A DNA stretch of 64,000 nt from an uncultured Acidobacteriota bacterium. GTDB taxonomy: Bacteria > Acidobacteriota > Terriglobia > UBA7540. The position numbers were made by a program, and so were the translations under genes. The notes below the pieces were generated by a model. It made no database searches, was not told the origin of the DNA, and saw nothing but the letters and a program-made list of their open reading frames with translations. The DNA is taken from contig CAWDSK010000003.1 of the NCBI GenBank assembly GCA_963804995.1, positions 1,280,001 through 1,344,000 on the forward strand, given 5' to 3'. Shown in pieces: positions 1 to 64,000 of the stretch. Within the stretch, counting starts at the first letter, position 1. Every line of letters begins with the position of its first letter.

Positions 1-746
1 CCGCTTTTGGTGACCACGGTCAGGTCCGTGGGCTGCGCGTATTCCGCGTCGTTGCCCGCGGTGTTGACGCGGAATTCCGCGATCCCCTCGACGGACGGAA
101 ACAGGTCTTTAGTCGGGCCACCATAACGGACCAACTGTATCGAAGTGCCATCCAGAGTGAACGACGTCGCCGTCGGCAACTGGCCGGAGAAGGTCAGGTT
201 ACCGCCCGGGTCTTCGTTGACCCCGGCGGTCAGCGCCGCAGTGAAGATGGGGCTGGGATTATTGGTGGCACGGAAGTTGAGGGCTAACGAGTCAATCTCC
301 TTCCCCGACATCGAGCTGGACTGGGTAAGGTCTTCACTGACCACTTCTTGGTGGGAGGTGACCACGACTTGCTGGCTCGCGCCCTGAATTTGCAGCTTGA
401 AATCTGAGCGTACGGATTCGCGGGCGGGCAGAATGACTCCTTCGTTCCTCACGGTCGTAAATTTCGGGGCGGAAGCAGTGATCGTGTAGGTGCCCGGATC
501 CATGTTCACAAAAAGGTAATCGCCGCCGTTATCGGTGCGGGCCGTCTGCTCAACGCCGGTCGCCTGGTTTTGCGCGGCAACCTGCGCATTAGGCATCACC
601 GCTCCGCTGGAATCGGTGACAGTGCCGAGGATGGTGCCGTAAGTAGACTGGCCGAACGCCGGCAAGTTGCCGAGAAACAGCACGGCCACGAGCCCCCAGG
701 CAGCCGCTTGCCAGAAATGTTTCACGGTTGAGAAATGTGTCTTCAT
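1..746 (-). CDS. TonB-dependent receptor (Oar-like, carboxypeptidase regulatory-like N-domain), 5' part; runs off the window
   Basis: Manual translation from ATG at 746 (SD GGAGG): signal peptide then QSTYGTILGTVTDSSGAVMPNAQV...GDYLFVNMDPGTYTITASAPKF...PSVEGIAEFRVNTAGNDAEY..TVVTKSG; not in the ORF track because it is truncated. Confidence 0.9.
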   Translation of the reverse strand, partial: MKTHFSTVKHFWQAAAWGLVAVLFLGNLPAFGQSTYGTILGTVTDSSGAVMPNAQVAAQNQATGVEQTARTDNGGDYLFVNMDPGTYTITASAPKFTTVRNEGVILPARESVRSDFKLQIQGASQQVVVTSHQEVVSEDLTQSSSMSGKEIDSLALNFRATNNPSPIFTAALTAGVNEDPGGNLTFSGQLPTATSFTLDGTSIQLVRYGGPTKDLFPSVEGIAEFRVNTAGNDAEYAQPTDLTVVTKS

Positions 747-1339
747 TTTCCCTCCATATGATTGTCGTTAGACTTCCGTTGCACAGGAACATGCCGGTCG
801 CGGGATACGGTACGGTTTCCCGGCCGGATATTGACTTCCTCAAGATTTGCCCCCGAGGGGGTCCACGGCTTCTTTGGCAAATCGTGCCGTTTGTTTTCTT
901 GTCACGGCGGTCGCAACCTGCCGATTCCGGCGCTACATTCCCGCGTCAGGGCAGCCTCCTACGTCCGCCACAGCAAACCACACCACCACCCTGGGCTTGA
1001 AAGGGCTGGCATTAGCCCCGCCCTCACCGTTAGCCCTTGATTGTGTCCAAGCGCTGTGAAGAATCCTGACTCTGCTTATCGGTCAGGGTAAGTATGGTTA
1101 CGGCAGGTTATTCCAAGATGAAGCCACCATGATTTAGATGTAACAATATCGCCTGGCGCACGGAGGCCCTTTCCAGATGGCCTGCTTCACTCCCCCTCGG
1201 GGGCCACCTCCCTGCGCCGGGGGCAGCGCTGATTTCCGCACCGGCTTGAAGCTTCATCTGCGGCTCACATTCCCGTAACAACCGCGACTTAGCATCTGTC
1301 TCCGCAGGCAAACAATACAAAACTTAAAAGGGGGCGACC

Positions 1340-1564
1340 ATGTCAAAGGAAGCGGCCAAACACGATCACAACGCAGCAGCACACCACGAGCACGCGGCGA
1401 AGCACCATCGCGAAGCCGCCCGGCATCATGAGGCGGGTGACCACGAGGCAGCCGCCCACCACGCCCACACGGCGCAAGGACACGCGCACCACGCAACCCA
1501 TCATGCCGCCGAAGCCGCAAAACTGCACGTCGAGCATCATGGGCACAAGGCAGGGGGCAAATGA
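1340..1564 (+). CDS. Small His/Ala-rich protein, putative metal-binding
   Basis: 74 aa with repeated AAxHH/HHxxA motifs; SD-like AGGGGG upstream. Confidence 0.85.
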   Translation: MSKEAAKHDHNAAAHHEHAAKHHREAARHHEAGDHEAAAHHAHTAQGHAHHATHHAAEAAKLHVEHHGHKAGGK

Positions 1565-1676
1565 ACTGCATTGGAATTGGATAGTAGTTGCAAGGAGAGC
1601 GGGTTCCTCCCTTAGCGAGGAACCCGTTTCTCATCTGGGGCTCACTCGATCCGGGAGAACGCCTCCGAGAGGTCCC

Positions 1677-3020
1677 ATGGACCCTTCCACCGCTGAAGTC
1701 ATGCCCAACCTGCATGCCGACTCCGCCCCTTCCAGTCGAGCTGCCAGATACTGGCGCTGGCGTATTTTCATCATCACCTGGATCACCTATGCAGGGTTTT
1801 ACCTCTGCCGCAAGAACATCAGCGTGGTGATGCCGCTGCTCCAGCAAGATCGTGGGTACACCAACGCCCAGTTAGCAAAATTTGTCTTCGGTTACAGTCT
1901 GTTTTACACCGTCGGCCAGTTTGTTTGCGGGCTTCTTTCCGACCGTTTCGGGACACGCGTGGTAGTCGGCACTGGGCTCTTCGTGGTGGTTGGCTCGAAC
2001 CTGCTTCTGGGCTTTGGGTCTTCGCTCGGCTGGCTGATCCTTCTGGCTTGCCTGGCTGGCGCGGGACAATCCACCGGTTGGTCGGGACTGGTAAAGACCA
2101 TGGCCTGCTGGTTTCGCCCTACGGAACGGGGTGTGGTCATGGCGTGGTGGTGCACCAATTACGTGCTGGGCGGATTCCTCGCCACGGTATTTGCCACGTA
2201 CGTCGCCACCAGCGTTTGGTTGGTTCCGCGCTGGGGTTGGCGGCGCGGATTCTGGCTGCCCGCCTTACTGCTGTTGGTCATCGCCCTGGTCTATGTGTTC
2301 TTCGTGCGGAACAACCCCTCCGACGTCGGCCTCCCGGAGGTGGAAGACAACCCGGTTAAACCGGTCTCTGGCGTGGCCGCCCCCGCAACGTCCAGCACTG
2401 CCGGCGCGCCTCGATCGGCCGTGCGTCAGGTGCTCGCGGAGCCTACCTTGTGGCTCATTGGGTCCATGTATTTCTTCCTCATCCTCACCCGCTACGCGTT
2501 CCTCTTCTGGCTGCCGCTTTACATGACCCAGCATTTGAAGTATTCCGCGCAAGATGCGGGTTACACCTCATCGCTTTACGAACTGGTGGGTTTTCTCGGG
2601 GCTCTCATCGCCGGCTACGCTTCTGAGAAGCTTTTCGATTCCCGCCGCTTTCCGGTAGGAGCGCTGATGCTCTGGGGACTCGCCCTGACCAGTCTGATCC
2701 TGCCGAAACTCAGCGCCATGGGGCACCTCTGGAACGCGGTCGGCATTTCGTTGGTCGGCATCATGACCTACGGTCCTGACACGCTGATGTCGGGCGCGGC
2801 CGCTCAGGACGTCGGCTCCAAAGAAGGCGCCGCCACCGCTTCGGGTTTCATCGACGGCATCGGACACCTGGGCATGATCCTGTCCCCCTTCGTCGTGGCT
2901 TTCGTAACGGCACGCTATAGTTGGGATGTTCTCTTCTACCTCTTCGTGGTGCTTTCCTTGATCGCGGGTGGGATGCTGGCAACGCGCTGGAATTACAAGC
3001 GGGTAGCGCAGCAGAATTAG
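1677..3020 (+). CDS. MFS transporter, GlpT/UhpC (organophosphate:Pi antiporter)-like
   Basis: YAGFYLCRKN, GLLSDRFG, WFRPTERG, FLFWLPLY motifs; many TM segments; ATG 1677 with GAGAGG preferred over the ORF-track start that overlaps the His-rich gene. Confidence 0.9.
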   Translation: MDPSTAEVMPNLHADSAPSSRAARYWRWRIFIITWITYAGFYLCRKNISVVMPLLQQDRGYTNAQLAKFVFGYSLFYTVGQFVCGLLSDRFGTRVVVGTGLFVVVGSNLLLGFGSSLGWLILLACLAGAGQSTGWSGLVKTMACWFRPTERGVVMAWWCTNYVLGGFLATVFATYVATSVWLVPRWGWRRGFWLPALLLLVIALVYVFFVRNNPSDVGLPEVEDNPVKPVSGVAAPATSSTAGAPRSAVRQVLAEPTLWLIGSMYFFLILTRYAFLFWLPLYMTQHLKYSAQDAGYTSSLYELVGFLGALIAGYASEKLFDSRRFPVGALMLWGLALTSLILPKLSAMGHLWNAVGISLVGIMTYGPDTLMSGAAAQDVGSKEGAATASGFIDGIGHLGMILSPFVVAFVTARYSWDVLFYLFVVLSLIAGGMLATRWNYKRVAQQN

Positions 3021-3069
3021 GCGCGCAGGGACCTACCCTGCGGCCCGTCGATGCGTGGGAGCGGCCGCC

Positions 3070-3337
3070 TCTGTTCCCTGTTCCCTATTCCCTGTTACCT
3101 GCACTTCCGTTCCCTGTTCCCTGTCACCTGTTCCCTGTTGCCTGTTCCCTAGTCCTTCCGCTCCTCGCTGGTGACTGTCCTGCTGTTCCCTGTAACCTGT
3201 TCCCTGTTCCCTGTACTTCCGTTCCCTATTCCCTATTCCCTAGTCCCTGTTCCCTAGTCCTTCAGCTCCTCGCTGGTGACTGTCCTGCTGTTCCCTGTAA
3301 CCTGTTCCCTGTTACCTGCACTTCCGTTCCCTAGTCC
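3070..3337 (+). repeat. Degenerate heptamer array (CTGTTCC/CTATTCC/CTGTAAC) with a ~65 bp higher-order duplication
   Basis: Directly visible; CTGTTCCCTAGTCCTTC.GCTCCTCGCTGGTGACTGTCCTGCTGTTCCCTGTAACCTGTTCCCTGTT at ~3142 and ~3247. Confidence 0.9.
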
Positions 3338-3685
3338 TTCCGCTCGTCGCTACCACGCTTCACCGCCTTCCGTCGTCAAGAACATCAGCAGAAATCGGCG
3401 CCTCGGTGATGGTCTGCGGATGACCGCAAGAAGAATCTTAGCGCGCCAGCTTGCATGATGACCCCGGCCCGTCCGTAAACAATATGCTGTGGGTAAGGGA
3501 CTATGGCGCTGCTGCTGCCTCCATGCTCGCGCCGTGGCGAGGCACTTCCGCGGCAAGGCGACTTGCGGCCATGTGGTTACAGGCTGCGGAAGGTAGTTCC
3601 CCTTCTTCGCGCTACCCCCCAACGTTGAGTGGTCAATCTGACTGTTTTTTGTCTATAGCGACCGACTGGGAGGGGTCAAATCTTT

Positions 3686-4585
3686 TTACGACCAACCGTT
3701 CCACAGCTTGATTACGGCATCTATAAACGCTGATCCGTTTGCCTTGGGCCAACAGACAGGCGAGCCATCAAGCAGCAAATAGTACTGCTCATTCGCGCAA
3801 CGAAACTTGCTCCGGTCCTTTGTGTCGTCGAGCCACTTCAAGATGTTGTACACCCTCTCTGATTCATCGGACACAAAGTTCGGGTTGGGGACGTTATAGA
3901 GAAGTCCTTCGATGTAGTAGGACGGTGCGGTGCCATCTGCGATAACGCGATCCTCAACCAATTTCGACCGCATATTCTTGAACATTCGAACTGTCGGCTT
4001 GAAGCGGTTATTGATTGCCTGATGCTTCGTCGTGAGGTTCTCGCTGTGCTGATCCGGATAGTTGGCGATGAGGTTTCCGGTCGAATTTAAAAAACCTATT
4101 CCCAGGGTATAGCTTTCGTCCCACATGGAAATAAATTTGTTATAGCGGCGGTATTCATACGCGACCACTACGTCAGCACTTCGGCGAGAGTTATTCGCGT
4201 CGATCTTTATTGCCTTCGTGCCGGGCCTGACGGAATTACCAAAGGCAGTCTTGAGCGCTGATTGGACATGACTCTTGAAATTGTCATAGGGATAGTCGGC
4301 AGGGCCCGAATAATGATTATTGTAAGCGGCCAACTGATCGGGAGGCAGAGAGCTAAGGTCCCGAAAAAACGCGCCGTCATATCGAATGACAACATCCACA
4401 TCACTTTCCGCATAGATATTCGTGTCGTTGCCGTACGAGCCCTGCAGAAAGACTTTGAAGTTGCGGTCCTTATAGGAGGCAGTCGCTGCTTCCAGAGCGT
4501 TCTTCACGGTCGCATAGGTTTGCTTCGATTGAGTGACTGAGCCCTGGTGCGACCATCTTTCGAGTTGGTTCGCGGGAATGGCCAT
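3686..4585 (-). CDS. CBASS cyclic dinucleotide synthase (CD-NTase), CdnE-like
   Basis: FLQGSYGNDTNIYAESDVDVV (GS + DxD), third Asp in SADVV, NYPxxH, SYYIEGLLYNVP; 1 bp from the patatin stop. Confidence 0.9.
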   Translation of the reverse strand: MAIPANQLERWSHQGSVTQSKQTYATVKNALEAATASYKDRNFKVFLQGSYGNDTNIYAESDVDVVIRYDGAFFRDLSSLPPDQLAAYNNHYSGPADYPYDNFKSHVQSALKTAFGNSVRPGTKAIKIDANNSRRSADVVVAYEYRRYNKFISMWDESYTLGIGFLNSTGNLIANYPDQHSENLTTKHQAINNRFKPTVRMFKNMRSKLVEDRVIADGTAPSYYIEGLLYNVPNPNFVSDESERVYNILKWLDDTKDRSKFRCANEQYYLLLDGSPVCWPKANGSAFIDAVIKLWNGWS

Positions 4586-4586
4586 C

Positions 4587-5594
4587 TTACGCGTGGACTC
4601 CTCCTTGCGCGGGAAGATCTAGCAATTCTCTAAGCCGGGCTTCGTGCTTTGCGAATGAGTCTCCGCCGCGTTGGTAAAGCGTATTCAATTTCGAGAGATC
4701 GGATTCCATAAGGTCCGTCGCCATCTCAGGCTGCTGATACGTGTCATTAATTCGGACAGCTCGAATATCCCCAAACAGAATGCAACGCAATTGCTCCATC
4801 GATTCGGTGTTCACGTTGAGGGTTTTTTGGAGCAACTCAACGCCCGTGAAGCCAATCAAACATTTTGCAACGAGCGTGAAAAAATATTTTGGCGTGTACC
4901 AACGTTTCGGTTCCGGGTAAACCCCGACACCGACGCTGACAACTCGGAGATCGGCGGGGTCTTTTTGGAGGGCTCGAACCGCATCGGCGATTGCATACAA
5001 AGTCGGATTGTTGGCACAATACCCGCCGTCGATGAGTTCAACGTCGTTCCCTGCAATTGTCCTTATTGTGCATTTCTGAAAATAGGGATATGCCGAGCAA
5101 GAAGCACGCACTGCATCAGCTATGGTACAGCCGAAACCGGGCACGAATGTGTCTTTGCGACCATGGGCTTGTTGTTTGTCACCCTTAAAGATCATCGGCC
5201 GTTCCTCTTGCCAACGTGTTGCCACGATTCCGACGCTAGTCTTAACCTGATTGAAATTATTTTCCCCGAAGACCTGGCTGGCGAGCACGGCTAATGCTTT
5301 AGATTTTCTGCGTCGGGTCCAGCGCTTCATGACGGTAGGAACGTGCTCGCGGTAAAGCTTGTGAACCTCAGCGACCGTATATCCAAGTGCCAAAAGCGCG
5401 GCTATGATCGCGCCGGTGCTGGTTCCGAAAATAAGGTCGAAATGTTCGCACAGGCGTTGAGGCGCAACCATCGCCTCGATCTCGTTCAGAACTCCGAGCG
5501 TATAAAATCCCTTGGCGCCGCCACCGTCGAGCGAGAGCACGCGGCAAGGAGTACCAGTTATGGGCGACTCCGCTGTTTTGTGCATGCCTTCCAT
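4587..5594 (-). CDS. Patatin-like phospholipase, CBASS effector (CapE/CapV-like)
   Basis: LSLDGGGAKG, GTSTG nucleophile, DGG..ANNP; ATG 5594 with SD AGGGGGAG; coupled to CD-NTase. Confidence 0.92.
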   Translation of the reverse strand: MEGMHKTAESPITGTPCRVLSLDGGGAKGFYTLGVLNEIEAMVAPQRLCEHFDLIFGTSTGAIIAALLALGYTVAEVHKLYREHVPTVMKRWTRRRKSKALAVLASQVFGENNFNQVKTSVGIVATRWQEERPMIFKGDKQQAHGRKDTFVPGFGCTIADAVRASCSAYPYFQKCTIRTIAGNDVELIDGGYCANNPTLYAIADAVRALQKDPADLRVVSVGVGVYPEPKRWYTPKYFFTLVAKCLIGFTGVELLQKTLNVNTESMEQLRCILFGDIRAVRINDTYQQPEMATDLMESDLSKLNTLYQRGGDSFAKHEARLRELLDLPAQGGVHA

Positions 5595-5665
5595 TGACTC
5601 TCCCCCTGCTACTAGACCGACAGCGGCATTCAATTGCAATGGGACACAGTAAGTTTAGCACCGCA

Positions 5666-7415
5666 TTACTCGGTGACAAAATATGTGTCGTCAAGTCGTG
5701 GATCTGGCTCAAACCTTTCTGTCATAATGACAATTCTACCCACTTCCCGATGGAGGGCTTCGATCCTGTCGAGCGCCTGATTGACTCGGTCGCATTGCTC
5801 GAACGTTAAGGTAAAAACGATGCGCATCTAGCCACATTCTAGATTTGTGATAAGTGTCAAGAGTAGCAGACGCGAGTTCGCCGATTTCCCGTTCAATTTC
5901 ACCGCGTTTAATTTGAGGCCTCAACATCGGAATAACATCAACTGTCCGATCGTCAGATACAACAATTGCAAGTCTGCGCCGTTTGCTGGAAAGTACATAA
6001 CGCAGAGCTGAATTGTACCGTGACCCCCGGGACGGAGTGCACTCAGGCGCCGCTTCTCCGTCAAGTATCACGCCCACCGCATGACAGAAACCATGCTGAT
6101 CAATAATGATGGTTCCGTCGATCCAACTCACACGTTCCAGCAGCATCGGCGTCATCAGCACTGGACTAATCCCCATTCCCTGCCGAGCGAGGCGTTCCGA
6201 TTCATCCTGCGCGTCCTCCGCGACGACAATCATACTCCCGTGATGCTGATGTGCGACAGTTTTGAAAAGTGTCCAAGAATGGACACAGTCGTTGGTGGAT
6301 GCGTCTGGGAAGAGACGCTTGTAGTTGGCAGTAAATTGATCTTGGCTGATTGATTCCTGTGGCAGGCGGGGTTCGCGGTAACGGCTATACATGAGTACCT
6401 GGGTCCCGCATTGGAGTTCCCAGTGGTAATGGTCCAAGAAATTAATCGTGAAGGCATCTAGAGCTCCCTCATCGTGACCGTCCTTAAGCTTTCCTAAACC
6501 AAAAATCTCTTCCGAGTTTGCAATAAGCGCGACGTTTGAAGTCGCCATCTGGAGAACCTTTCGAGCCCATCTTGGCTGTCGAAAGGGAACCGGTACTTTG
6601 AAACGCACAAAATATTCGACCGATTCACTCTCCGGGTCGACAAGTACTAGGTGACCGGTTCCCCGTATGCCTTCGTAAAGCAGAGAGGAAATGATATTAA
6701 ATCTTTCGAATAGGTTATCATATGAGTACTTGTCGCCTATGAGGAGGGCTGGAATTCGCATGAAACCGTCGGCGGCATTATGGACGATTTCAGCAGGGCT
6801 CCGCATATCCGGGATTATGAATCTGCCAGGCTCGGGAGTCAGGAGTTCTTTACTAGCTTCCTCTAAAACGATCGAAATCGATGAATGAATTAGGCTCCTA
6901 TCGCCCTGTGGAAAATGCGGATCATTGGTAGCGGGAATTTTGAGGGGCGGGAATTGCGAGAAGATCGACTCAGGAACTTGGATCACCGGCACCACGTAGT
7001 AATCACCAACGGGGCGAGCTGAACCGCAGAACGACTGCACGCCATTCTTAACATCGTAGGGCTTCAATGCGTCGTGTACGGCGGTCGTAACGGAATCACG
7101 CCGAATGTTTTCAGGTTTGTCGCGCATAGACGGTTCATCACCGTAGAACATATTCTGCAATCGATGATTCTTGACGGTGTTTTCGATTGAGTCCAACAGA
7201 TTGTTAAATAAAGACAGCTGCCATTTTTCATCTTCTGGCTCAACGCAGATAGGATTGTTATTGATGCTTTGCGGCTTTCTGGCTCCGACCACAAGAACGT
7301 CCGGTTTAAGGCGGATTCCCAATTCATCGAATACATGCTCCGCAAGGAATTGAACGGACAACCTGAAGTGCGGTTGATATCCCCACATGAATAGCATAAT
7401 TCTGTGCTCTCTCAT
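5666..7415 (-). CDS. DisA_N/diadenylate cyclase-like protein with long N-terminal (putative sensor) region; +1 frameshift near 5800
   Basis: HGSMIVV, IDGTIIID, GVILDG, RGSRYNSALRY, VSDD correspond to DAC motifs (DGA, G-x-RHR, SEE). Track ORF stops at 5736 but the +1 frame continues EQCDRVNQALDRIE...DDTYFVTE* to 5666. Confidence 0.8.
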
Positions 7416-8323
7416 ATGTTTTAACTCTAAGTGATGGCGCCCGGTCGTTGCCTCGGACGCATGGTCACTATGCTACATCTGTTTTACACGTTTCCGTGCG
7501 GTGATTTATTCCACTGTGAGTGACGGTGCTCTCTGAAACAATCCACTTGGTCGTATTATGGCCTTGTCGGAAACTGGCCGCTGCCGTGTATACGTGACTC
7601 CTCAATAAGGAATTGGACCTGCCTCGTCTCCTTGAGTGTACGAACGCCGGGTTGCGGTTCAAATTACACTGACACACGAAATCTGTAGAGTCTGCTCTAG
7701 AGTTTTTGCCGCATCCCTGAGACTCTCAAGACCTGGCTCCCCTCAAACTGATGATTTCGGCGCCATTTTATCCCGGCGCTGACACGCCATCTGCTCACGG
7801 ACACCCGCTCCTCTGGGCGACGGGGGATTTCATTTCGCCAGAATTCGGTGCTTGACTTTGTTTACTTGTGAGGTATAATCTTAATCGTACCGTGCGGTCC
7901 GGCTCGGCAGGAAGACTCGGAGCGCGCGAGGCAGAGCCGGGCAATTGGGCAGGAAGGGAGTTATGTAGCCGCGGCGACACGAGGATTTCGCAGCGCCTTT
8001 ATGTCCGACCATGACGTTTTTCTCCCAAAGCCGAGAACATACTGAAAACAAAGGGCGGGGAGAGACAAATTTCGTTTCCCAAAGCCGAGAACATCCAGAA
8101 AACAAACCCACTTACCAGGCCTACCAAAAACGGGATATCGACCTGACAAAATGTCCTACAGAAAAAGACCTCCTTCCTCGCCCCAGGCCCACCGTTAAGC
8201 CGCTTTCAACTATCTAACTGGGCTACATTGGTTCGCCCCGCCGCAGCGGGTTCTCCCATATCGGTTATCGGTAGGATCGACACCAAGAATGAAGCATATT
8301 GAGTGGCCCGTAACAAGCGGTTT

Positions 8324-8390
8324 AACCCCTCACCCGCCCCGGCTGGTGAAAACGCCGGCTGCGGTCCACCCTCTCCCCTCGGAGAGGGCT
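8324..8390 (+). repeat. REP-like palindromic repeat, family B (CCCCTCACCC...CCCTCTCCCCTCGGAGAGGGC)
   Basis: Near-identical to 45745-45816 (inverted) and 56323-56394. Confidence 0.85.
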
Positions 8391-8534
8391 ATGCGTTTTC
8401 GGCTTGGTCCGATGAGGCCTTGACCCGATGGCCCATGCCCCCCACCGACCTCCCCCCGCCGTGACACACTTTCCCATATCGGTTATCGGTAGGTTGACAT
8501 CCAAACCTGAACCAAAATTCGGCTGGAAGTTTGA

Positions 8535-8605
8535 CAATCACCAATTCACCCAATCGCGAAATCACTCAATGACCCGATGATCCGATGACTCAATGGCCCG
8601 ATCTG
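8535..8605 (+). repeat. Degenerate octamer array (CAATGACC-like)
   Basis: caatcacc aattcacc caatcgcg aaatcact caatgacc cgatgatc cgatgact caatggcc. Confidence 0.75.
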
Positions 8606-8615
8606 GATCGATCGC

Positions 8616-9666
8616 TTGTTGGCGGCTGCCTTGGGCCTGCGGGGAGATTTCGTTCCAGACTTCCGCCTGATCGATTATCCGGTGGCGCTGATGAGCACTG
8701 ACCGGAGTCCGGCCCTGGACGGGACGCTCGGCAACACGGACCGTCTCAAGAGCGACCTGGCCGACCTGGGCGTCTTCGATGCGCGCATGTCAATGTACTT
8801 GCCTTTCCGCTTGCGCACCGCTGCGGTCATGGGATTTTCCGGCTATGAGGGGCGTCATTACAGTGTCTTCGAGCGTTTTGAAGCTGATATGGGACCGGCC
8901 GTGGACCTACAAAATCTCGTTGTGGCCCTGGCCCACAAATACGTGGCGTTAGGCCTGCTCTCCCACCAGCACATTCCCGATGACCCCTGCCTGGAAAGCG
9001 AGCGTCGCCAGATATTCTTCGGAGCAGCGATCGGCCTTCCCACTTTCTACGTGCGGCGCGAATCACCCAACGCCTTCCTGCGCCACATCGTGGAACGGAC
9101 CCACGGCGTGCGGGCCAGTCACCGTTATCCGGGTTACTTGCGAGTCCGCAACTTGGAATGTCAAAAGAGTCTCCTCACCATTCTGAAGGAAGACGCGGCC
9201 GACTTGATCGAGGCCTTGCAACTTCAAGAGATGATCCGCGACCTCGAGAACCGGCTGGATCACCCGGCGGAATGTTCATCGGCGGGCCGACTTACCCGCG
9301 GCATCCTACAGGTGGCCAGCGAGCGTTTTCCACTCAACACAGAGGCGCGGACCTTCAATCAGGCTGCGGAGACTTACTACCGCGGGCCTTTGCGCGAGCA
9401 GCACCTCCGTGAAGCCTTTGAAATTCTGGCCCGGGAATGCTGCGGGATTGAAGTTGAGGACCCTGAAGCGCTTGGCGCCATCCTGGGATCGAATAATCTT
9501 CGAGACTTTCCTTGAGAGGGCTTGTACGCAGGTGTGCCAGGAAACGATCACCCTGGAAGACCTGCGCCGCCTGACGAGCCTCACCCTTCTGAGTATTCAA
9601 CACGAGCAGAGGCTGGCGGAGAAGTACTGGCCTTCCGCCCACGTCCACCCTCTCCTCCGGGCATGA
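8616..9666 (+). pseudogene. 5'-truncated, frameshifted hypothetical protein preceding psd
   Basis: Protein-like ORF starting abruptly after the octamer array with no SD; +1 shift near 9500 joins it to ORF 9409-9666 whose TGA overlaps the psd ATG (ATGA). Confidence 0.65.
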
Positions 9667-10700
9667 AAATGACAGCGCACCAATACATAGTTCGGGACAC
9701 GGGCGCCGTCCGCACCGAACAACTCCAGGGTGACCGCCTGGTAGCCTGGCTTTACTCGCCCACGCTAGAGCGCTCACCCGCACTGTTTCGCCTCCTGACT
9801 GGCCGCGTATCTTCCAAGCTGCAGGCGTTCCTGCATTATGACACGGTGCTGGGATCTCATTGGGGCGGTACGCTGGGCTTTTTGCGGCGGCAGGGCATGG
9901 ATTTTGCGGAGTGCGTTGAGCCTGCAGGTAGCTTGCGAACTGCACGTCAGATCTTCGAACGGCAGATCCGCTACTGGCAGTGCCGCCCCATGTCCGATGA
10001 TCCGAAGGTCGTAGCCTCTCCGGCTGACTCCCGCCTACTCGTGGGCTCGCTGGCTGAAGCCTCCGGACTTTGGGTGAAAGGTAAGTTTTTCGACCTGGCA
10101 GAGTTGCTGGGGCGCGACCATCCTCATCGGCGTGCTTTCGAGGGGGGCGACTTCGCTGTGTTCCGGTTGACCCCCGACAAATACCACTACAACCACGTTC
10201 CCGCCGCTGGCGAAGTCGTCGACTTCTACGAGACCCCGGGCCTGTATCACTCGTGCAATCCGGGCGCTGTAGTCAGAGCCATCACACCGTTCTCCAAGAA
10301 CAAGCGGGTGGTGACGATTCTCGATACTGACGTGACCGGCGGCGCCGGGATTGGCTTGGTTGCCATGATCGAAGTGGCCGCCTTGATGATCGGTGAGGTT
10401 GTGCAATGCTACAGTGCTCATCAGTACTGTTCACCCCGGCCGGTTGAGCGCGGCATGTTTCTTGAGAAAGGCCAGCCCAAGAGCCTCTATCGGCCGGGTG
10501 GCAGCACCGACGTGCTGCTCTTCCAACCGAACCGCATCGACTTTGCTGCTGATCTCGTCGCCAACCTTCATCGAACAGATGTTCAAAGCCGCTTCTCACA
10601 GGGTTTCGGCCGCACTCTGGTGGAAACCGACGTGAAGGTGCGGTCGCCGATCGCCACTCGCCAGGCCACAATAGGGGAATGTGACACACCCCTGCTTTGA
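9663..10700 (+). CDS. psd: Phosphatidylserine decarboxylase family protein
   Basis: SPADSR, VKGKFF, FRLTPDKYHYNH, NKR, and self-cleavage GGST motif. Confidence 0.88.
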   Translation: MKMTAHQYIVRDTGAVRTEQLQGDRLVAWLYSPTLERSPALFRLLTGRVSSKLQAFLHYDTVLGSHWGGTLGFLRRQGMDFAECVEPAGSLRTARQIFERQIRYWQCRPMSDDPKVVASPADSRLLVGSLAEASGLWVKGKFFDLAELLGRDHPHRRAFEGGDFAVFRLTPDKYHYNHVPAAGEVVDFYETPGLYHSCNPGAVVRAITPFSKNKRVVTILDTDVTGGAGIGLVAMIEVAALMIGEVVQCYSAHQYCSPRPVERGMFLEKGQPKSLYRPGGSTDVLLFQPNRIDFAADLVANLHRTDVQSRFSQGFGRTLVETDVKVRSPIATRQATIGECDTPLL

Positions 10701-10711
10701 GGAGGCCTGTC

Positions 10712-11764
10712 ATGGCGAACTTCCTGTTTGAGGCCGCTCTGGGAGGGTTTTTCACTGCTCTGCTGGGTTGGGGCTTCCGCTTTCTGCCGGGAGAGAACTG
10801 GCAGATTTTCGCCGCCGTGCCCCGAGTGAAAGATGCCACCGGCCACTGGACGGGCCTCAACCTCACTTACTACGGCGTCCTGGTCGCCGCCGCTTACGTG
10901 CTGGGTACAGCCGTGATGTTCGTGCTGATGGGCTCTATCGGCATCCCCCCGTGGGGAACCTTCGCCCTCACGGCTTTCATCATCGCTGTCTGCGCGCCGG
11001 CCGCGCGCCTTATCGCCCGCCTGGTGGAGAAGAAGCGCTATACCTTCACGGTGGGGGGCGCGTCGTTTGTGGGCATCCTGATCCTGCCCTGGGTGATTTC
11101 TGCGCTCAACGCCCTCACCGCATGGCGATGGGGTTTCCGCATTCCACTGGTCGGCGCCTTGGCCGCGGTCTCGATCGCTTACGCCTTTGGTGAGGGTGCG
11201 GGCCGGCTCGCCTGCATAAGCTATGGTTGCTGCTATGGCAAGCCTCTTACTCAGATGTCTCCGCTGCTACAAAAGCTTTTCGAACGCGCTCATTTCGTCT
11301 TCGCTGGCAAGACCAAGAAAATCGCTTACGAAGCCGGGCTGGACGGTGAGTGTGTGGTCCCGGTGCAGGCGCTCAGCGCCGTCCTCTCTGTGGCTGCCGG
11401 ACTTGCCGGCACCGCGCTCTTTCTCGCCGGGCATCCCTGGGCAGCTTTGTGTCTCTCGCTGATCTTGACGCAAGCCTGGCGCTCAATTTCCGAGAGCCTG
11501 CGCGCCGACTACCGTGGAAGCGGAAAAACTTCCGCCTATCAGGTTATGGCAATCGCAGGAATTGTCTATCTGCTGCTGGTCGTTGCGCTCCTTCCCACGG
11601 CACCCACTCCTGAGCCGCAAGTTGTGACCGGCCTGCGCACACTTTGGAATCCAATCATGATTCTTTTCCTCGAACTCGCCTGGCTCGGGATGTTCCTCTA
11701 CACGGGGCGCAGCAGCGTGACGGGTTCCTCCCTCGCCTTTTACGTCCACCGAGAGCGTATCTGA
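10712..11764 (+). CDS. Divergent prolipoprotein diacylglyceryl transferase (Lgt)-family membrane protein
   Basis: TYYG, GRLACISYGCCYG, RSISESLRAD motifs; multiple TM segments; SD GGAGG. Confidence 0.75.
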   Translation: MANFLFEAALGGFFTALLGWGFRFLPGENWQIFAAVPRVKDATGHWTGLNLTYYGVLVAAAYVLGTAVMFVLMGSIGIPPWGTFALTAFIIAVCAPAARLIARLVEKKRYTFTVGGASFVGILILPWVISALNALTAWRWGFRIPLVGALAAVSIAYAFGEGAGRLACISYGCCYGKPLTQMSPLLQKLFERAHFVFAGKTKKIAYEAGLDGECVVPVQALSAVLSVAAGLAGTALFLAGHPWAALCLSLILTQAWRSISESLRADYRGSGKTSAYQVMAIAGIVYLLLVVALLPTAPTPEPQVVTGLRTLWNPIMILFLELAWLGMFLYTGRSSVTGSSLAFYVHRERI

Positions 11765-11860
11765 TTCCCTGGCTCGTGTCGCGAACACCCAACACAAGAA
11801 TACTATAATCAAGTTTGCCCATAAGTTCACAGGACAGAGATGCCTCTGTAACGAACCGCT

Positions 11861-12926
11861 GTGATACTCGTCCTGCAGGCACGGATCCGGTTGCCTGCGG
11901 TTTCAGCCGTTTTTGATTGCGGAGACTCAATTAGGAGCCATCCTCAGCCGGCGCGGCGAGTTCTGCCGCGCACCTTTGAGGTCGCTTTCCCAACGATGCA
12001 CAGATTTCCCCCGGCGACGCCCAGCACTAATCCCACCTGGGGCTGCCCGCGAATTGCTCAACAGATTGCCTGGGCGTTCGACATCCCCATCGACAAAGAC
12101 GTGGTTCGAAGGATTCTCGCCCGTCACCACCGACCGGGACAGGGCTCTGGTGGTCCATCCTGGCTGACCTTCATTGGACACCTGAAGGACAGCCTCTGGA
12201 GTCTGGATCTGTTCAGGTGCGAATCGGCCACGTTGCGGACCCACTGGGTCCTGGTCGTCATGGATCAGTACACTCGTCGGATCATTGGGTTCGGCGTCCA
12301 TGCCGGAACCGTCGATGGTGTCGGGTTTTGCCGGATGTTCAACCGCGCGATTCGATGGCAACGCTGGATGCCGAAGTACCTTAGCTGCGACCACGATCCC
12401 CTTTATCGGTTTCATCAATGGCAAGCCAATCTGTGCATCCTGGAGGTGGCCGAAATCAAGACCGTGCCCTACGTCCCCTCGTCCCATCCCTTTGTGGAGC
12501 GGTTGGTCGGCACCCTCCGCCGAGAGTGCTTGGATCATACGCTGTTTTGGACAACTGCCGATCTCGAAAGCAAGCTGCTCGATTTCAAAACCTATTTTAA
12601 CCATCATTGCACCCATAACGCACGGGCGGGGAGACCACCAGACAACGTGCCGACTCGGCCGGCCGCGAACCTTCAATCTTCTCGATGGGAATCTCACTGC
12701 CGAGGACTGTATCAAACACCGATGGCGGCTTAATCCCCCACAGACTCTGGTCGCTGTCGTAGGCCCGAGAACTTGGCACTGCCAGACTTCCTGATTCCGT
12801 CTCTGGATCAGAGAAGCCCGTTCGCCGATTGGACCGTGTCGCCGCGAGGCATTCCCGTCATTCGAGGTTTCTCAGCTTCCGCCATCGCCTAAGAAACAGG
12901 CTTCAATATCAATTCGCCAGCCCACA
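11861..12926 (+). mobile_element. Degenerate IS with rve/integrase-core DDE transposase (N-terminus lost)
   Basis: NPTWGCPRIA HTH, WSLDLF, VVMDQYTRRI, DHD, VERLVGTLRRECLD; putative right end ...ATCAATTCGCCAGCCCACA at 12926. Confidence 0.75.
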
Positions 12927-13177
12927 GTCCTTTCTCATGTGCGATACCCCTGGCGGCAACCGCACTTCTTCAATCTAGCAACTTCCCACTTTGTGCAACT
13001 CGTTCTCCATCCTGCCCCCGGGGGACCAGCCTATGCGTATGAGTCTTGCCGGAATCGGCGAACTTACCGATGACACGTTATTCTTAATTTACCCTGCTGC
13101 GCACCCTGCCAACCCAAACTTCCTCCGATGGGATTCTGGAGATCCACTCCGCTTAATAGCGTAGTTTGCGGACCGAC

Positions 13178-14569
13178 TCACGCCTTGGCAAGGTAAGATT
13201 CGAATTGCTTCTGCCAAGCTTGGGGTGTGGTGTGAATGGCGCGGCCGAGGAAGGAAGACCGAAGGCGGACGAGCTCGGGCAACTTGCGGCAGGCGATAGC
13301 ATAGCGGCGGAAGCGCGGCTGGATTTGGAGGGAATCGTCAGACAGGTAAATGGGCTCACGGCGGAAGTTGAGGAGGACGATCGCCCGATTCAGTTGACGA
13401 ATGGTGGCTTCGATCAGGGTTGGACCTTTCGAAGGGTCCTGCAACTGCGCTGCTTCGGCCAAAGGCACGAGACGAAAGAAATACGTGGCCCGCCCCGAGC
13501 GCGAGGTAGCCTCCCAGGCCACGAGGTTGCCAGGTGACTTCGCGCCGGGTTTTGCGGCCAGCGGCATGAAGAACCAGTGCAGTATGGGGCTTGCTTCCTC
13601 GTTGTGGCTTGGCTCCGGTTCGGGTTCCACACGAGGCGCGGCTTCCTTTTCGGCGCCCGGGGTTGTCTCTTCTGCCGTTGCTTCAGACGCCCCGGTGGTT
13701 TCGGCATCTTCCTCCTGCTCCGCTTGCTCCTCCTCTTTGCGCAGCAGCTTGAAGCCTGCGTAATAGTTCCCGGCCGGTACGTAAGCGAGCAGGGCGTCGA
13801 AATACGGCTTGAGCTTTGCATCCACGGCGTTGGTCCAAAGTGCTTGCTCCGTCTTGGGATGGATGGCGCGAAGCGACGCAAGCGGCGCAGCGCGGCCTTC
13901 TTGCGAAAGCGTTGCGGTCTGCTGGAACTGATCGGGGCTGAGGAAAGGGAACAGGTTGTGAAGGGTCTCGGCGCCTTGCTGGGCAAGTTCCTCCGTGGCG
14001 GTCGCCAGCCGTTGGCGAAATTCCTCTGTGCGCTTGGCGAGCTTGGTGGCCATAAGGCGCTCGCCCGAAGACTCCACCGTCACAGTCCAGGTGGATTCGT
14101 CAAAACGCACCGCATCGATATCGGCCAGGCGCCATTGCAGACCGGCAGACTGAGTGGGCAACACGGCGAGATTACTTCTATACAAGCGGAATTCCGCAGG
14201 ACTCAAAAAAGTCCGCGCCGGCGATTCCAACTGCGCGCAGCCGTCAAAGCGCGCGATTTCCTCCAGATCCTCCAGCAACATGCACTGGAGTAGACGCTGG
14301 CGGTAGGCTTCTAGCAGGTCGTGGCAGAGGTTCTGGAAGGTCTTACCGAACTGATTGAGGACAATTCTCTTGCCCGTGTAGAGGGTCAGGGTCAGTTCGT
14401 AGTCGCCGGGGAGAAAAACATCGATGTCGCCCAGGTCGAGAGCCAGCGGCGTGCCCGAAGCCGGCGTGAGGATGAAGGTCTCGGCTTCAACCGACACCCG
14501 GCATGGTCCTGCCTGCAGGGCGGCGCCATCGGGACCTGCGTACTGAAACTTACCAGAGAAATTGGGCAT
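13178..14569 (-). CDS. Hypothetical cytoplasmic protein, possibly tandem PH-like beta domains
   Basis: Long ORF 5 bp downstream of zinc-ribbon gene; two beta-rich units each followed by a helix; acidic linker; RATYFF and NFRREPIY motifs. Confidence 0.7.
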   Translation of the reverse strand: MPNFSGKFQYAGPDGAALQAGPCRVSVEAETFILTPASGTPLALDLGDIDVFLPGDYELTLTLYTGKRIVLNQFGKTFQNLCHDLLEAYRQRLLQCMLLEDLEEIARFDGCAQLESPARTFLSPAEFRLYRSNLAVLPTQSAGLQWRLADIDAVRFDESTWTVTVESSGERLMATKLAKRTEEFRQRLATATEELAQQGAETLHNLFPFLSPDQFQQTATLSQEGRAAPLASLRAIHPKTEQALWTNAVDAKLKPYFDALLAYVPAGNYYAGFKLLRKEEEQAEQEEDAETTGASEATAEETTPGAEKEAAPRVEPEPEPSHNEEASPILHWFFMPLAAKPGAKSPGNLVAWEATSRSGRATYFFRLVPLAEAAQLQDPSKGPTLIEATIRQLNRAIVLLNFRREPIYLSDDSLQIQPRFRRYAIACRKLPELVRLRSSFLGRAIHTTPQAWQKQFESYLAKA

Positions 14570-14574
14570 GTGCT

Positions 14575-15207
14575 TCAGGCGATCTTCTGGCCGCACTCCG
14601 GGCAGAACTTGGCGCCCGCTTCAACCTTGGTTCCACAGCGCGGACACTCACTCTTGGCGCGCAGCGGCTTGCCGCACTCGGGGCAGAACTTCGCGCCTTG
14701 GGTGCGTGCGCCGCAATTGGGGCAGAGCGCGGCGGCTTCGGAGGTCAGGTCAAGATCTTTGGTCAAATCCTGCTGCCGGAGCTTGTCGTGCATCTGCTCC
14801 ACGGCGATTTGCGACTGTGCCGCAGCAATTTCGGTTTCAATATTGGGGGCGCAGTCGTAGCAAAGGCCGCGCTTCTGGTTCCAGCACATGGTGAGACAGG
14901 CCCACTTGGCGCACTTAGGACACTGACGGAAGTTCGGCTTCGCTTCCTCGACGGCTTCGTGAAAAGCCTTGTCGTGCCCTGGACCCTGGATGGCGCGTTC
15001 AATTTCGTACGCGCCTGAGCTGGCACGGCTGAAGACGCCCCCGAACAGATCGCCGGCAGCACGCAGCGCGCTTTCCGCGTATCCCGTCAAAGCGGGCTTA
15101 AAGGCGCTCATAAATCCGTTCCCGCAGCGGTCGCAGAAAAACTCGAATTGATATCCCTTGTCCGTAGAATGGTCAGAATGGTTCTTTGTGAATTGAATCA
15201 AGGCCAT
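14575..15207 (-). CDS. Multi zinc-ribbon (double zinc ribbon) protein
   Basis: Eight CxxC-type motifs incl. CPNCG..AKFCPECG..CPRCG..AKFCPECG. Confidence 0.9.
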   Translation of the reverse strand: MALIQFTKNHSDHSTDKGYQFEFFCDRCGNGFMSAFKPALTGYAESALRAAGDLFGGVFSRASSGAYEIERAIQGPGHDKAFHEAVEEAKPNFRQCPKCAKWACLTMCWNQKRGLCYDCAPNIETEIAAAQSQIAVEQMHDKLRQQDLTKDLDLTSEAAALCPNCGARTQGAKFCPECGKPLRAKSECPRCGTKVEAGAKFCPECGQKIA

Positions 15208-15386
15208 GGAAAATCTCCGTTGGGTCTCCGAGGTCTCATTGCCACATCACGTGACGGCATTGTAGTTCCATTGACGGTGAGCATTCAACCTCGTTCTGGT
15301 CTTCCAGAGATCAAGCGGCGATCCCGATCAAGAAACTCGGAACAGGTTTTCACATTGCCACCATGACGCTTGCCCGCGCCTTCCCT

Positions 15387-16391
15387 CTATTGCCACCAAT
15401 CGAACTTCCCGCTGCCATCAGCCTCGATTTCTAGTACTAAGACTTTTTCGGGCTTGTCACCACATTTGCAATCAACCTGTCCTGAGTAGACAGGTTGCAA
15501 ATTGCTGCCCGCGGGCGGGTTCGTGACTTTCACCTGCATCACAAACTGTGCCTGGGGATTATCAATGCGCAGAACACCGTCTTTGACTTGCGCAGAAAGA
15601 TCCTGACCACCAATAGCGGGCGCATACTCTTTAAGCGGCGCCATGGTAGCGCTGAGCATGACTCGGAAGATGACGTGGCAGGCGGAGGGCGTGGTCACCC
15701 CTGCACCGCCTGGAGCTGGGGGAGCCGCTCCCGTATCAGGTTTGAAATCCGTCGCTGCGGAGACCAGCTTGGCGACCAAATCATTCAAGGCGTTTTGGGT
15801 TGCCTTACCCAGAGCTGTTTTCTGGAAGTCGCCACCGTCCATGTCCATGGAGCCGTAATTCGTGCTGAGGTTGGGAGAAATCTTTCCTTCGTGGTCTTTT
15901 CCGGTAACACGCAGCGAAGTAAGTTTCACGCCGCGCCCCACATCGACAACGTCCGCCTGCAACCCTACGGTGGCATCCTGGCTTTTGCTTCGGCCGCCCA
16001 GGCTGATGCCGCCAAAGCTCGGGCCGCTCATGCCTCCTTCTTCCTCCTGCACATCCGCCTGCAAGAGTGACCCCATCACTACGAGATCGCTCTTAAAGAA
16101 CTTGCCCAGCTTGACGGCATAAGTAATATCCACATCGGTTTGATCTGGGTTATCACCACCCAACTTCAGCAAGCGGGGCGTAAGATTGGTGCCATTCAGC
16201 AGGGCAGCCTGGAGTTGCTTTGCGAGGACATCTTTCAACTGCCCGCCGTATTCGCTGCCGCTAGTGTCCAGAAAAGGCAGCAGGCCGATCGTGTACCTGG
16301 GCCCAGTGGGCGTCTTATCCTTGGCTGCCAGCGTCACGGCCAGCATCATCACGACAAGCGCCGGACCCACCAAACGAATATTCTTGCTCAT
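15387..16391 (-). CDS. Exported CsgG/TolB-N-like domain protein
   Basis: Signal peptide; TIGLLPF, AVKLGKFFKSDLVVMGS, GGISLGG, VVDVGRG, TALGKA pattern of the CsgG/TolB_N fold. Confidence 0.7.
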   Translation of the reverse strand: MSKNIRLVGPALVVMMLAVTLAAKDKTPTGPRYTIGLLPFLDTSGSEYGGQLKDVLAKQLQAALLNGTNLTPRLLKLGGDNPDQTDVDITYAVKLGKFFKSDLVVMGSLLQADVQEEEGGMSGPSFGGISLGGRSKSQDATVGLQADVVDVGRGVKLTSLRVTGKDHEGKISPNLSTNYGSMDMDGGDFQKTALGKATQNALNDLVAKLVSAATDFKPDTGAAPPAPGGAGVTTPSACHVIFRVMLSATMAPLKEYAPAIGGQDLSAQVKDGVLRIDNPQAQFVMQVKVTNPPAGSNLQPVYSGQVDCKCGDKPEKVLVLEIEADGSGKFDWWQ

Positions 16392-16427
16392 GTTACCCTC
16401 CCCAAAGAAATCATTCCGCAATAACGG

Positions 16428-18872
16428 TCAGTCGTCCGTAATGTTGCTACTTGCCCAGGCAGTGCCTTCCACGGACGATTCCTGCGAGCAACCCACACCT
16501 ATCTCTCCCTGTCCTTCTCCCAACTCTTCCTTAGCTGCGGTTGCGACTTCGGCCTTGACCTCCCATTTCATCCCGAACCCGCAATGGCTGTTGACGACGA
16601 GTTGAAACGAAGCCTTCGGTGTTATCTCTCCTCCCGCCGTTTCAGCCTTCGGCCCATTGGCTTCGATAACACCTAGCCCGAAGGTCTCATCCCCGGCAAT
16701 CGGATTACGTTCCATCGAAAACCCGAAATTGAGGACTTTGGCTTGCGCCTGGATGCTGCCGGGTGTTTCTCCCTCTTCACTTCCTCCTTCCTCTCCGGCC
16801 GCAGCGCATCCTGCCTTGGCCTCTGTTTTCATGGCCTCTTCGAGTTCGCCGGGCTTGCCGTAGTTGGCCTCAATCTTGATCTCGCCAATGTCCAAGCCCC
16901 CGGGCGTTGAGATCTTGGCGTTGGCCTCGATGACGCTTCCGTTACCCTTGATCTCAACGGGTCCTGCCGAAACACCACACTTTAGTTTTTCGAACTTCGG
17001 GTCAATCGTCGCGGATGTCGCCTCGGGCTCCTTGCTGCAGTAGATTTTGCACCCCTTCACCATGTTGAACTTGCGGTCGGTCTTGTAAATCAACGTCTCG
17101 TAATTCATATCGCTGACGTTGTTGTGGCTGGTGGCCTCCATGGTCCACTCGTTTCCCCGCTTGCCAATCTTCAAAATGCCGGGTTGGCCGGGATGGTCGG
17201 GGGGAGGCGGAAAAACGTTCCAACCGTAGAGTTTCTGGAGCATGTAAACGTTTAACAGGTACATGGCTTTCTCTGGCCGTCCGCCGATGTACACCGTTCC
17301 GTCGGGGGTGACGGTTCCCTCAATCTTGAACTTGCGGATACGATAACCGCCCTGGAAGGTCGCGAAGAAACCTCCCGGTGGCAGCGGAATCGGTGACATC
17401 ATCATCACCGGGTTGTCCCCCTTCCCGTAGAACACGTAAACGGCTTCACCCTGGCCCTTGATTTTGCCCTTCTCATTGACATCGAAACTGAGCTTCTGCG
17501 CGTAATGGCAGATGTTCTCCTTCACCATGGTCATGGCCATGCCCGAGCCGAACTTGCGCGTGCGGTGGATACAACCGGTTACTTTCTCCCCTTCCCAGTG
17601 ACCCACCCAATCTCCTGCTGTTTTGCTCAGTTCCACCAGGGGCTTGGAGTTCGAGGTGAAGGTGTATGGTTCCGGCGGTTTTTGATCGTGGGCGCGATCG
17701 CGTTTCCCAATCTGCCCGATGATGGTAGCGTCAGGATCAGCGTCAGCAATGTTGTCCTTGCCCTCGTCCTCATTACCTGCCACAGGCTTAAGATCCTCGC
17801 GTGTCTCCGGTGGAATCACGTCCGGGGGAGGTGGCTGATCTTGCGGTGGCTGTTGGCCGGGCGGTTCCTGCTTGGGTGTCTCGGTCGGCTTTGGGGCTTG
17901 GGGGTTCAGAATGAATGTCATGCCTTTATCCGTGGCCGCGGCGCAATAGTTCTTGCCTTCTGCCTCCTTGTGTTCAGCCCACAGGATTTTGCAGAGGCTC
18001 CACAGGTACTCCGGCTCAGGGTTCAGCGCCACCGCTCTCCTTTCCGCCATTTCAGCTTCCTCCAGGTGGCTTGCCTGATAATTGGCGTAGGCGAGATTGT
18101 TCAGAATGAAGTGGTTCTGCGGTGAGAGGAGGCGCGCGGCCAACAGGATGATGCGGGCGTCATCGTAGTCCGCATCGAGGTTCAGCACGTGTCCGAAATT
18201 GTTCAGGATGTGCGGGTCCGGCAACAACTTCGCGGCATGTGCCATCGCCCAAACCGCCTCAGGAACCTGGCCCGCAAAATCCAGGGCGGTGCCCAGCCGC
18301 ATGTATTGGGCGGCTTCGTTTGGTCCCGGAGTAATAGATGTGACCAGGTAGGTCCGAACGGCAGATGGAACGCGCAGATCCATTTGCAGGATAATTCTGT
18401 CGATCAACTGAGTGACTTCCGGCGAGACCTGGGGTGGCGGGGGATGCCAAACCTGCCAGGCCGAAGTTCCCACGCCTCCACTCATCAACTTAAATGGCAG
18501 CGTCAATTGGCTGGAGGTGAGCATTACGGGCTTCGCAGCCACGAACTTCGCCATCCGGGGGAGAACGAAGCGCTCGAGCGTTCCGGCATGAAACTCATAC
18601 GACCCGCGATCCTCGTAAGCCATCTGAGGAGGATCAGAGACCAGAACGACGCTGCCGTTCGAAAACGTCAGCAATATCTTCAAGCCCGTCGGCGGGCTGG
18701 CGCCGTCTGAATCCTTAAGGAACGTGTAAGTGCCGTCGAGTTGGGTCGCTTGGGGGGAAGGTGCGGAGAGCCCAGGTAGGGGCGCTCCGGCGTGAGTGAA
18801 CTCTGCCACCATCATCAGGCAGACAAGTGCACCCCCGGCCCGAAGCCTTGCAAATGGTGTGTTCTGTGGCAT
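16428..18872 (-). CDS. Large exported TPR-containing protein
   Basis: TPR-like units (ILNNFGHVL, ILNNLAYA, RRAVALNP), Pro-rich linker, Cys-containing C-terminal region; start uncertain (18872-18917). Confidence 0.75.
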   Translation of the reverse strand: MPQNTPFARLRAGGALVCLMMVAEFTHAGAPLPGLSAPSPQATQLDGTYTFLKDSDGASPPTGLKILLTFSNGSVVLVSDPPQMAYEDRGSYEFHAGTLERFVLPRMAKFVAAKPVMLTSSQLTLPFKLMSGGVGTSAWQVWHPPPPQVSPEVTQLIDRIILQMDLRVPSAVRTYLVTSITPGPNEAAQYMRLGTALDFAGQVPEAVWAMAHAAKLLPDPHILNNFGHVLNLDADYDDARIILLAARLLSPQNHFILNNLAYANYQASHLEEAEMAERRAVALNPEPEYLWSLCKILWAEHKEAEGKNYCAAATDKGMTFILNPQAPKPTETPKQEPPGQQPPQDQPPPPDVIPPETREDLKPVAGNEDEGKDNIADADPDATIIGQIGKRDRAHDQKPPEPYTFTSNSKPLVELSKTAGDWVGHWEGEKVTGCIHRTRKFGSGMAMTMVKENICHYAQKLSFDVNEKGKIKGQGEAVYVFYGKGDNPVMMMSPIPLPPGGFFATFQGGYRIRKFKIEGTVTPDGTVYIGGRPEKAMYLLNVYMLQKLYGWNVFPPPPDHPGQPGILKIGKRGNEWTMEATSHNNVSDMNYETLIYKTDRKFNMVKGCKIYCSKEPEATSATIDPKFEKLKCGVSAGPVEIKGNGSVIEANAKISTPGGLDIGEIKIEANYGKPGELEEAMKTEAKAGCAAAGEEGGSEEGETPGSIQAQAKVLNFGFSMERNPIAGDETFGLGVIEANGPKAETAGGEITPKASFQLVVNSHCGFGMKWEVKAEVATAAKEELGEGQGEIGVGCSQESSVEGTAWASSNITDD

Positions 18873-19385
18873 CGTAACCCTGGAAAATACGCCGGCTCGA
18901 TAAAAAACTGCGGACAATTTCCTTGGCCAGCTCTGCCCGCATGCATCATTTCGGCCATCGCATTTCTCCTGATCCCCTTGGGGATGACGCCATCAATGCT
19001 TTACTAGATTTCGCGTGTAGGCATTCTAAATCTCACCACGCGCCGAGTCAAAAGGTAAAAAGCGGTGGGTAGCGTAAACACCTTTGTGCAAACCGGCGCT
19101 TTTGCCGTATCCGCGTCAGCGCAATCGCCAACCGCGCCTAATCCCGTCCCTCCGGCTTGTCCCTCCATGGAAGCAATTCCACGGTCACGAAGATGTGGCT
19201 GCCACAAAAGAAAGGGCGGCGCGAAGCATGGATTCGTGGCCCGTACACTCGGGGTCACTGCGGCTCAGTTGCGTTCACGGGAATGGGGGAGTAGGATGGC
19301 CGGGAATCTGTTTCTTCTTGAATTGATCGTCCGAAAACCACAACTGCAAGAACGCGCACCTGGCGAGTCTTGCGGAGGAGGACAC

Positions 19386-20129
19386 ATGTTGAAAACGAAA
19401 AAGTGGCCGACTCTTTTAGAGCGCCGCTGGATTATCGGGATGGCCTGCCTCGCGGTGGCGGGATTGCTAGCGGGCTGCCAGAAAAGTGCCCCGCGCACCG
19501 CCACGACGCAAGCGACCGCGACGCAAGAGGCTTCCCGCCCGACGGTCAACACGGTACCAGAAAGACTGCGCAAGAGCATCAAAATCCTGACGGCTGCGAT
19601 GGAGCACCCCAAAACGCCGTTCCACTATTCCTACAAGGGCCAGCAGAACGTGACCGAGCACTATGCCTTCAACAAGACCCTCAAGCCACAAGTGGGCGCC
19701 GTGACTCTGGAGGCGGACGTCTCTCCCGACGAGATGATCATCACCTCCATGTGGGGAGGAAAGAAGGAAGATCATAACGCCAAGAAGAGCGACGAATTTG
19801 GTTGGGGGGGAGCGCAGTTAAGCCTGATGGCGAACGTGACCGAACCTGCGCAGTGGATCGACGTGCTAGCTGGCTTTGCTACAGAGGCTGGCTCCGACAC
19901 GGTGGGCGGAGTTGCCGCAGACAAGTTCACCTTTGACTCGTCCACCGTCACCGCCGCACAGAAGTTTGAATATGACGCCGTAATGCCCTCACTATGTAAG
20001 GCAATCAAGGTCGCGGCGTGGGTCGCCAAGGACTCCGGCGAGCTCGTGAAATTCAATATCGACGAGTCGATAGCCGATGAGAGAGGCGCTTGGGATGAGC
20101 ACCGCGAAGGAGAAATAACGCCCAAATGA
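19386..20129 (+). CDS. Putative lipoprotein
   Basis: SD GGAGGAGG; lipobox LLAGC. Confidence 0.8.
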   Translation: MLKTKKWPTLLERRWIIGMACLAVAGLLAGCQKSAPRTATTQATATQEASRPTVNTVPERLRKSIKILTAAMEHPKTPFHYSYKGQQNVTEHYAFNKTLKPQVGAVTLEADVSPDEMIITSMWGGKKEDHNAKKSDEFGWGGAQLSLMANVTEPAQWIDVLAGFATEAGSDTVGGVAADKFTFDSSTVTAAQKFEYDAVMPSLCKAIKVAAWVAKDSGELVKFNIDESIADERGAWDEHREGEITPK

Positions 20130-20234
20130 TTCCTCGCCAACTCTTCGCAGCCGGGGGCGAGAGCCGGATGCGGGAAATCCGCATTTACATGCGCACGGTT
20201 TCTTTCCAGAAGGACGCTAAGAGGAGGAGATAAC

Positions 20235-20831
20235 ATGAAAAGAATAGCCGTATTTCTTGGATTGTGGATGGTCATTAGCGGGTTTTGCACCTTGGCGGCG
20301 CAAAACAAAAAATATGCCATCAAGTCGGGCATCGTCACCTTCAATTCGGCCCAGAAGGTGGGAGATATTGAAAATAAAGAAAAGTACATAGTCTATTTCG
20401 ATGATTTTGGTAAAAAGGAATGCCGGGACACTTACCATGGCGAGACCCTAATAAGCTCGTATTTCAGCGATGGAAAGGAATGGTACATCGTAGATTACGG
20501 GAAAAAAACTGGCACCAAAACCTTTAACAAAGGGCCGTACTCCCCGGGGACAGAGATAAGGTATGATTGGAACAGCGTAGCCGACCGTGATAAACAATCG
20601 GGGAAGGCAAAAAAAATCGCCAACATGACTATTGCCGGTAAGAGCTGTGAAGCTTATGAATTGATCGCCGGCGATACAACCACCCAATATGCCGGATGGA
20701 ATAGTATTCTCCTGTATCTGAATGTGATTTCAAAAAGCGTCACATCCACGACAAAAGCAATCAAGATTGAAGAAAACGCAGCGGTTTCAGCGGATAAATT
20801 TAAGATCCCGGCCGGGTTTACGGTGAAATAG
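20235..20831 (+). CDS. Exported hypothetical protein (DUF4412-like pattern)
   Basis: SD GAGGAGG; signal peptide; TIAGKSCEAY and KFKIPAGF motifs; AT-rich coding. Confidence 0.75.
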   Translation: MKRIAVFLGLWMVISGFCTLAAQNKKYAIKSGIVTFNSAQKVGDIENKEKYIVYFDDFGKKECRDTYHGETLISSYFSDGKEWYIVDYGKKTGTKTFNKGPYSPGTEIRYDWNSVADRDKQSGKAKKIANMTIAGKSCEAYELIAGDTTTQYAGWNSILLYLNVISKSVTSTTKAIKIEENAAVSADKFKIPAGFTVK

Positions 20832-21059
20832 TTTCAAGCAGGTGACGCGGCGCTATCCGTCGGCTGACGGACAGCTCCGCGGCTTTTCGCCCATGGATGT
20901 TAATGGATATTCCAAGGTCACCATATTAGGAACCGCTGAGTAGGGCAAACTGTGCCTGACACTGACTACCTGTTTAATTGAACGTGGCATCGTTCTTGGA
21001 CAAACTGCGCTCGGAGTATCACTAGAGGTTTTTGAAATTTCCATAAAGGGAGGATTCCC

Positions 21060-21575
21060 ATGACTCGTTTGCGTTTTTCGGTCCTAGCATTCGTTCTCAT
21101 ATGGGCAGGCAGTTTTCTCGCCTGTTCCAAGCCCACGCCTTCTACGTCGCCTAATAGGGCCAAGAGTGCGGCGGCGCCGGCGGCCACCACATCCAGCGGT
21201 CTGCCCCAACCCTGCACGCTCGTGACCGCTAAGGATGGTGAGGAGGTTTTCGGAGCAGGTGCCCAAATCAAACAGAATGGCGATATATCATGCGAGATCG
21301 ACGGACCAAATCTCATGACTGACGGCCTCATCGGGGTGAATATTAAGCTGATCGATCCCAAAGACTGGGATGGCGGCAAGAAAACTGTATTTGCCATGTT
21401 CCCCAAGGAGAAGTCCGTCTCGGGAATTGGAGAAGATGCCTATACCTTCAGCGACGGCATCGTCTTTCATAAGGGGAAGGTGGAAGTGAACGTCATCACC
21501 AGCGGCTATACCGGCCCCAAACCGAAAGCCGATGTCGCCAAGTACATCGCGCAGCAAGTGGCGGCGCGCCTGTAA
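21060..21575 (+). CDS. Putative lipoprotein (DUF3558-like pattern)
   Basis: Lipobox FLAC; PCTLVT, VSGIGEDAY, FHKG, C-terminal helix. Confidence 0.75.
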   Translation: MTRLRFSVLAFVLIWAGSFLACSKPTPSTSPNRAKSAAAPAATTSSGLPQPCTLVTAKDGEEVFGAGAQIKQNGDISCEIDGPNLMTDGLIGVNIKLIDPKDWDGGKKTVFAMFPKEKSVSGIGEDAYTFSDGIVFHKGKVEVNVITSGYTGPKPKADVAKYIAQQVAARL

Positions 21576-21599
21576 CGCATCTCCGTCTCACTGCTTCCA

Positions 21600-21691
21600 C
21601 CGCAGACCTGTGCCGGGGAGGTCCACGGTTTCTCGTCGCCCATAGGAGACGAACCCCAGACCTCACCGACGGAGGTGTGCGCTACGCTTGC
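21600..21691 (-). repeat. GTAG-type REP doublet, family A
   Basis: GAACCCCAGACCTCACCGACGGAGGTGTGCGCTACGCTTGC matches the reverse complement of 50375-50416; lies between convergent genes. Confidence 0.8.
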
Positions 21692-21741
21692 TTGTTCGCC
21701 CCCGGGGGCATGGGATCTCGTTCCGTGCCGCGAGTTGATAG

Positions 21742-22983
21742 TCACTGGCCAATCATGTCTGCGACCCGTTGCCAATCCACCTGACTCACAAATTGCCAGA
21801 GCCGGACCAGGCCGAGCGAGTCCCAGTCCGTCAGCGGTGGCTCGCGGAGGTTCTCCGGCACGTCCTCCAGGAAGACGGTGATCAACTGGATGTCGGTGCG
21901 GGGGCGCGAAAGATCAAAGTAGTCGGGATTGAACACGACCACCGGCCGCGCGTCCTTCGTATTCGCAGGGACAAAGGTCGAGGGATAGTCGAAGGCTTTT
22001 CGGGTCCAGGCCTGCGAAGCCCGCTCCGCCGGCGTCATTCCGGCCAGCTCGGCGCGAAGGCGTTCGAGATCGGGATCTGGCGCCACGGGCTCAGCCGTTC
22101 GCTGGACGATTTTCTTCCGCAGCTCCTGGCAGTTGGCTATACCCTGCTTCAACTGGCCCGGGAAGTCAGCCTCCAGCTTCTCCATTCTTGTGCGGAACTC
22201 CTCGGCAGCGGCCGGATCGGTCTTCTTCAGTTTCTGGTATGCTTGCTCGTGGGTCTTAAGCCGTTCCTCCTGACCGGCCATCCAATCTTTGTAGTCTTTA
22301 TCGCACGGGGGCAGTTTCTTGTCCGCTTCGACGCGGCGGGCGCTCTCGCGTTCGCGGTCGGCCCTCTTGCTTTCGTAATCGGCGATAAAGTCCCGCAAGA
22401 ATTGCTCTCGTGTCACCGGAATCCAAAGAGGGCGGTCCTTCTTGGCGAAATAGATGACGGTGGCTACGTCATGGGTTCGTGGATTCGGCGGCCCGGCAAA
22501 GTACAGCGTGACTCCCGCGGTTTGGCCAATTGCCACTGGCAGCCACATCATCTCGTGCCCGTTGTGCTTCTCAAATGTCTGCCCGCGAGTTACCTCATGC
22601 GGATCGTTAAAATGGAAATCGGCCTCTGTCACGGCTTCCCTGTCGGTCTTCGGCTTGCCGCCGGGGCCCTCGGCAAAATAGAGGAATATGATCCACAGAC
22701 GGCCGGAGATGGGGACATTGGCGTTGGAACCAGAAAGATTGATCCAGCCCTCTCCATTGAAGCCCAGCGGTGGATTGAACACCTTCGCGGTATGCAGCCG
22801 CGAGGCGATACCTTGGATTTTCGACAGGAATATCCTGCCCTCGGCCTCGCTGTGACCGGACCACTTCGCGTTGCTGGCAGGCGGGCTGCTTAGCTGCCAA
22901 GTGCCGGGCACGTTGGGGAGGGGCCGCACTTCTTGGCCCGCAGCGGGCAAACACAACAGCAATATTGCGGCGATATATCTCAT
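21742..22983 (-). CDS. Exported hypothetical protein with coiled-coil insert
   Basis: SD GGAGGAG; signal peptide; WIPVTREQF and NPDYFDLSRPRTDIQLI motifs. Confidence 0.8.
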   Translation of the reverse strand: MRYIAAILLLCLPAAGQEVRPLPNVPGTWQLSSPPASNAKWSGHSEAEGRIFLSKIQGIASRLHTAKVFNPPLGFNGEGWINLSGSNANVPISGRLWIIFLYFAEGPGGKPKTDREAVTEADFHFNDPHEVTRGQTFEKHNGHEMMWLPVAIGQTAGVTLYFAGPPNPRTHDVATVIYFAKKDRPLWIPVTREQFLRDFIADYESKRADRERESARRVEADKKLPPCDKDYKDWMAGQEERLKTHEQAYQKLKKTDPAAAEEFRTRMEKLEADFPGQLKQGIANCQELRKKIVQRTAEPVAPDPDLERLRAELAGMTPAERASQAWTRKAFDYPSTFVPANTKDARPVVVFNPDYFDLSRPRTDIQLITVFLEDVPENLREPPLTDWDSLGLVRLWQFVSQVDWQRVADMIGQ

Positions 22984-23021
22984 GGCTCCTCCTGTAGCTC
23001 CGGGTCCCAGGGCACCAAAAT

Positions 23022-23048
23022 CAGATGCTTCGCTGCGCTCAGCATGAC
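23022..23048. repeat. Half of a GTCATGCTGAGCGCAGCGAAGCATCT-type REP-like element
   Basis: CAGATGCTTCGCTGCGCTCAGCATGACA; recognised from memory, single copy here. Confidence 0.5.
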
Positions 23049-23195
23049 AGCGGAGAGACTCCTCGCTAGGGCTGGCGCCTGACGACCACGGCAGTCAGGT
23101 TCACGCCATCCACGAGGACCGAGACACCTTCCGCGAAGATGAAATCGGTCCTCGCGATGACCTTGGCATCTTGAACAAGTCCTCCCAAGGGGTGG

Positions 23196-23669
23196 CTACA
23201 TCCCAGCGGCAATCAGTTGAGCCACTTTCTTGACCTGATCGATGGTAAGCAGGGTCCCTGTGAAACCCAAAAAGGTGGACACCGTGCCGGAGCCTTTCCC
23301 TTTCTTAAAGGCGAGAAAGTATGGGTAATTGCCCGGCGGTCCGATAATCGCGGCATCTCCCACCCCTTGGATCTCCTCCTTCACCGCCCCTTTCATGTTT
23401 TTGGTTTGTGAATAGAACATATCGGAAGAAAGGCTCCTATTAACCATCAGGATCAGCTTCCCATCCTTGTTGGCAAAATTCAGGTCGCCCCCTGCCCCTT
23501 TCGATGGGTCCGCGGGGACGAGTTTAACTCCCTGAAGTCCAGTGATCTTCTCAACGTCCTGCACCGTCAGATACTGGGCTCCCGATGCGGGCTTGGGTTG
23601 AGAAAAAGCCATCGACGCATTCAAAACAAGCAGGGTGAATACAAACAGAACCGTCAGCCAGCGATGCAT
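23196..23669 (-). CDS. Exported hypothetical protein, distant relative of 21060-21575
   Basis: SD AAGGAGG, signal peptide MHRWLTVLF; IQGVGDAA..FKKG..VAQLIA. Confidence 0.8.
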   Translation of the reverse strand: MHRWLTVLFVFTLLVLNASMAFSQPKPASGAQYLTVQDVEKITGLQGVKLVPADPSKGAGGDLNFANKDGKLILMVNRSLSSDMFYSQTKNMKGAVKEEIQGVGDAAIIGPPGNYPYFLAFKKGKGSGTVSTFLGFTGTLLTIDQVKKVAQLIAAGM

Positions 23670-24390
23670 AATGACTACCTCCTTTAATTGGAAGGGCCAA
23701 TCTACTAATGAGTGGATGGTTCGAGGAAAACCTCTTTCTTGCTCTGAGTGATGGGAATCACTCCGATTCCCTGTAACTAAGTGTTTAGAGCGAGACGCCG
23801 GGCTGGTTCGCCTGGGCGTTGAGTGTGAACCGCCCAGACCTACATAAGCATTATGGTCAGTTCGTTGATCCAATCGAAGGTCTCCCTTCGCTTGCGGAGA
23901 GTGTAAACCTTTATGGCTGGCTTCGCACCATGAAACCCACACCTCGCAGGCGACTTTCCCGTGCAGGCACCCGCGAGAGTGATGGTTCACTTTGTGCGGC
24001 AACACTTCCGCCCAGACTTGCACGTGGGACTCCGAGAGCGGGCGGTGGGGAGGATCTTCTCCACCAACGGGATTTTCAGTTCGCGCAACGCGCATTTCAT
24101 TCCCTCGTTGTAAGGCGGATAATGCGGTAGCGAGTTCAGCAGGATGACAGATGATGGGCCAGGACCTCAACCCTGCGCGCTTGATGCCAAAGATCGGTAA
24201 GCGGTACGTCCGCTACATCTGCAGGTGGCGCTACGAGCGTGACCTCCTTCCAGGGAGCAGGATGAAGGGGGACACCGCAACCTTTGCATGATCGTTGAGG
24301 GCGATAGTGTTTTGACGAGCGGAAGTCGTCAAGCGGGGAACGCCGCTCAACTCGAATTCGTGGCCGACGGCTTCCAGTTGTCATCGCCGT

Positions 24391-24795
24391 CTACTTCCGG
24401 CAATGGATCTGGAACTCGGCTTTGTCCGAGCGCGTGTTGCCGCTTCCGATCTGCGCCCATCCGTGAAAGTTTTCGCCCGGCGAGCCCAGCCTCCAAGTGA
24501 AATGAACCGGTTTCGATCCTGCGGATGTGAAGTGGAGCGTTTGTCGCCCTTCGCCTGATCCGCCGTCGGACCGAGTAATGCCATAAATAACGGTATTGGG
24601 TCCATCAACTCTGATGAAACCATGGAAGTTGATCGTAACCGGGCAAGCCCCGTGCCAATCATTGGGGGTTGCCTGGATGCGCATCTCTGTCACCTGCCCA
24701 TATCTAGCCGAAATACCAGCTTGAGGGGGCATGAATACCAGGCACGCGCTCAGAACAACCAACGTCAAGAGAATCCTTCTGCTGCGTGGTGACAT
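24391..24795 (-). CDS. Small exported Ig-like protein
   Basis: SD GGAGG; signal peptide; GACPVTINF, RSDG, C-terminal Cys. Confidence 0.75.
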   Translation of the reverse strand: MSPRSRRILLTLVVLSACLVFMPPQAGISARYGQVTEMRIQATPNDWHGACPVTINFHGFIRVDGPNTVIYGITRSDGGSGEGRQTLHFTSAGSKPVHFTWRLGSPGENFHGWAQIGSGNTRSDKAEFQIHCRK

Positions 24796-25502
24796 AGCGG
24801 AATCCCTCCGGGATTGGATTTAATATTTGATTCCTATTACCTCCAGCCCAACCCGACTACCCTCGGATGGCCAGATGGTTCGATGAAGTACAGCAACTGT
24901 GGTTCTACTTGCTCTGTTGCGTACCCGACTTCGAGCGGAGGAGCCGTTCAATTAGTGAAATGACTTATGGCACGGACAGGCGTACCCGACTGTACTCATA
25001 ACCTAGTTGCTTTTCAAGCGGTCTTCTTGCGGCCTTTACTTCTTCCTGCCGAGTCTGGTTCTTGCCTGTCTGCCCACATTTCCGTTCCGCAATCAAGCGA
25101 GTTGCTCGGGGCGGAGATGATCGCATGTAACATCCCACCCTGAGCCCATGCGTATAGATCCGGAATTTCGATTATGAACCTCTGGTCCCACGGCATACGC
25201 CTGACCCCACTTGAATGCAACTGAGGTCGGGTTTGCACTGCCGGGTATGTCCACGGGCCACTGAACGGGCCATTCGTGCTTCTCGCGAGAACCCCGAAGA
25301 CCGCAACTACCCCTCGTTCGACCTGTGTCTGTGACAACTTGCCCTCCCGTCCCTTCCCTCGTCGCTGAAATCCCATCCGCTCGGCGCGTATTTGATACAG
25401 CGACTTGAAGGAAGCCGCCCGCGTTTGCGGCGGGCGCGGAGGATTATGGGTTGTAAATGGCGTTCACCGGCCCCTCGTCTATCATTGGGGCACAAGAGTC
25501 AT

Positions 25503-25674
25503 GACCCGGCATGAGGGCTCAGGCGGTGGTCAGGAATACAATGAAGAAGAGAATTGCGCACGCCCAAGACGGCTTGCCTAAGTCCGTAACGAATGTCCTC
25601 CCTAAAGCCATAAGGCCAGATACCAGCAAAGAAATGGAGCCGTCCCCCTTTGACCTTCGGTGTGAACCACCCCC
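25503..25674. repeat. ~170 bp direct repeat, copy 1
   Basis: Highly similar to 31848-32020. Confidence 0.92.
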
Positions 25675-25682
25675 GGCTGGCG

Positions 25683-27219
25683 TTATCTCAGTTCCAACGG
25701 ATGCTTCTCCTCGCGATTGAACCCGCGGTAATAGAGGACAAGTTTCGTGGCATTGACCGGCGCCTGGAAAGCTACTTCGAACCGGCCGCGCCCGTGGGCA
25801 GGTACGACACTATTCTCAACGAGAGGGTGTGCAAGCTTTTCCATGGAACTCGTGTCAACGAGAATCTCCTCACCGCCATTCAAGAGCTTTAGCTGCTCTC
25901 CGGTTTGAAACTCGATTCCCTGGTCGACCTTATTCACCAGGGTGAGGTCGAGAACCAGGAAACGTTTCCCCTGCTCAGGCTGTGCACCGCCCAGGTTGGG
26001 CGCAGCGCGCACTCCATGAATCTGCACGTCCAAGGTGTCGCCGTCCGAAATGGTGAACAGGACGGGCGCCTGGCTGGTAGCGGCTGAGGCCGCTGCCCCT
26101 CCAGTGGCAGTGTTGGGAAGGCTCAGTTCCAGGGGAGGATAGCCGGGGAGGTTGAGCACCATGGTCAGCGCCCCATGCTGTGCCGGGACGGAGAAAACCA
26201 GCGAGCCACGCTGGAGAGTGCCCGGCAGGAATTGCACTGTGCCTTTGAACTGGCCAGGGACGCTCACGTCCTTCGCGGGAGTGAAGGTCACGCCCTGCGG
26301 GTCGCGGAGGTATGAGTAGTTCTCGAGCTCGAACTTGCACGAGGCTCCCCTCCGATTTCCCGGTGCAGCCTAATTGCACTACCGCATACATGTCCCCGCC
26401 CGGAGCAGACATATTCCCCAGGCTCGCGACCTGTTGCACGCCATAGGCACTGACCTCCAGAACATCGTTCTTCACGGGGCCGGCGATGGGAGCGGCGGCG
26501 GCAGGCGGCTTGCCATAAAGCGGTACGTCAAAGCTGCCCATAGAGGTGTCAAGGAACCGGAAGAGTACGCTGGAGACGCCGCTGGCGGGGATCTCGTAAA
26601 CGAGCTGCCCCCTGACCTCGGCGTTGAGTTCAGGAACCACGATTTGCTCCACCGAGAGGGGGTGCGCTGCCGCTGATTGCGCCTCGCTGATCACCGCCGT
26701 GTCCTGGCCGTTGATCACCACGAAAGCATGGTTCTTAACGTCGGGAATCACGTAAGGCGTCGGCTTCATCACGAAGTCCTCAGGGTTTGCGTTCTTTTGT
26801 GTTTGCCCGGCGCCGAACCCCACCCCTCCCACACCCCCCGTTACATCCTGCTGATCGGGATGCTTCGGCACTTTGGTGAGTGGGATGATGTTCTTCCAAA
26901 CCGTGTCCATCACCAGAAAAACCTTGCCCGCAGGAACGGGGTGCGAGCCCACCGTGCTGGTGACTGTGAAAGTGGGGATGGAGAACTCCACCGCCTTGTT
27001 CGTGGCGCTTGCCGCCGGGCTGTAGCTCTTCAACTCGATTGCTGGTCCGGCCTGTTCCGCCAAGGCTCCGGTAGGTCCTGCGGTCGCAGTCAGCGCGCCA
27101 CCCGAGGGCGGCGTACCAGCCGCTCCGGATGAGTGCCGGCAGGAACTGCAACCGGAAGAGGAAAGCACGAAGAAAAAGGCAATCAGCCCTGCGACTGCAA
27201 CCCGTGTTGTCTTCGTCAT
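25683..27219 (-). CDS. Lipoprotein with three DUF4352-like Ig domains; +1 frameshift near 26333
   Basis: Lipobox SSGC; recurring units (PAGKVFLV..RGQLVYEIP; APGGDMYAVV..RGSLVFSVP; EQGKRFLV..RFEVAFQAP); ORFs 27219 and 26291 join by a +1 shift. Confidence 0.75.
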
Positions 27220-27365
27220 ATTTACCCCCTGTCAGACGGGGAGGGCTATTCTCCGCTCCCCTCCCGCGCCTTCGTGGCTCCAACACGAACCGATCGTCCT
27301 CGAAGCCCATGCGCACAGCCGACGATTGCGCGTGCGTCATGCGTCCTCGTAGTCAGGTTCGTCGC

Positions 27366-29606
27366 TCACATCTTAACCAGCTCCACGCGCCGATTCTTGG
27401 CGCGGCCCTCGGGCTTGCCATTGTCGTCAATGGGGTTGCTGTCGCCGTATCCCGCCGAACTCAGCCGGTCCGCCGCTATACCCGCTTTCGCCAGCGCATC
27501 CACCACCGCCGCGGCGCGCGCCTGCGAGAGCTTGACGTTGTATTCGTGTGTCCCCACATTGTCGGTGTAGCCGTTGATGGAAAGCTTGAGATCCGGGGAC
27601 TGCTTCATCATGCGGATCACTTCGTTGACGGTGGGCTTACTCTCCGGCTTGATGATCGCCTTGTCGAAGTCGAAATTGATGTAGATCGTCACGCGGCCAT
27701 GCAGATCGATCTCCGCCTTGAGCGCCTCGGCGGTAGTTGGCGGGGGTGCAGGTGAGGCGGAAGTCTCCACGGCGGGCCACGCCAGGCAGAGCGTATTGGA
27801 CTTCCCACTCTCGTCCGTGCCGCGGATGGCAAGAGCATGAGGCGCCGCCAAAGTCTCGTTCGTAGTGCTGACGCTCAGCCGGGTCTTGGAGATTTCTGTA
27901 AGGTTAATGGTGTCCGAATCGAAGTGGAAGCGCAGGCTGGGATCGGGAGGCACGGAAGTGGCACGCATCTGGAGATTTCCCTTATATCCGTGGTTGGCGA
28001 GGAGGATGAGGGGGTAAGTGTAGGATTGGCCACGCGTCACTCCCTGGCTCTTGAGGTTCTCGTCGGTTGCAATAATGAAGTCGCCGATCGGGATGCTACA
28101 GGGAAGCCCGTCCGGGTCGAAGGGGAGGGCCAGCTCGCGAGTCACCAGTTTCTCGTACTCCCGGCTGTCCTTCTGATCTTTATCGAAACCGTCGTAGATG
28201 ATGAGGCCCCGGCCAAAGTGCGCGTAAGCCTCCACGAAGCCGTTCTCATTGTTTACATTCGTGGTAAACAGGTGTCCGCACCAGTGGCTGTCGTATTGGG
28301 TAATGAGGTTGGAATCCCCCAACTCATTATGGTTGCCGTTCTCGCTGGCCAACCACGGTGCGACATTCAGGAAGCCGGCTTCTTTAGGCTGGGCATTGGC
28401 GAGGATATTCTCCTCGACAAAAATGAGCTGGTCGCTGGGCGCGCCCTGCGCGCCGGGATTGTTGGTGGCAAACCGGTAAGGCAGGAAGCCATAGTCCGGC
28501 CCTTTGCCACACGAATCCGCGTCCTGGATGATAAGCTTGTGGCCCTGCGCCACCCAAGCAATCAAGGCCTTTTTGAAGGCGCTCGGCAAGCGCTCACACA
28601 CTTGCGAGAGCACCACCGTGTCAAACCCCTCGGCGCTCAGCAACCTTGCCGGCGCTGCGTATCCCGGGTCTACAAGACTCAGGAACTTCATATGCTTATA
28701 GATTGAACGGCCGGGGCGGTCCTCGGCGGTAGAGGTGGCGTAGGTTAACGGTGGATATACTTCCTCGCCATTGACGACGAGGATGTTTTCACTTCCGCCA
28801 TGCGCGGCGGGGGGCAGGTTGACCACCGCGGGACGGGGTGCGCAACCTTCCCCGGCAGGCGCCTGACGAGCCGCGGTGGCCGTGCCCGGTGCGGCGGGAA
28901 TCGGCAGCTTTACCGGGAATATTCCTTCCAGGGGAGCGCCGCTCAGAAGAGCGGCAAGATCGGGATTGCGCGTGAGCATCGGAACATAGCCAGGGCCGCT
29001 TGCTTCAATGACCTTGACCTTCCCCATCTGGGCCCCTTGATTGTCACCATAGTTAGAGAGCACGCGAATCTTCACGTAGCGCGCCATGACGGGCGGAAAC
29101 GAAATTACTTGATCACCCGGATCGTTGGACAAAGTTTTTTGCGCAACCTTGGTAAATCCCTGGTCGGGACTGTCCTTCGAGACCCAGATTTCGACATCCT
29201 TGGCCCAATTCGGGGGGTCGTTGCGGGTGGCGGTGTTGATGACGACCGTGGCGATCAGCCCGGGCTGGTGGGCGAAAAACGACAGAACAACTTCCTGGGG
29301 AAAGTCCTTTGGAAAATCGAGGTTGGCGGAAGACCACCCGGTGTCTGCAAATTGCTTGCCCGCCAAGAGCGCCCAAGGTGACCACTCCGGTTTAGGATAC
29401 TGCGAGCTGGCCTTATCGGCGCTCCCGCCCATGTCGAGCGAGACGAGGTCCACGCCCCCTGCGGCTGCCACCGCGGGAGCTGAGGGACCCTCAGCGGCGG
29501 TGCTCGGCCCTGTCAGCAGGCACGCTGCGAACACCCCCAACAAGATAGCGATGCCGGAGCCGGCAGGACGCCGCCACTCCGACCACAACCCGTGTGCCGT
29601 GTCCAT
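27366..29606 (-). CDS. Discoidin (F5/8 type C)-like + central domain + C-terminal OmpA peptidoglycan-binding protein, paralog 2
   Basis: AKDVEIWVS/ARYVKIRVLSN discoidin motifs; INFDFDKA, GYTD, LSQARA, NRRVE OmpA motifs; SD GGAGGAGG. Confidence 0.88.
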   Translation of the reverse strand: MDTAHGLWSEWRRPAGSGIAILLGVFAACLLTGPSTAAEGPSAPAVAAAGGVDLVSLDMGGSADKASSQYPKPEWSPWALLAGKQFADTGWSSANLDFPKDFPQEVVLSFFAHQPGLIATVVINTATRNDPPNWAKDVEIWVSKDSPDQGFTKVAQKTLSNDPGDQVISFPPVMARYVKIRVLSNYGDNQGAQMGKVKVIEASGPGYVPMLTRNPDLAALLSGAPLEGIFPVKLPIPAAPGTATAARQAPAGEGCAPRPAVVNLPPAAHGGSENILVVNGEEVYPPLTYATSTAEDRPGRSIYKHMKFLSLVDPGYAAPARLLSAEGFDTVVLSQVCERLPSAFKKALIAWVAQGHKLIIQDADSCGKGPDYGFLPYRFATNNPGAQGAPSDQLIFVEENILANAQPKEAGFLNVAPWLASENGNHNELGDSNLITQYDSHWCGHLFTTNVNNENGFVEAYAHFGRGLIIYDGFDKDQKDSREYEKLVTRELALPFDPDGLPCSIPIGDFIIATDENLKSQGVTRGQSYTYPLILLANHGYKGNLQMRATSVPPDPSLRFHFDSDTINLTEISKTRLSVSTTNETLAAPHALAIRGTDESGKSNTLCLAWPAVETSASPAPPPTTAEALKAEIDLHGRVTIYINFDFDKAIIKPESKPTVNEVIRMMKQSPDLKLSINGYTDNVGTHEYNVKLSQARAAAVVDALAKAGIAADRLSSAGYGDSNPIDDNGKPEGRAKNRRVELVKM

Positions 29607-29666
29607 GATCCCTCCTCCTTGTAGTGGGCTAATATCAGTCTGCGTCTTCCTCAACAGGTCCGTCGC

Positions 29667-31817
29667 TCACATCCTCACCAATTCCACGCGCCGATTTTTG
29701 GCACGGCCCTCGGGCTTGCCATTGTCGTCAATGGGGTTGCTGTCGCCGTATCCCGCCGAACTCAGCCGGTCAGCCGCGATGCCCGCTTTTGTCAGCGCAT
29801 CCACCACTGCCGCGGCGCGCGCCTGTGAAAGCTTGACGTTGTATTCGTGTGTCCCCACATTGTCGGTGTAGCCGTTGATGGAAAGCTTGAGATCCGGGGA
29901 CTGCTTCATCATGCGGATCACTTCGTTGACGGTGGGCTTACTCTCCGGCTTGATGATGGCCTTGTCGAAGTCGAAGTTGATGTAGATCGTCACGCGGCCA
30001 TGGCGATCGATCTCCGCCTTGAGTTCCTCCGCGGTAGTTGGCGGGGGTGCAACGGAAAGTTCGCCGGGGGTCGGCTGGACGAGTTGCAGGCAGAGCGTGT
30101 TCGTCTTGCCGGCCGCATCCACACCCTTCACCTGGAGCGCCTGGGGAGTGGAAGGTGCGTTGGCGGGCATCGTCAGGGAAAACTTGGCTTCGGCCAGGCC
30201 GTCCACGCCCACGGACGCGGGAGCGAAGCTGGCCTGCATGCCGTCCAGGCCGGGGGAGGCCGTGACCGAGAGGCTGACGGTCCCCTTGTAACCCTGGTTA
30301 GAAAGCAGGGTCAGGGGGTAGTCGTAGCTCCGGCCTGGCAGGAGCGGCCGTTCTATCAAACGCGTTTCGGTGGTGACCACAAAGTCGCCGATGCGCGCGG
30401 CACACGGCAAGTTGTCAGGATCGAATCCCTGGGCGAGTTCGCGGCCGACGAGGGTGTTAAACCCGACCGTACCTGTCATGTCGATGTCGAATCCGTTGTA
30501 GATAATTAACCCGCGGCCATAATGAGCGTAGGTATAAGCAAAGCCAAAAACGTTGTTCACGTTACGCACCACCATCTGACCGCACCAATGAGGGTCCCAG
30601 GCGACCAAGGTGTTCGAGTCGCCGAGCTCGTTGCGGTAATCATCCGTACTATTTTCCCAGGCGGCCACGTCGATGTACCCGGGTTGACCCCGGTGGCCGT
30701 GCGCCATCCAGTTCTCCTCCACGAAACGCAGGAAGTTGCCCGGCGCTCCCTGCGCTCCCGGGTTATTGGTCTTGAAGAGGTACGGCAACCACGAGTAATC
30801 GGGGCCGGCTTGGCACTTGTCCGCATCGTGGATGATCAGTTTGTTGCCTTCGGCAACCCAGGGCGCGAGCACGGGTTTGAACTCCGCCGCGAGCGGTGTG
30901 GGGTTGCCCTCGCAGACCTGCTCCAGCACGACCGTGTCATAACCCTCCTTGGGGGAGAGCATCCAGGGCCGGGCCCGGTTCCCGGGAACAACGGTGTAAT
31001 CCGCGCGCCCCGCTGCTGCCAGGTCAGGCCGCTGTTGGAGATAGTCCGGATGGTTCTTCAGGTAGACCCCCCCGGTGGCTGCGTCTGCATTGGTCCAGGG
31101 CGCCGATCCGAGCACCAGGACGCGTTTGCTTTCACCGTGACCCGGCGGCGGGGGCGTGGGAGGTACGGGCACACAAGCCGGGGGAGTTCCGGCAGCAGGC
31201 ACCGCGGTGCCTGCGCCCGAGGAGGCCCGCGGCCCCATCAGGTCTGGGCGGCGGGCCAGGAGCGGCGTGTAGCCGGACCGCCGTGACTCCAGCACCTTCA
31301 GCTCAGAAATCTGGAACATCTCGCCACCTGCCTGGTTGTGCAGCAGCCGTAACTGAACGTAGCGCGCCTCCACCGGGTCAAAGCGGATAGTGTTCTCACC
31401 CGTCCCGGGCAGCGCGGCGGTGGCGACTCGTGTGAAGCCCTGCTTCGGTCCGGTACTGGATACCCACACCTCCACATCGCGCGCCGTGTTGCTAGGCGGT
31501 GCGCTGGGGTCGACAAAAATCGTGACGCGGTCGATCAGTACGGATTCGTGATCCGCGAACGACAGCACTATCTCCTTGGGCCCGGGATCGTCGGCCGACA
31601 TCCACAAGGTTTCTTTGTCCCCGTCGATGAGGTTCAGCAGGCTGTCTTGCCCGCCCAAGTTGTCATCCGCGGTTCCGGTCGCGCTCTCCACTTTCCCGCC
31701 CCACTCGAGTGCCGCTACGTTTCCATCGAACTGGCGCGCCGCAGCTTGGGCGGCCAGGGCCACGGCCACACTAAGTAAGGCCACTCCCCCGATCGTGAGA
31801 CCAACCAACTTCTTCAT
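29667..31817 (-). CDS. Discoidin-like + central domain + C-terminal OmpA protein, paralog 1
   Basis: Signal peptide; LIDGD, ARDVEVWVS, ARYVQLRL; same OmpA motifs. Confidence 0.88.
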   Translation of the reverse strand: MKKLVGLTIGGVALLSVAVALAAQAAARQFDGNVAALEWGGKVESATGTADDNLGGQDSLLNLIDGDKETLWMSADDPGPKEIVLSFADHESVLIDRVTIFVDPSAPPSNTARDVEVWVSSTGPKQGFTRVATAALPGTGENTIRFDPVEARYVQLRLLHNQAGGEMFQISELKVLESRRSGYTPLLARRPDLMGPRASSGAGTAVPAAGTPPACVPVPPTPPPPGHGESKRVLVLGSAPWTNADAATGGVYLKNHPDYLQQRPDLAAAGRADYTVVPGNRARPWMLSPKEGYDTVVLEQVCEGNPTPLAAEFKPVLAPWVAEGNKLIIHDADKCQAGPDYSWLPYLFKTNNPGAQGAPGNFLRFVEENWMAHGHRGQPGYIDVAAWENSTDDYRNELGDSNTLVAWDPHWCGQMVVRNVNNVFGFAYTYAHYGRGLIIYNGFDIDMTGTVGFNTLVGRELAQGFDPDNLPCAARIGDFVVTTETRLIERPLLPGRSYDYPLTLLSNQGYKGTVSLSVTASPGLDGMQASFAPASVGVDGLAEAKFSLTMPANAPSTPQALQVKGVDAAGKTNTLCLQLVQPTPGELSVAPPPTTAEELKAEIDRHGRVTIYINFDFDKAIIKPESKPTVNEVIRMMKQSPDLKLSINGYTDNVGTHEYNVKLSQARAAAVVDALTKAGIAADRLSSAGYGDSNPIDDNGKPEGRAKNRRVELVRM

Positions 31818-31847
31818 AAGTCCTCCCTGATGCGTGTTCCGGGTCAC

Positions 31848-32020
31848 GACCCGGCATGAGGGCTCAGGCGGCGGTCAGGAATACAATGAAGAAGAGAATT
31901 GCGGCACGCCCAAGACGGCTTGCCTGAGTCCGTAATGAATATCCTTCTCAAAGGTATAAGGCCGGATACCAGCAAAGAAATGGAGCCGTCCCCCTTTGAC
32001 CTTCGGTGTGAACCACCCCC
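31848..32020. repeat. ~170 bp direct repeat, copy 2
   Basis: Highly similar to 25503-25674. Confidence 0.92.
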
Positions 32021-32105
32021 ACGTCCGTCAATCTTTCGTTCGTAATGTTCTCAGCCTTCCTTTCCGCCGCCCAAGTCATGATGATTTGCCATAAAAGGCG
32101 AATGG

Positions 32106-32903
32106 TCAGGAAGCTTTCCTTCCACGGTCCACCACCGCCTTGGTTAGCTTCAGGGCGATGGCGCCGCCCGGGACCACCAGGTTGATGGTCTCTGCGCCAA
32201 TGTCGAAGAGCACTTCACGATTCAGGACGCGCTTGAGCTGGCCCCCGAAGGCCTTTCCCGTGGGCTTGAACTCTGCGGTAAGCCCATCCACTTCCACCGT
32301 GACACGCTTGTCCTTGGCTTGCCACACATACGCGAAGGCGTAGACCGGCCGGTAGTAGAGGTCGAGGCAATCGACCACCTCCTCCTCTTCGAGGATCTGG
32401 TCGGCGGAGGGGGGATGAAGCACGTCGCCCAGCACTTGGCGAACGACAACCGACGCGCGCACCTCGGGAGGAGCAAGGGCCAAGTCATTGGGCAACGTGC
32501 CGCCGTTAGAACCGTCTATCCGCTCAAAGGCCAGGTAGCGGCGAAGGTCCTGAGCTTCGCCGCTTAGAGCGTCCAGAAAGACCTCGTGCCGTTCATCTAA
32601 CAGGCAATGGTCCATCCCCGGTAAAGTCAGCTTGCCCTGAGCCGGGGTGTAAGTCTGCCCGGCGATTTCCACCGCCTGCACGTCAGCCAGGACCGGCACC
32701 GCGTATTGGGTGCGGCGGTCGTAGCGGAAACGCTTGTGGCTGGTGGCATGCCAAAACGGCTGGTAGCGCAGCTCCAGTAGGCTCACCTGGATGTCCTCGC
32801 TCTTGGGCCGCATCAGGAACTTGGCCAGGGTACCGAAGACGTTGAGTTTCTGCTCCCAGGCTCTTTCCCTGGCTTGGTCCTGCGTCACTTTGACAGGAAG
32901 CAC
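32106..32903 (-). CDS. Hypothetical protein
   Basis: 265 aa; LRYQPFW, LYYRPVYAF, VDGLT motifs; in-frame upstream ATG at 32936 separated by TAA. Confidence 0.8.
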   Translation of the reverse strand: MLPVKVTQDQARERAWEQKLNVFGTLAKFLMRPKSEDIQVSLLELRYQPFWHATSHKRFRYDRRTQYAVPVLADVQAVEIAGQTYTPAQGKLTLPGMDHCLLDERHEVFLDALSGEAQDLRRYLAFERIDGSNGGTLPNDLALAPPEVRASVVVRQVLGDVLHPPSADQILEEEEVVDCLDLYYRPVYAFAYVWQAKDKRVTVEVDGLTAEFKPTGKAFGGQLKRVLNREVLFDIGAETINLVVPGGAIALKLTKAVVDRGRKAS

Positions 32904-32970
32904 GAAGACTCCTTATTCAGCCAATACGATTTCCATAAGTTCGACTCCTTGTTCCGCAGCGGTGCCTTTC

Positions 32971-33126
32971 TCAAAGCCCGTCCCACCATTGGCCCGCCCT
33001 GAACGAATCCCGCGCCCTCGCCTCAGGCGTTCCCGCCGAGTGCCGGCAGGAACTGCAAGCGGAATAGGAAAGCACGGTGAAAAAGGCAATCAACCCGGTG
33101 GCTGCGACCCATGTTGTCGTCGCCAT
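32971..33126 (-). pseudogene. Orphan lipoprotein signal-peptide fragment paralogous to the 27219 gene
   Basis: MATTTWVAATGLIAFFTVLSYSACSSCRHSAG vs MTKTTRVAVAGLIAFFFVLSSSGCSSCRHSSG. Confidence 0.7.
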
Positions 33127-33178
33127 ACCTCCCCCCCGGGGACTGCGCGGCTGCAGATCGTTTTTGCCAAGCGGCCCA

Positions 33179-35842
33179 CTACTCCCCGGCTCCGGCCCGT
33201 TCTTCGCAGGCTTTCGCCATGCCATCTTTGATATCGCCCGTAGCTTTCTCATTCATCTTTTCCATCGCCCATCTCATGATGATTTCCTCTAGAGGGCGAA
33301 TTTCCGCTTCCGCCTCTTTCGCAAAGCCCGGTGAAAAGGCGGCTTCCGTAAGGATTTCGGCGACGGCATCGCACGCTTGCTTGATGACGCAGGAGGCAAG
33401 TTTATCGGAATCGGGCATGGGGCTTTGCCCCAACTCTCCTTGCTTCAGATGGCCTGGTTGGACGAGTCCGAAGGGTGCGGGTTCGATGGCTCCAAGGTTC
33501 TCCCCGAGCGCCGTCATATAGCACTTCAAAAGACCGCCGTAGAATTTGGCGAAGATCTCCGTCCACTTTTCGATTCGCTCGTTTATTTTGCTGGTTTCGG
33601 TCATGGCCTGTGCGCCGCCCAACTCCATCTTCCCCAGCGCCATGCCGGTGGCCGGATCAACGCTCCACCAGCCATAGGTCTGAGTATCAGTGAGCTTCAC
33701 CAGCCGCGCTGGAAGGATGAGCGTCTGCCCCTGCGCCAATTCCCCGGCCAGGACATTCTTAATGGCGGGGGGGATGGTCAGGTTATCCAGCGCCGGTTTC
33801 TGCGCGGGCGTAATCGTGAGGATTGAAACACCCTCGGCGGACGCGGCGGAAAACAAAGGGACGGTGTTGAAGCTTCGGTCAGGTTGCACGGTCATACGCT
33901 CCAGAGCCGTATCCGCGATGCCGGCTTCCACCGCTAGCCGCTGGGCATCATTACCGTCGCCCACAAACTGGAAGGGTGCGTTCAGCAGATCGATGCCTTC
34001 GGCGAAACGATGCGCGCCCTGCGGCTTGCTCCAATCTCCCACGACGAACCCATGACGAAAGAAGGCCAGGCGCGGACGCTCGTAATAGGACTTCGCTTTG
34101 GGTGCGTGCCGCCTGCTGAGGAGGAATCGCGCCCCATCGCTGGAAAAAAAGTACTCAATCAACTCCGGCGGGAGCGTGGGGCGGGACAGGTCATCGACGC
34201 CAAAACCCTCGCCGAGGAAGGCTCGGGAGCGGGCCTTTTCCTCCATGGACTCCTGGGTTTTCAGGTTTTCAAGCTGCGCGCCCAGGACATAGACCAGGTT
34301 GTTGCTTCCCACCGAGATGCCGCCATCCCAGGCTTGCACCAGGAGCGCCCGCACCACCTTGTCATCGGCGAGCGCGGGCTGGATCTGCAGCTTCGAGCCT
34401 GAAGCCTCCAGCCGGTCCAGGATAACCCGCTGATAATGAGCGTCCGAAAGGTGCGGCCCGGCGCTGGTCACTTCCAGGAACAAGCGCGCCAGGACGGGGC
34501 CACCGGCTGTCGCGGCGGGCTTCACCTTGGGTTCAGGTTTGGGGGCGGGGGCCGCCTCTTCATCTCCGCCCAACCCGCCCAGCAGGCCGCCCGCAGCCTT
34601 CGCCGCCCCAGTATCGGCGCCGCTTGTTCCTTCGGCGGATTTCTCCTCCTCCCCACTGGACTGGCCGCTCAGCCGAAACGCTTGGCCGTCGGTTCGCTCG
34701 TCCCCCACCAGAAGCACGGGCTGGAACCGGTTTTCATTCGTCTTGAGCGTAAAGGGGGCCACCGCCAAGCGCACGTTCTTCCCGAAGAGGTCCGTTGCCT
34801 TCACCTCCTTCAAGAGCAGTTCACTGCTCTGGAGGCGTCCATTCTCGAGGAACTCGCCTACCAGACGGAACCGGACGTGTTGAAAAAGAGCGTCCGCGAG
34901 GTCGTCCGGATCGAACGTCTCGACGGCATCGGTAAGCTTGGAGTTGACGCTTGCGTCCTTCGCGCTGGGATCGAGGTCCGCAGGTTGGTCCGCCACCGTG
35001 GCCGTAACCCAGTAATGGTCCTGCAAAATCTCCAACTGCCGGCTGGCGGTGGCTGAGGCGTCGGGTACTCCGGCCTTCTTGAGGGCTGACAGGAGGAGAG
35101 GAACGTTCTTTTCCAGAGCATCGTTCACAGCGCTTCCCGCCTGCTGCGCTCGCTGCTCCAAACGCTTCTCCAATTCCTGTTGATGGTCCGTCACCGTTGC
35201 GGCGGGCGCCTGGCCGGCCAGTGATTGCAGGATTTGCTCGAGCGAGCCTGGCTGCGCGGCAATCTGCTGAAGAAGTTTTTGCGCCTGGTCGGGTGGCAAC
35301 TTCCCGTGCGCGATCTTGACCGGCACGCCATTTTGCTTGAGGATCGCGGCCAGCAGCAGCGCGCGGTCAAGGGAGTTCCCGCCACGTGTGAGGAGAGTTG
35401 CTCGGGCGCCTTTCATCACCCCTGGATAAGGCTCAAATGCCACACGGTCGCGGACAAACTCAAATGCCGCCTCGGGCGTGGTGAGGGTCAGCCCGAGAGC
35501 GTCGACATCGGTCAACGCCTTTGGAAATCCGTCCAGGTAGGTCTGCAAGCGAGTCAAGCGGTCCTGCATGGTCTGAACTTCGTTTTTGTAGGCTTGTTGT
35601 TTTTCATCCGGAGAAAGGTTGGCGATGAAAGCCGTCATATTGGTCTGGGCGCCGGCACCCGCGATTGTTGCACCCTTTGCGGGGAGGCCGTGCTTGGCGA
35701 AGTACCATACAACGCCTGTCACGGCTACGAGCAACACCAGCAAGACCACTGTTGCCGTCCAGATCCCCTTTCCTTTCTTAGGAGGTGGCGATGATGCGTT
35801 GTTTTCTGAGGGGGTTTCGGGGGGATGATTGGATGTTCCCAT
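33179..35842 (-). CDS. Membrane-anchored transglutaminase-like domain protein
   Basis: N-terminal TM; FVRDRVAFEPYPGVMKGARATLLTRGGNSLDRALLLAAIL, HYWV, DLDP. Confidence 0.78.
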   Translation of the reverse strand: MGTSNHPPETPSENNASSPPPKKGKGIWTATVVLLVLLVAVTGVVWYFAKHGLPAKGATIAGAGAQTNMTAFIANLSPDEKQQAYKNEVQTMQDRLTRLQTYLDGFPKALTDVDALGLTLTTPEAAFEFVRDRVAFEPYPGVMKGARATLLTRGGNSLDRALLLAAILKQNGVPVKIAHGKLPPDQAQKLLQQIAAQPGSLEQILQSLAGQAPAATVTDHQQELEKRLEQRAQQAGSAVNDALEKNVPLLLSALKKAGVPDASATASRQLEILQDHYWVTATVADQPADLDPSAKDASVNSKLTDAVETFDPDDLADALFQHVRFRLVGEFLENGRLQSSELLLKEVKATDLFGKNVRLAVAPFTLKTNENRFQPVLLVGDERTDGQAFRLSGQSSGEEEKSAEGTSGADTGAAKAAGGLLGGLGGDEEAAPAPKPEPKVKPAATAGGPVLARLFLEVTSAGPHLSDAHYQRVILDRLEASGSKLQIQPALADDKVVRALLVQAWDGGISVGSNNLVYVLGAQLENLKTQESMEEKARSRAFLGEGFGVDDLSRPTLPPELIEYFFSSDGARFLLSRRHAPKAKSYYERPRLAFFRHGFVVGDWSKPQGAHRFAEGIDLLNAPFQFVGDGNDAQRLAVEAGIADTALERMTVQPDRSFNTVPLFSAASAEGVSILTITPAQKPALDNLTIPPAIKNVLAGELAQGQTLILPARLVKLTDTQTYGWWSVDPATGMALGKMELGGAQAMTETSKINERIEKWTEIFAKFYGGLLKCYMTALGENLGAIEPAPFGLVQPGHLKQGELGQSPMPDSDKLASCVIKQACDAVAEILTEAAFSPGFAKEAEAEIRPLEEIIMRWAMEKMNEKATGDIKDGMAKACEERAGAGE

Positions 35843-36394
35843 ATGCAGTTGTCCTTTCTAGCCAAGCGGAATAGGCCATCGGAGGGAGAGAGAACGCCCC
35901 CTTTGATCCAACGACTTTGCCGTACTGCACTCGGCTTCACCACATCCGCCGCTTAGGAGAGGTTCTGGCTTTGGATCACCGACATGCCGGTAAGGTTTTC
36001 CCGCCGGCTGCAAGTTAAACTCCTGTGCCTTCTGCTCCTACTCCATGGCACAAGAGAGAACCTCCGTCGCAGTGAGTCGCTGACGGTCCAATTTGCTGGA
36101 AAACTGTTTGCGAGCTGAGAAGGCGGGTGAGGGACTGGAATCTCAGGGAATTGCCGTAGATATGCTTCCTGGGGATGACGTCTGCGTTGCAGCTCTGAGT
36201 AAAGTACCGAGGCACAAATCTCTGGCCGATTGCAAGTGCCCAGAGCCTCTAGCACCCAAAGTTCTAAGAGACCCATTTCCGCTCTCCAGTTCGCGGCGCA
36301 CAAGAGAGATGCTTCCGCTCGGGAGCCAATTGGCACCCACGATATCCCTCCGCAAACCTCGTGTCAAGCCGACTCGATAGGAGCGCCCGGCTAG

Positions 36395-36504
36395 GAGCCT
36401 GTCGGAGATAGATTTCGTTGTACGTAGAATTAATAACTTAGCGAGATTCGAGTGTCTGTAAGTTGTTGATTCTTCGTTGACGAATTATTATTTCCGACAC
36501 ACTC
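36395..36504. mobile_element. 110 bp MITE with CTAG target-site duplication
   Basis: CTAG-GAGCCTGTCGGAGATA...TATTTCCGACACACTC-CTAG; 13/16 terminal inverted repeat; AT-rich imperfect palindrome. Confidence 0.8.
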
Positions 36505-36878
36505 CTAGGGGCTCAGACCCTGCCCGCGACCTGTGCCTCCGTCGTGTTAACTATTCCCAATGAGGCTCGGAGTCTCTTCAATATAAGCGCCCAGCAAACC
36601 TACCTTCGCGATTGCGCGTGCATCGGCTGCGTCTCTGGGACCGAATCTTTTTGTGGCAATCAATTCATCTGCCGTGCGGCGGCGACAAACAGCCGAGCCG
36701 ACAAGCGCTGGCGGGCGCGAAGAGCTGCGCACCTCACTCAGAGGAGGTCCGAGCCACGCTTGGTGTTGGCGAGGGGGAGGAGCAGCGACGTCTGCGCCCT
36801 TGGCTTCGGAGGTGGCTACAGGATCAACCTGTGCCTTCGAAAATCCGGCGTTCAAGTATTGCCCCGGAGGGGCACCAT

Positions 36879-38108
36879 TTACTTGGGAGGTTTCGTGGTT
36901 GGTGAATCAGTTCCCAGGGAGACGGCGCGGCTCAAGCTGACGTCCATCTCCGTGTAAGGGGGCAAAATCACGTCGCGACCGTGGCGCGTGACGAGGAAAA
37001 TTGCTGCCGCGCCCATCGCCGCAAACCTGGCCACCCCGGCCGTGGAAGCGTCGGTGGCCGTTGAACTGATCGCCTCAATGATCAATTGCGTGGTATCGTC
37101 GCTGACCTTGGAGATTCCCCCGGTCACACCAAAATCTAGCAGAAACCTTGCCGCCCCAGGATTTTGGGCGTGGATTCTTCCCTCCGAATCCATCGTCATG
37201 TGGGTTCCCCTGTCCACCTCAACGGCGACGGGAGAAGCGGCAATCGCGGTGGCGGCGCCATCCGGCAATGCCAGATGCGTGAACAGAAGGTTGAGCGCCC
37301 CGGGGCGGTACAAGCGGCGGGGTGGGACACGCTTTGCCAACACCCCTCGCAGAATGCTGCCCTGGGGAATCGCGATGGTGGAGCCCACCAGCACGGGTTC
37401 CAGCAACACGGCTTGGAAAGATTGGCCTTGATGGTCCTTGGACGCGCTCAGGCCCTTAAGCAGTACCAATGACATCCGCGTCCCGTCGGCGATGGTGCAA
37501 GGCTCCGGGCAGGCCGCCGAAGTGCCTGCGCCCTTCCCGACGTGCGCCTCAGCGAGCGCGGGAAACGTTGTGCCCTCAGGCTCCACCTGCAATGTCAGTA
37601 CCCAGGGAGCGACGCATTTCTGTTGATGCGACTTCGGTGCGCGCCCGCCTTCGCGTTCCGCCGAATTCGCGGCCTTGGCAGCAGGCTTGTCTTTTTCCGC
37701 CCGCAGCTCATCACGTTGCGCCAAGGCGATGAACGTCGCCCGCAGCGGAACTTGCACCCCTCCTGGCATCAGCACGTTCACCGACCGAAATCGCGCCACC
37801 AGATCGCGCCGCGGCGCAAAAAGGTGAATCACAAAGGGCCGGTCGTCCACCGCGTACGCTTTCTTTTGCGAGGCGATCTTATCCACCACCAGCCGGACCG
37901 TGCTACCCTTGGGAAATATCTCCGTGTTGCGCCAAAAAACGCTGCGCGCGAGTTTGCCCTCCAGCGTCGCTCCCGGCGCAGTCTTCTTGAGCGGGATGCG
38001 ACCCTCCATGGCAACCCAAACCACCGCGGTCTGGCCGTCCGTGCTTTGCGAATACGCGCCGGAAACGGTTGCGAAGGCGATAAGCGCCATGCACACAGCT
38101 TTCATCAT
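36879..38108 (-). CDS. Exported protein with TrbI/VirB10-like beta domains
   Basis: Signal peptide; IFPKGSTV, IADGTRMSLVL..LSASKDHQGQSFQAVLLEPV..IPQGSILRG, GRDVILPPYTEM. Confidence 0.65.
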   Translation of the reverse strand: MMKAVCMALIAFATVSGAYSQSTDGQTAVVWVAMEGRIPLKKTAPGATLEGKLARSVFWRNTEIFPKGSTVRLVVDKIASQKKAYAVDDRPFVIHLFAPRRDLVARFRSVNVLMPGGVQVPLRATFIALAQRDELRAEKDKPAAKAANSAEREGGRAPKSHQQKCVAPWVLTLQVEPEGTTFPALAEAHVGKGAGTSAACPEPCTIADGTRMSLVLLKGLSASKDHQGQSFQAVLLEPVLVGSTIAIPQGSILRGVLAKRVPPRRLYRPGALNLLFTHLALPDGAATAIAASPVAVEVDRGTHMTMDSEGRIHAQNPGAARFLLDFGVTGGISKVSDDTTQLIIEAISSTATDASTAGVARFAAMGAAAIFLVTRHGRDVILPPYTEMDVSLSRAVSLGTDSPTTKPPK

Positions 38109-38328
38109 GAAGGGAGCTTTCAAGGAACCACTTCCCCCATTGGGGGGTGCCGAGCGCGGATGATATCAGTGATTGAACCGTGCTGTATATCAATTGCTGC
38201 GACAGGTTATCTGTTGCGTTGTCCGCTTGCGCCAACTATGGTAGTCTGCCGCGCACGATAGGTCGTATAGATCCGCTTTAGCTGTGCGCGGGAAGTTGCG
38301 CGCAACAGACGAAATAGGGGGTGTGGCC

Positions 38329-38967
38329 ATGTCGCTACAGGATGAGTTGAGCGAAATCGTTTCGAAGGCCGATGGGACCGACGACCCCGAGCAGTTGGCG
38401 CAGTTTCAGAGGCGATGCGAGGCAATTCTGACCAATGTCTCAAATAGCCTGGGTACCGAGCAGGATGCGGAATTGCGCGAGTATTTGCGGGGAATCGAGG
38501 AGCAGGCCAAGGACGTGTTGCACAGAGTGAAGACACGCCTGGCCGAGGTCAAGATCGCGCGTATGGATCCCGAGTACGAACAGCGCAAGCTCCAGAAGCA
38601 GCAAGAGGAGCAACTGAAAAAGCAGCAGGAAATGGCCAAGGCGCAGCAGTTTTTGTCGCAGGGCGGCCTGGGCAATTTGCTGGGGGGCATCTTCGGCGCC
38701 GTAACGGGTGTTCAGGAAGCGCCAGCAGGCAGAGGAGCAACCGCGCCAGCACAATCTCCGGCAGCCCCTGCCGTTGCACCTGCATCCGCCGTCCCGGCTC
38801 CGGCGCCGATCAAGTGCGCACAATGCGGCTACGAGCTCAGAGCCGGCGCGAAATTCTGCCCCGAGTGCGGCACGGCGGTCCCTCGCGAGAAGCACTGCAC
38901 GAACTGTGGCGCGAAGGTGGCTCCCGCAGCGAAATTCTGTCCGGAGTGTGGAACCAAGGCGGCCTGA
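38329..38967 (+). CDS. Coiled-coil + double zinc ribbon protein
   Basis: CAQCG..AKFCPECG..CTNCG..AKFCPECG at the C-terminus. Confidence 0.85.
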   Translation: MSLQDELSEIVSKADGTDDPEQLAQFQRRCEAILTNVSNSLGTEQDAELREYLRGIEEQAKDVLHRVKTRLAEVKIARMDPEYEQRKLQKQQEEQLKKQQEMAKAQQFLSQGGLGNLLGGIFGAVTGVQEAPAGRGATAPAQSPAAPAVAPASAVPAPAPIKCAQCGYELRAGAKFCPECGTAVPREKHCTNCGAKVAPAAKFCPECGTKAA

Positions 38968-39079
38968 AATTGAAACCCTCCTTCGAAACTCACCGCCATC
39001 CCAAACGCGGGTACGATTGGATAGTCTGCTGAAAGCACAAATGGCCCCCCAACACGCACAGGATGAGAAAGATTATTCG

Positions 39080-39526
39080 GACCGTTACCGGACCATCCTC
39101 AGCCAGAAGGCGGTGAAGCTCAAGAGCTGGTGGGGAGGCCGGGCGGCCGATTCCTTGACGCCCTCCGAAATCGAAGCCAAGCTTTCCGAGTACGCCAAGA
39201 CGCCCGCCACCTTCAATCGCTACAAAGCTACTCTCAGTCTGGCCTATCGACTGGGCATTAGAGACGGTTTGGTGGAAGTGAATCGGGCTCGCATGGTCGG
39301 CCACAAAAGAGAAAACAACGCCCGACTGCGCTACCTGTCCGAAAGTGAGGAAACTAAGTTGCGGGCCATCATTCGGCAGCAGTGCCCGGAGCGTGAGCCG
39401 GAGTTTGACCTGGGGCTCTTCGCAGGGATGCGCCGGAGTAAACCATACGGATTGCTCTGGCGCAACGTGGATTTCACCACAGAACTGATTGCGATTTCGC
39501 GCTCCAGGCACGGGAAGGCCCGGTAG
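39080..39526 (+). pseudogene. Tyrosine recombinase/phage integrase remnant
   Basis: TPATFNRYKATLS, ENNARLRYLS, GMRRS..LLWRNVDF; stops before HxxR and catalytic Tyr; adjacent to tRNA 3' end. Confidence 0.85.
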
Positions 39527-39648
39527 GTTCGCATCACCGCCCCCACCCGACGCGCCCTCCCGGCCCTATTGAAATTCCGGGCGGGGGACGATTCTCCTGT
39601 CTGCCCTGGTGGGATGTCGCGCGCTGGGTATCGTGACCGCTATTGTGT

Positions 39649-39737
39649 TGGTGCTGGAGGGGGGAGTTGAACCCCCATGCCGGGTGACCGGCGGCAGATT
39701 TTGAGTCTGCTGCGTCTGCCAATTCCGCCACTCCAGC
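39649..39737 (-). tRNA. tRNA-Leu (CAA)
   Basis: GCTGGAG/CTCCAGC acceptor stem, GCAGA-CTCAAAA-TCTGC anticodon arm, long variable arm, GGTTCAA T-loop, encoded CCA. Confidence 0.97.
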
Positions 39738-39886
39738 ACACGCGAAACAATCAATTTAACACGCCGCGCAGAATCGCTCAACTCAGATATTCTCCCTTTG
39801 ATATACTCCCCTGGTTCGAGCAGTTAAGGCTGAGGAGCGGGGCTGCGGGCTGCATCCCACCCGCCACCGGTCGCAGGCTAAGAACC

Positions 39887-40357
39887 ATGAAGCGCAGTTG
39901 GATTTTCGGCGTGGCAGGACTCCTGCTCGTGACCTTTGGGTTAGGGTTTCTGGCCGGCACCCGCCGTAGGCCGATGCCCAGGGTGGATGCTCTGCCTCCT
40001 TTATCTCTGCCTCCTTTATCTCTGCCCCCTGCTAATGCCCCGGCCTCCGCGGCAAGCAGCACAGATGCTTGCATGAATATTCAAGAGGCCAGTACACAGG
40101 TGGGAAAGACAGGCTGCGTTGCGGCGCAAGTGCTGCGTGTTTACACGTCGCGGGGAGGAAACACCTTCCTGGATTTTTGCCAGGATTATCGAGGCTGTCC
40201 ATTTACGAGTGTGATTTTTGCGGCTGACAAGAGCAAGTTCGGCGACCTGGAATCCTTGCAGGGAAGGCATGTGGAGATTCGTGGCGCGATCACCCTTTAC
40301 CAAAACCGTGCGGAAGTCATCATCCGTGATCCTCAACAAATTCGCAACGCGCCTTGA
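39887..40357 (+). CDS. Membrane-anchored OB-fold protein
   Basis: TM, Pro linker, GNTFLDF, PFTSVIF, GRHVEIRGAITLYQNRAEVII. Confidence 0.75.
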   Translation: MKRSWIFGVAGLLLVTFGLGFLAGTRRRPMPRVDALPPLSLPPLSLPPANAPASAASSTDACMNIQEASTQVGKTGCVAAQVLRVYTSRGGNTFLDFCQDYRGCPFTSVIFAADKSKFGDLESLQGRHVEIRGAITLYQNRAEVIIRDPQQIRNAP

Positions 40358-40427
40358 CGCCAGACGCGCCGGCGGTTCGGAATACGACCCGCCTCGAACG
40401 CAAGGCAGCGGGCTCGCAGTGTTGCTC

Positions 40428-41813
40428 ATGGTGTGCTTCGTCTGGGGCATGGTGAGGGTGGCCGCCGCCCAACCCCCGCAGACTACCCAGAAAACCACTT
40501 CCAGCGTGCAGGTCACGAAGCAGACAGCAGACCTCATCTTGGAGGGATTTGATCTGCTCGGTCAGCACAACGCCACGGGAGCTGAAGGCATCTTCCGGCA
40601 AGCTATCGAGTCGCAGCCCGAAGCGGAGCCCGCACACCGCGGACTGGGTTTGGCCTTACGCGAGCAAGGCAGGCTCACCGACGCCTTCCGTGAACTGCAG
40701 ACTGCCACGCAACTCGACCCCTCCGATGCCGATGCACACTACACGCTGGGCTCTGTGGCTTGGGCGCTGAGCTCGCCAATGAATCCTTCTCCGGGCAAGG
40801 CAGGAGGGCTTGGAGCGACGGACTACCAGAATCTGGCCAGGGCTGAGTTCTCAAAGGCCCTCACCCTGAGCCCCCAAGACGCCACCCTGCGGCTGAACCT
40901 GGCAACACTCTATTTGGAAGCGGACCGGGCGCGGGAAGCCCGGGAGCAGGCAGAGGAAGCGGTTCGCGTCGCTCCCCAGAGCGCGACTGCGCACGTGATT
41001 CTGGGTCGCACTTATTTCGCGGGTGGAGAGGAAGAAAAAGCTGCGCAGGAATTCGAAGCGGCGGTAAATCTTGACCCACAGGACGGAGGCGCCTACCTGG
41101 CACTGGGCCAACTGCGAATGTTCCAGCACCGCATCCCGGCGGCGGAAGATGCCTTGCGCCACGCCATCCAGATTTCCCCCAATCTGGGACCAGCGAACGC
41201 GGCGCTCGCCGAGATTCTAAGCTCAGAAGGCAAGGCCTCCGAAGCGCGCGGCTTGCTGGAAAAGTCCGTGAGCCTCGATCCCCAGGACTGGCAGAGCCAA
41301 TACCAGCTTGCGGTCCTCCTGAACCAGGCGGGAGAATCGGCGCGCGCCACCGAGTTGCTGGAGAAAGTCCTGCGCGCCAATCCTGATTTCCCCGGGGCGC
41401 GCGAGCAGTTGGCGGCCGGAATGTTGCGGCGCGGTGATGCGAAGGGGGCGACCTCGCTAGCGGGGAAAATGATCGCCCAGGATCCCCAGGGGCCGGAAGG
41501 CCACCGCATCATGGCGCTGGCCCTCTGGAAGGATCGCGATTACGAAGGTTCGCTCGCGGAGGCCGCCATGGCACTCGCCGCCGCTCCGGATTCCAGCGCG
41601 ATGCTGACGCTCCAGGCCATCGCGTTCTGGCAACTCAACCGCAAGAAAGATTCGCAAATGGCCTTTCGCGCGGCGGCTCGGGTCGAACCCAAAGTAGCTT
41701 CTGCCGACGTTTTCTGCCGCCTCTTGCTGTGCGACCAGCGCGATATCGGTGTGGTGGGCAAGTTTCTGCACAAGAACCGCTGGGTCCTTAATCCACCCAT
41801 GTCCGAACCCTGA
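40428..41813 (+). CDS. Exported TPR-repeat protein
   Basis: Multiple TPR units (AHRGLGLAL, AHYTLG, AHVILG, AYLALG); start uncertain. Confidence 0.85.
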   Translation: MVCFVWGMVRVAAAQPPQTTQKTTSSVQVTKQTADLILEGFDLLGQHNATGAEGIFRQAIESQPEAEPAHRGLGLALREQGRLTDAFRELQTATQLDPSDADAHYTLGSVAWALSSPMNPSPGKAGGLGATDYQNLARAEFSKALTLSPQDATLRLNLATLYLEADRAREAREQAEEAVRVAPQSATAHVILGRTYFAGGEEEKAAQEFEAAVNLDPQDGGAYLALGQLRMFQHRIPAAEDALRHAIQISPNLGPANAALAEILSSEGKASEARGLLEKSVSLDPQDWQSQYQLAVLLNQAGESARATELLEKVLRANPDFPGAREQLAAGMLRRGDAKGATSLAGKMIAQDPQGPEGHRIMALALWKDRDYEGSLAEAAMALAAAPDSSAMLTLQAIAFWQLNRKKDSQMAFRAAARVEPKVASADVFCRLLLCDQRDIGVVGKFLHKNRWVLNPPMSEP

Positions 41814-41931
41814 ACCTTGGCACGAACCTCTTCCGCGGGATGTGCCTTCGAACCGCCAAGGCGGCAACCCTTCTCCCCCACGACCAACGCGCGTTCGGCC
41901 GCGCGGCCTCTACCTGTGGTTTTCCCAGGAT

Positions 41932-43068
41932 TTAGTAACCCCGCTGCTTGTCCACTACATTCAGCAGAGGCAATCCGTTCACGTAACGCCGGACGTTTTC
42001 ACAGAAAAGGTCCATAGAATTCGTGGTTGAAACGTTCCCCTTCGCGCAAGTGTGCGGACTGATAAAAATGTTGCCCGCCGTCCACAATGGATCATCCGCG
42101 GGCAGTGGTTCCGGTTCCGTTACGTCGACCGCGGCGCCCGCGATGCGGCGTTCTTTCAAAGCACTGACCAGAGCGGGCGGGTCGACCAGCCAGCCCCGTG
42201 AAACATTGATGAAGTAGGCGCTGGGCTTCATCAAGCGAAAGATCTCATCATTGAACATGTGATGGGTGAGGGGCGTGTGGGGCGCGGCGCTGACCAGCAC
42301 GTCGACCTGCGGCACCATTTTCGGAAGCCATTCCGGTGAGTGCAGTTCCGCCACGAAGGCCGGCTTCGGCAAGGGCTTGGGGTCCGTGCCCAGAACCCGC
42401 ATGTGGAATCCGTAGTGGGCGCGGTAAGCGGTGTCGGTGCCGATTCCCCCCATGCCCACAATCCCCATGGTCATGCCGGTAATGTCGCGGAGTCCCTCCA
42501 GGGGATTCCACTTCTGCTCGCGGGTCTGCACCGCGTAATCGTGCAAGCGGCGGGTGAGAGTAATCAGCATGCCGATGACGGATTCCGAGATGGTGGGCGA
42601 ATACATGCGCTGCATGTTGGTGAGCACCACGGGGCTTTCCACGAACTCCGGGTAGAGAACCTCGTCCACGCCTGCGGCGGTGTATTGCACCCAGCGCAAT
42701 TGCTTGGCGGCCCGAAAATCTTCCACGGTGAAGTGGCCTAAGATGATGTTGGCATCAGCAACTTCCTGACGGAATTCTTCTTTGCTCCCGCAGTATTTGA
42801 TCTCCAGATTGGGAGCATAGGCTTGCACTTTTTCGAGGTACGGGCTGCCGATTCCGCCCCGACCAGTCACCAGTTTGATGCGCGCATGGCTAGCGGCCTT
42901 GCCCGGTTCGGCCAGGGGATACGATGCCACCGTCACCGGCCAGGGGGGCGAGGGCGGCGCCTCGGCGGCCACCGCGTGCGCCCTCGGCAGAGAAGCCAGG
43001 GCCGCTCCCGTGGAGCCCACGGCGGTATTGCGCAGAAATTTGCGTCGCGAGAGACCTTCATTGCTCAT
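41932..43068 (-). CDS. D-2-hydroxyacid dehydrogenase family protein with Tat signal
   Basis: SRRKFL; GIVGMGGIG; INVSRG; DVTEPEPL; SPH. Confidence 0.92.
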   Translation of the reverse strand: MSNEGLSRRKFLRNTAVGSTGAALASLPRAHAVAAEAPPSPPWPVTVASYPLAEPGKAASHARIKLVTGRGGIGSPYLEKVQAYAPNLEIKYCGSKEEFRQEVADANIILGHFTVEDFRAAKQLRWVQYTAAGVDEVLYPEFVESPVVLTNMQRMYSPTISESVIGMLITLTRRLHDYAVQTREQKWNPLEGLRDITGMTMGIVGMGGIGTDTAYRAHYGFHMRVLGTDPKPLPKPAFVAELHSPEWLPKMVPQVDVLVSAAPHTPLTHHMFNDEIFRLMKPSAYFINVSRGWLVDPPALVSALKERRIAGAAVDVTEPEPLPADDPLWTAGNIFISPHTCAKGNVSTTNSMDLFCENVRRYVNGLPLLNVVDKQRGY

Positions 43069-43309
43069 TCAAAAGCCCTCCAAGGTGAGATGGGTAAGAG
43101 TGTACCACCGTGAAAACCCCTTCGGCGACCCTTTCGTGCGGGCTTTCCTGCTGCCTGCGCCCTGACGGCGCCGGGGTGCTAAGTCCGACCACGGCTCGCA
43201 AAATACCTCCGGTCGTGGTACGATTTTCGTGACTCAATGGATGCGATTATCGTCCCCTCAACGCACTCTGGCGGGCCTGAACGATCACATAAAGGATGGA
43301 AAAATCCCA

Positions 43310-43666
43310 ATGGCAATCTACATGGTGGAGAAGGTCGTCGACAATGTGCTGTTGCTCGCCGTGCGCGGGCGCATTACCTTGGGTCCGGAAACGGAAGCGC
43401 TGCGTACCAAGTTAAAGACGTTGCTCGAGGCTGGCCAGATGCGCATCATCCTGGATCTGGGAGAGGTTACCTACCTTGATAGCGTGGGACTCGGAACCTT
43501 GACATCCAGTTATACCTCCGCGCGCAATAGGGGAGGCGACCTGAAACTTCTGCATCTCCCGCGCGGAGTCCACCAACTTCTGCAAGTCACCCGCCTCAGC
43601 ACCGTCTTCGAAATCTATGAAGACCTGGAAGCGGCCCGGCAATCTTTTGCACCGAAGAACCCATGA
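43310..43666 (+). CDS. STAS domain anti-sigma factor antagonist
   Basis: LDLGEVTYLDSVGLG phosphoacceptor motif; TRLSTVFEIY. Confidence 0.92.
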   Translation: MAIYMVEKVVDNVLLLAVRGRITLGPETEALRTKLKTLLEAGQMRIILDLGEVTYLDSVGLGTLTSSYTSARNRGGDLKLLHLPRGVHQLLQVTRLSTVFEIYEDLEAARQSFAPKNP

Positions 43667-43841
43667 GGCCATCCCGCCCCGCGGGACAAATTGTCCCCGC
43701 GCAAATCCGCCCTTCTCATCCTTTGACAAAGATCATTCATGCTGGTACAGTTGCCCCAAAGTGTGTGTGACATTAGGTAATAGGTAGCCCTACCCATGTC
43801 GACTGCGCACCACGAACGACCTCACGCGAATCGAGGTTTCT

Positions 43842-44045
43842 ATGCAGGGGACAATCAAGCGAGTCATCCGCGACCGTGGCTTTGGATTCATCAGGTCTGC
43901 GGACGGTCAAGAGGTTTTCTTCCACCGCAGCAGCCTTCAGCAACTGAACTTTGACGGACTCAAAGAAGGCGAGACGGTTGAATTTGAGATCGAAAACGGC
44001 GAGAAGGGTCCACGAGCTGCAAGCGTTCGGCCGGGCGCGAAGTGA
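43842..44045 (+). CDS. Cold-shock domain protein
   Basis: RGFGFI (RNP1), VFFH (RNP2), KGPRA. Confidence 0.95.
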   Translation: MQGTIKRVIRDRGFGFIRSADGQEVFFHRSSLQQLNFDGLKEGETVEFEIENGEKGPRAASVRPGAK

Positions 44046-44261
44046 GTTTCCAAGACCTCGCCAGCCCCACTAGGATTGCACTTCTACGGCGCGGATGGAA
44101 TTGCTGTCACCCCCAGAGGGGAGAAAACTGTTGAGTTGACGCTTCCAGTCTAGCCGTGGGCAATTACACTACTCCGCTGATAATCGTATTATATACAAAC
44201 AAATCATATAAATAGTTATTCCCAACTTTAAGCGGGAGTGCAACCCCTCTCCACCGCAGGC

Positions 44262-45653
44262 TCACTTGCCCAGCGCGCTTTGCTCGATGCGTTTTAGCTC
44301 CGCCGTCTGCCGGGCATCAAGGTGTATCTTCGGCTCCTGGGCCAGGATCGCGCGTGCCCGCTCCTCTGCCGATTCCTCCAGCGTCTTGGACCCACGCGTC
44401 TGCCAATCTCCCCGCCGTCCCCGCACCGCCAATTGCGCCCGGCTCAGCACCTGGCGAAAATGTTTCAGCGTGTGCGGTGAATTCAGGAAATCGCCGGACC
44501 GGCCCGCTTCCTGGATGGCTTCCATCGCCATACTTTCTTCGTCCACAGGAATTCCCTTCCGGAAGCGCAGGAAATAGCCGGCGATTTCGTTGTCGGTGAC
44601 CAGCGCTTCCGGCGACATGGCCAGTGTCGATTCCAGATTTCCGGCGCCCCAGATGAAATTCACACCCGCAGCGGTGTGGGCCAGGCCGGTCATCATCTTT
44701 TCGAAGGCAGCCTGGGAGTCGGCGCACATGGATTCCGTCGACATCCAGGAAGCGCAAGGCAGGCCGTGAAAACTCGCCATATCGGCGCCCGCGGCCTGGA
44801 GCAGCGCATTCTCCGGCGCGCCCGTCAGGGCAATCCCCGCCGACATATCGAAGACGTGCGCGAATCCCACGTTGTAAAAGCACGGGCGCCCCTGCTCCAG
44901 TAACTGATTGATGACCAACCCGCTCAGAGTATCGGCGTCACCGATCACCAGACACCCGGCCAGAGTCACCGGCGCCGTCGCTCCGCCCAGGGGTTCGGAA
45001 TTGATGGTGGCGGGAACGCCTAAGCCAGCCGTCTCCTTGAACACTCCCAGTGCCAAAGCCGTCCAATGCAGCGGACTGATAATGCTGAACCCGGTGCTGA
45101 CGATGGGACGGTCCCGCAGAGTGGCTCCGTCCAGAAGAACTTTCGCCATCTCCATCACCATGCGCGCGCCCGCGGGCGTGTAGATGCAGGGACGCAGGTG
45201 CTTGGCGGTGTTTTCCGCCATAATGCGAAAGCCCACAAAGTCACGGCTGGTGGGAGGGTAGTCGGCGATCGAAGTCCCCACCATGGCGTGAATGTTGTCA
45301 CAAGCGTCCACAATGCGGGCGAGCTCCGCGAGGTCAACTGAGGCGAGGTCCGTACGAACCTTCCCGCGCGTGATATACAGCGCGTTCCCGGTCAGAACCA
45401 GCGTCCCTCCCTCCGGACTGAGGTTCCAGAGACGGCCCGTGCGGTCGGCAATTTTGAGCTCGTGGGGCGCCTGCCCGAGAGCCCATTTCACCAGGTCGGC
45501 GGGGATGTGTACCCGGTTTTCAGGGTCCACGGTCGCCCCCGCGCCTTGCATCAAGCGCACAATTTCAGGATCGTCCACGCGCACGCCAACTTGCTGCAAA
45601 ACGTCCAGGGCGGCATGGTGAATCTTCTCGCAGTCAGTATGAGTAAGTAGCAA
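44262..45653 (-). CDS. Trimethylamine methyltransferase (MttB/MTTB) family, non-pyrrolysine
   Basis: IHHAALDVLQQVGV, ISPL, GATAPVTLAG, DSQAAFEK, GDFLNSPHT; TTG start with GAGGGAG; no in-frame TAG. Confidence 0.9.
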   Translation of the reverse strand: MLLTHTDCEKIHHAALDVLQQVGVRVDDPEIVRLMQGAGATVDPENRVHIPADLVKWALGQAPHELKIADRTGRLWNLSPEGGTLVLTGNALYITRGKVRTDLASVDLAELARIVDACDNIHAMVGTSIADYPPTSRDFVGFRIMAENTAKHLRPCIYTPAGARMVMEMAKVLLDGATLRDRPIVSTGFSIISPLHWTALALGVFKETAGLGVPATINSEPLGGATAPVTLAGCLVIGDADTLSGLVINQLLEQGRPCFYNVGFAHVFDMSAGIALTGAPENALLQAAGADMASFHGLPCASWMSTESMCADSQAAFEKMMTGLAHTAAGVNFIWGAGNLESTLAMSPEALVTDNEIAGYFLRFRKGIPVDEESMAMEAIQEAGRSGDFLNSPHTLKHFRQVLSRAQLAVRGRRGDWQTRGSKTLEESAEERARAILAQEPKIHLDARQTAELKRIEQSALGK

Positions 45654-45744
45654 AAGACAACTCCCTCGCCAATGATTTGAGGCCGAACATTAGATAATGC
45701 GCAGAGGGAGTGTCAAGGCAATTCTCTTGCGGCGCCCGCTGCTT

Positions 45745-45816
45745 AGCCCTCTCCGAGGGGAGAGGGTGGACCGCAACCGGCGTTCTCATCAGCCGGGGCG
45801 GGACGGGTGAGGGGTT
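45745..45816 (-). repeat. REP-like repeat, family B
   Basis: Inverted copy of 8324-8390. Confidence 0.85.
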
Positions 45817-46002
45817 ACTTCCTTACAGGCCCGGATTTATTCGCGTTAAACTGAGTCACTACCCTTTAAGGTCCCGACAACAATTGCCGATACTTAAGGT
45901 GGGCAGGGCTGCGGCGTTTGGCGAAGTGCGGTCGCCGTTGACCTGGTGTACGGAACCTCGGTTTCAGGCCACTGAGTAAAGGGCGGGAAGGATTGGCGAC
46001 GC

Positions 46003-47085
46003 GTGATATCCCTGAAAAAATACATGGACATGGACCCGAACGAGCTGAACAAGCATCGGGAGGCGAGTCCCGCTGAACTGTTGACCTTAACGTTGGATTC
46101 GTATCGCTCAGCCTTAGCGGCCATGGGCAACTGTGGCGCGCAGGCTTGTCCGACCTTGGGCCCTGACCTGCAACGGAGTCTGCTGGTTCTGGCGGAAAGC
46201 CTTTCGAAAAAGCTTACCCCGCCTGTGGTGACGGAAACCGAAGTGCACGTAGAAGAGCAATTGCAACTCTGGGGTGCGCAAACCGCCGATTACTTCAAAG
46301 AAAGAGCCGGCGACGTGAAGGAGATTCTGATGCTGCTCGCCCACGCTGCGGAGTCCACGGCGGAACGCGACCAGCGTTATACCAGCCAGTTCAGCGAGTT
46401 CACCAAGCGCCTACAAGCCATGGCCAGGCTGGAGGATTTACCTCAAATCCGGGCGGCGATTATGCGTGGCTCGCGCGACCTGAAAGCCTGCGTGGAAAAA
46501 ATGGAGCAGGATGGCCGCGAGTCAGTAGCCACACTGCGGTCGCAGGTCTCAACTTACCAGACCAAACTGGAAGAGGCGGAGCAGCGTGCCTCGCGAGACT
46601 CCTTGACGGGTTTGGAAAATCGCCATGGTGTAGAGACCAAGCTGGAACGCCGCATCGAGGAGAAGAAACCCTTTTGCGTGGTGGAGCTCGACCTGAACGG
46701 GTTCAAGCAAGTCAATGACACCTACGGCCACCAGGCGGGTGACGACCTGCTGAAGCAGTTCTCGGCGGAATTGCGCTCCGCCTCGCGTTCCACTGACGTC
46801 ACCGGACGCTGGGGTGGCGATGAGTTCATCGTGGTGCTGGACGGCAGCCTGGTAGAAGCCAATGCTCACATCGAGCGTATGCGCAAGTGGGTCTTCGGCA
46901 GTTATACCCTCCAGGTCGGAACGGAAACCCAAAAGGTGGACATGGACGCGGCCATGGGCTTGGTGGAGTGGAAACCAGGCGAAACGATGAAAGACGTTCT
47001 GGGCCGCGCCGACGCCGCCATGTATCAAGACAAGTCAGTGGCCCGCAAGCAAGCGACATCCCCACAGCCGGAGCGGGTGAATTAG
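46003..47085 (+). CDS. Diguanylate cyclase (coiled coil + GGDEF)
   Basis: DSLTGLENR, DLNGFKQVNDTYGHQAGD, RxxD I-site (RSTD), RWGGDEF. Confidence 0.95.
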   Translation: MISLKKYMDMDPNELNKHREASPAELLTLTLDSYRSALAAMGNCGAQACPTLGPDLQRSLLVLAESLSKKLTPPVVTETEVHVEEQLQLWGAQTADYFKERAGDVKEILMLLAHAAESTAERDQRYTSQFSEFTKRLQAMARLEDLPQIRAAIMRGSRDLKACVEKMEQDGRESVATLRSQVSTYQTKLEEAEQRASRDSLTGLENRHGVETKLERRIEEKKPFCVVELDLNGFKQVNDTYGHQAGDDLLKQFSAELRSASRSTDVTGRWGGDEFIVVLDGSLVEANAHIERMRKWVFGSYTLQVGTETQKVDMDAAMGLVEWKPGETMKDVLGRADAAMYQDKSVARKQATSPQPERVN

Positions 47086-47135
47086 GAGCCATATTGTGCC
47101 AGCGCCGCCGCCCGGTGCCACAAGCGTTCGTAGCG

Positions 47136-49048
47136 GTTGCGGTAGGGATACCGGTTACCCGGTACCCCCCGCACGGATCCGTACGTGCGCTGGTTAGCGC
47201 ATACGGCTCTTATCTCGGATGTGTGGCGGCGAACCGTTGGGATGGCCAAGGATGCACAACGTGCGGAGCAGGCAACCAGCAGGCCGCAAGCTTCCCCAGT
47301 CGGTCCCAGTTGAGGCGGTGGCGTTGACTGCGTTGACGCAGTTGTGTTCGCCACAGTCGGGTCAACCGTTCCCGAAAGATTCGCAGGCGGTCGAGGTTTC
47401 CCGGTACCGCGTGATAGTTGAAGTAGCCTTGCACGACCGACCGGAGCCATTTACCCGTATCCGCGATGGGATCGTGCCGACGCTGCCGGAGTTGTTGCTT
47501 GAGTTCCTGCAACTTCCCCCGCAGGCGCTTGCTGATCGTCTTCCGCTTCACGGTAAATTGCCCCCTCCGGTTCTTCCCGCTGATATGCGTGAAGCCCAGA
47601 AAGTCGAACGTCTCCGGCTTACCTTCTCCTCTCCGTTTCCGGTAAAGTTCGGCAAACGGCCCGAACTCGATCCGGCGCGTTTTGTCAGGATGCAGTTCCA
47701 ATCCAAACTTCCCCACCCGCTCCCGGAAATCCTCCAGAAAGCGGTCGGCTTCCGTCTGCGATTGGAATCCAAGGACCGTATCGTCGGCATACCGCACCAC
47801 GACCACGTCTCCCCGGGCGTGCTTCTTGCGCCACGCCTGCACCCACAGGTCAAAGACGTAGTGCAGATAGATATTCGCCAGCAGGGGCGAGACCACCGCC
47901 CCTTGTGGCGTACCCATCTCCGTCTCCGACCATTCGCCTTCCTCCCTCACCCCGGCTTTCAGCCATTTCTGGATGAGCCGGAGAATCCGGGGGTCGGCGA
48001 CGCGATGCTGCACGAACTTGAGCATCCATTCGTGGGATATCGAATCGAAAAATCCACGAATGTCCGCGTCAAGAACGTAGTTCACGTGCTTCACCGTGAG
48101 CGCGTACGAGAGCGCGTCCAGCGCTTGATGCTGGCTGCATCCCGGTCGAAAGCCATACGAGAAGCCCAGAAAGTCTTCCTCGTAAATCGCCTTGAGGATG
48201 GTGACCACGGCCTGTTGGACGATCTTGTCCTCCAGTGCCGCAACCCCCAACGGACGTTGCCGCCCGTCGCCTTTCGGGATATACGCCCTTCGCGAGGGCT
48301 TCGCTCGGAATGCTCCACGGTGGACCCGGCTGTGCAGATCGACGAGTCGACCTTCCAGCCCGCTTTCATACTCCTGCCACGTCATGCCGTCTACTCCCGG
48401 TGCAGCTTTTCGCTTCAAGGCGTAAAAGCTTTCCCGCAGCAGATCGACCGTTAAGTGGTGGAGCAAGGCCGTGAACTTCATCTCCCTGTGTTCCTTCGCG
48501 GCTTTCCGCACACCCGCGAGTCCCTGGGACACGCGTGCCCCGCTCTGTGTCGGGTGCGTGTTAGGCCAACGGGTGTTCTCCTTGATCAGCGGCCTTCCCT
48601 CCTCATTCTCCGCCAACGGCTTCCCGTCTTTGTTCAAATGATTCATCGGTACTGTTCCGCTGTCCGACTCCTCGAAAGCGTGCAGGCGGGCTGTACGGCC
48701 ATCGCCTTTTCCCGCCGTCCGGCCACGATCTACGGCGGCCGGCGCCTCCGAGGTCTCCCGGTTCTCGTGCAGAAAGTGTCTAGGCGTGTCTGGGGTCTAC
48801 GACTACGCAGGACTGTGCCGGAACTCGCGTTGGCGTCCCGGCCTCATGTTGCCTTCCGTTTAGTCTGAAAACGTCGGCGTCCTGATTGGACATTTTCGAA
48901 GCTCAATACCCAGCCCACCTATTCCCCTGTTTACGCTTCACCGTGCGCCTCACGACGCCCAGCGCAAAACTCGGGGCCGAGTGGATCGCTACTCCTTCCT
49001 CGTGAGAAATTTTCATTCTCTGCTTTCTGCCGGTTTATCCCGGCGCAC
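47136..49048 (-). mobile_element. Complete group II intron (IIB-type, probably bacterial class E)
   Basis: 5' GTGCG at 49048; DV GAGCCGTATGCG..CGCACGTACGGATC with AGC triad; DVI ending CCCTACCGCAAC at 47136; joined exons restore a REP. Confidence 0.93.
47210..48646 (-). CDS. ltrA: Group II intron reverse transcriptase/maturase (no endonuclease domain)
   Basis: AAPGVDG, RPLG, SYGFRPG, DADIRGFFD, GTPQG, RYADD, FDFLGFTH, maturase NYHAV. Confidence 0.96.
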   Translation of the reverse strand: MNHLNKDGKPLAENEEGRPLIKENTRWPNTHPTQSGARVSQGLAGVRKAAKEHREMKFTALLHHLTVDLLRESFYALKRKAAPGVDGMTWQEYESGLEGRLVDLHSRVHRGAFRAKPSRRAYIPKGDGRQRPLGVAALEDKIVQQAVVTILKAIYEEDFLGFSYGFRPGCSQHQALDALSYALTVKHVNYVLDADIRGFFDSISHEWMLKFVQHRVADPRILRLIQKWLKAGVREEGEWSETEMGTPQGAVVSPLLANIYLHYVFDLWVQAWRKKHARGDVVVVRYADDTVLGFQSQTEADRFLEDFRERVGKFGLELHPDKTRRIEFGPFAELYRKRRGEGKPETFDFLGFTHISGKNRRGQFTVKRKTISKRLRGKLQELKQQLRQRRHDPIADTGKWLRSVVQGYFNYHAVPGNLDRLRIFRERLTRLWRTQLRQRSQRHRLNWDRLGKLAACWLPAPHVVHPWPSQRFAATHPR

Positions 49049-49240
49049 CAGACCTCCGCCGTTGAGGTCTGCGGTTCTTCCTGCGCATTGTCAACGAAAG
49101 TATCGTGGCGAAGAGGCGAGCGTGACGGGACCGCCTCGGTTTGTGATTCGTGGGTTTTGCAAACTAAGAACCGCGGACCCCAAAAACGGGGGACCGCGCT
49201 ACAAAACATGGCTGGGCTCGCTCGGTGACAGCCGGCCCCG
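49049..49240 (+). repeat. ~190 bp composite REP element family A, copy interrupted by the intron
   Basis: Direct repeat of 50387-50578; its missing GTAGCG head lies at 47130-47135. Confidence 0.9.
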
Positions 49241-49253
49241 CATGAGCTTTGTT

Positions 49254-49466
49254 CCCCGCAGGGGATAGATGGAATAGCCGGGGGCAACGCCCCCGGAAAG
49301 AGCGGCACCCGAGACGTTCGACCCTGAAAGGGTCGATTCCATCCGCTGTCACGCCTCACGTGCGTCCCCCACCCGAAGTTAATGCGACCCCTTCAGGGTC
49401 GACGTGTCGAGCGGGGCGCCATCCGGGGGTGTTGCCCCCGGCTATTTTCTTGTGCCCTTGCAGGGC
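49254..49466. repeat. Long nested palindrome (REPIN-like), family C
   Basis: AATAGCCGGGGGCAACGCCCCCGGA / TCCGGGGGTGTTGCCCCCGGCTATT and TCGACCCTGAAAGGGTCG / CGACCCCTTCAGGGTCGA arms. Confidence 0.8.
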
Positions 49467-49630
49467 GCGAAGAGTCCCCAATACGTCTCGCTCGCCGATA
49501 GGATGTTACAGTGCATTTTTATCAAATTAAGACATCAGAGTCTGACAGGCACAGACTCTGTTACCTGCCGCGTCCGCCTCCGTTGCGGCGATCCTCAACA
49601 AGCGAATGGTTGTGCGAATGTTGGACCAAA

Positions 49631-50326
49631 CTAAGGCCACCAACCCATCGGCACCCGGAAGCAGAAGACCAGGACAAGCTTCCATCCGACGGGCTTGCCG
49701 TCCGGAGTTCCGGGTGTGAACCTCCAATCATCCAGCGCCTGCATGCACGTGCTCGTAAAGGGCGGAGAGTCCCGGAGCACATCCGCGTGCTTCACATTGC
49801 CTTCCTCGTCGATGCTCACTTCAAGAATGACCGTCTTGGCCTCCCACGCTTTAAGTGGGTACCCCGGAAACGTCGCATGGATCACTCCGGGAGGGTTGAA
49901 GCATGGTCCGGGGCAGGCCTCCTGTTTCTGCTGGAGCAGTGGAGGCAGTGGCATGTTTTCTGCAAGAGGTGGCGCCGGGTTAAAAGTGACGGCGATAGTC
50001 GTTCTTGACGCGACCGCCCTCCCGTTCAACGTGGCAGGCTCGAATTTCCATTTCCTTACGCGATGGAGCGCTTCCTCCGTTTCGCTCGGAATATCACGCC
50101 GCACTTGTATGTCTCTAACCTCACCTTCTTTAGAAATCGTGACATCCAAAACAACTGTTCCGCTGGCTACGCTAGTGGGAGGAATCGTGATATCGTTAAT
50201 GCAAACCGCTTTGGCTGGTTGGAACTCAGACTCTTGAGTACCCTCACACGCGCATGGGGTAAGCGGCTGGCCAACCAACCATGCGAATGCGATCCCGAGA
50301 GCGAATAGTGTTCGCATGGGTGACAT
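49631..50326 (-). CDS. Exported protein with two TonB C-terminal domains
   Basis: GTVVLDVTISKEGEV..KWKFEPATLNG and TVILEVSIDEEGNV..WRFTPG. Confidence 0.85.
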   Translation of the reverse strand: MSPMRTLFALGIAFAWLVGQPLTPCACEGTQESEFQPAKAVCINDITIPPTSVASGTVVLDVTISKEGEVRDIQVRRDIPSETEEALHRVRKWKFEPATLNGRAVASRTTIAVTFNPAPPLAENMPLPPLLQQKQEACPGPCFNPPGVIHATFPGYPLKAWEAKTVILEVSIDEEGNVKHADVLRDSPPFTSTCMQALDDWRFTPGTPDGKPVGWKLVLVFCFRVPMGWWP

Positions 50327-50380
50327 CTCCTATCGCAATTATACTCCCCGAGTTGAGCAAAATTCTGTGTTCTAGCAAGC

Positions 50381-50578
50381 GTAGCGCAGACCTCCGCCGT
50401 TGAGGTCTGCGGTTCTTCCTGTGCCATTGGAACGAAGGTGTCGTGCGGAAGAAGCAAGTATGGCAGGGACGCCTGTGTTTGAGATTTGTAGATTCTTCAA
50501 ACTAAGAACCGCGGACCCCAAACACGGGGGACCGCGCTACAAGACACGGCTGGGCTCGCTCGGCGCCAGCCAGCCCCG
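50381..50578 (+). repeat. ~200 bp composite GTAG REP element family A, intact copy
   Basis: GTAGCGCAGACCTCCGCCGTTGAGGTCTGCGG ... CCGCGGACCCCAAACACGGGGGACCGCGCTAC. Confidence 0.9.
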
Positions 50579-50683
50579 AGTTACGCACAGCAACGGCGTC
50601 GAGGTGAATGGCTCTTGGACAGGATACAATGTAGGAATCCAGTTCCACTGAGCTAAATGCAACCCGGCGTTGGGGGCAAAACA

Positions 50684-51337
50684 ATGCGCTATCTATCTGC
50701 CATCGGTTTGTTAGTGACCATGGCGGCATACGGCCAGGTTGGCAACTCCAACGGTCTTGGTTCGGCCGCGGGAGTAGTGCTGGACAGTGCGGGAAAGCCC
50801 CTGGCCGGTGCTACGGTTTACGCACTTCCAGAGGAGGACATGACCAAGCAAATCCGAACCACCTCGGATTCAGCCGGCCGGTTCACGCTGGGAGGAATAC
50901 CGGCCGGAGGAGCATACCTGCACGCCTTTAAGGAAACTGACGGCTACCCCTACAACTTTTTTTCGTTCTTTCTATCGCCAGGTGAACGAACTCCTGTGAA
51001 AATCAAGATCACTGCCGGTAAGGTGACTCCCAACGTTGTCATACAGTTGGGGCTGAGGGCGGCTTATCTACAACTGGATGTCACGGATGAAGATGGAACT
51101 CCTGTTGACGGCGGACTGTCATTTGATCGCCTGGACATGCCCGGACCTTACAGTAGAGGAGTGAGTGCAAGAGAGCTCTTGATGGTTCCTCCGGTGCCTT
51201 TCCGCCTGACGTTCAAGGCTGCGGGATATTTGCCGTGGCATTACGGCGGAGATCGGTGGCGGACGAATGCGGGTTTAATCACACTCAAACCTGGCGAAAC
51301 TATGCACCTCCCGATTCACCCAAAACGTCCGCAATAG
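50684..51337 (+). CDS. Exported carboxypeptidase regulatory-like domain protein
   Basis: Signal peptide; GVVLDSAGKPLAGATV, TSDSAGRFTL. Confidence 0.82.
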   Translation: MRYLSAIGLLVTMAAYGQVGNSNGLGSAAGVVLDSAGKPLAGATVYALPEEDMTKQIRTTSDSAGRFTLGGIPAGGAYLHAFKETDGYPYNFFSFFLSPGERTPVKIKITAGKVTPNVVIQLGLRAAYLQLDVTDEDGTPVDGGLSFDRLDMPGPYSRGVSARELLMVPPVPFRLTFKAAGYLPWHYGGDRWRTNAGLITLKPGETMHLPIHPKRPQ

Positions 51338-51348
51338 CGGGGTAGCCA

Positions 51349-51388
51349 GTGCGCCGGGATAAACCCGCCTGAAAGAGAGGATGAAAGA
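51349..51388 (+). mobile_element. 5' fragment of a group II intron related to 47136-49048
   Basis: GTGCGCCGGGATAAACC (17 nt identical to the intact intron 5' end) followed by GAAAG.AGAG.ATGAAA. Confidence 0.65.
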
Positions 51389-51393
51389 GCCGG

Positions 51394-51468
51394 ATCGGGA
51401 TAGGGGGAGCGGTCGCCCGCTCACCCCTCCCACACCACTGTACGTACGGAGCGCGTATACGGCGGTTC
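51394..51468 (-). mobile_element. Orphan DV-DVI of a group IIC intron
   Basis: GAACCGCCGTATACG..CGTACGTACAGTGGTGTGGGAGGGG...CCCCTATCCCGAT (CGC triad, short DV, AT end). Confidence 0.85.
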
Positions 51469-51582
51469 GGCGGGTTAGGCTAAGAACCGGCGGTGCCCCG
51501 TCTCATTAGATACTGCTCCGCCACCGAAAGAACCCCAGCGCTACAGCCAAAGCGTTGTCCAAAAATTTCGTGGACACTGCGT

Positions 51583-52773
51583 TCACGCCATCGAGGATTT
51601 CCCAACTGCCGCCGAGGGAGCCAAGCGTTCAAGCGCCGCCATCACGCCGCCCTCCCGGTGCGGCACGCCGGCCAGTCGAAGTCCCATCTCAACTCCACCC
51701 AGAGTGCCCACCAGCATCAAATCGTTGAAGCTGCCCAGGTGGCCGATGCGGAACGCCTTGCCCAGAAGCTTGCCGAGCCCCGCGCCTAGTGACATATCGA
51801 AATTATTGAGAATAACCTTTCTGAGATTATCCGCGCTGTGCCCTTCGGGCGTGAGCACGGCGGTCACGGTGCTGGAGTAATCCTCGGGCGCCTCGCAGAC
51901 GATCTCCAGGCCCCACTGTGAAACCGCCGCCCGGGTGGCCTGCGCGTGGCGGTCGTGGCGGCGGAACACATTTTCCAAACCCTCTTCCTCCAGCATGTGA
52001 AGGGATTCGCGCAAACCGTAAAGCAGGTTCGTGGGCGGTGTGTAGGGGTAGAATCCGGTTTTGTTCTGCTTCAGGATGTCTTGCCAGTCCCAGTAAGCGC
52101 GCGGCATCCGGGCAGTTTCATTGGCGCGCAGAGCTTTCTCCGACACCGCGTTGAAGCTCAAGCCGGGCGGCAACATCAGCCCCTTTTGCGAGCCGCCAAT
52201 CGCCACGTCCACGCCCCACTCATCCTGCCGGAAATCGATGGCCGCAAGCGAGGAGATGGCATCCACCATCAAGAGAGCCGGATGGCGCGCGCGGTTGAGT
52301 ATGCTGCGGATCTCACCGACATGGCTGGTGGCTCCCGTCGAGGTCTCATTGTGAACCACCATCACCGCCTTGATGCGGTGCGTCGGGTCGGTCGCCAGAC
52401 GCGCTTCCAGTTGATCGAGGTCAGCGCCGCGACGCCAGTTCCCCGGCACATAATCCACGTCCAGGCCGAGCCGTTGCGCCATGCGCCGCCAAAGCTCCGC
52501 AAACTGCCCCGTCTCGAACATCACCACACGATCGCCCGGCGACAACGAGTTCACGATCGCAGCCTCCCACGCGCCTGACCCCGAACCGGGGTACAGGATG
52601 ACGGGCCCGCTGGTCTTGAAAATGGGGCGAATGCCTTCCAAAATTTCCATCGCCAGTTCGGCGAATTCCGGACCACGGTGGTCAATGACCGGACGATCCA
52701 TGGCGCGCAGAATCCGGTCAGGACAATTGGTTGGACCCGGGATTTGCAAAAAATGACGCCCCGTGTGAATCAT
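51583..52773 (-). CDS. Class V PLP aminotransferase (serine/alanine-glyoxylate type)
   Basis: GRHFLQIPGPTN, HNETSTG, VDAISS, GSQKGLMLPPG, FRIGHLG. Confidence 0.93.
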   Translation of the reverse strand: MIHTGRHFLQIPGPTNCPDRILRAMDRPVIDHRGPEFAELAMEILEGIRPIFKTSGPVILYPGSGSGAWEAAIVNSLSPGDRVVMFETGQFAELWRRMAQRLGLDVDYVPGNWRRGADLDQLEARLATDPTHRIKAVMVVHNETSTGATSHVGEIRSILNRARHPALLMVDAISSLAAIDFRQDEWGVDVAIGGSQKGLMLPPGLSFNAVSEKALRANETARMPRAYWDWQDILKQNKTGFYPYTPPTNLLYGLRESLHMLEEEGLENVFRRHDRHAQATRAAVSQWGLEIVCEAPEDYSSTVTAVLTPEGHSADNLRKVILNNFDMSLGAGLGKLLGKAFRIGHLGSFNDLMLVGTLGGVEMGLRLAGVPHREGGVMAALERLAPSAAVGKSSMA

Positions 52774-53160
52774 GAATCCTCCCTTCACTCCGCTGCATGG
52801 GTTATCTAACTTGGAACGCGACTAAAACCCTAATCCGCCCAAAGCTCCATACTTCCGCCGACTTTCGAGATCGCGTCATACTATAATATCGGACAATTGT
52901 AACGCAGAGCGGTCAGCGGGGTGGCGACATTGTGTCGCTGGGGAATTGTCCCAGATGTTGCTCTCCGCGGGGCGTAGCGGGCGAGGTCCCACCAAAAAGG
53001 CCGAACTCCTACGAATTCCACCCCCTGGAATATGCCTCTCGAAATCCTCTTGTGGTTCCGCCGTTCAATCCAGGAATCACAAGAACCGACTCGCGTGAGG
53101 GAAACGGTTATCCAATCATAGAGCCTGAGTCGCCCAAAGAATCGCAATCGGCGACATTAC

Positions 53161-53466
53161 TTAGATTGTCAAGTTGGTTAAGAACTGAAGGCCCGCATGG
53201 GACCAGAGGCCGGCAGCATCCCAAGGTCTCACCCACACCACGCGACTGGGGATGGCGTTCGGGAATTCTCCCTTGAGCATGATGCCCACCCACTCGCCGG
53301 GAACCAGCTCAAGAGTGGTTTGGACGCAGGCCCCTTCCAGTGAGAAATCAATGGCGGACGCGTCATCGTCAGTATTGTTACGTTCGGATCGAACTACAAG
53401 GCTAATGGGGATCGTCGCTGGTTCGCGTTCCGCGCGACGAAGGTCAGTCGGGGGGATGGTTTGCAT
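53161..53466 (-). CDS. Stand-alone PilZ domain protein
   Basis: RRAER (RxxxR) and DFSLEG (DxSxxG), RVVW, GLQF; SD GAGGAGG. Confidence 0.85.
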   Translation of the reverse strand: MQTIPPTDLRRAEREPATIPISLVVRSERNNTDDDASAIDFSLEGACVQTTLELVPGEWVGIMLKGEFPNAIPSRVVWVRPWDAAGLWSHAGLQFLTNLTI

Positions 53467-53626
53467 CGGCAGCCTCCTCACCTCCGTATTGGAGATGTAG
53501 CTATTGATTACCTTGCCACGGTCCAGGGCAGAAGTCAAGCTCCAAACGTGGAAGGGTTGTGGTGCGGCTGAAAGCCCCCGGTGTGGGGTATTGACGGGCG
53601 TTGGAGCCTCGCGCCCCAATCCTTTT

Positions 53627-54946
53627 CTATGGCCGTAAACCTGAAAACGCCAAGCTTGCTGCTTGCAGTGTCGCGGCCAAGTCACCCTCGCTGTGACTGG
53701 TGGAGACAAAGGCCGCCTCGAATTGCGAAGGCGGGAAATAAACACCAGACTCCAGCATGAACTTGAAGAAAAGACTATAAGCCGCCGTGTCGGCCTTCTT
53801 CGCGCCGGCATAATCGTTCACGGGACCCGGCGTAAAGAAAGCTGTGAACATGGAACCAACGCGATTCACAGTCAAGACCGTGCCCAGCCGCGCGGCTTCC
53901 GTGGCCAGCCCCTGGGTAAGGCGTTCCGTCAGCGAATCCAGCCGCTCATAGAGCCCCGGCCGCCGCAGGATTTCAAGCGTCTTCAATCCCGCCGCCACCG
54001 CCAGGGGATTGCCGGAGAGCGTTCCAGCCTGATAAACCGGCCCCACCGGCGCCACCAAGTCCATCAGCCGCGCCTTGCCCCCATAGGCTCCCACGGGCAA
54101 ACCCCCTCCGATGATTTTGCCCAGCGTCGTCATGTCCGGGTCGATTTTGTAAAGCTGCTGCGCCCCGCCGTACGCCACGCGAAAACCCGTCATCACTTCG
54201 TCGAAGATCAGCACCGTACCCTGCTCAAGCGTCAGGGCGCGCAACTTTTCGAGGAAACCCAGCCGTGGGGGAACACAACCCATGTTGCCGGCTATGGGCT
54301 CCACGATTACCGCGGCCAGCTCGTTGTGGTGCAAGCGGAACGCTTCTTCCAGCGCCGCCGCATCATTAAAGGGCACAGTCACGGTGAGCTCGGCAAGAGC
54401 GCGCGGAACGCCCGGGCTGTCAGGTAACCCAAGTGTGGCTACACCCGAACCCGCCTTCACCAACAGACTGTCGGCATGGCCGTGATAGCATCCGGCGAAT
54501 TTCAGAATTTTGTCGCGCCCTGTCGCCGCGCGCGCCACCCGCAAGGCGGAGAGTGTTGCCTCCGTGCCGGAGTTCACCAGTCTGACGCGCTCGATCGATG
54601 GGTAGGCTTCGCAGATGCGTTCCGCCAATTCCACTTCCCGCGGCGTGCAGGCGCCAAAGCTCGTTCCTGTTTCCAACACTTTCACTAATTCTTCCACCAC
54701 CTCCGGATGGCTGTGGCCGAGGATCAAAGGTCCCCAGGAGAGCACGTAATCGATGTAACTCTTGCCATCGACATCCGTCATCATGGCGCCTTTGCCGCTG
54801 CTCATGAAGATGGGATCGCCGCCCACCGCACTGAAAGCGCGCACGGGTGAGTTCACTCCTCCCGGCACGAGGCGTTTAGCTTTTTCGAAGAGCTCCTTGG
54901 ATTTGCTTGACAAGGGCTTACTACCTGATTGTAAGGGTGAATTCAT
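53627..54946 (-). CDS. hemL: Glutamate-1-semialdehyde 2,1-aminomutase
   Basis: PGGVNSPVRAF, VNSGTEA, FDEVMTGFR, GKIIGGGLP, YQAGTLSGNP. Confidence 0.97.
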   Translation of the reverse strand: MNSPLQSGSKPLSSKSKELFEKAKRLVPGGVNSPVRAFSAVGGDPIFMSSGKGAMMTDVDGKSYIDYVLSWGPLILGHSHPEVVEELVKVLETGTSFGACTPREVELAERICEAYPSIERVRLVNSGTEATLSALRVARAATGRDKILKFAGCYHGHADSLLVKAGSGVATLGLPDSPGVPRALAELTVTVPFNDAAALEEAFRLHHNELAAVIVEPIAGNMGCVPPRLGFLEKLRALTLEQGTVLIFDEVMTGFRVAYGGAQQLYKIDPDMTTLGKIIGGGLPVGAYGGKARLMDLVAPVGPVYQAGTLSGNPLAVAAGLKTLEILRRPGLYERLDSLTERLTQGLATEAARLGTVLTVNRVGSMFTAFFTPGPVNDYAGAKKADTAAYSLFFKFMLESGVYFPPSQFEAAFVSTSHSEGDLAATLQAASLAFSGLRP

Positions 54947-54994
54947 AGGTTAACCTGATGATAAGGCTGTTCCAGCGTTAACAGTTAAGGGGTC

Positions 54995-56197
54995 TTAAAT
55001 CGCCTGCGACCGGTCAAGCGTTTCACGCAAGAGCCCTTTGCCGGTGTCCAGCAGGGTACTCCCAAGACTCCGGGAAAGCCGCCCGACAAGTCCCAGGTAA
55101 GTTTGCGACCCTTCCACGAGGTCCTGCATCACCTCGAGAATGCTCCGGCTCCGCGCCCCGAACTGTACCATGCGAGTCGCTACGCCGCCACCGAGGAAAT
55201 TTCCATGGTAGAACATCCCTGCCAGCCGCGCCCCCATCGCTAACGCCTGGCCAAATTCCTGCCACACACGCTCTGCGTAGGATTCGGGGAGCCCTGCGAG
55301 CAACGTTTCGGCCAGAATCTCACCCGAGCGCAGGGCGTAATAAATGCCCTCGCCCGTCAAAGGGTCGACCAAGCCGGCGGAGTCTCCGGCCAGTGCCCAA
55401 CCCGGCCCTTCCAGATGCAGCCCTCCCCAGCTTAGTGTAGAGAGCGCAGGCAGCAGGTGGCTGAACACTTGCACCTTGTCCGAAACATAGCCAAATTTCT
55501 GCATGAAACGCTCGAGCCTATCACGCAGGCCCGCCATACAATCCTCACCAATCTTGCCGCAGATGCCCACGGAGAGATGATCAGGCCGCGGGAACGCCCA
55601 GGCGTAACCTTCGAACTCTTCGTAGAATTGCACGCGCAACAAATCACTCTCGATGGGGACGTAATAGCCAAAGGTCAACATGAAGTCGCGCTGTGTGAAA
55701 TCTTGCACGAACTCCCGCCGCAGCCGGGTGCGAGCGCCTGCCGCGAGCACTACAAAGTCAGCGTGATAATTCCCCTGCCGGCCCGCGAGCTCCCAATCCG
55801 AATTGCGCCGCCGTAAGTCCACAATCCGGTCGGCGATGACTTCCGCCCCAGCCTCTTGCGCGCGCTGCAGTAATAATCCATTCAGCGTAGCGCGGGAATA
55901 AATTACCATGGGGCGGCGCAGGTGAAAACGCATCACCTCATCATTGGGAGCCCAAAATTCCACCTCGCGGACGAGCTTGCCGCAGCCGGTCGCTTCGGCC
56001 AAGAAAGGATATTTTCGCAGCGCTTTGTGGCTGAGCCCGCCGCCGCAAGGTTTTTCCCAGCCAATCTTTTCTTCAAAAATCAGAACGCGATGTCCGCCCC
56101 TTGCCCCGTTGTGCAAAGCCCAACCCTGCGCCAGGATCTCAGCATTTCTGGCGCCCGCCGGCCCACCTCCGATAATGGCGATGGTACGCACACCCAT
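54995..56197 (-). CDS. Geranylgeranyl reductase-family FAD-dependent oxidoreductase
   Basis: IIGGGPAG, EKPCGGGL, GYAWAFP, GDSAGLVDPLTGEGIYYALRSG. Confidence 0.9.
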   Translation of the reverse strand: MGVRTIAIIGGGPAGARNAEILAQGWALHNGARGGHRVLIFEEKIGWEKPCGGGLSHKALRKYPFLAEATGCGKLVREVEFWAPNDEVMRFHLRRPMVIYSRATLNGLLLQRAQEAGAEVIADRIVDLRRRNSDWELAGRQGNYHADFVVLAAGARTRLRREFVQDFTQRDFMLTFGYYVPIESDLLRVQFYEEFEGYAWAFPRPDHLSVGICGKIGEDCMAGLRDRLERFMQKFGYVSDKVQVFSHLLPALSTLSWGGLHLEGPGWALAGDSAGLVDPLTGEGIYYALRSGEILAETLLAGLPESYAERVWQEFGQALAMGARLAGMFYHGNFLGGGVATRMVQFGARSRSILEVMQDLVEGSQTYLGLVGRLSRSLGSTLLDTGKGLLRETLDRSQAI

Positions 56198-56322
56198 CTC
56201 AATCCCTATCTCCAAAGTGCGAGCATAGCATGTGGCTTTATGGGGTGTAAATTCGACGCCCGGCATGTGCCGCCCTAGTGGCTAGTGAATTCCTAACTTG
56301 TAGAATTTTCAACCGTCCTAGT

Positions 56323-56394
56323 GACCCCTCACCCGTCCCGCCCCGGCTGATGAAAACGCCGGCGGCGGTCCACCCTCTCCCCTCGGAGAGGGCT
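56323..56394 (+). repeat. REP-like repeat, family B
   Basis: Copy of 8324-8390. Confidence 0.85.
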
Positions 56395-56742
56395 ATTACT
56401 CAAAGCGGGGTGTTGTATCGAAATGCCGGGGAACGGTTCTGCCAATGGGTCGGTGCGCGCTTCGATATAACCTTCCCCTGGCCGGAACCGGATAATAGCC
56501 TTCTCCCCAGGGGTCGCAGAATCCGCCGTGGCGGAAGAAGGTGGTCGACGTAGGAGGCCGGATGAGGGGTTACTTACACGCGAGGGTCCCTCTTAGGGTA
56601 CCCCGCCAGGACACTCAGGCTTGCGCTTACGGGACCTTGCGATTTCCCGATACCTCAGGGCAAAATGTTGATGACCAATGGGGGGCGAGAAAATCCGCCC
56701 GGGGTCACAGTTAAAACCACCGCCCGGTGCATTCGAGATCCC

Positions 56743-57714
56743 ATGCTTCTTCAACCACGCGAGCCTTTTAATTTGGCTCAAACACTGCGTTTCATCCTGA
56801 GCCCGCCGGCGTTGCTCAATGGGCGGCATTTCGAGCCGCTACTCGACCACCTCGTGGACGGCGAATATCGTCGCGTCCTGGAATTTGGCGACCAACTGGT
56901 ATTGTACGGGGTGCGCGAGGAAGGACAGGGGTCAAGCGCCCGGCTGCGTCTGCGGATCCTGGTGGGAGCGGACAGCGAAGGCATACGTCACGCGCTGGTC
57001 CGGCAGGTGGCGCGTCAATTCTCAACCGACCTCGACCTCGAGCCTTTCTATACGCTCGCTGCCGGGGACCCGGTACTTCGCCGCCTCATCGTGCACTTTC
57101 GCGGTATGCGGATTCCTCAGGCGCCCAGTGTCTTTGAGATCCTCATTTCGGCCATCATCGAGCAGCAAGTGAACCTGTCGTTTGCGCACCAGGTAAAGAA
57201 AGCGCTGATTGAAACCTACGGGCGCTGGGTGGAATTCGAGGGCCGCCGTTACAACGCGTTTCCTGAACCCGCCGCGCTCGCCATCACAACTCCGCGTGAA
57301 CTCCGCCGCATCCAGGTGTCCGGTCCCAAAGCTCGATACATCATCGGCATTTCGCGCCTGGCGCTCGACGGTACGCTCGATCTCGAGGGCCTGCGCGAGA
57401 TCGAGCCGGGACTGGCTTACGAAAAGCTCCTGGCGCAAAAGGGCGTCGGAAACTGGACGGCGCAGTACGTGGGGCTGCGGGCGCTGGGGCACTTGGATTG
57501 CCTCCCCGCTGCCGATGTGGGGTTGCAGAAGGTGATCCGGCACTTCTACGGGCTGCGCAAGCAGGTTTCGGCGGAACGCGTGGAGAAATTGGCTCGCGCC
57601 TGGCTGGGGTGGCGAAGCTACGCCACCTTTTATCTTTGGCTTACTTATTGGGAGACTCCGGAATGGAAGAGCCGAGTCCGCGAGGAAATCCGCGCCGGAC
57701 GGAGAAGGGATTGA
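56743..57714 (+). CDS. alkA: DNA-3-methyladenine glycosylase II (AlkA family)
   Basis: FEILISAIIEQQV, AFPEP, HhH KGVGNWTA, PAADVG, WRSYA. Confidence 0.88.
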   Translation: MLLQPREPFNLAQTLRFILSPPALLNGRHFEPLLDHLVDGEYRRVLEFGDQLVLYGVREEGQGSSARLRLRILVGADSEGIRHALVRQVARQFSTDLDLEPFYTLAAGDPVLRRLIVHFRGMRIPQAPSVFEILISAIIEQQVNLSFAHQVKKALIETYGRWVEFEGRRYNAFPEPAALAITTPRELRRIQVSGPKARYIIGISRLALDGTLDLEGLREIEPGLAYEKLLAQKGVGNWTAQYVGLRALGHLDCLPAADVGLQKVIRHFYGLRKQVSAERVEKLARAWLGWRSYATFYLWLTYWETPEWKSRVREEIRAGRRRD

Positions 57715-57880
57715 GTGATTCAATTATTGGTTCATTGATTCATTGGTTCATTGGCTCATTGCATCATTGAGCCAACCGAGTAAAAGGCAAGAATCGATTC
57801 CAACTTTTCCGCTGACGAGTTTCGAATTTCGAGTTTCGAGTTTCGGTTTTTGAGCTTCGATTTTCGATTTTCGAGTTTCC
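57713..57880. repeat. Adjacent octamer (GGTTCATT) and heptamer (GAGTTTC) arrays between convergent genes
   Basis: 57713-57770 ggttcatt/gattcatt/ggctcatt; 57817-57880 gagtttc/gaatttc/gattttc. Confidence 0.8.
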
Positions 57881-57915
57881 CTTGGAGTCACCCCCATCAC
57901 ACCATGGCCCCATCC

Positions 57916-58272
57916 TCAGCCTGACAACTGCGATGCGAGCATACCCCATAATGCGAGGCCGATCCCCACGGCGAAGTACGGGTTGATGATCGCGAAGTAA
58001 ATCAGACATAGGAACCAGGGGATAAAGACCAGTATAGCGTGGTGGAAAACGTAGTCAGTGACGAGCAGCAAGAAGAAGGCAATCAAAGCGCCAACCAGGC
58101 ACCCCAGGATACCCATCCATCCGAAAGGGGCGGGCCGAACATGAAATCGATAAATGCCCCAAGCCATGAACAGGGCGCCCAGAATTACCATCACCAGCGC
58201 AAAGACTTCCCCGCCCTCGAGCCTCTTGCGGATGGTCTTGATACCCTCCTTTACTGAACTCATCATCGTCAT
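57916..58272 (-). CDS. Small integral membrane protein
   Basis: 3-4 hydrophobic segments. Confidence 0.7.
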   Translation of the reverse strand: MTMMSSVKEGIKTIRKRLEGGEVFALVMVILGALFMAWGIYRFHVRPAPFGWMGILGCLVGALIAFFLLLVTDYVFHHAILVFIPWFLCLIYFAIINPYFAVGIGLALWGMLASQLSG

Positions 58273-58543
58273 CCTGGCGGGGGAAGTATAGACTCAACGC
58301 CGCGTCGCCGCAAACGCTGCTCCGAGGAAAGGGAGAGGCGCAGTTTGGCCAATTTCAACATGGGCATCTCTCTTCGCAATCCGGCGACACACCCACTCAG
58401 CAAATTTTTCGAGTTTGTCGCCAGCGCAATCGCCAGAAGTGACAAGGCGGACTATATCTACAGTTAACCGACTTTCCGTCCAGTGGCCGCACACTGTACT
58501 TGTCTCCGGAGAGCCGCTCATTTACTACGAGTTTCGTCGAGAG

Positions 58544-59107
58544 TTAAGGTTTAAGCGGAGGCCCCTTGAAGCAAACGTTGAGCCAGAGCTTGAGGGTAAG
58601 GTCATGACGGGCTTCATTGGCGAGGTACGGACGCAATTCCTTTTTGTAGCGTTCGCGCAGCACCTCAGGACTCAGATGGAGGCTTTCTGCCAGAAAGGCC
58701 ACGTCATCGCGATCCTTCTGGCTGTTTCTTTCCAGCTTGGACAAAATCAAGTCGTAGGGGTCAGGGGCGTAAAGATGCAAGTTCTTAAACTGGCCGGGGA
58801 CCATCTCTGAGAGCCGCGTCGCGTAGTCCTCCGGGAGGGAAATGGCCGGAAAATGGTGCAAATGAAGCTTGTGCTTATTCGCAAGCATCGAGTCCGGCCC
58901 CGCCAATGCTTGAAGGTCGCCCACCGAGGCAGAGGGTAGTGCAGCAAAATAATCAACATCCGCCGTGGGTCGCGGTAGTCCGTAAAAAAGGCTGACCACA
59001 AATCCGCCGATGCAATGCACCTGAACTTGTTCACGGAGGAGTCCGTCAAGCTCTTCCAGAAACCGGTCCCAAGGGGAAGGGAGATTTGTCTTGTTGCTAG
59101 TCGACAT
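58544..59107 (-). CDS. DUF6036/AbiEii-like nucleotidyltransferase (putative toxin)
   Basis: IGG..RPTADVD, LILSKLERNSQKDRDD; overlaps upstream HTH gene. Confidence 0.8.
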   Translation of the reverse strand: MSTSNKTNLPSPWDRFLEELDGLLREQVQVHCIGGFVVSLFYGLPRPTADVDYFAALPSASVGDLQALAGPDSMLANKHKLHLHHFPAISLPEDYATRLSEMVPGQFKNLHLYAPDPYDLILSKLERNSQKDRDDVAFLAESLHLSPEVLRERYKKELRPYLANEARHDLTLKLWLNVCFKGPPLKP

Positions 59108-59783
59108 ATTGCAAGTGCTCAGGTCGCAGGTCTGACAACAGATTCCAGTGCCGCGCGGCCTCCGGCCGGTTCTCGATGAGCCACTGCCGCTCCCGGTCGT
59201 TGCGGGGAGCCCGGTAGAAATAATCTTCACGCGCCAGCCGGCTGGACTCAAGCCAAGATTCCAACCTCGCGAGAGCCCGCGTGCGCCCCGCTTCCCCGGC
59301 GCGTTCAGAAAGCTGGCGGGCAAGGTTGACCACATAACCCAAACGATTTTGCAGGTCAAATTTCTTCGCCTCCACCACCAGCGAAGCGAAATCCATGTGC
59401 CAATATCGCAGGAGCAGCCAAGGCAGCGCTTCGGCCACCCTCCCCTCCAGATTCTCCTGCGCCAGAGCGGTAAGTAGAACCTCTCCGGGGTGCTTACTTC
59501 TCACCCGGGTACGAACATAAGCGAATCCCGGGTAGTTGAGTTTCGCGAGATCCTCAGTAAGCCGTTGCCCGTCAACCTTTTCCGTGAATGCCGACGGCAC
59601 AGGCAGTTCCGTAGGTGAAAGTCCATAGGCCGCAACCACCTTACGCGCCAAAGCGGGCGTGAGGCGACGCTTTCCGTTCTCCAGCATGGCCAGATAAGGC
59701 TGGGACACACCCAGGCGCTCGGCCGCTTCCACCTGGCCCCAGCCGTGCTTTCGCCGCTCCGCTTTTAAATCCCGCGTTCTCAT
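59097..59783 (-). CDS. XRE-family HTH protein with C-terminal extension (putative antitoxin)
   Basis: QVEAAERLGVSQPYLAMLENGKR; LQNRLGY. Confidence 0.82.
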   Translation of the reverse strand: MRTRDLKAERRKHGWGQVEAAERLGVSQPYLAMLENGKRRLTPALARKVVAAYGLSPTELPVPSAFTEKVDGQRLTEDLAKLNYPGFAYVRTRVRSKHPGEVLLTALAQENLEGRVAEALPWLLLRYWHMDFASLVVEAKKFDLQNRLGYVVNLARQLSERAGEAGRTRALARLESWLESSRLAREDYFYRAPRNDRERQWLIENRPEAARHWNLLSDLRPEHLQYVD

Positions 59784-59824
59784 GGCGAGTTCATTATATA
59801 ACAGGCTTGTAATAAGTCAAGCGG

Positions 59825-59958
59825 GTAGCGCACAGGTACGCGTAGTTTACGTTCCTGTGCGGCTTTTCCTCTCTCGTTCGCGTTCATAAACTTCTGAACA
59901 CCATACGCATTTGGGGAGAACCGCGGAGGAACGCAAACTACGCGTGCCTCCGCGCTAC
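59825..59958. repeat. GTAG...CTAC inverted REP doublet, family A variant
   Basis: GTAGCGCACAGGTACGCGTAGTTT..GTTCCTGTGCGG / CCGCGGAGGAACGCAAACTACGCGTGCCTCCGCGCTAC. Confidence 0.8.
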
Positions 59959-60365
59959 CATTACCTCCCGGCTACCCGCTAGCAGAAGGGTAGAGGTCAG
60001 GCAAGTCAGCATCCCCGGGCTGCTCAAAGAGGGGTATCAGTGGGCATGACGGGGCTGGCGCAGACTTCCGTTTTTTGAAGTCTGCGATCCCGGAGGGAGT
60101 GAAATATTGAGATGATCCGCTTGGCAACGACGCCTCAAGTAGTTGGCGCATGGGATGCACTGGCCGCCGGGCGGGGAAGTAAGTTCCTACGGAATCGCAG
60201 ACTGCCAACTGCCGCAGTCTGCGCCAGCCTACCAGTTCTGCCTAGCGGTCGGCGAGATTACTCTTGACGAAAAGGGGCCTCGCGCTACAATGGCCCACCG
60301 CGCGCCGGCCTTTTTCTGCCAGCCGGCGAAAAGATAACCTCACGATTCGGAGGGCCCACACAGCC

Positions 60366-61753
60366 ATGATCCTACCCATTCAAACCACGACTACCCGACG
60401 TAAATTCATTGAGACCGCCGGCAAATTGGCGGCGGTTTCGGCTTTGGCCAACGTAGCTATTCCCCCCGTCCATGCCGCCGGCGGCGACCTGATCCAGGTA
60501 GCCCTGATCGGCTGCGGCGGACGAGGCGGCGGCGCAGCGGCGAATGCACTGTCCGTCAAGCGCGGTCCCATCAAGCTGGTGGCCATGGCGGACGTGTTTC
60601 CGGAGCGCCTCGATAAAACCCTGAACAAGTTGCAACAGAAGTTCTCAGCCAGATGGACGTGCCGCCGGATCGCCAGTTCCTCGGCTTCGACGCCTACCAG
60701 AAAGCGATGGATTGTTTGAAGCCGGGCGATATCGCCATTTTCGCCACGCCTCCGGCGTTTCGCTGGGTGCATTTCACCTACGCCATCCAAAAGGGCCTGA
60801 ATGTCTTCATGGAAAAGCCGGTCACGGTCGACGGCCCCACCAGCAAACGGATGCTCGGCCTCGCCGAAGACGCCTCCGCCAAGAACCTCAAGGTAGGGGT
60901 GGGATTGATGTCGCGCCACAGCCGGGCGCTCCAGGAACTGGCCAAGCGTGTCCATGACGGCGAGATTGGCCAGATCATCCTCGAACGGGGTTACCGGATG
61001 CATGGGCCCGGGGGATATTTCTCCTCGCTTCCCAAACCTGACGGGATCACGGACCTGCTCTACCAGGTGCAACGTTTCCACAGCTTCATCTGGGCCAGCG
61101 GAGGGTGCTTTAATGACTTCTACATCCATATCATCGATCATCTCGCCTGGATGAAAAACGAGTGGCCGGTGAAGGCTCAGGCGCTGGGCGGCCGCCATTA
61201 CCGTCAGAGTCCCGAAGGCGTCACCTACGTGGATCAGAATTTCGATACCTATTCGGTGGAATATACGTATGCCGATGGCACGAAGTTCTTTTTCGACGGG
61301 CGGACCATCGCGGGATGCGAGGAGATCTATGCCAGCTACCTGCACGGCGTCAAAGGAATGGGAATCGCTTCCAAACACAGTGATTGCGGGCTACCCTCCA
61401 GCCTGTATAAGGGTCAGATGACGGCCGCCGATATGATTTGGGAATCCGCGGTGCCCAAGGAAGAGCAGGATCCCTATCAAAACGAGTGGAACGACTTGGT
61501 GGATGCGGTTCGCGACGACAAGCCCTACAACGAGGTAAAACGCGGGGTGGAAGCGAGCGTCGTATCAAATATGGGTCGCATGGCTGCGCATACCGGCCGG
61601 GAAATCACGTTTGACCAGATGCTGAATTGCGAGCACGAAATGGCGCCGGGCGTGGACAAGTTCACCATGGATTCCCCGGCTCCACTGATTGCCGATGCCA
61701 ACGGCAGATATCCGGTGCCGCAGCCGGGCATAGTGACCACACGCGAATACTGA
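60366..61753 (+). CDS. Gfo/Idh/MocA oxidoreductase with Tat signal; frameshift near 60648
   Basis: TTRRKFI, ALIGCGGRG, VAMADVF in frame 1; ATPPAFR, VFMEKP in ORF 60653; one base appears missing at TTCTCAGCCAG. Confidence 0.88.
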
Positions 61754-61959
61754 GCGGCCACTCCGTGGTTAGACTGTCGGACCGTCCGCAGCGGTGCATT
61801 ACAGATCAGGTCGGGGATCCCGTGCGGCTGGCGTCATGCGTCGTCGCTGAACGCTCTCCCGTACAGGCCGAGCTATGTTCCGGGTTTCGAGTGGTAGTTG
61901 CTGCACAGGCTCTAAATACGACAAAAACGAAAGCACATCCGTCTTATTTGTATCTGAAA

Positions 61960-62358
61960 TTACAGAACATCGGTGGGAAGAAGCCGGCCTTCCGTAGTGC
62001 GGTCGAAGTCAGCGTCAAAGCTCACGATTTTTAGCCCATGCCTTGTGGCGGCGCTGTACTGGTAAGCGTCATCGAAGTCCAGGTTGAATTTCGCCGCCGC
62101 ATCAACGAGAGCATCCATCTCCGGTGCACCGAGAGACACCATTCCGATGCCGGCCCTGTCAATCACATCTTGCAAGAATTGGCGGAAAACATGGTGTTGC
62201 TTGTTCCGGAACAGCAGAAGACCGATCGAATGCAGAGCGAAATCCGAGACATAGAGTTCGTGACCCTTGCGGTTTTCGAGGAAGGTTCGGGCGTCGCCGG
62301 CGCTGGCCTGATTCAACAACACCTCGATGAAGAGATTGGTATCGACAAGCAATCTCAT
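61960..62358 (-). CDS. vapC: VapC-family PIN toxin
   Basis: LVDTN, LDFDDA, SFDADF; overlaps antitoxin stop. Confidence 0.9.
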   Translation of the reverse strand: MRLLVDTNLFIEVLLNQASAGDARTFLENRKGHELYVSDFALHSIGLLLFRNKQHHVFRQFLQDVIDRAGIGMVSLGAPEMDALVDAAAKFNLDFDDAYQYSAATRHGLKIVSFDADFDRTTEGRLLPTDVL

Positions 62359-62579
62359 TCGCCGTCGGCTCTCCAATGCGCGATGCGGTGCTGCAACTCG
62401 ACGGAGGTGTACCGATCCCGCAAGCCTTGGAGCGTGCCCGCCCACGCGAATTGCGGCTTGCCGGGTTGCTCGATGGAACGCCGAGCGAGCAAGGACTCCA
62501 CGTAGTTCCGAAGCTGCGCCCTGTATTCTGAAGGGACTTCACGCACCATTTCTTCAAGAGTCTTCGTTGGCTCGGTCAT
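62355..62579 (-). CDS. Small antitoxin (DUF2281-like)
   Basis: 74 aa, WAG.L...TSVELQH motif, ATGA overlap with PIN gene. Confidence 0.8.
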   Translation of the reverse strand: MTEPTKTLEEMVREVPSEYRAQLRNYVESLLARRSIEQPGKPQFAWAGTLQGLRDRYTSVELQHRIAHWRADGE

Positions 62580-62762
62580 AACCGTTTCCTCATTAATATT
62601 CTACTCTATTTTCCGGGACTTGATGCAATGATCGCAAGTGTAACGGCAGCTAGTAAACTACGCGCAACTCTGCAACGCAATCAGGACCGCGCTACGATAC
62701 GGGCCCACGCCACCCTTGCTGGCGGGCGATCAGATACCTGCTGCGACAGGAAGGGTTCGATC

Positions 62763-62863
62763 TGTAGGAGCAGCGGAATTTATCCCGATCTTATCGGGAC
62801 GCCGCCATTTGGCGTGGTAAACTCGCGGCTAAAGCAAAGTGGCGAGATAAACTCGCCGCTACA
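62763..62863. repeat. TGTAG...CTACA REP-like element with inner CCCGATCTTATCGGGA hairpin
   Basis: Inverted termini and repeated TGGCG.G.TAAACTCGC.GCTA units. Confidence 0.6.
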
Positions 62864-62909
62864 TCAAAGGGAAATCCAAACCGCATCACTAACCGAATGG
62901 AGAGAGATT

Positions 62910-63428
62910 ATGGCCGAGACGGATTTCACCAAAGGCTTTATCAGACAAGCTGATCACACGATTAGGGAAGTCTATCTGGCGCGCATGGTGAGGTGTATCG
63001 AGGAGCTCTCACCCGAGCAGATTTGGTGGCGCCCGAACCCGGCTTCCAACAGTGCGGGGAACCTGGTGCTCCACCTCACGGGGAACATCCGCCAATGGAT
63101 TATTGCGGGTCTAGGCGGCGCTCCGGACGTGCGCGAGCGCGACAAGGAATTTGCCGAACTCGGCCCCTTGCCCCGGCGGATTCTGGTAAGTCGCTTGCGG
63201 AAGACCGTGGAGGATGCCTGCCGGGTTTTGCGGAAGCTCTCCGCCGAAGATTTGGCGCGGGATTACACCATCCAGGGATTTCGCGTGACCGGGCTCGCCG
63301 CCACCTTCCACGTCGCCGAACACTTTTCCCACCACGCGGGGCAAATCATCCTGATTACCAAGATGCTCACTGGCAGCGACTTGAAGTTCACTCGGCTGCC
63401 CGGTGATAAGAAGAGAAGGCACGCGTAG
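62910..63428 (+). CDS. DinB/DUF1572 family protein
   Basis: NSAGNLVLHLTGN, RERDKEF, HFSHHAGQI. Confidence 0.88.
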   Translation: MAETDFTKGFIRQADHTIREVYLARMVRCIEELSPEQIWWRPNPASNSAGNLVLHLTGNIRQWIIAGLGGAPDVRERDKEFAELGPLPRRILVSRLRKTVEDACRVLRKLSAEDLARDYTIQGFRVTGLAATFHVAEHFSHHAGQIILITKMLTGSDLKFTRLPGDKKRRHA

Positions 63429-63495
63429 CGCCCCGATGCACGGGGGCGGTTCATCCTTCACATCTAAGCGAATGCGCCTTTGCGAAGAAGTAATC

Positions 63496-63595
63496 GTGGC
63501 GCAGCCGCCGGGGATGGAGATTTGTGGGTTTCCAACAGAAGAGCCGCGGACCCCAAAAACGGGGGACCGCGCTACGAAACAGGTCCGCGCTACGC
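63496..63595 (+). repeat. REP family A copy
   Basis: CCGCGGACCCCAAAAACGGGGGACCGCGCTAC identical to 49171-49202. Confidence 0.85.
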
Positions 63596-63618
63596 ATGCT
63601 TGTAACGAAAAGCCTGCC

Positions 63619-64000
63619 TTATTGCTGCAGCACATGCACCTGCTTGGCCTGGAGCACCATGGTGCCTGCGGGGATGGGAACCCCATTGATGACACTGGCA
63701 TTCGCCTCATAGTACGGCGAGCCCTTGACGAGCAAGGACGCCTGCGGCGTGAGGCCACCCAAGCCGGTCACGTTCAGGAATGCCGTCTGGTTGTTGGTAA
63801 GGACGTAGATGGGCACACCTTGGAGAAGCGTGCAACATGGATTGAGCACAAAGGCCCCCGTGAGGTTATCCGACCCGACCTGTATCGTTGCACCCATATT
63901 ACCCTGGAGCGTCTGCATTTTAAGGTAGATGGCTGCCGGTCTGATGATGATGGGGAGGGGCGAGACGGTTCCGGAGGGTGTGGGGGGTGCCGAGTAGGTT
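63619..64000 (-). CDS. 3' part of a beta-rich hypothetical protein (enters from beyond the window)
   Basis: Open frame to the window edge ending MVLQAKQVHVLQQ*. Confidence 0.6.
   Translation of the reverse strand, partial: TYSAPPTPSGTVSPLPIIIRPAAIYLKMQTLQGNMGATIQVGSDNLTGAFVLNPCCTLLQGVPIYVLTNNQTAFLNVTGLGGLTPQASLLVKGSPYYEANASVINGVPIPAGTMVLQAKQVHVLQQ

Follow-up and report, generated by a model that had tools for sequence, protein, structure and literature searches.

A DS-2 (CBASS-DAC) operon with two cyclases and one effector, and the portability of its diadenylate cyclase gene

Why should a type I CBASS operon carry, beside its CD-NTase, a second cyclase of unrelated fold? The question is raised by three co-oriented genes on the minus strand of the window, the 64,000-nt stretch of DNA analysed here. 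Their ORF calls and translations give, in order, a DACNG-DACNH-DAC protein, a patatin phospholipase and a CD-NTase (Table 1). A preliminary description read these genes as a novel two-cyclase, one-effector CBASS circuit. The architecture and the idea hold up; the novelty does not, as the system has been published as DS-2 / CBASS-DAC and has its own NCBIfam equivalog models. Our explanation, which taken as a whole, horizontal acquisition included, we regard as highly probable, is that this genome acquired the locus horizontally, as a copy of DS-2 / CBASS-DAC. It would be a type I CBASS joined to the soluble diadenylate cyclase DS-2C, with two inputs to one effector, a portable DAC gene and a copy that may be impaired.

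Layout and identity of the operon

The three genes are AT-richer than their surroundings (GC 0.48–0.54 over positions 3501–7500, against 0.58–0.63 in the flanks) and are separated by gaps of 71 and 1 bp, which bears out what had been described. The longest patatin ORF would start at TTG 5639. We place the start at ATG 5594, behind a GGGGGAGAG Shine-Dalgarno sequence; with this start the gene lies 71 nt past the repaired DAC stop (5666), and its own stop is 1 nt from the CD-NTase gene. A promoter and terminator scan found no terminator-like site in the spacer (5595..5665) and, in the same region, one weak promoter-like match at 5679..5652, promoter-like matches being not above shuffle expectation. 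Overall, the scan counted 5 where shuffling gives 4.5, and 5 where it gives 5.1, and does not bear on co-transcription. No ORF in the spaces flanking the operon exceeds 137 aa, and none of the flanking ORFs has a Pfam or PADLOC match of the Cap2, Cap3, HORMA or TRIP13 kind, in agreement with the absence first reported. With a CD-NTase and an effector, and without Cap2/Cap3 (type II) or HORMA/TRIP13 (type III) genes, the operon belongs to type I. The sole other defence match of PADLOC over the scanned window ORFs is a reverse transcriptase ~40 kb off.

Table 1. Features of the operon, with positions in the window
Feature	Positions	Strand	Basis
DS-2C (CdaG-type) gene, residues 1–537, first frame	5805..7415	-	ORFs; Pfam DACNG and DACNH; NF053872; DAC fold
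DACNG domain of DS-2C, residues ~10–219	7388..6759	-	Pfam
DACNH domain of DS-2C, residues ~234–336	6716..6408	-	Pfam
Catalytic DAC domain and two helices of DS-2C (predicted), residues ~372–537	6302..5805	-	Predicted fold
Frameshift site in DS-2C gene	5801..5804	-	Homologue alignment; NF053872 split; ~96.5% identical contig
Conserved C-terminal ~45 residues of DS-2C and stop, shifted frame (EQCDRVNQALDRIEAL...TYFVTE*)	5666..5800	-	Homologue alignment; NF053872 positions 531–576, 38 bits
DAC/patatin spacer, 71 nt, with GGGGGAGAG Shine-Dalgarno 5 nt ahead of ATG	5595..5665	-	
Patatin-like phospholipase effector DS-2A (335 aa with the ATG start)	4587..5594	-	Pfam; PADLOC; NCBIfam
DS-2B CD-NTase, 299 aa	3686..4585	-	PADLOC; NCBIfam

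Each of the three proteins scores above its NCBIfam equivalog cut-off: the DAC protein scores 684.6 bits with NF053872 (DS2_3; cut-off 630), the patatin 477.4 bits with NF053870 (DS2_1; cut-off 400) and the CD-NTase 418.4 bits with NF053871 (DS2_2; cut-off 350). PADLOC matches the patatin over its full length to the CBASS phospholipase effector PDLC00755 (8.7e-152), and the CD-NTase, also at full length, to the oligonucleotide cyclase PDLC00788 (1.8e-121). The patatin protein matches Pfam Patatin (3.1e-29) and has the motifs GGGxxG, G-T-S-T-G and D-G-G. The CD-NTase has the active-site pattern GS...D-x-D...D (QGSYG, ESDVDVV, SADVVV), the residues of which are invariant in 13 homologues. Given the equivalog scores and the published record, the locus is a copy of an already known anti-phage system. 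DS-2 was described by the DefensePredictor study (DeWeirdt, Mahoney & Laub, Science 2026, PMC13092281), appears as CBASS-DAC or Liu-DS2 in NAR 2026 (gkag308, PMC13069673), and is also treated by Ragucci et al. (bioRxiv 10.64898/2026.08.10.743927). The earlier doubt that a DAC is an established ancillary component of CBASS gives way to the main texts of these papers, in which the system includes one. On its own, the operon is a rediscovery of a system validated in 2025–2026 and opens no new question; what it contributes is a member from the environment, probably not proteobacterial, in which the genes are ordered differently.

The operon shares with DS-2 / CBASS-DAC the three protein families, the DACNG-DACNH-DAC-C-terminal element layout of DS-2C, the type I class and the patatin effector. 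It differs in gene order (DAC-patatin-CD-NTase, or C-A-B, against patatin-CD-NTase-DAC, or A-B-C, in the prototype), in sequence (proteins ~55% identical to proteobacterial members) and in a frameshift near the end of DS-2C, which as assembled falls short of a full length of ~580 aa. Gene order varies among relatives, and we take the prototype order as typical, not defining; among three-gene loci, the DAC comes first in only four besides the window (L028, L033, L041 and L058). With type I CBASS of the CapV/DncV type, the locus has in common that one operon combines a CD-NTase with a patatin phospholipase, and the expected outcome is that membrane damage aborts the infection. However, where the cut-offs are 200, the patatin reaches 124 bits with CBASS_lipase and the CD-NTase 41 bits, which indicates that both are subfamilies distinct from that type. 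A further difference is the extra cyclase of unrelated fold, which supplies the essential signal in the tested homologue.

Fold of DS-2C and a frameshift in its gene

Pfam finds DACNG (1.4e-59) and DACNH (5.4e-26) in the large protein. The preliminary description had named a DisA_N domain and suggested an HMM search for it; Pfam DisA_N (PF02457) has no match in the protein at E ≤ 0.1, nor anywhere in a six-frame search of the genome. A PDB sequence-profile search with the family alignment likewise gave no DAC, its single match being unrelated (E 0.073). The assignment is therefore based on fold. An AF2 model (pLDDT 88.4) has DacA, DisA and CdaA as its top Foldseek matches (E 1e-6, TM 0.55–0.66), and on this model the large protein carries a catalytic domain of the DAC fold. 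In VIA-align comparisons of the model, the DACNH region has the DAC fold as well (Z 8.6–9.5 to 2fb5, DacM and DisA). DS-2C is thus probably a dead-plus-live tandem, in which DACNH is a degenerate DAC-like domain and the DAC domain is active. DACNG gave only weak matches of common arrangement (Roadblock, GAF and solute-binding-like; Z 5–6.5), and Foldseek with the N-terminal 345 residues returned nothing at E ≤ 1e-3.

The variant motifs pointed out earlier, DGT, RGSRYNSA and SDD, are all present and, across the family, vary little or not at all: D433, G434, R463, G464, R466, N468, S469, S487 and D489 are invariant in both family alignments, T435 and S465 only in the 18-sequence alignment. In a statistically weak profile-profile alignment (E 0.031), they align with the canonical DGA, GTRHRAA and SEE. 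DS-2C resembles the housekeeping DACs (DisA, CdaA/DacA, CdaM) in its catalytic fold and, by that weak alignment, in its DGx, GxR and S-acidic-acidic motifs. It differs from them in having no HhH or transmembrane module, in the changes of RHR to RYN and DGA to DGT, in the missing DisA_N match, in the tandem DAC and in its defence context. Canonical DACs occur in 88 of 101 sampled genomes of the host phylum, and in this respect Pseudomonadota are unlike it.

As assembled, the DAC ORF runs over 7415..5736 (559 aa), and the true C-terminus lies in another frame (5827..5666). The cause is a 1-nt frameshift at AAC GTTC GAG (5807–5798), where the four bases GTTC stand in place of one codon in the homologues. 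The window has one base too many, TT against the single T of a close relative; at 5802, a base is missing from a metagenome contig of ~96.5% identity, and L058, the closest relative, reads AAC CGT GAG. The NF053872 match is split over the two frames (positions 1–536 and 531–576), and this split, with the length of the homologues (581–583 aa), supports the repaired gene of 7415–5666 proposed at the outset. The frame breaks after residue 537, with the result that the conserved C-terminal ~45 residues are lost as assembled; the shifted frame is open to its stop and is conserved as much as the rest of the protein. Among 40 full-length DAC loci these residues are kept in 37, and three of the 40 (L001, L033, L044) have broken DAC genes.

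The copy of DS-2C may be impaired, or the operon may run as a plain two-gene CBASS. On the stronger reading, DS-2C has been inactivated by a genuine frameshift mutation, and what is left is a remnant: at most a two-gene patatin/CD-NTase CBASS, or else non-functional. We treat this as a serious possibility, if one on the doubtful side. The insertion relative to the ~96.5% identical contig falls exactly at this site, with the homologues in agreement, and the residues lost are those retained in most full-length DAC loci. The assembly is not error-ridden, as long ORFs in other parts of the window are unbroken, and the site is just a TT, with no long homopolymer. The other three broken DAC genes, the dead patatin of L058 and the close CD-NTase relatives without a DAC (L059–L061) point in the same direction. 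Against inactivation, an assembly error could also account for the extra base: reads of the source assembly were sought among sequencing runs and none contains the stretch, the best run sharing 0.07 of words, and the contigs compared at the site are relatives, not the source. The open and conserved shifted frame implies that any mutation is very recent, and the DACNG, DACNH and DAC domains are unaffected. Since the patatin of L058 is pseudogenised, the DAC-first lineage as such may be decaying.

A foreign origin is suggested by the GC content below that of the flanks and by the distribution of DS2_2: of the 401 genomes sampled from the phylum, one has a match above the cut-off, namely the window's own. 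In a comparison with 12 same-genus genomes, the right flank (8616–11764) has no DNA match except two short ones of 34 and 43 nt.

Linkage of the DAC gene across genomes

With the DAC as query, 46 genome loci were found, 41 of them evaluable and 5 not. A CBASS-type partner lies within 3.5 kb in 39 of the 41, across many phyla; the count of DAC homologues near such genes, suggested as a check at the start, thus shows conserved linkage. Patatin and CD-NTase accompany the DAC at 22 of the 46 loci, a Cap15-type 2TM protein and CD-NTase at 10, Cap15 with a CD-NTase remnant at one (L037), CD-NTase only at one and Cap15 only at five, while two loci are without a partner. Starting instead from the CD-NTase, we examined the best 80 of 504 metagenome loci, calling a DAC absent only with at least 600 nt on both sides. 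Sixteen have a DAC, 34 do not and 30 are not evaluable (34 of 50 evaluable loci without DAC); the anchors being different, these counts and the DAC-anchored ones are not comparable frequencies.

It could be argued that the DAC gene serves some unrelated purpose in defence or signalling and neighbours type I CBASS by chance, as it is missing from most of the evaluable CD-NTase-anchored loci among the best 80 of 504, and as the order and orientation of the genes differ between loci. We find this exceedingly unlikely in view of the partners at nearly all evaluable DAC loci in many phyla. Moreover, PADLOC finds no other defence gene adjoining the operon, and mutants reported in the main texts of PMC13092281 and PMC13069673 show the genes to act jointly.

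The DAC gene is a portable module, not a fixed part of CBASS. On the tree of the CD-NTases, its presence switches eight times or more. The DACs of L002 and L006 are 86% identical over 576 aa, whereas the CD-NTases are 23% identical, and the effector is Cap15 at one locus and patatin at the other. Unrelated CBASS cassettes gain, lose and exchange the DAC, which can have an effector as its only partner. Such swapping of partners favours a diffusible signal, and this plug-in behaviour favours a model of two sensors and one effector over a fixed ancillary role.

Two inputs to one effector

According to the main text of PMC13092281, DS-2 defends against phage and two DAC catalytic mutants abolish defence. 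For CBASS-DAC of E. coli, the main text of PMC13069673 reports that mutation of the DAC removes defence against T5 and Rao1 and that mutation of the cGAS has a minor effect. The effector residues that bind the signal are required there, protection is seen only at low MOI, and immunity is suppressed by Acb1 and not by Tad1, Tad2 or Acb2. Three DS-2C homologues are described as active in vitro, with 3'3'-c-di-AMP as product, LC-MS-confirmed for two (bioRxiv 10.64898/2026.08.10.743927). In the tested E. coli system, the DAC is less an ancillary component than the chief source of signal.

By analogy, DS-2C of the window would sense a cue of infection via its N-terminal part and make 3'3'-c-di-AMP, as published for homologues. 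This product, and for other phages that of the CD-NTase, would activate the patatin phospholipase, and degradation of the membrane would abort the infection, as published for the E. coli system. The two cyclases would then be alternative inputs to a single effector. Among the roles first suggested for the DAC, that of a second input fits the published loss of defence in the DAC mutant, the minor effect of cGAS and the suppression by Acb1 (PMC13069673). A decoy or guard is a misfit, because guard systems fire on loss of the signal, whereas the published system loses its defence along with the DAC.

Guarding in the manner of Panoptes, Panoptoo and PanDA, where constitutive c-di-AMP holds an effector off or soaks up sponges and its removal fires immunity, nevertheless has some points in its favour. 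Minimal DACs are described as acting so with Cap15-like effectors, purified DS-2C homologues are reported active without a phage cue (bioRxiv 10.64898/2026.08.10.743927), and at five loci the large DAC has a Cap15-type effector as its one partner. We still consider it improbable. In E. coli, DAC catalytic mutants and the nuclease Acb1 are reported to abolish defence, not trigger it (PMC13092281, PMC13069673), and the sponges Tad1, Tad2 and Acb2 to have no effect (PMC13069673). Full-length matches place the patatin and Cap15 partners in CBASS effector subfamilies, the same patatin and CD-NTase subfamilies are found as two-gene CBASS with no DAC in reach, and ~370 residues of sensor-like domains in DS-2C would be needless in a constitutive decoy. 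The operon resembles Panoptoo / PanDA in that a DAC-fold enzyme would make a cyclic dinucleotide for a CBASS-type anti-phage effector. As described in two bioRxiv preprints (Aug 2026), that system consists of a minimal DAC, PanS (~150 aa, without sensor domains, constitutive, repressing the effector), and the S2TM-beta effector PanE. Here, by contrast, the DAC has ~580 aa (559 as assembled) with DACNG and DACNH, a patatin serves as effector, and the signal of the published homologue is a positive one. The operon is not a member of Panoptoo / PanDA, having a large DAC and a patatin instead of a ~150-aa DAC and an S2TM-beta (Cap15-like) effector.

The cyclases might also act in series, with c-di-AMP from DS-2C activating or priming the CD-NTase and the CD-NTase product alone reaching the effector. 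The tight linkage of the two cyclase genes in 33 of 41 evaluable loci (34 with the remnant of L037) would suit such a cascade. It is made very unlikely by the minor effect of cGAS mutation reported for CBASS-DAC (PMC13069673), by DAC and Cap15 pairs in genomes without a detectable CD-NTase, and by near-identical DACs that accompany CD-NTases of 23% identity.

Two alternative inputs remain our preferred reading, and the comparative data sharpen the question left by the papers, namely what DS-2C is for. We tentatively propose, giving it not quite even weight, that DACs of the large DS-2C type are sensor-synthases, autonomous and portable, which signal directly to CBASS-type effectors, that DAC with Cap15 and without CD-NTase is a working 'DAC-only CBASS', and that the CD-NTase is an optional second sensor in three-gene operons. 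If so, effectors as unlike as patatin and Cap15 would all read 3'3'-c-di-AMP, and the ligand made by DAC-paired CD-NTases would be identical or cross-recognised. The main texts of PMC13092281 and PMC13069673 and of a bioRxiv preprint describe the DAC solely beside CD-NTase-containing CBASS, and in the main texts searched we found no description of the form without CD-NTase. Concrete pairs for testing are L002 and L006, and the loci with DAC and Cap15. In three genomes with DAC and Cap15, three profiles, run with positive controls, detected no CD-NTase. The two-gene loci lie in Methylococcales (L012, L017) and in Moraxellaceae (L039, L040, L042), where the pair is kept across genera with an effector identity of 58–61%.

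The DS-2 operon and its surroundings

Three adjacent genes are called on the minus strand, and family models identify them, at the level of sequence, as the DS-2 system, which is already named and partly characterised. The NCBIfam equivalog cut-offs are passed by the DAC protein DS-2C (DS2_3_antiphage, 684.6 vs 630), the patatin phospholipase DS-2A (DS2_1_antiphage, 477.4 vs 400) and the CD-NTase DS-2B (DS2_2_antiphage, 418.4 vs 350). Because the system is published, the novelty claimed in the preliminary description, that a DAC is not an established ancillary component of CBASS, fails. According to the first report, DS-2 is an anti-phage operon of E. coli comprising a phospholipase, a cGAS-like enzyme and a DAC; mutating either of two DAC catalytic residues abolishes protection, and CBASS adjoins 15 of 30 DAC homologues (DeWeirdt, Mahoney and Laub, Science 2026, PMC13092281). 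The same system has been named CBASS-DAC (Liu-DS2) in Nucleic Acids Res 2026, gkag308 (PMC13069673), where it is described as blocking five phages, at low MOI only, as needing the effector residues that bind the signal, and as being suppressed by Acb1 but not by Tad1, Tad2 or Acb2. Ragucci, Haley and Kranzusch, who also used Bacteroidota enzymes, report in vitro synthesis by three DS-2C homologues, with c-di-AMP confirmed by LC-MS for two, and leave the role of DS-2C open (bioRxiv 10.64898/2026.08.10.743927). Nabhani, Sullivan et al. call the DAC family CdaG and place it beside CD-NTase + 2TM-beta cassettes (bioRxiv 10.64898/2026.08.10.743972).

The original observation is real and was correctly read. 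The coordinates and intergenic gaps first described are borne out by ORF calls and translations, as are the AT-richer composition of the operon (GC 0.48–0.54 across 3501-7500 vs 0.58–0.63 on both sides) and the absence of Cap2, Cap3, HORMA and TRIP13 genes. The likely ATG of the patatin gene is preceded by a ribosome-binding site, GGGGGAGAG. Pfam finds Patatin in the second protein (3.1e-29) and only SMODS, below threshold, in the third; PADLOC CBASS models match both over their full length: a phospholipase effector model fits the second at 8.7e-152, and an oligonucleotide cyclase model fits the third at 1.8e-121.

Features of the operon and of the surrounding window
Feature	Coordinates	Strand	Remarks
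DAC gene (DS-2C), as assembled	7415..5736	-	559 aa
Patatin-like gene (DS-2A)	ends 4587; likely start ATG 5594, longest ORF from TTG 5639	-	from ORF and ribosome-binding site
CD-NTase gene (DS-2B)	4585..3686	-	299-aa nucleotidyltransferase
MFS transporter gene	1428-3020		neighbour
ORF-poor stretch	7416-8615		1.2 kb, upstream of operon; no ORF of at least 80 aa
Putative phosphatidylserine decarboxylase operon	from 8616		neighbour
IS-type integrase (rve / rve_3)	11861-12733	+	4.4 kb from operon
Reverse transcriptase	47210-48646	-	478 aa; RVT_1 1.7e-39; PADLOC RT 7e-65

The ORF-poor stretch contains two short repeats, each present twice: CCTACCGATAACCGATATGGGA (near 8493 and 8274) and ATGTTCTCGGCTTTGGGA (near 8094 and 8040). 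The integrase is the sole mobile-element gene seen near the operon. PADLOC finds no further defence gene adjoining the operon, and its only other match among the scanned ORFs of the window is the reverse transcriptase, about 40 kb away, which looks like that of a group II intron or retroelement, unrelated to DS-2.

Fold and reading frame of DS-2C

The HMM check of the large protein came out in two ways: Pfam recognises DACNG (1.4e-59) and DACNH (5.4e-26), and its DisA_N model has no match in DS-2C or anywhere in the 7.55-Mb genome. A sequence-profile search of the PDB likewise finds no DAC for DS-2C. Structure prediction supports a DAC fold for residues 372–537: the AlphaFold2 model of this segment (32-sequence alignment, pLDDT 88.4) matches DacA, DisA, CdaA and CdaM, with 71 structures at E ≤ 1e-3 and 6gyx_B as the best match (E 1.1e-6, TM 0.61/0.66). 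When DS-2C is aligned, profile to profile, with nine canonical DAC domains of its phylum, a statistically weak match (E 0.031) sets GSMIVV of DS-2C against GALIV, IDGT against HDGA, SRGSRYNS against LGTRHRAA, and VVSDD against VVSEE. In this register the earlier reading of DGT, RGSRYNSA and SDD as variant DAC motifs is correct, and the variants are invariant or nearly so across the family. The N-terminal region (residues 1–345, pLDDT 86.8) was modelled as well. Its DACNH part (about 219–345) matches 2fb5_A (Z 9.5), DacM 7dg0_A (Z 8.8, rmsd 3.4 over 115 residues) and DisA 3c1y_A (Z 8.6); the model thus shows a second DAC fold, so that DS-2C would be a dead-plus-live DAC tandem behind DACNG. Structural matches to DACNG itself are weak (Z 5–6.5) and name no fold.

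The gene as assembled lacks a conserved tail. Homologues of DS-2C are 572–601 aa long, mostly 581, and the missing part is encoded in another frame at 5827..5666. Alignment with three homologues (P0005, P0006 and P0065, the first of them 82% identical to the window protein) places the break at HRFYLN | x | EQCDRVN, where the DNA reads AAC GTTC GAG (5807-5798), four bases against one codon in the relatives. Accordingly, model NF053872 is split, with positions 1–536 in one frame and 531–576 in another. The frameshift may be a real mutation, as suggested by the unbroken ORFs of 726–887 aa elsewhere in the window and by a break site that is just TT. It may also be an assembly error or a very recent event, given that the shifted frame remains open and its conservation matches that of the remaining protein. 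Of 40 full-length homologous loci, 37 keep the lost ~45 residues, and the other three (L001, L033 and L044; L-numbers denote DAC- or CD-NTase-bearing loci elsewhere) are themselves broken DAC genes. A 262-nt peat-metagenome contig, about 96.5% identical, has one base fewer at 5802; no sequencing run carrying the window's own sequence was found.

Linkage and portability of the DAC

Using the DAC family as bait, with one genome per species, we collected 46 loci and classed the genes around them with tblastn, PADLOC and Pfam. Patatin and CD-NTase of the window's types occur at 22, usually in the order patatin-CD-NTase-DAC; the DAC comes first only in L028, L033 and L041, the genes are divergent in L011 and L013, and they lie 3 kb apart in L038. 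The remainder have a Cap15-type 2TM effector and a CD-NTase (10 loci), Cap15 and a 30-aa CD-NTase remnant (L037, 5245-5334), a CD-NTase only (L001), Cap15 only (L012, L017, L039, L040, L042) or no CBASS part (L034, L044); five are not evaluable (L020, L027, L043, L045, L046). A CBASS-type partner is therefore present at 39 of 41 evaluable DAC loci, which excludes chance adjacency; the alternative of unrelated defence-island neighbours is rejected, and the linkage proposed earlier proves to be conserved. When metagenomes were searched with the CD-NTase instead, among the best 80 of 504 confirmed loci a DAC lies in the flanks at 16 and is absent at 34 whose flanks reach 600 nt or more on each side (26 of them at least 1800 nt), 30 being not evaluable; of the CD-NTases sharing 60% identity or more with that of the window, two have a DAC and 20 have none. 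Ascertainment differed between the two samples, and they cannot be pooled into one frequency.

Two loci stand apart. In L034 (2373-12472), a lone full-length DS-2C-type DAC sits between BREX pglX and pglZ/brxL, and neither a CBASS effector nor a CD-NTase lies within 3.5 kb of it. L057 (790-3923), on a 34.9-kb viral contig and the sole match in a viral collection (IMG/VR), pairs a full-length DS-2C-type DAC, across a 740-nt gap, with a CD-NTase that shares 33% identity with that of the window.

On present sequence comparisons, the DAC is a portable module. A quick-search tree of 96 CD-NTases requires at least 8–9 changes in DAC presence, five of them forced by well-supported branches, and the window and its closest relative, L058, fall within a supported clade of seven, three of them DAC-less. 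In a quickly built DAC tree of 53 rows, which used no mixture model and has some flagged long branches, the same two pair with L018 and L126, the DACs accompanied by Cap15 only form two separate clades, and two DACs with a Cap15 (PADLOC model PDLC00686) and a CD-NTase are nested among patatin-linked ones. The most clear-cut example is the pair L002 (4132-7728) and L006 (4110-7728), which encode DACs 86% identical over 576 aa; the cassette of the former has Cap15 and a PDLC00772-type CD-NTase, that of the latter patatin and a CD-NTase of the window's type (PDLC00788), and these CD-NTases share 23% identity over 173 aa. This indicates that the whole CBASS partner was recently swapped.

Full-length DS-2C-type DACs paired with Cap15 alone (Cap15_CD_rec; L012, 5268-7750; L017, 5294-7750; L039, L040 and L042, 6001-8365) are flanked by housekeeping genes. 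In these five genomes, a DS-2B-type profile finds no CD-NTase (0/5) and the SMODS profile detects one in two of them, at another place in the genome; the PDLC00772 profile finds none in the four searched. Five DAC loci that do have a CD-NTase served as positive controls: the first profile was positive in four of them and SMODS in two. PDLC00772 was positive in the genome of L002, searched alongside. By these three profiles, then, the genomes of L012, L040 and L042 have no CD-NTase, and the pairs look like a CD-NTase-free, two-gene DAC and effector system in two lineages (Methylococcales and Moraxellaceae), of which the literature searched yielded no description. Both portability and such pairs are consistent with the published result that the essential signal comes from the DAC, not from the cGAS-like enzyme, and with a CBASS TIR-SAVED effector reported to be able to sense c-di-AMP that a host DAC makes (bioRxiv 10.1101/2025.06.19.660554). 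What value the observation retains comes from these pairs and from the comparisons, which picture the DAC as a swappable module, possibly a self-sufficient one.

Proposed working and relatives of this copy

Gene content, folds, motifs and conserved linkage are established in this analysis; abortive-infection defence, c-di-AMP synthesis, the need for DAC catalysis and suppression by Acb1 would carry over from the papers on homologues. We propose that DS-2C is kept off by DACNG and the dead-DAC part until infection, upon which it would make c-di-AMP, and that the patatin would read this signal and, for other phages, the CD-NTase product. The second-input role suggested for the DAC in the preliminary description agrees with the published work. 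A guard or decoy circuit, also put forward there, is unlikely, as immunity in the homologue that was tested is abolished, not set off, when the signal is lost. In the window's own genome (G000, 92% complete), canonical DACs (PF02457) are absent, so the c-di-AMP signal would be private to the DS-2 system. A canonical DAC is found in 88 of 101 sampled genomes of the phylum (a count that includes the unpublished genomes G024 and G049) and in two of seven other sampled genomes of its own class.

The DS2_2 cut-off is passed in one of 401 sampled phylum genomes, that of the window, which fits recent horizontal acquisition. Patatin-type members also occur, per record titles, in Acidobacteriota (L018, L031) and a Caldisericota MAG (L035); these widen the distribution given as 'exclusively Pseudomonadota' in the NAR paper, whose authors ascribe it to sampling (PMC13069673).

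Unlike the usual DS-2 order, that of the window places the DAC first. Among loci with all three genes this order is common to the window and L058, and in other clades to L028, L033 and L041. L058, whose DAC and CD-NTase are 82% and 88% identical to those of the window, has both genes intact (the DAC as a 592-aa ORF), and its patatin is a pseudogene (2030-2657) with an internal deletion of about 450 nt and several 1-nt indels. This small lineage may be decaying.

To judge from their gene structure, L023, L037, L001 and L125 are further decayed forms. In L023 (4916-6004), a single ORF joins the N-terminal half of a CD-NTase to the C-terminal half of a 2TM protein, implying a deletion. In L001 (6001-8647) and L125 (2415-5058), the DAC is followed directly by the CD-NTase, without patatin, and the DAC of L001 carries an in-frame stop.

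What the first reader, a model, noticed from the sequence alone, without database searches (positions are those of the whole stretch)
47130..49075. Group II intron programmed to home into a REP repeat
Seen: removing 47136-49048 joins ...GCAGACCTCAACGGCGGAGGTCTG|CGCTAC, identical to the intact GTAG-REP at 50381-50410. The intron has a hairpin CGTTT-TCAGACT-AAACG (48873-48857) directly before GGAAGGCAAC, the usual EBS1 position; loop CAGACU pairs with the exon end GGUCUG (5 Watson-Crick + 1 G-U). Unoccupied candidate sites exist at 50386/7, ~60060-60086 (AGTCTG|CG, perfect match) and 21679/80. Known: IIC introns target terminator/attC hairpins and some IS110 elements target REPs. Inference: an En-minus IIB intron that uses a high-copy REP family as a safe harbour; I do not recall this being well described.
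Basis: partly seen in the sequence, partly recalled or inferred. Interest (0 to 1): 0.8.

Follow-up and report, generated by a model that had tools for sequence, protein, structure and literature searches.

The report
Group II intron homing into REPs
A self-splicing mobile intron has copied itself about forty times in this soil-type bacterium, each time into the same spot of a short palindromic repeat spread by another mobile system, and a distant relative does the same in a different repeat, so such repeats are a natural landing site for these introns.

Summary
Confirmed and extended. Window 47136-49048 (-) is an endonuclease-less group II intron, most likely class E, with 40 near-identical copies in the genome. 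All 38 copies with a readable 5' flank and all 39 with a 3' flank sit at one position of one REP family. That family flanks two RAYT transposase genes, and each has lost one REP to the intron. EBS1 CAGACU lies in the Rfam EBS1 loop and covaries with the target across 43 related EBS1 stem-loops; EBS2 and EBS3 were also found. Copies favour the G-rich strand, 32 of 130 REPs against 5 of 150, as in RmInt1-type fork homing. A 53%-identical intron fills another REP in 18 of 18 copies and does not form one clade with this one. The mechanism looks like ordinary base-pair homing onto a high-copy target; reading of the hairpin itself is not shown. Ten literature searches found no description. This scan already reported it twice from this genome and noted similar cases in other genomes.

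The parts
47136..49048 (-). Group II intron, 1913 nt; one of 40 genomic copies over 99.6% identical
47210..48646 (-). Intron-encoded protein, 478 aa, RT (YADD) plus maturase, no endonuclease domain
   Evidence: RVT_1 only in Pfam; TIGR04416 342.5 bits, cut-off 300
48793..49013 (-). Ribozyme domain I region, Rfam group-II-D1D4-6
   Evidence: 173 bits, cut-off 49
47136..47211 (-). Domains V and VI with a bulged A in domain VI
   Evidence: RF00029 39.2 bits, just under the cut-off of 40; fold with DNA parameters
48862..48867 (-). EBS1 (CAGACU) in the loop of the 48857-48873 hairpin
48888..48892 (-). EBS2 (UGUCC), pairs with target positions -9 to -13
   Evidence: occupancy 29 of 125 against 8 of 155; covariation 2.92 against 1.50 pairs
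48800..48800 (-). EBS3 (G), pairs with the +1 C of the 3' exon
   Evidence: read by eye in the listing: G with +1 C, U with +1 A, A with +1 T, C with +1 G, with a few wobbles and one exception (L016)
49049..49073 (-). 5' exon: hairpin part of the split REP; IBS1 at 49049-49054, IBS2 at 49057-49061
47130..47135 (-). 3' exon: CGCTAC, the GTAG end of the split REP; IBS3 at 47135
49159..49202 (+). Inverted partner REP of the same doublet (REPIN-like)
   Evidence: inverted pair I7 and direct repeat D3
50381..50540 (.). Intact, empty twin doublet; empty target between 50387 and 50386 on the - strand
60053..60229 (.). Empty doublet of the GCTG subfamily; candidate site 60061/60060 on the - strand

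Best explanation
This is an active or recently active endonuclease-less, IIB-like (class E) group II intron whose homing site happens to be a RAYT-associated REP. The spliced intron RNA with its RT pairs EBS1 with -6..-1, EBS2 loosely with -13..-9 and EBS3 with +1 of the REP (shown by covariation and occupancy). It reverse-splices into single-stranded lagging-strand template at the fork and primes on the nascent strand (inferred from strand bias and RmInt1). Extra specificity probably comes from the protein reading REP bases outside the pairings, such as +2..+5 (inferred from RmInt1/RmInt2). With about 280 mostly intergenic targets, the intron has expanded to 40 copies. Insertion separates the GTAG/GCTG end from the hairpin, which probably disables that REP for its RAYT (inferred; REP anatomy recalled, not from a call).
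For: 38 of 38 5' flanks end in GTC[T/C]G and 39 of 39 3' flanks begin CGC[C/T]A. REPs with T at -2 (pairs with EBS1) are occupied 33 of 162, those with C 4 of 118, p=2e-5; a sister intron in G005 has EBS1 CGGACU and C at -2 in 6 of 6 copies. Across 43 distinct EBS1 stem-loops, cognate pairing averages 5.49 of 6 against 2.98 for shuffled partners. G-rich strand 32 of 130 against 5 of 150, p=9e-8; 17 of 18 in G058. No bias by neighbouring gene direction. ORF intact in 37 of 38 copies, mean 3.5 differences between copies. Both IBS1 and most of IBS2 lie inside the hairpin, so it must be opened for pairing. Two of 3 G026 sister copies lack the full REP, and a G005 sister with the same EBS1 sits in a REP in only 1 of 4 distinct copies.
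Against: The three pairings alone do not explain the specificity: 0 of 95 non-REP sites on the favoured strand with IBS1, IBS3 and at least 4 IBS2 pairs are occupied (0 of 23 intergenic), against 17 of 32 REP sites. Sequence and hairpin cannot be separated here: 224 of 245 sites with the extended sequence signature also form the hairpin. GC skew is weak and no origin was located, so 'lagging-strand template' rests on skew; with a local 150-kb window the bias falls to 26 of 124 against 11 of 156. No splicing or mobility was observed.
Confidence: 0.75

Rival explanations
1. Structure-assisted targeting: the RNP recognises the folded REP hairpin on single-stranded DNA, for example EBS2 nucleating on the loop and stem top before EBS1 invades the stem. 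This would be a fourth target specificity beside plain homing, terminators and attC.
For: All 37 scored copies have a stem of 7 bp or more; 0 of 80 sites with the right 3' exon but no hairpin are occupied. Several related introns also end their 5' exon in the 3' arm of a palindrome: G058 18 of 18, L050, L051, L029.
Against: The far arm of the same REPs offers a hairpin with IBS1 and IBS3 and is never used, 0 of 176 with T at -2, though most of those sites also have a poor IBS2. Only 4 hairpin-less sites carry the full sequence signature, too few to test. Most relatives target sites without a strong hairpin.
Confidence: 0.17
2. Survivor bias: the intron inserts more widely but only REP insertions persist.
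For: Most matching non-REP sites lie in genes, 72 of 95.
Against: 23 matching intergenic non-REP sites on the favoured strand are all empty. The copies are very young (mean 3.5 differences) and have single-base-exact junctions.
Confidence: 0.05
3. Passenger model: the intron entered one REP once and was spread by RAYT or by recombination together with the REP; or the copies are an assembly artefact.
For: 27 of 36 pairs of shared polymorphic sites fail the four-gamete test, so copies have exchanged sequence or were mixed in assembly. Two tandem pairs lie at contig ends.
Against: Copies sit in both REP subfamilies (GTAG and GCTG) with many loop variants that match the empty REP population; flanks beyond the REP mostly differ; occupancy tracks EBS pairing and strand.
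Confidence: 0.03

Closest known systems
Bacterial class E (IIE) group II introns, e.g. S.me.I4 (PMC5894124 passages; PMC3753933 parts 1-2 of 7)
   Same: No endonuclease domain, IIB-like RNA with EBS1-3. The IEP is 57% identical to the disrupted intron on pRmeGR4b, which I take to be S.me.I4, against 35% to the other intron RT on that plasmid.
   Different: None of the passages read gives a REP target or a 40-copy burst. EBS2 was dispensable for IIE splicing in vitro, while here IBS2 pairing predicts occupancy. The domain V loop folds as 4 nt, not 5.
RmInt1 and RmInt2 of Sinorhizobium meliloti (class D; PMC4615759 and PMC5894124 passages)
   Same: En-less homing by EBS1-3 plus protein-read distal bases (-20..+5), bias to the lagging-strand template, multi-copy target belonging to another mobile element; RmInt2 uses the inverted repeats of ISRm17 with relaxed EBS2.
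   Different: Their targets are insertion sequences, with 7-10 intron copies; here the target is a 280-copy extragenic palindrome of a RAYT system, and the protein class differs.
Class C (IIC) introns at terminators and attC sites (PMC4424553 and PMC7923331 passages)
   Same: A recurring intergenic hairpin family serves as a genome-wide target.
   Different: IIC has a 3-4 bp EBS1, no EBS2, and the stem-loop lies upstream of IBS1. Here EBS1 is 6 bp, EBS2 covaries and the binding sites lie inside the hairpin.
REP-targeting insertion sequences (PMC1525189, listing and one table passage)
   Same: Mobile elements using REPs as targets.
   Different: DNA transposases, not RNA-guided reverse splicing. 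That table lists a Pseudomonas putida group II intron beside REPs in only 2 of 9 copies.

Membership tests
Group II intron | GUGYG...AY ends, domains I, V, VI, RT/maturase ORF | tested here: met
Group II intron | Self-splicing and retrohoming activity | not testable with these tools
   RNA contigs held only relatives and no exon-exon joint among the 15 of 17 joints shown
IIB-like intron | EBS1, EBS2 and EBS3 pairings | tested here: met
Class E IEP lineage | No endonuclease domain | tested here: met
Class E IEP lineage | IEP groups with a named class E protein rather than class D | tested here: met
   57% against 35%; tree. One reference only, identified by plasmid and disruption from PMC5894124; no class F/G reference included
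Class E RNA | 5-nt loop in domain V (PMC3753933) | tested here: not met
   folds with a 4-nt loop AACC
Class E RNA | alpha-prime in a terminal stem-loop and an extra bulge in Id3 | not tested
   alpha-prime was not assigned
Class C hairpin-targeting intron | Short EBS1, no EBS2, stem-loop upstream of IBS1 | tested here: not met
   6-bp EBS1 and covarying EBS2; IBS1 inside the stem
REP element (target) | Short high-copy extragenic palindrome with a conserved tetranucleotide at its foot | tested here: met
   280 copies, 263 intergenic, GTAG or GCTG end; definition of the tetranucleotide recalled
REP element (target) | Flanks a REP-associated tyrosine transposase | tested here: met
   two genes over the NF047646 cut-off (111.9 and 117 bits, cut-off 80), both flanked by this family
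REP element (target) | Bound and cut by the RAYT | not testable with these tools
   needs biochemistry

The most novel reading that the evidence does not exclude
Class E introns of Acidobacteriota have more than once re-tuned their exon-binding loops to the host's own RAYT-spread REP family and recognise the folded REP on single-stranded DNA. That would be a fourth natural target specificity and a three-level parasitism in which RAYT supplies landing sites and the intron disables them, including the REPs beside the RAYT genes.
Probability: 0.2. Interest if true: 0.82.

Novelty: new variant of a known kind. Interest (0 to 1): 0.62.

Why it matters
A 2015 review lists three target specificities for bacterial group II introns: homing sites, terminators and attC (PMC4424553). 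A RAYT-associated REP used in every copy, by two lineages that do not form one clade, adds a route to high copy number outside class C and links two mobile systems that act on single-stranded DNA. The genome is also a natural target library: 280 REP variants with known occupancy give recognition rules for class E, whose mobility I found no test of in the papers read, and show a role for EBS2 in homing where splicing did not need it. Forty near-identical 1.9-kb copies are also substrates for rearrangement.

Tried and rejected
RNA evidence: 24 RNA runs held at most 0.19 of the words; four were laid as contigs, showed only relatives and no exon-exon joint among the joints shown; no evidence either way. 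The CGCCG stretch just before the EBS1 stem looked like EBS2 but is conserved in relatives with unrelated targets, so it was rejected in favour of UGUCC. No link between occupancy and neighbouring gene direction or doublet status. Single distal positions inside favoured REPs gave no firm signal (best -18 C, p=0.034 uncorrected, 8 tests). REP targeting is not general in the clade: multi-copy relatives in G346, G218 and the G026 66% group use non-hairpin sites; 11 of 300 sampled phylum genomes had a close relative. In one search, 43 loci could not be resolved automatically and were left out; one more had too short a flank. One search used 18 of the proteins. Literature searches: (20 of 31 listed, none read from that list); none listed a paper on group II introns homing into REPs. 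The library lacks most subscription papers, and no supplements were read, so intron lists there could hold such cases.

Full report
Observation. The intron runs from 49048 to 47136 on the - strand, 1913 nt, starting GTGCG and ending AAC. Removing it restores a sequence identical to the empty repeat at 50381-50410. It encodes a 478-aa RT/maturase with no endonuclease domain. Rfam RF02005 matches domain I at 173 bits and puts UCAGACU in the terminal loop where EBS1 lies.

All copies use one site. The genome holds 40 copies over 99.6% identical: 38 full, two cut by contig ends. All 38 with at least 34 nt of 5' flank end in GTC[T/C]G, and all 39 with a 3' flank begin CGC[C/T]A. In the intron-free genome there are 5,170 RGTCYG|C sites. 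Occupied are 37 of 280 with a hairpin and CGCYA, 0 of 452 with a hairpin only, 0 of 80 with CGCYA only and 0 of 4,358 others. One full copy at a contig end had too little flank to score, and the class was defined after seeing the flanks. Two tandem pairs at contig ends may not be independent events. The ORF is intact in 37 of 38 copies, copies differ by 3.5 bases on average, and EBS1 and EBS2 are the same in all 38.

The target is a REP. Read on the other strand it is GTAG-CG or GCTG-GCG followed by a 10-bp hairpin, often in inverted doublets, and 263 of 280 are intergenic by my crude gene caller. Two genes pass the curated cut-off of the REP-associated tyrosine transposase model. One is flanked by the GTAG subfamily, the other by an inverted pair of the GCTG subfamily, and in both cases one flanking REP carries the intron.

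The pairings are real. Within the REPs, T at -2 gives 33 of 162 occupied and C gives 4 of 118 (p=2e-5). In G005 a 92%-identical intron has EBS1 CGGACU, and all 6 copies examined sit in the same REP family with C at -2. Over 96 loci with 43 distinct EBS1 stem-loops, cognate targets give 5.49 of 6 Watson-Crick pairs (38 of 43 with at least 5) against 2.98 for shuffled partners. Kin are not independent and the splice site was chosen for best pairing, so the gap is somewhat inflated. EBS2 (UGUCC, 48892-48888) pairs with -9..-13: at least 4 pairs gives 29 of 125 occupied against 8 of 155, and 2.92 against 1.50 pairs across 37 lineages, with 0 of 2,000 shuffles reaching it. EBS3 at 48800 follows the +1 base in the same listing.

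Strand. Occupied REPs lie on the G-rich strand: 32 of 130 against 5 of 150 by contig skew; on C3, C4 and C6, 22 of 70 against 1 of 89. Taking the G-rich strand as the leading-strand sequence (established knowledge), the intron enters the lagging-strand template, the preference described for RmInt1 (PMC5894124). Skew is weak here and no origin was mapped. On the favoured strand of the five contigs with clear skew, 23 of 52 REPs with T at -2 are filled.

What the pairings do not explain. On that strand, 95 non-REP sites have IBS1, IBS3 and at least 4 IBS2 pairs; none is used, including 23 intergenic ones, against 17 of 32 REP sites (p=1e-5). Something more is read. RmInt1 and RmInt2 proteins read distal exon bases (PMC4615759), and +2 to +5 are nearly invariant here, so protein contacts are the simplest answer. 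The hairpin could also matter, but IBS1 lies in its stem, the far arm is never used (0 of 176), and sister introns also occur at sites without an intact REP. The genome cannot separate the two, since 224 of 245 sites with the extended signature fold.

Relatives. The same REP position is used in G005, in G026 (1 of 3 copies in a complete REP, 2 of 3 with the hairpin) and in L084, a record titled Candidatus Angelobacter. Relatives are nearly all titled Acidobacteriota, so the host is probably one too (inference). In G058, another family, a 53%-identical intron sits at the end of a different palindrome in 18 of 18 copies, with EBS1 GCGGGC matching perfectly. That repeat has 591 copies and flanks a RAYT over the cut-off; 17 of 18 copies lie on the G-rich strand by skew from 20 sampled windows. 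The tree places lineages with other targets between the two, and an AU test rejects one clade (p=0.003, 18 proteins, G058 on a long branch). Independent gain is the simplest reading; an ancestral habit with many losses is not excluded. Other branches use AT-rich repeats or non-hairpin sites.

Class. The protein is 57% identical to the disrupted intron on pRmeGR4b and 35% to the other intron RT there; PMC5894124 says this plasmid holds the disrupted class E S.me.I4 and one RmInt1. The domain V loop folds as 4 nt rather than the 5 nt given for IIE, so RNA-level membership is not complete.

Known work. Papers seen: PMC3753933 (parts 1-2 of 7), PMC3552965 (parts 1-2 of 4), and term passages of PMC4424553, PMC5894124, PMC4615759, PMC7923331, PMC8919778, PMC1525189, PMC2936281 and bioRxiv 10.64898/2026.09.22.753630. 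PMC8919778 notes class E expansions in some genomes but has no occurrence of 'repeat' or 'palindrom'. Ten searches found no report of REP homing. The scan's own notes hold two reports on other copies in this genome and six similar cases elsewhere; they are not independent support.

Verdict. A real, well-supported and apparently unpublished target choice built on a known mechanism: new variant of a known kind, interest 0.62.

Noticed in passing
window 51349-51490: A 5' stub of a sister intron (target ending GGGTAGCCA, as in L017 and L079) is followed directly by domains V-VI of a different group II intron on the - strand (RF00029 weak hit, 51394-51467): a decayed nested pair.
   Followed up: partly
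window 49247-49472: A second inverted repeat doublet next to the intron's REP; one arm gives a sub-threshold hit to Rfam Acido-Lenti-1 (29.8 bits, cut-off 37), which suggests that family may overlap a REP-like repeat.
   Followed up: no
G000 C1, C2, C5, C6, C8: At least five more 5' stubs of sister introns, each with the target type seen for full-length relatives in other genomes: traces of earlier invasions by differently targeted introns.
   Followed up: partly
L046, L047, L050, L052, L051, L054-L058, L022, L026: Several relatives start with GAGCG, GAAAGCG or GATAGCG instead of GUGYG; the boundary is fixed by EBS1 pairing and copy comparison.
   Followed up: partly
L087-L154 group (Acidobacteriaceae records): A clade whose targets share a motif like AAATCGCCATTACA|CTCA across many genomes; what this site is was not determined.
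   Followed up: no
L016, L062, L085, L086, L100; L022, L024, L038: Sister introns target an AT-rich dispersed repeat and a GGTGTCAGG palindrome, the latter in both orientations; neither repeat was counted or tied to a RAYT.
   Followed up: no
G000 intron copies: Nine shared polymorphic sites occur in 27 haplotypes and 27 of 36 site pairs fail the four-gamete test: gene conversion, template switching or assembly mixing.
   Followed up: partly
L225 and L233 (G338:C13:1-6223): Two head-to-tail intron copies with no exon between them.
   Followed up: no
window 3071-3365: A low-complexity array of CTGTTCC-like heptamers.
   Followed up: no
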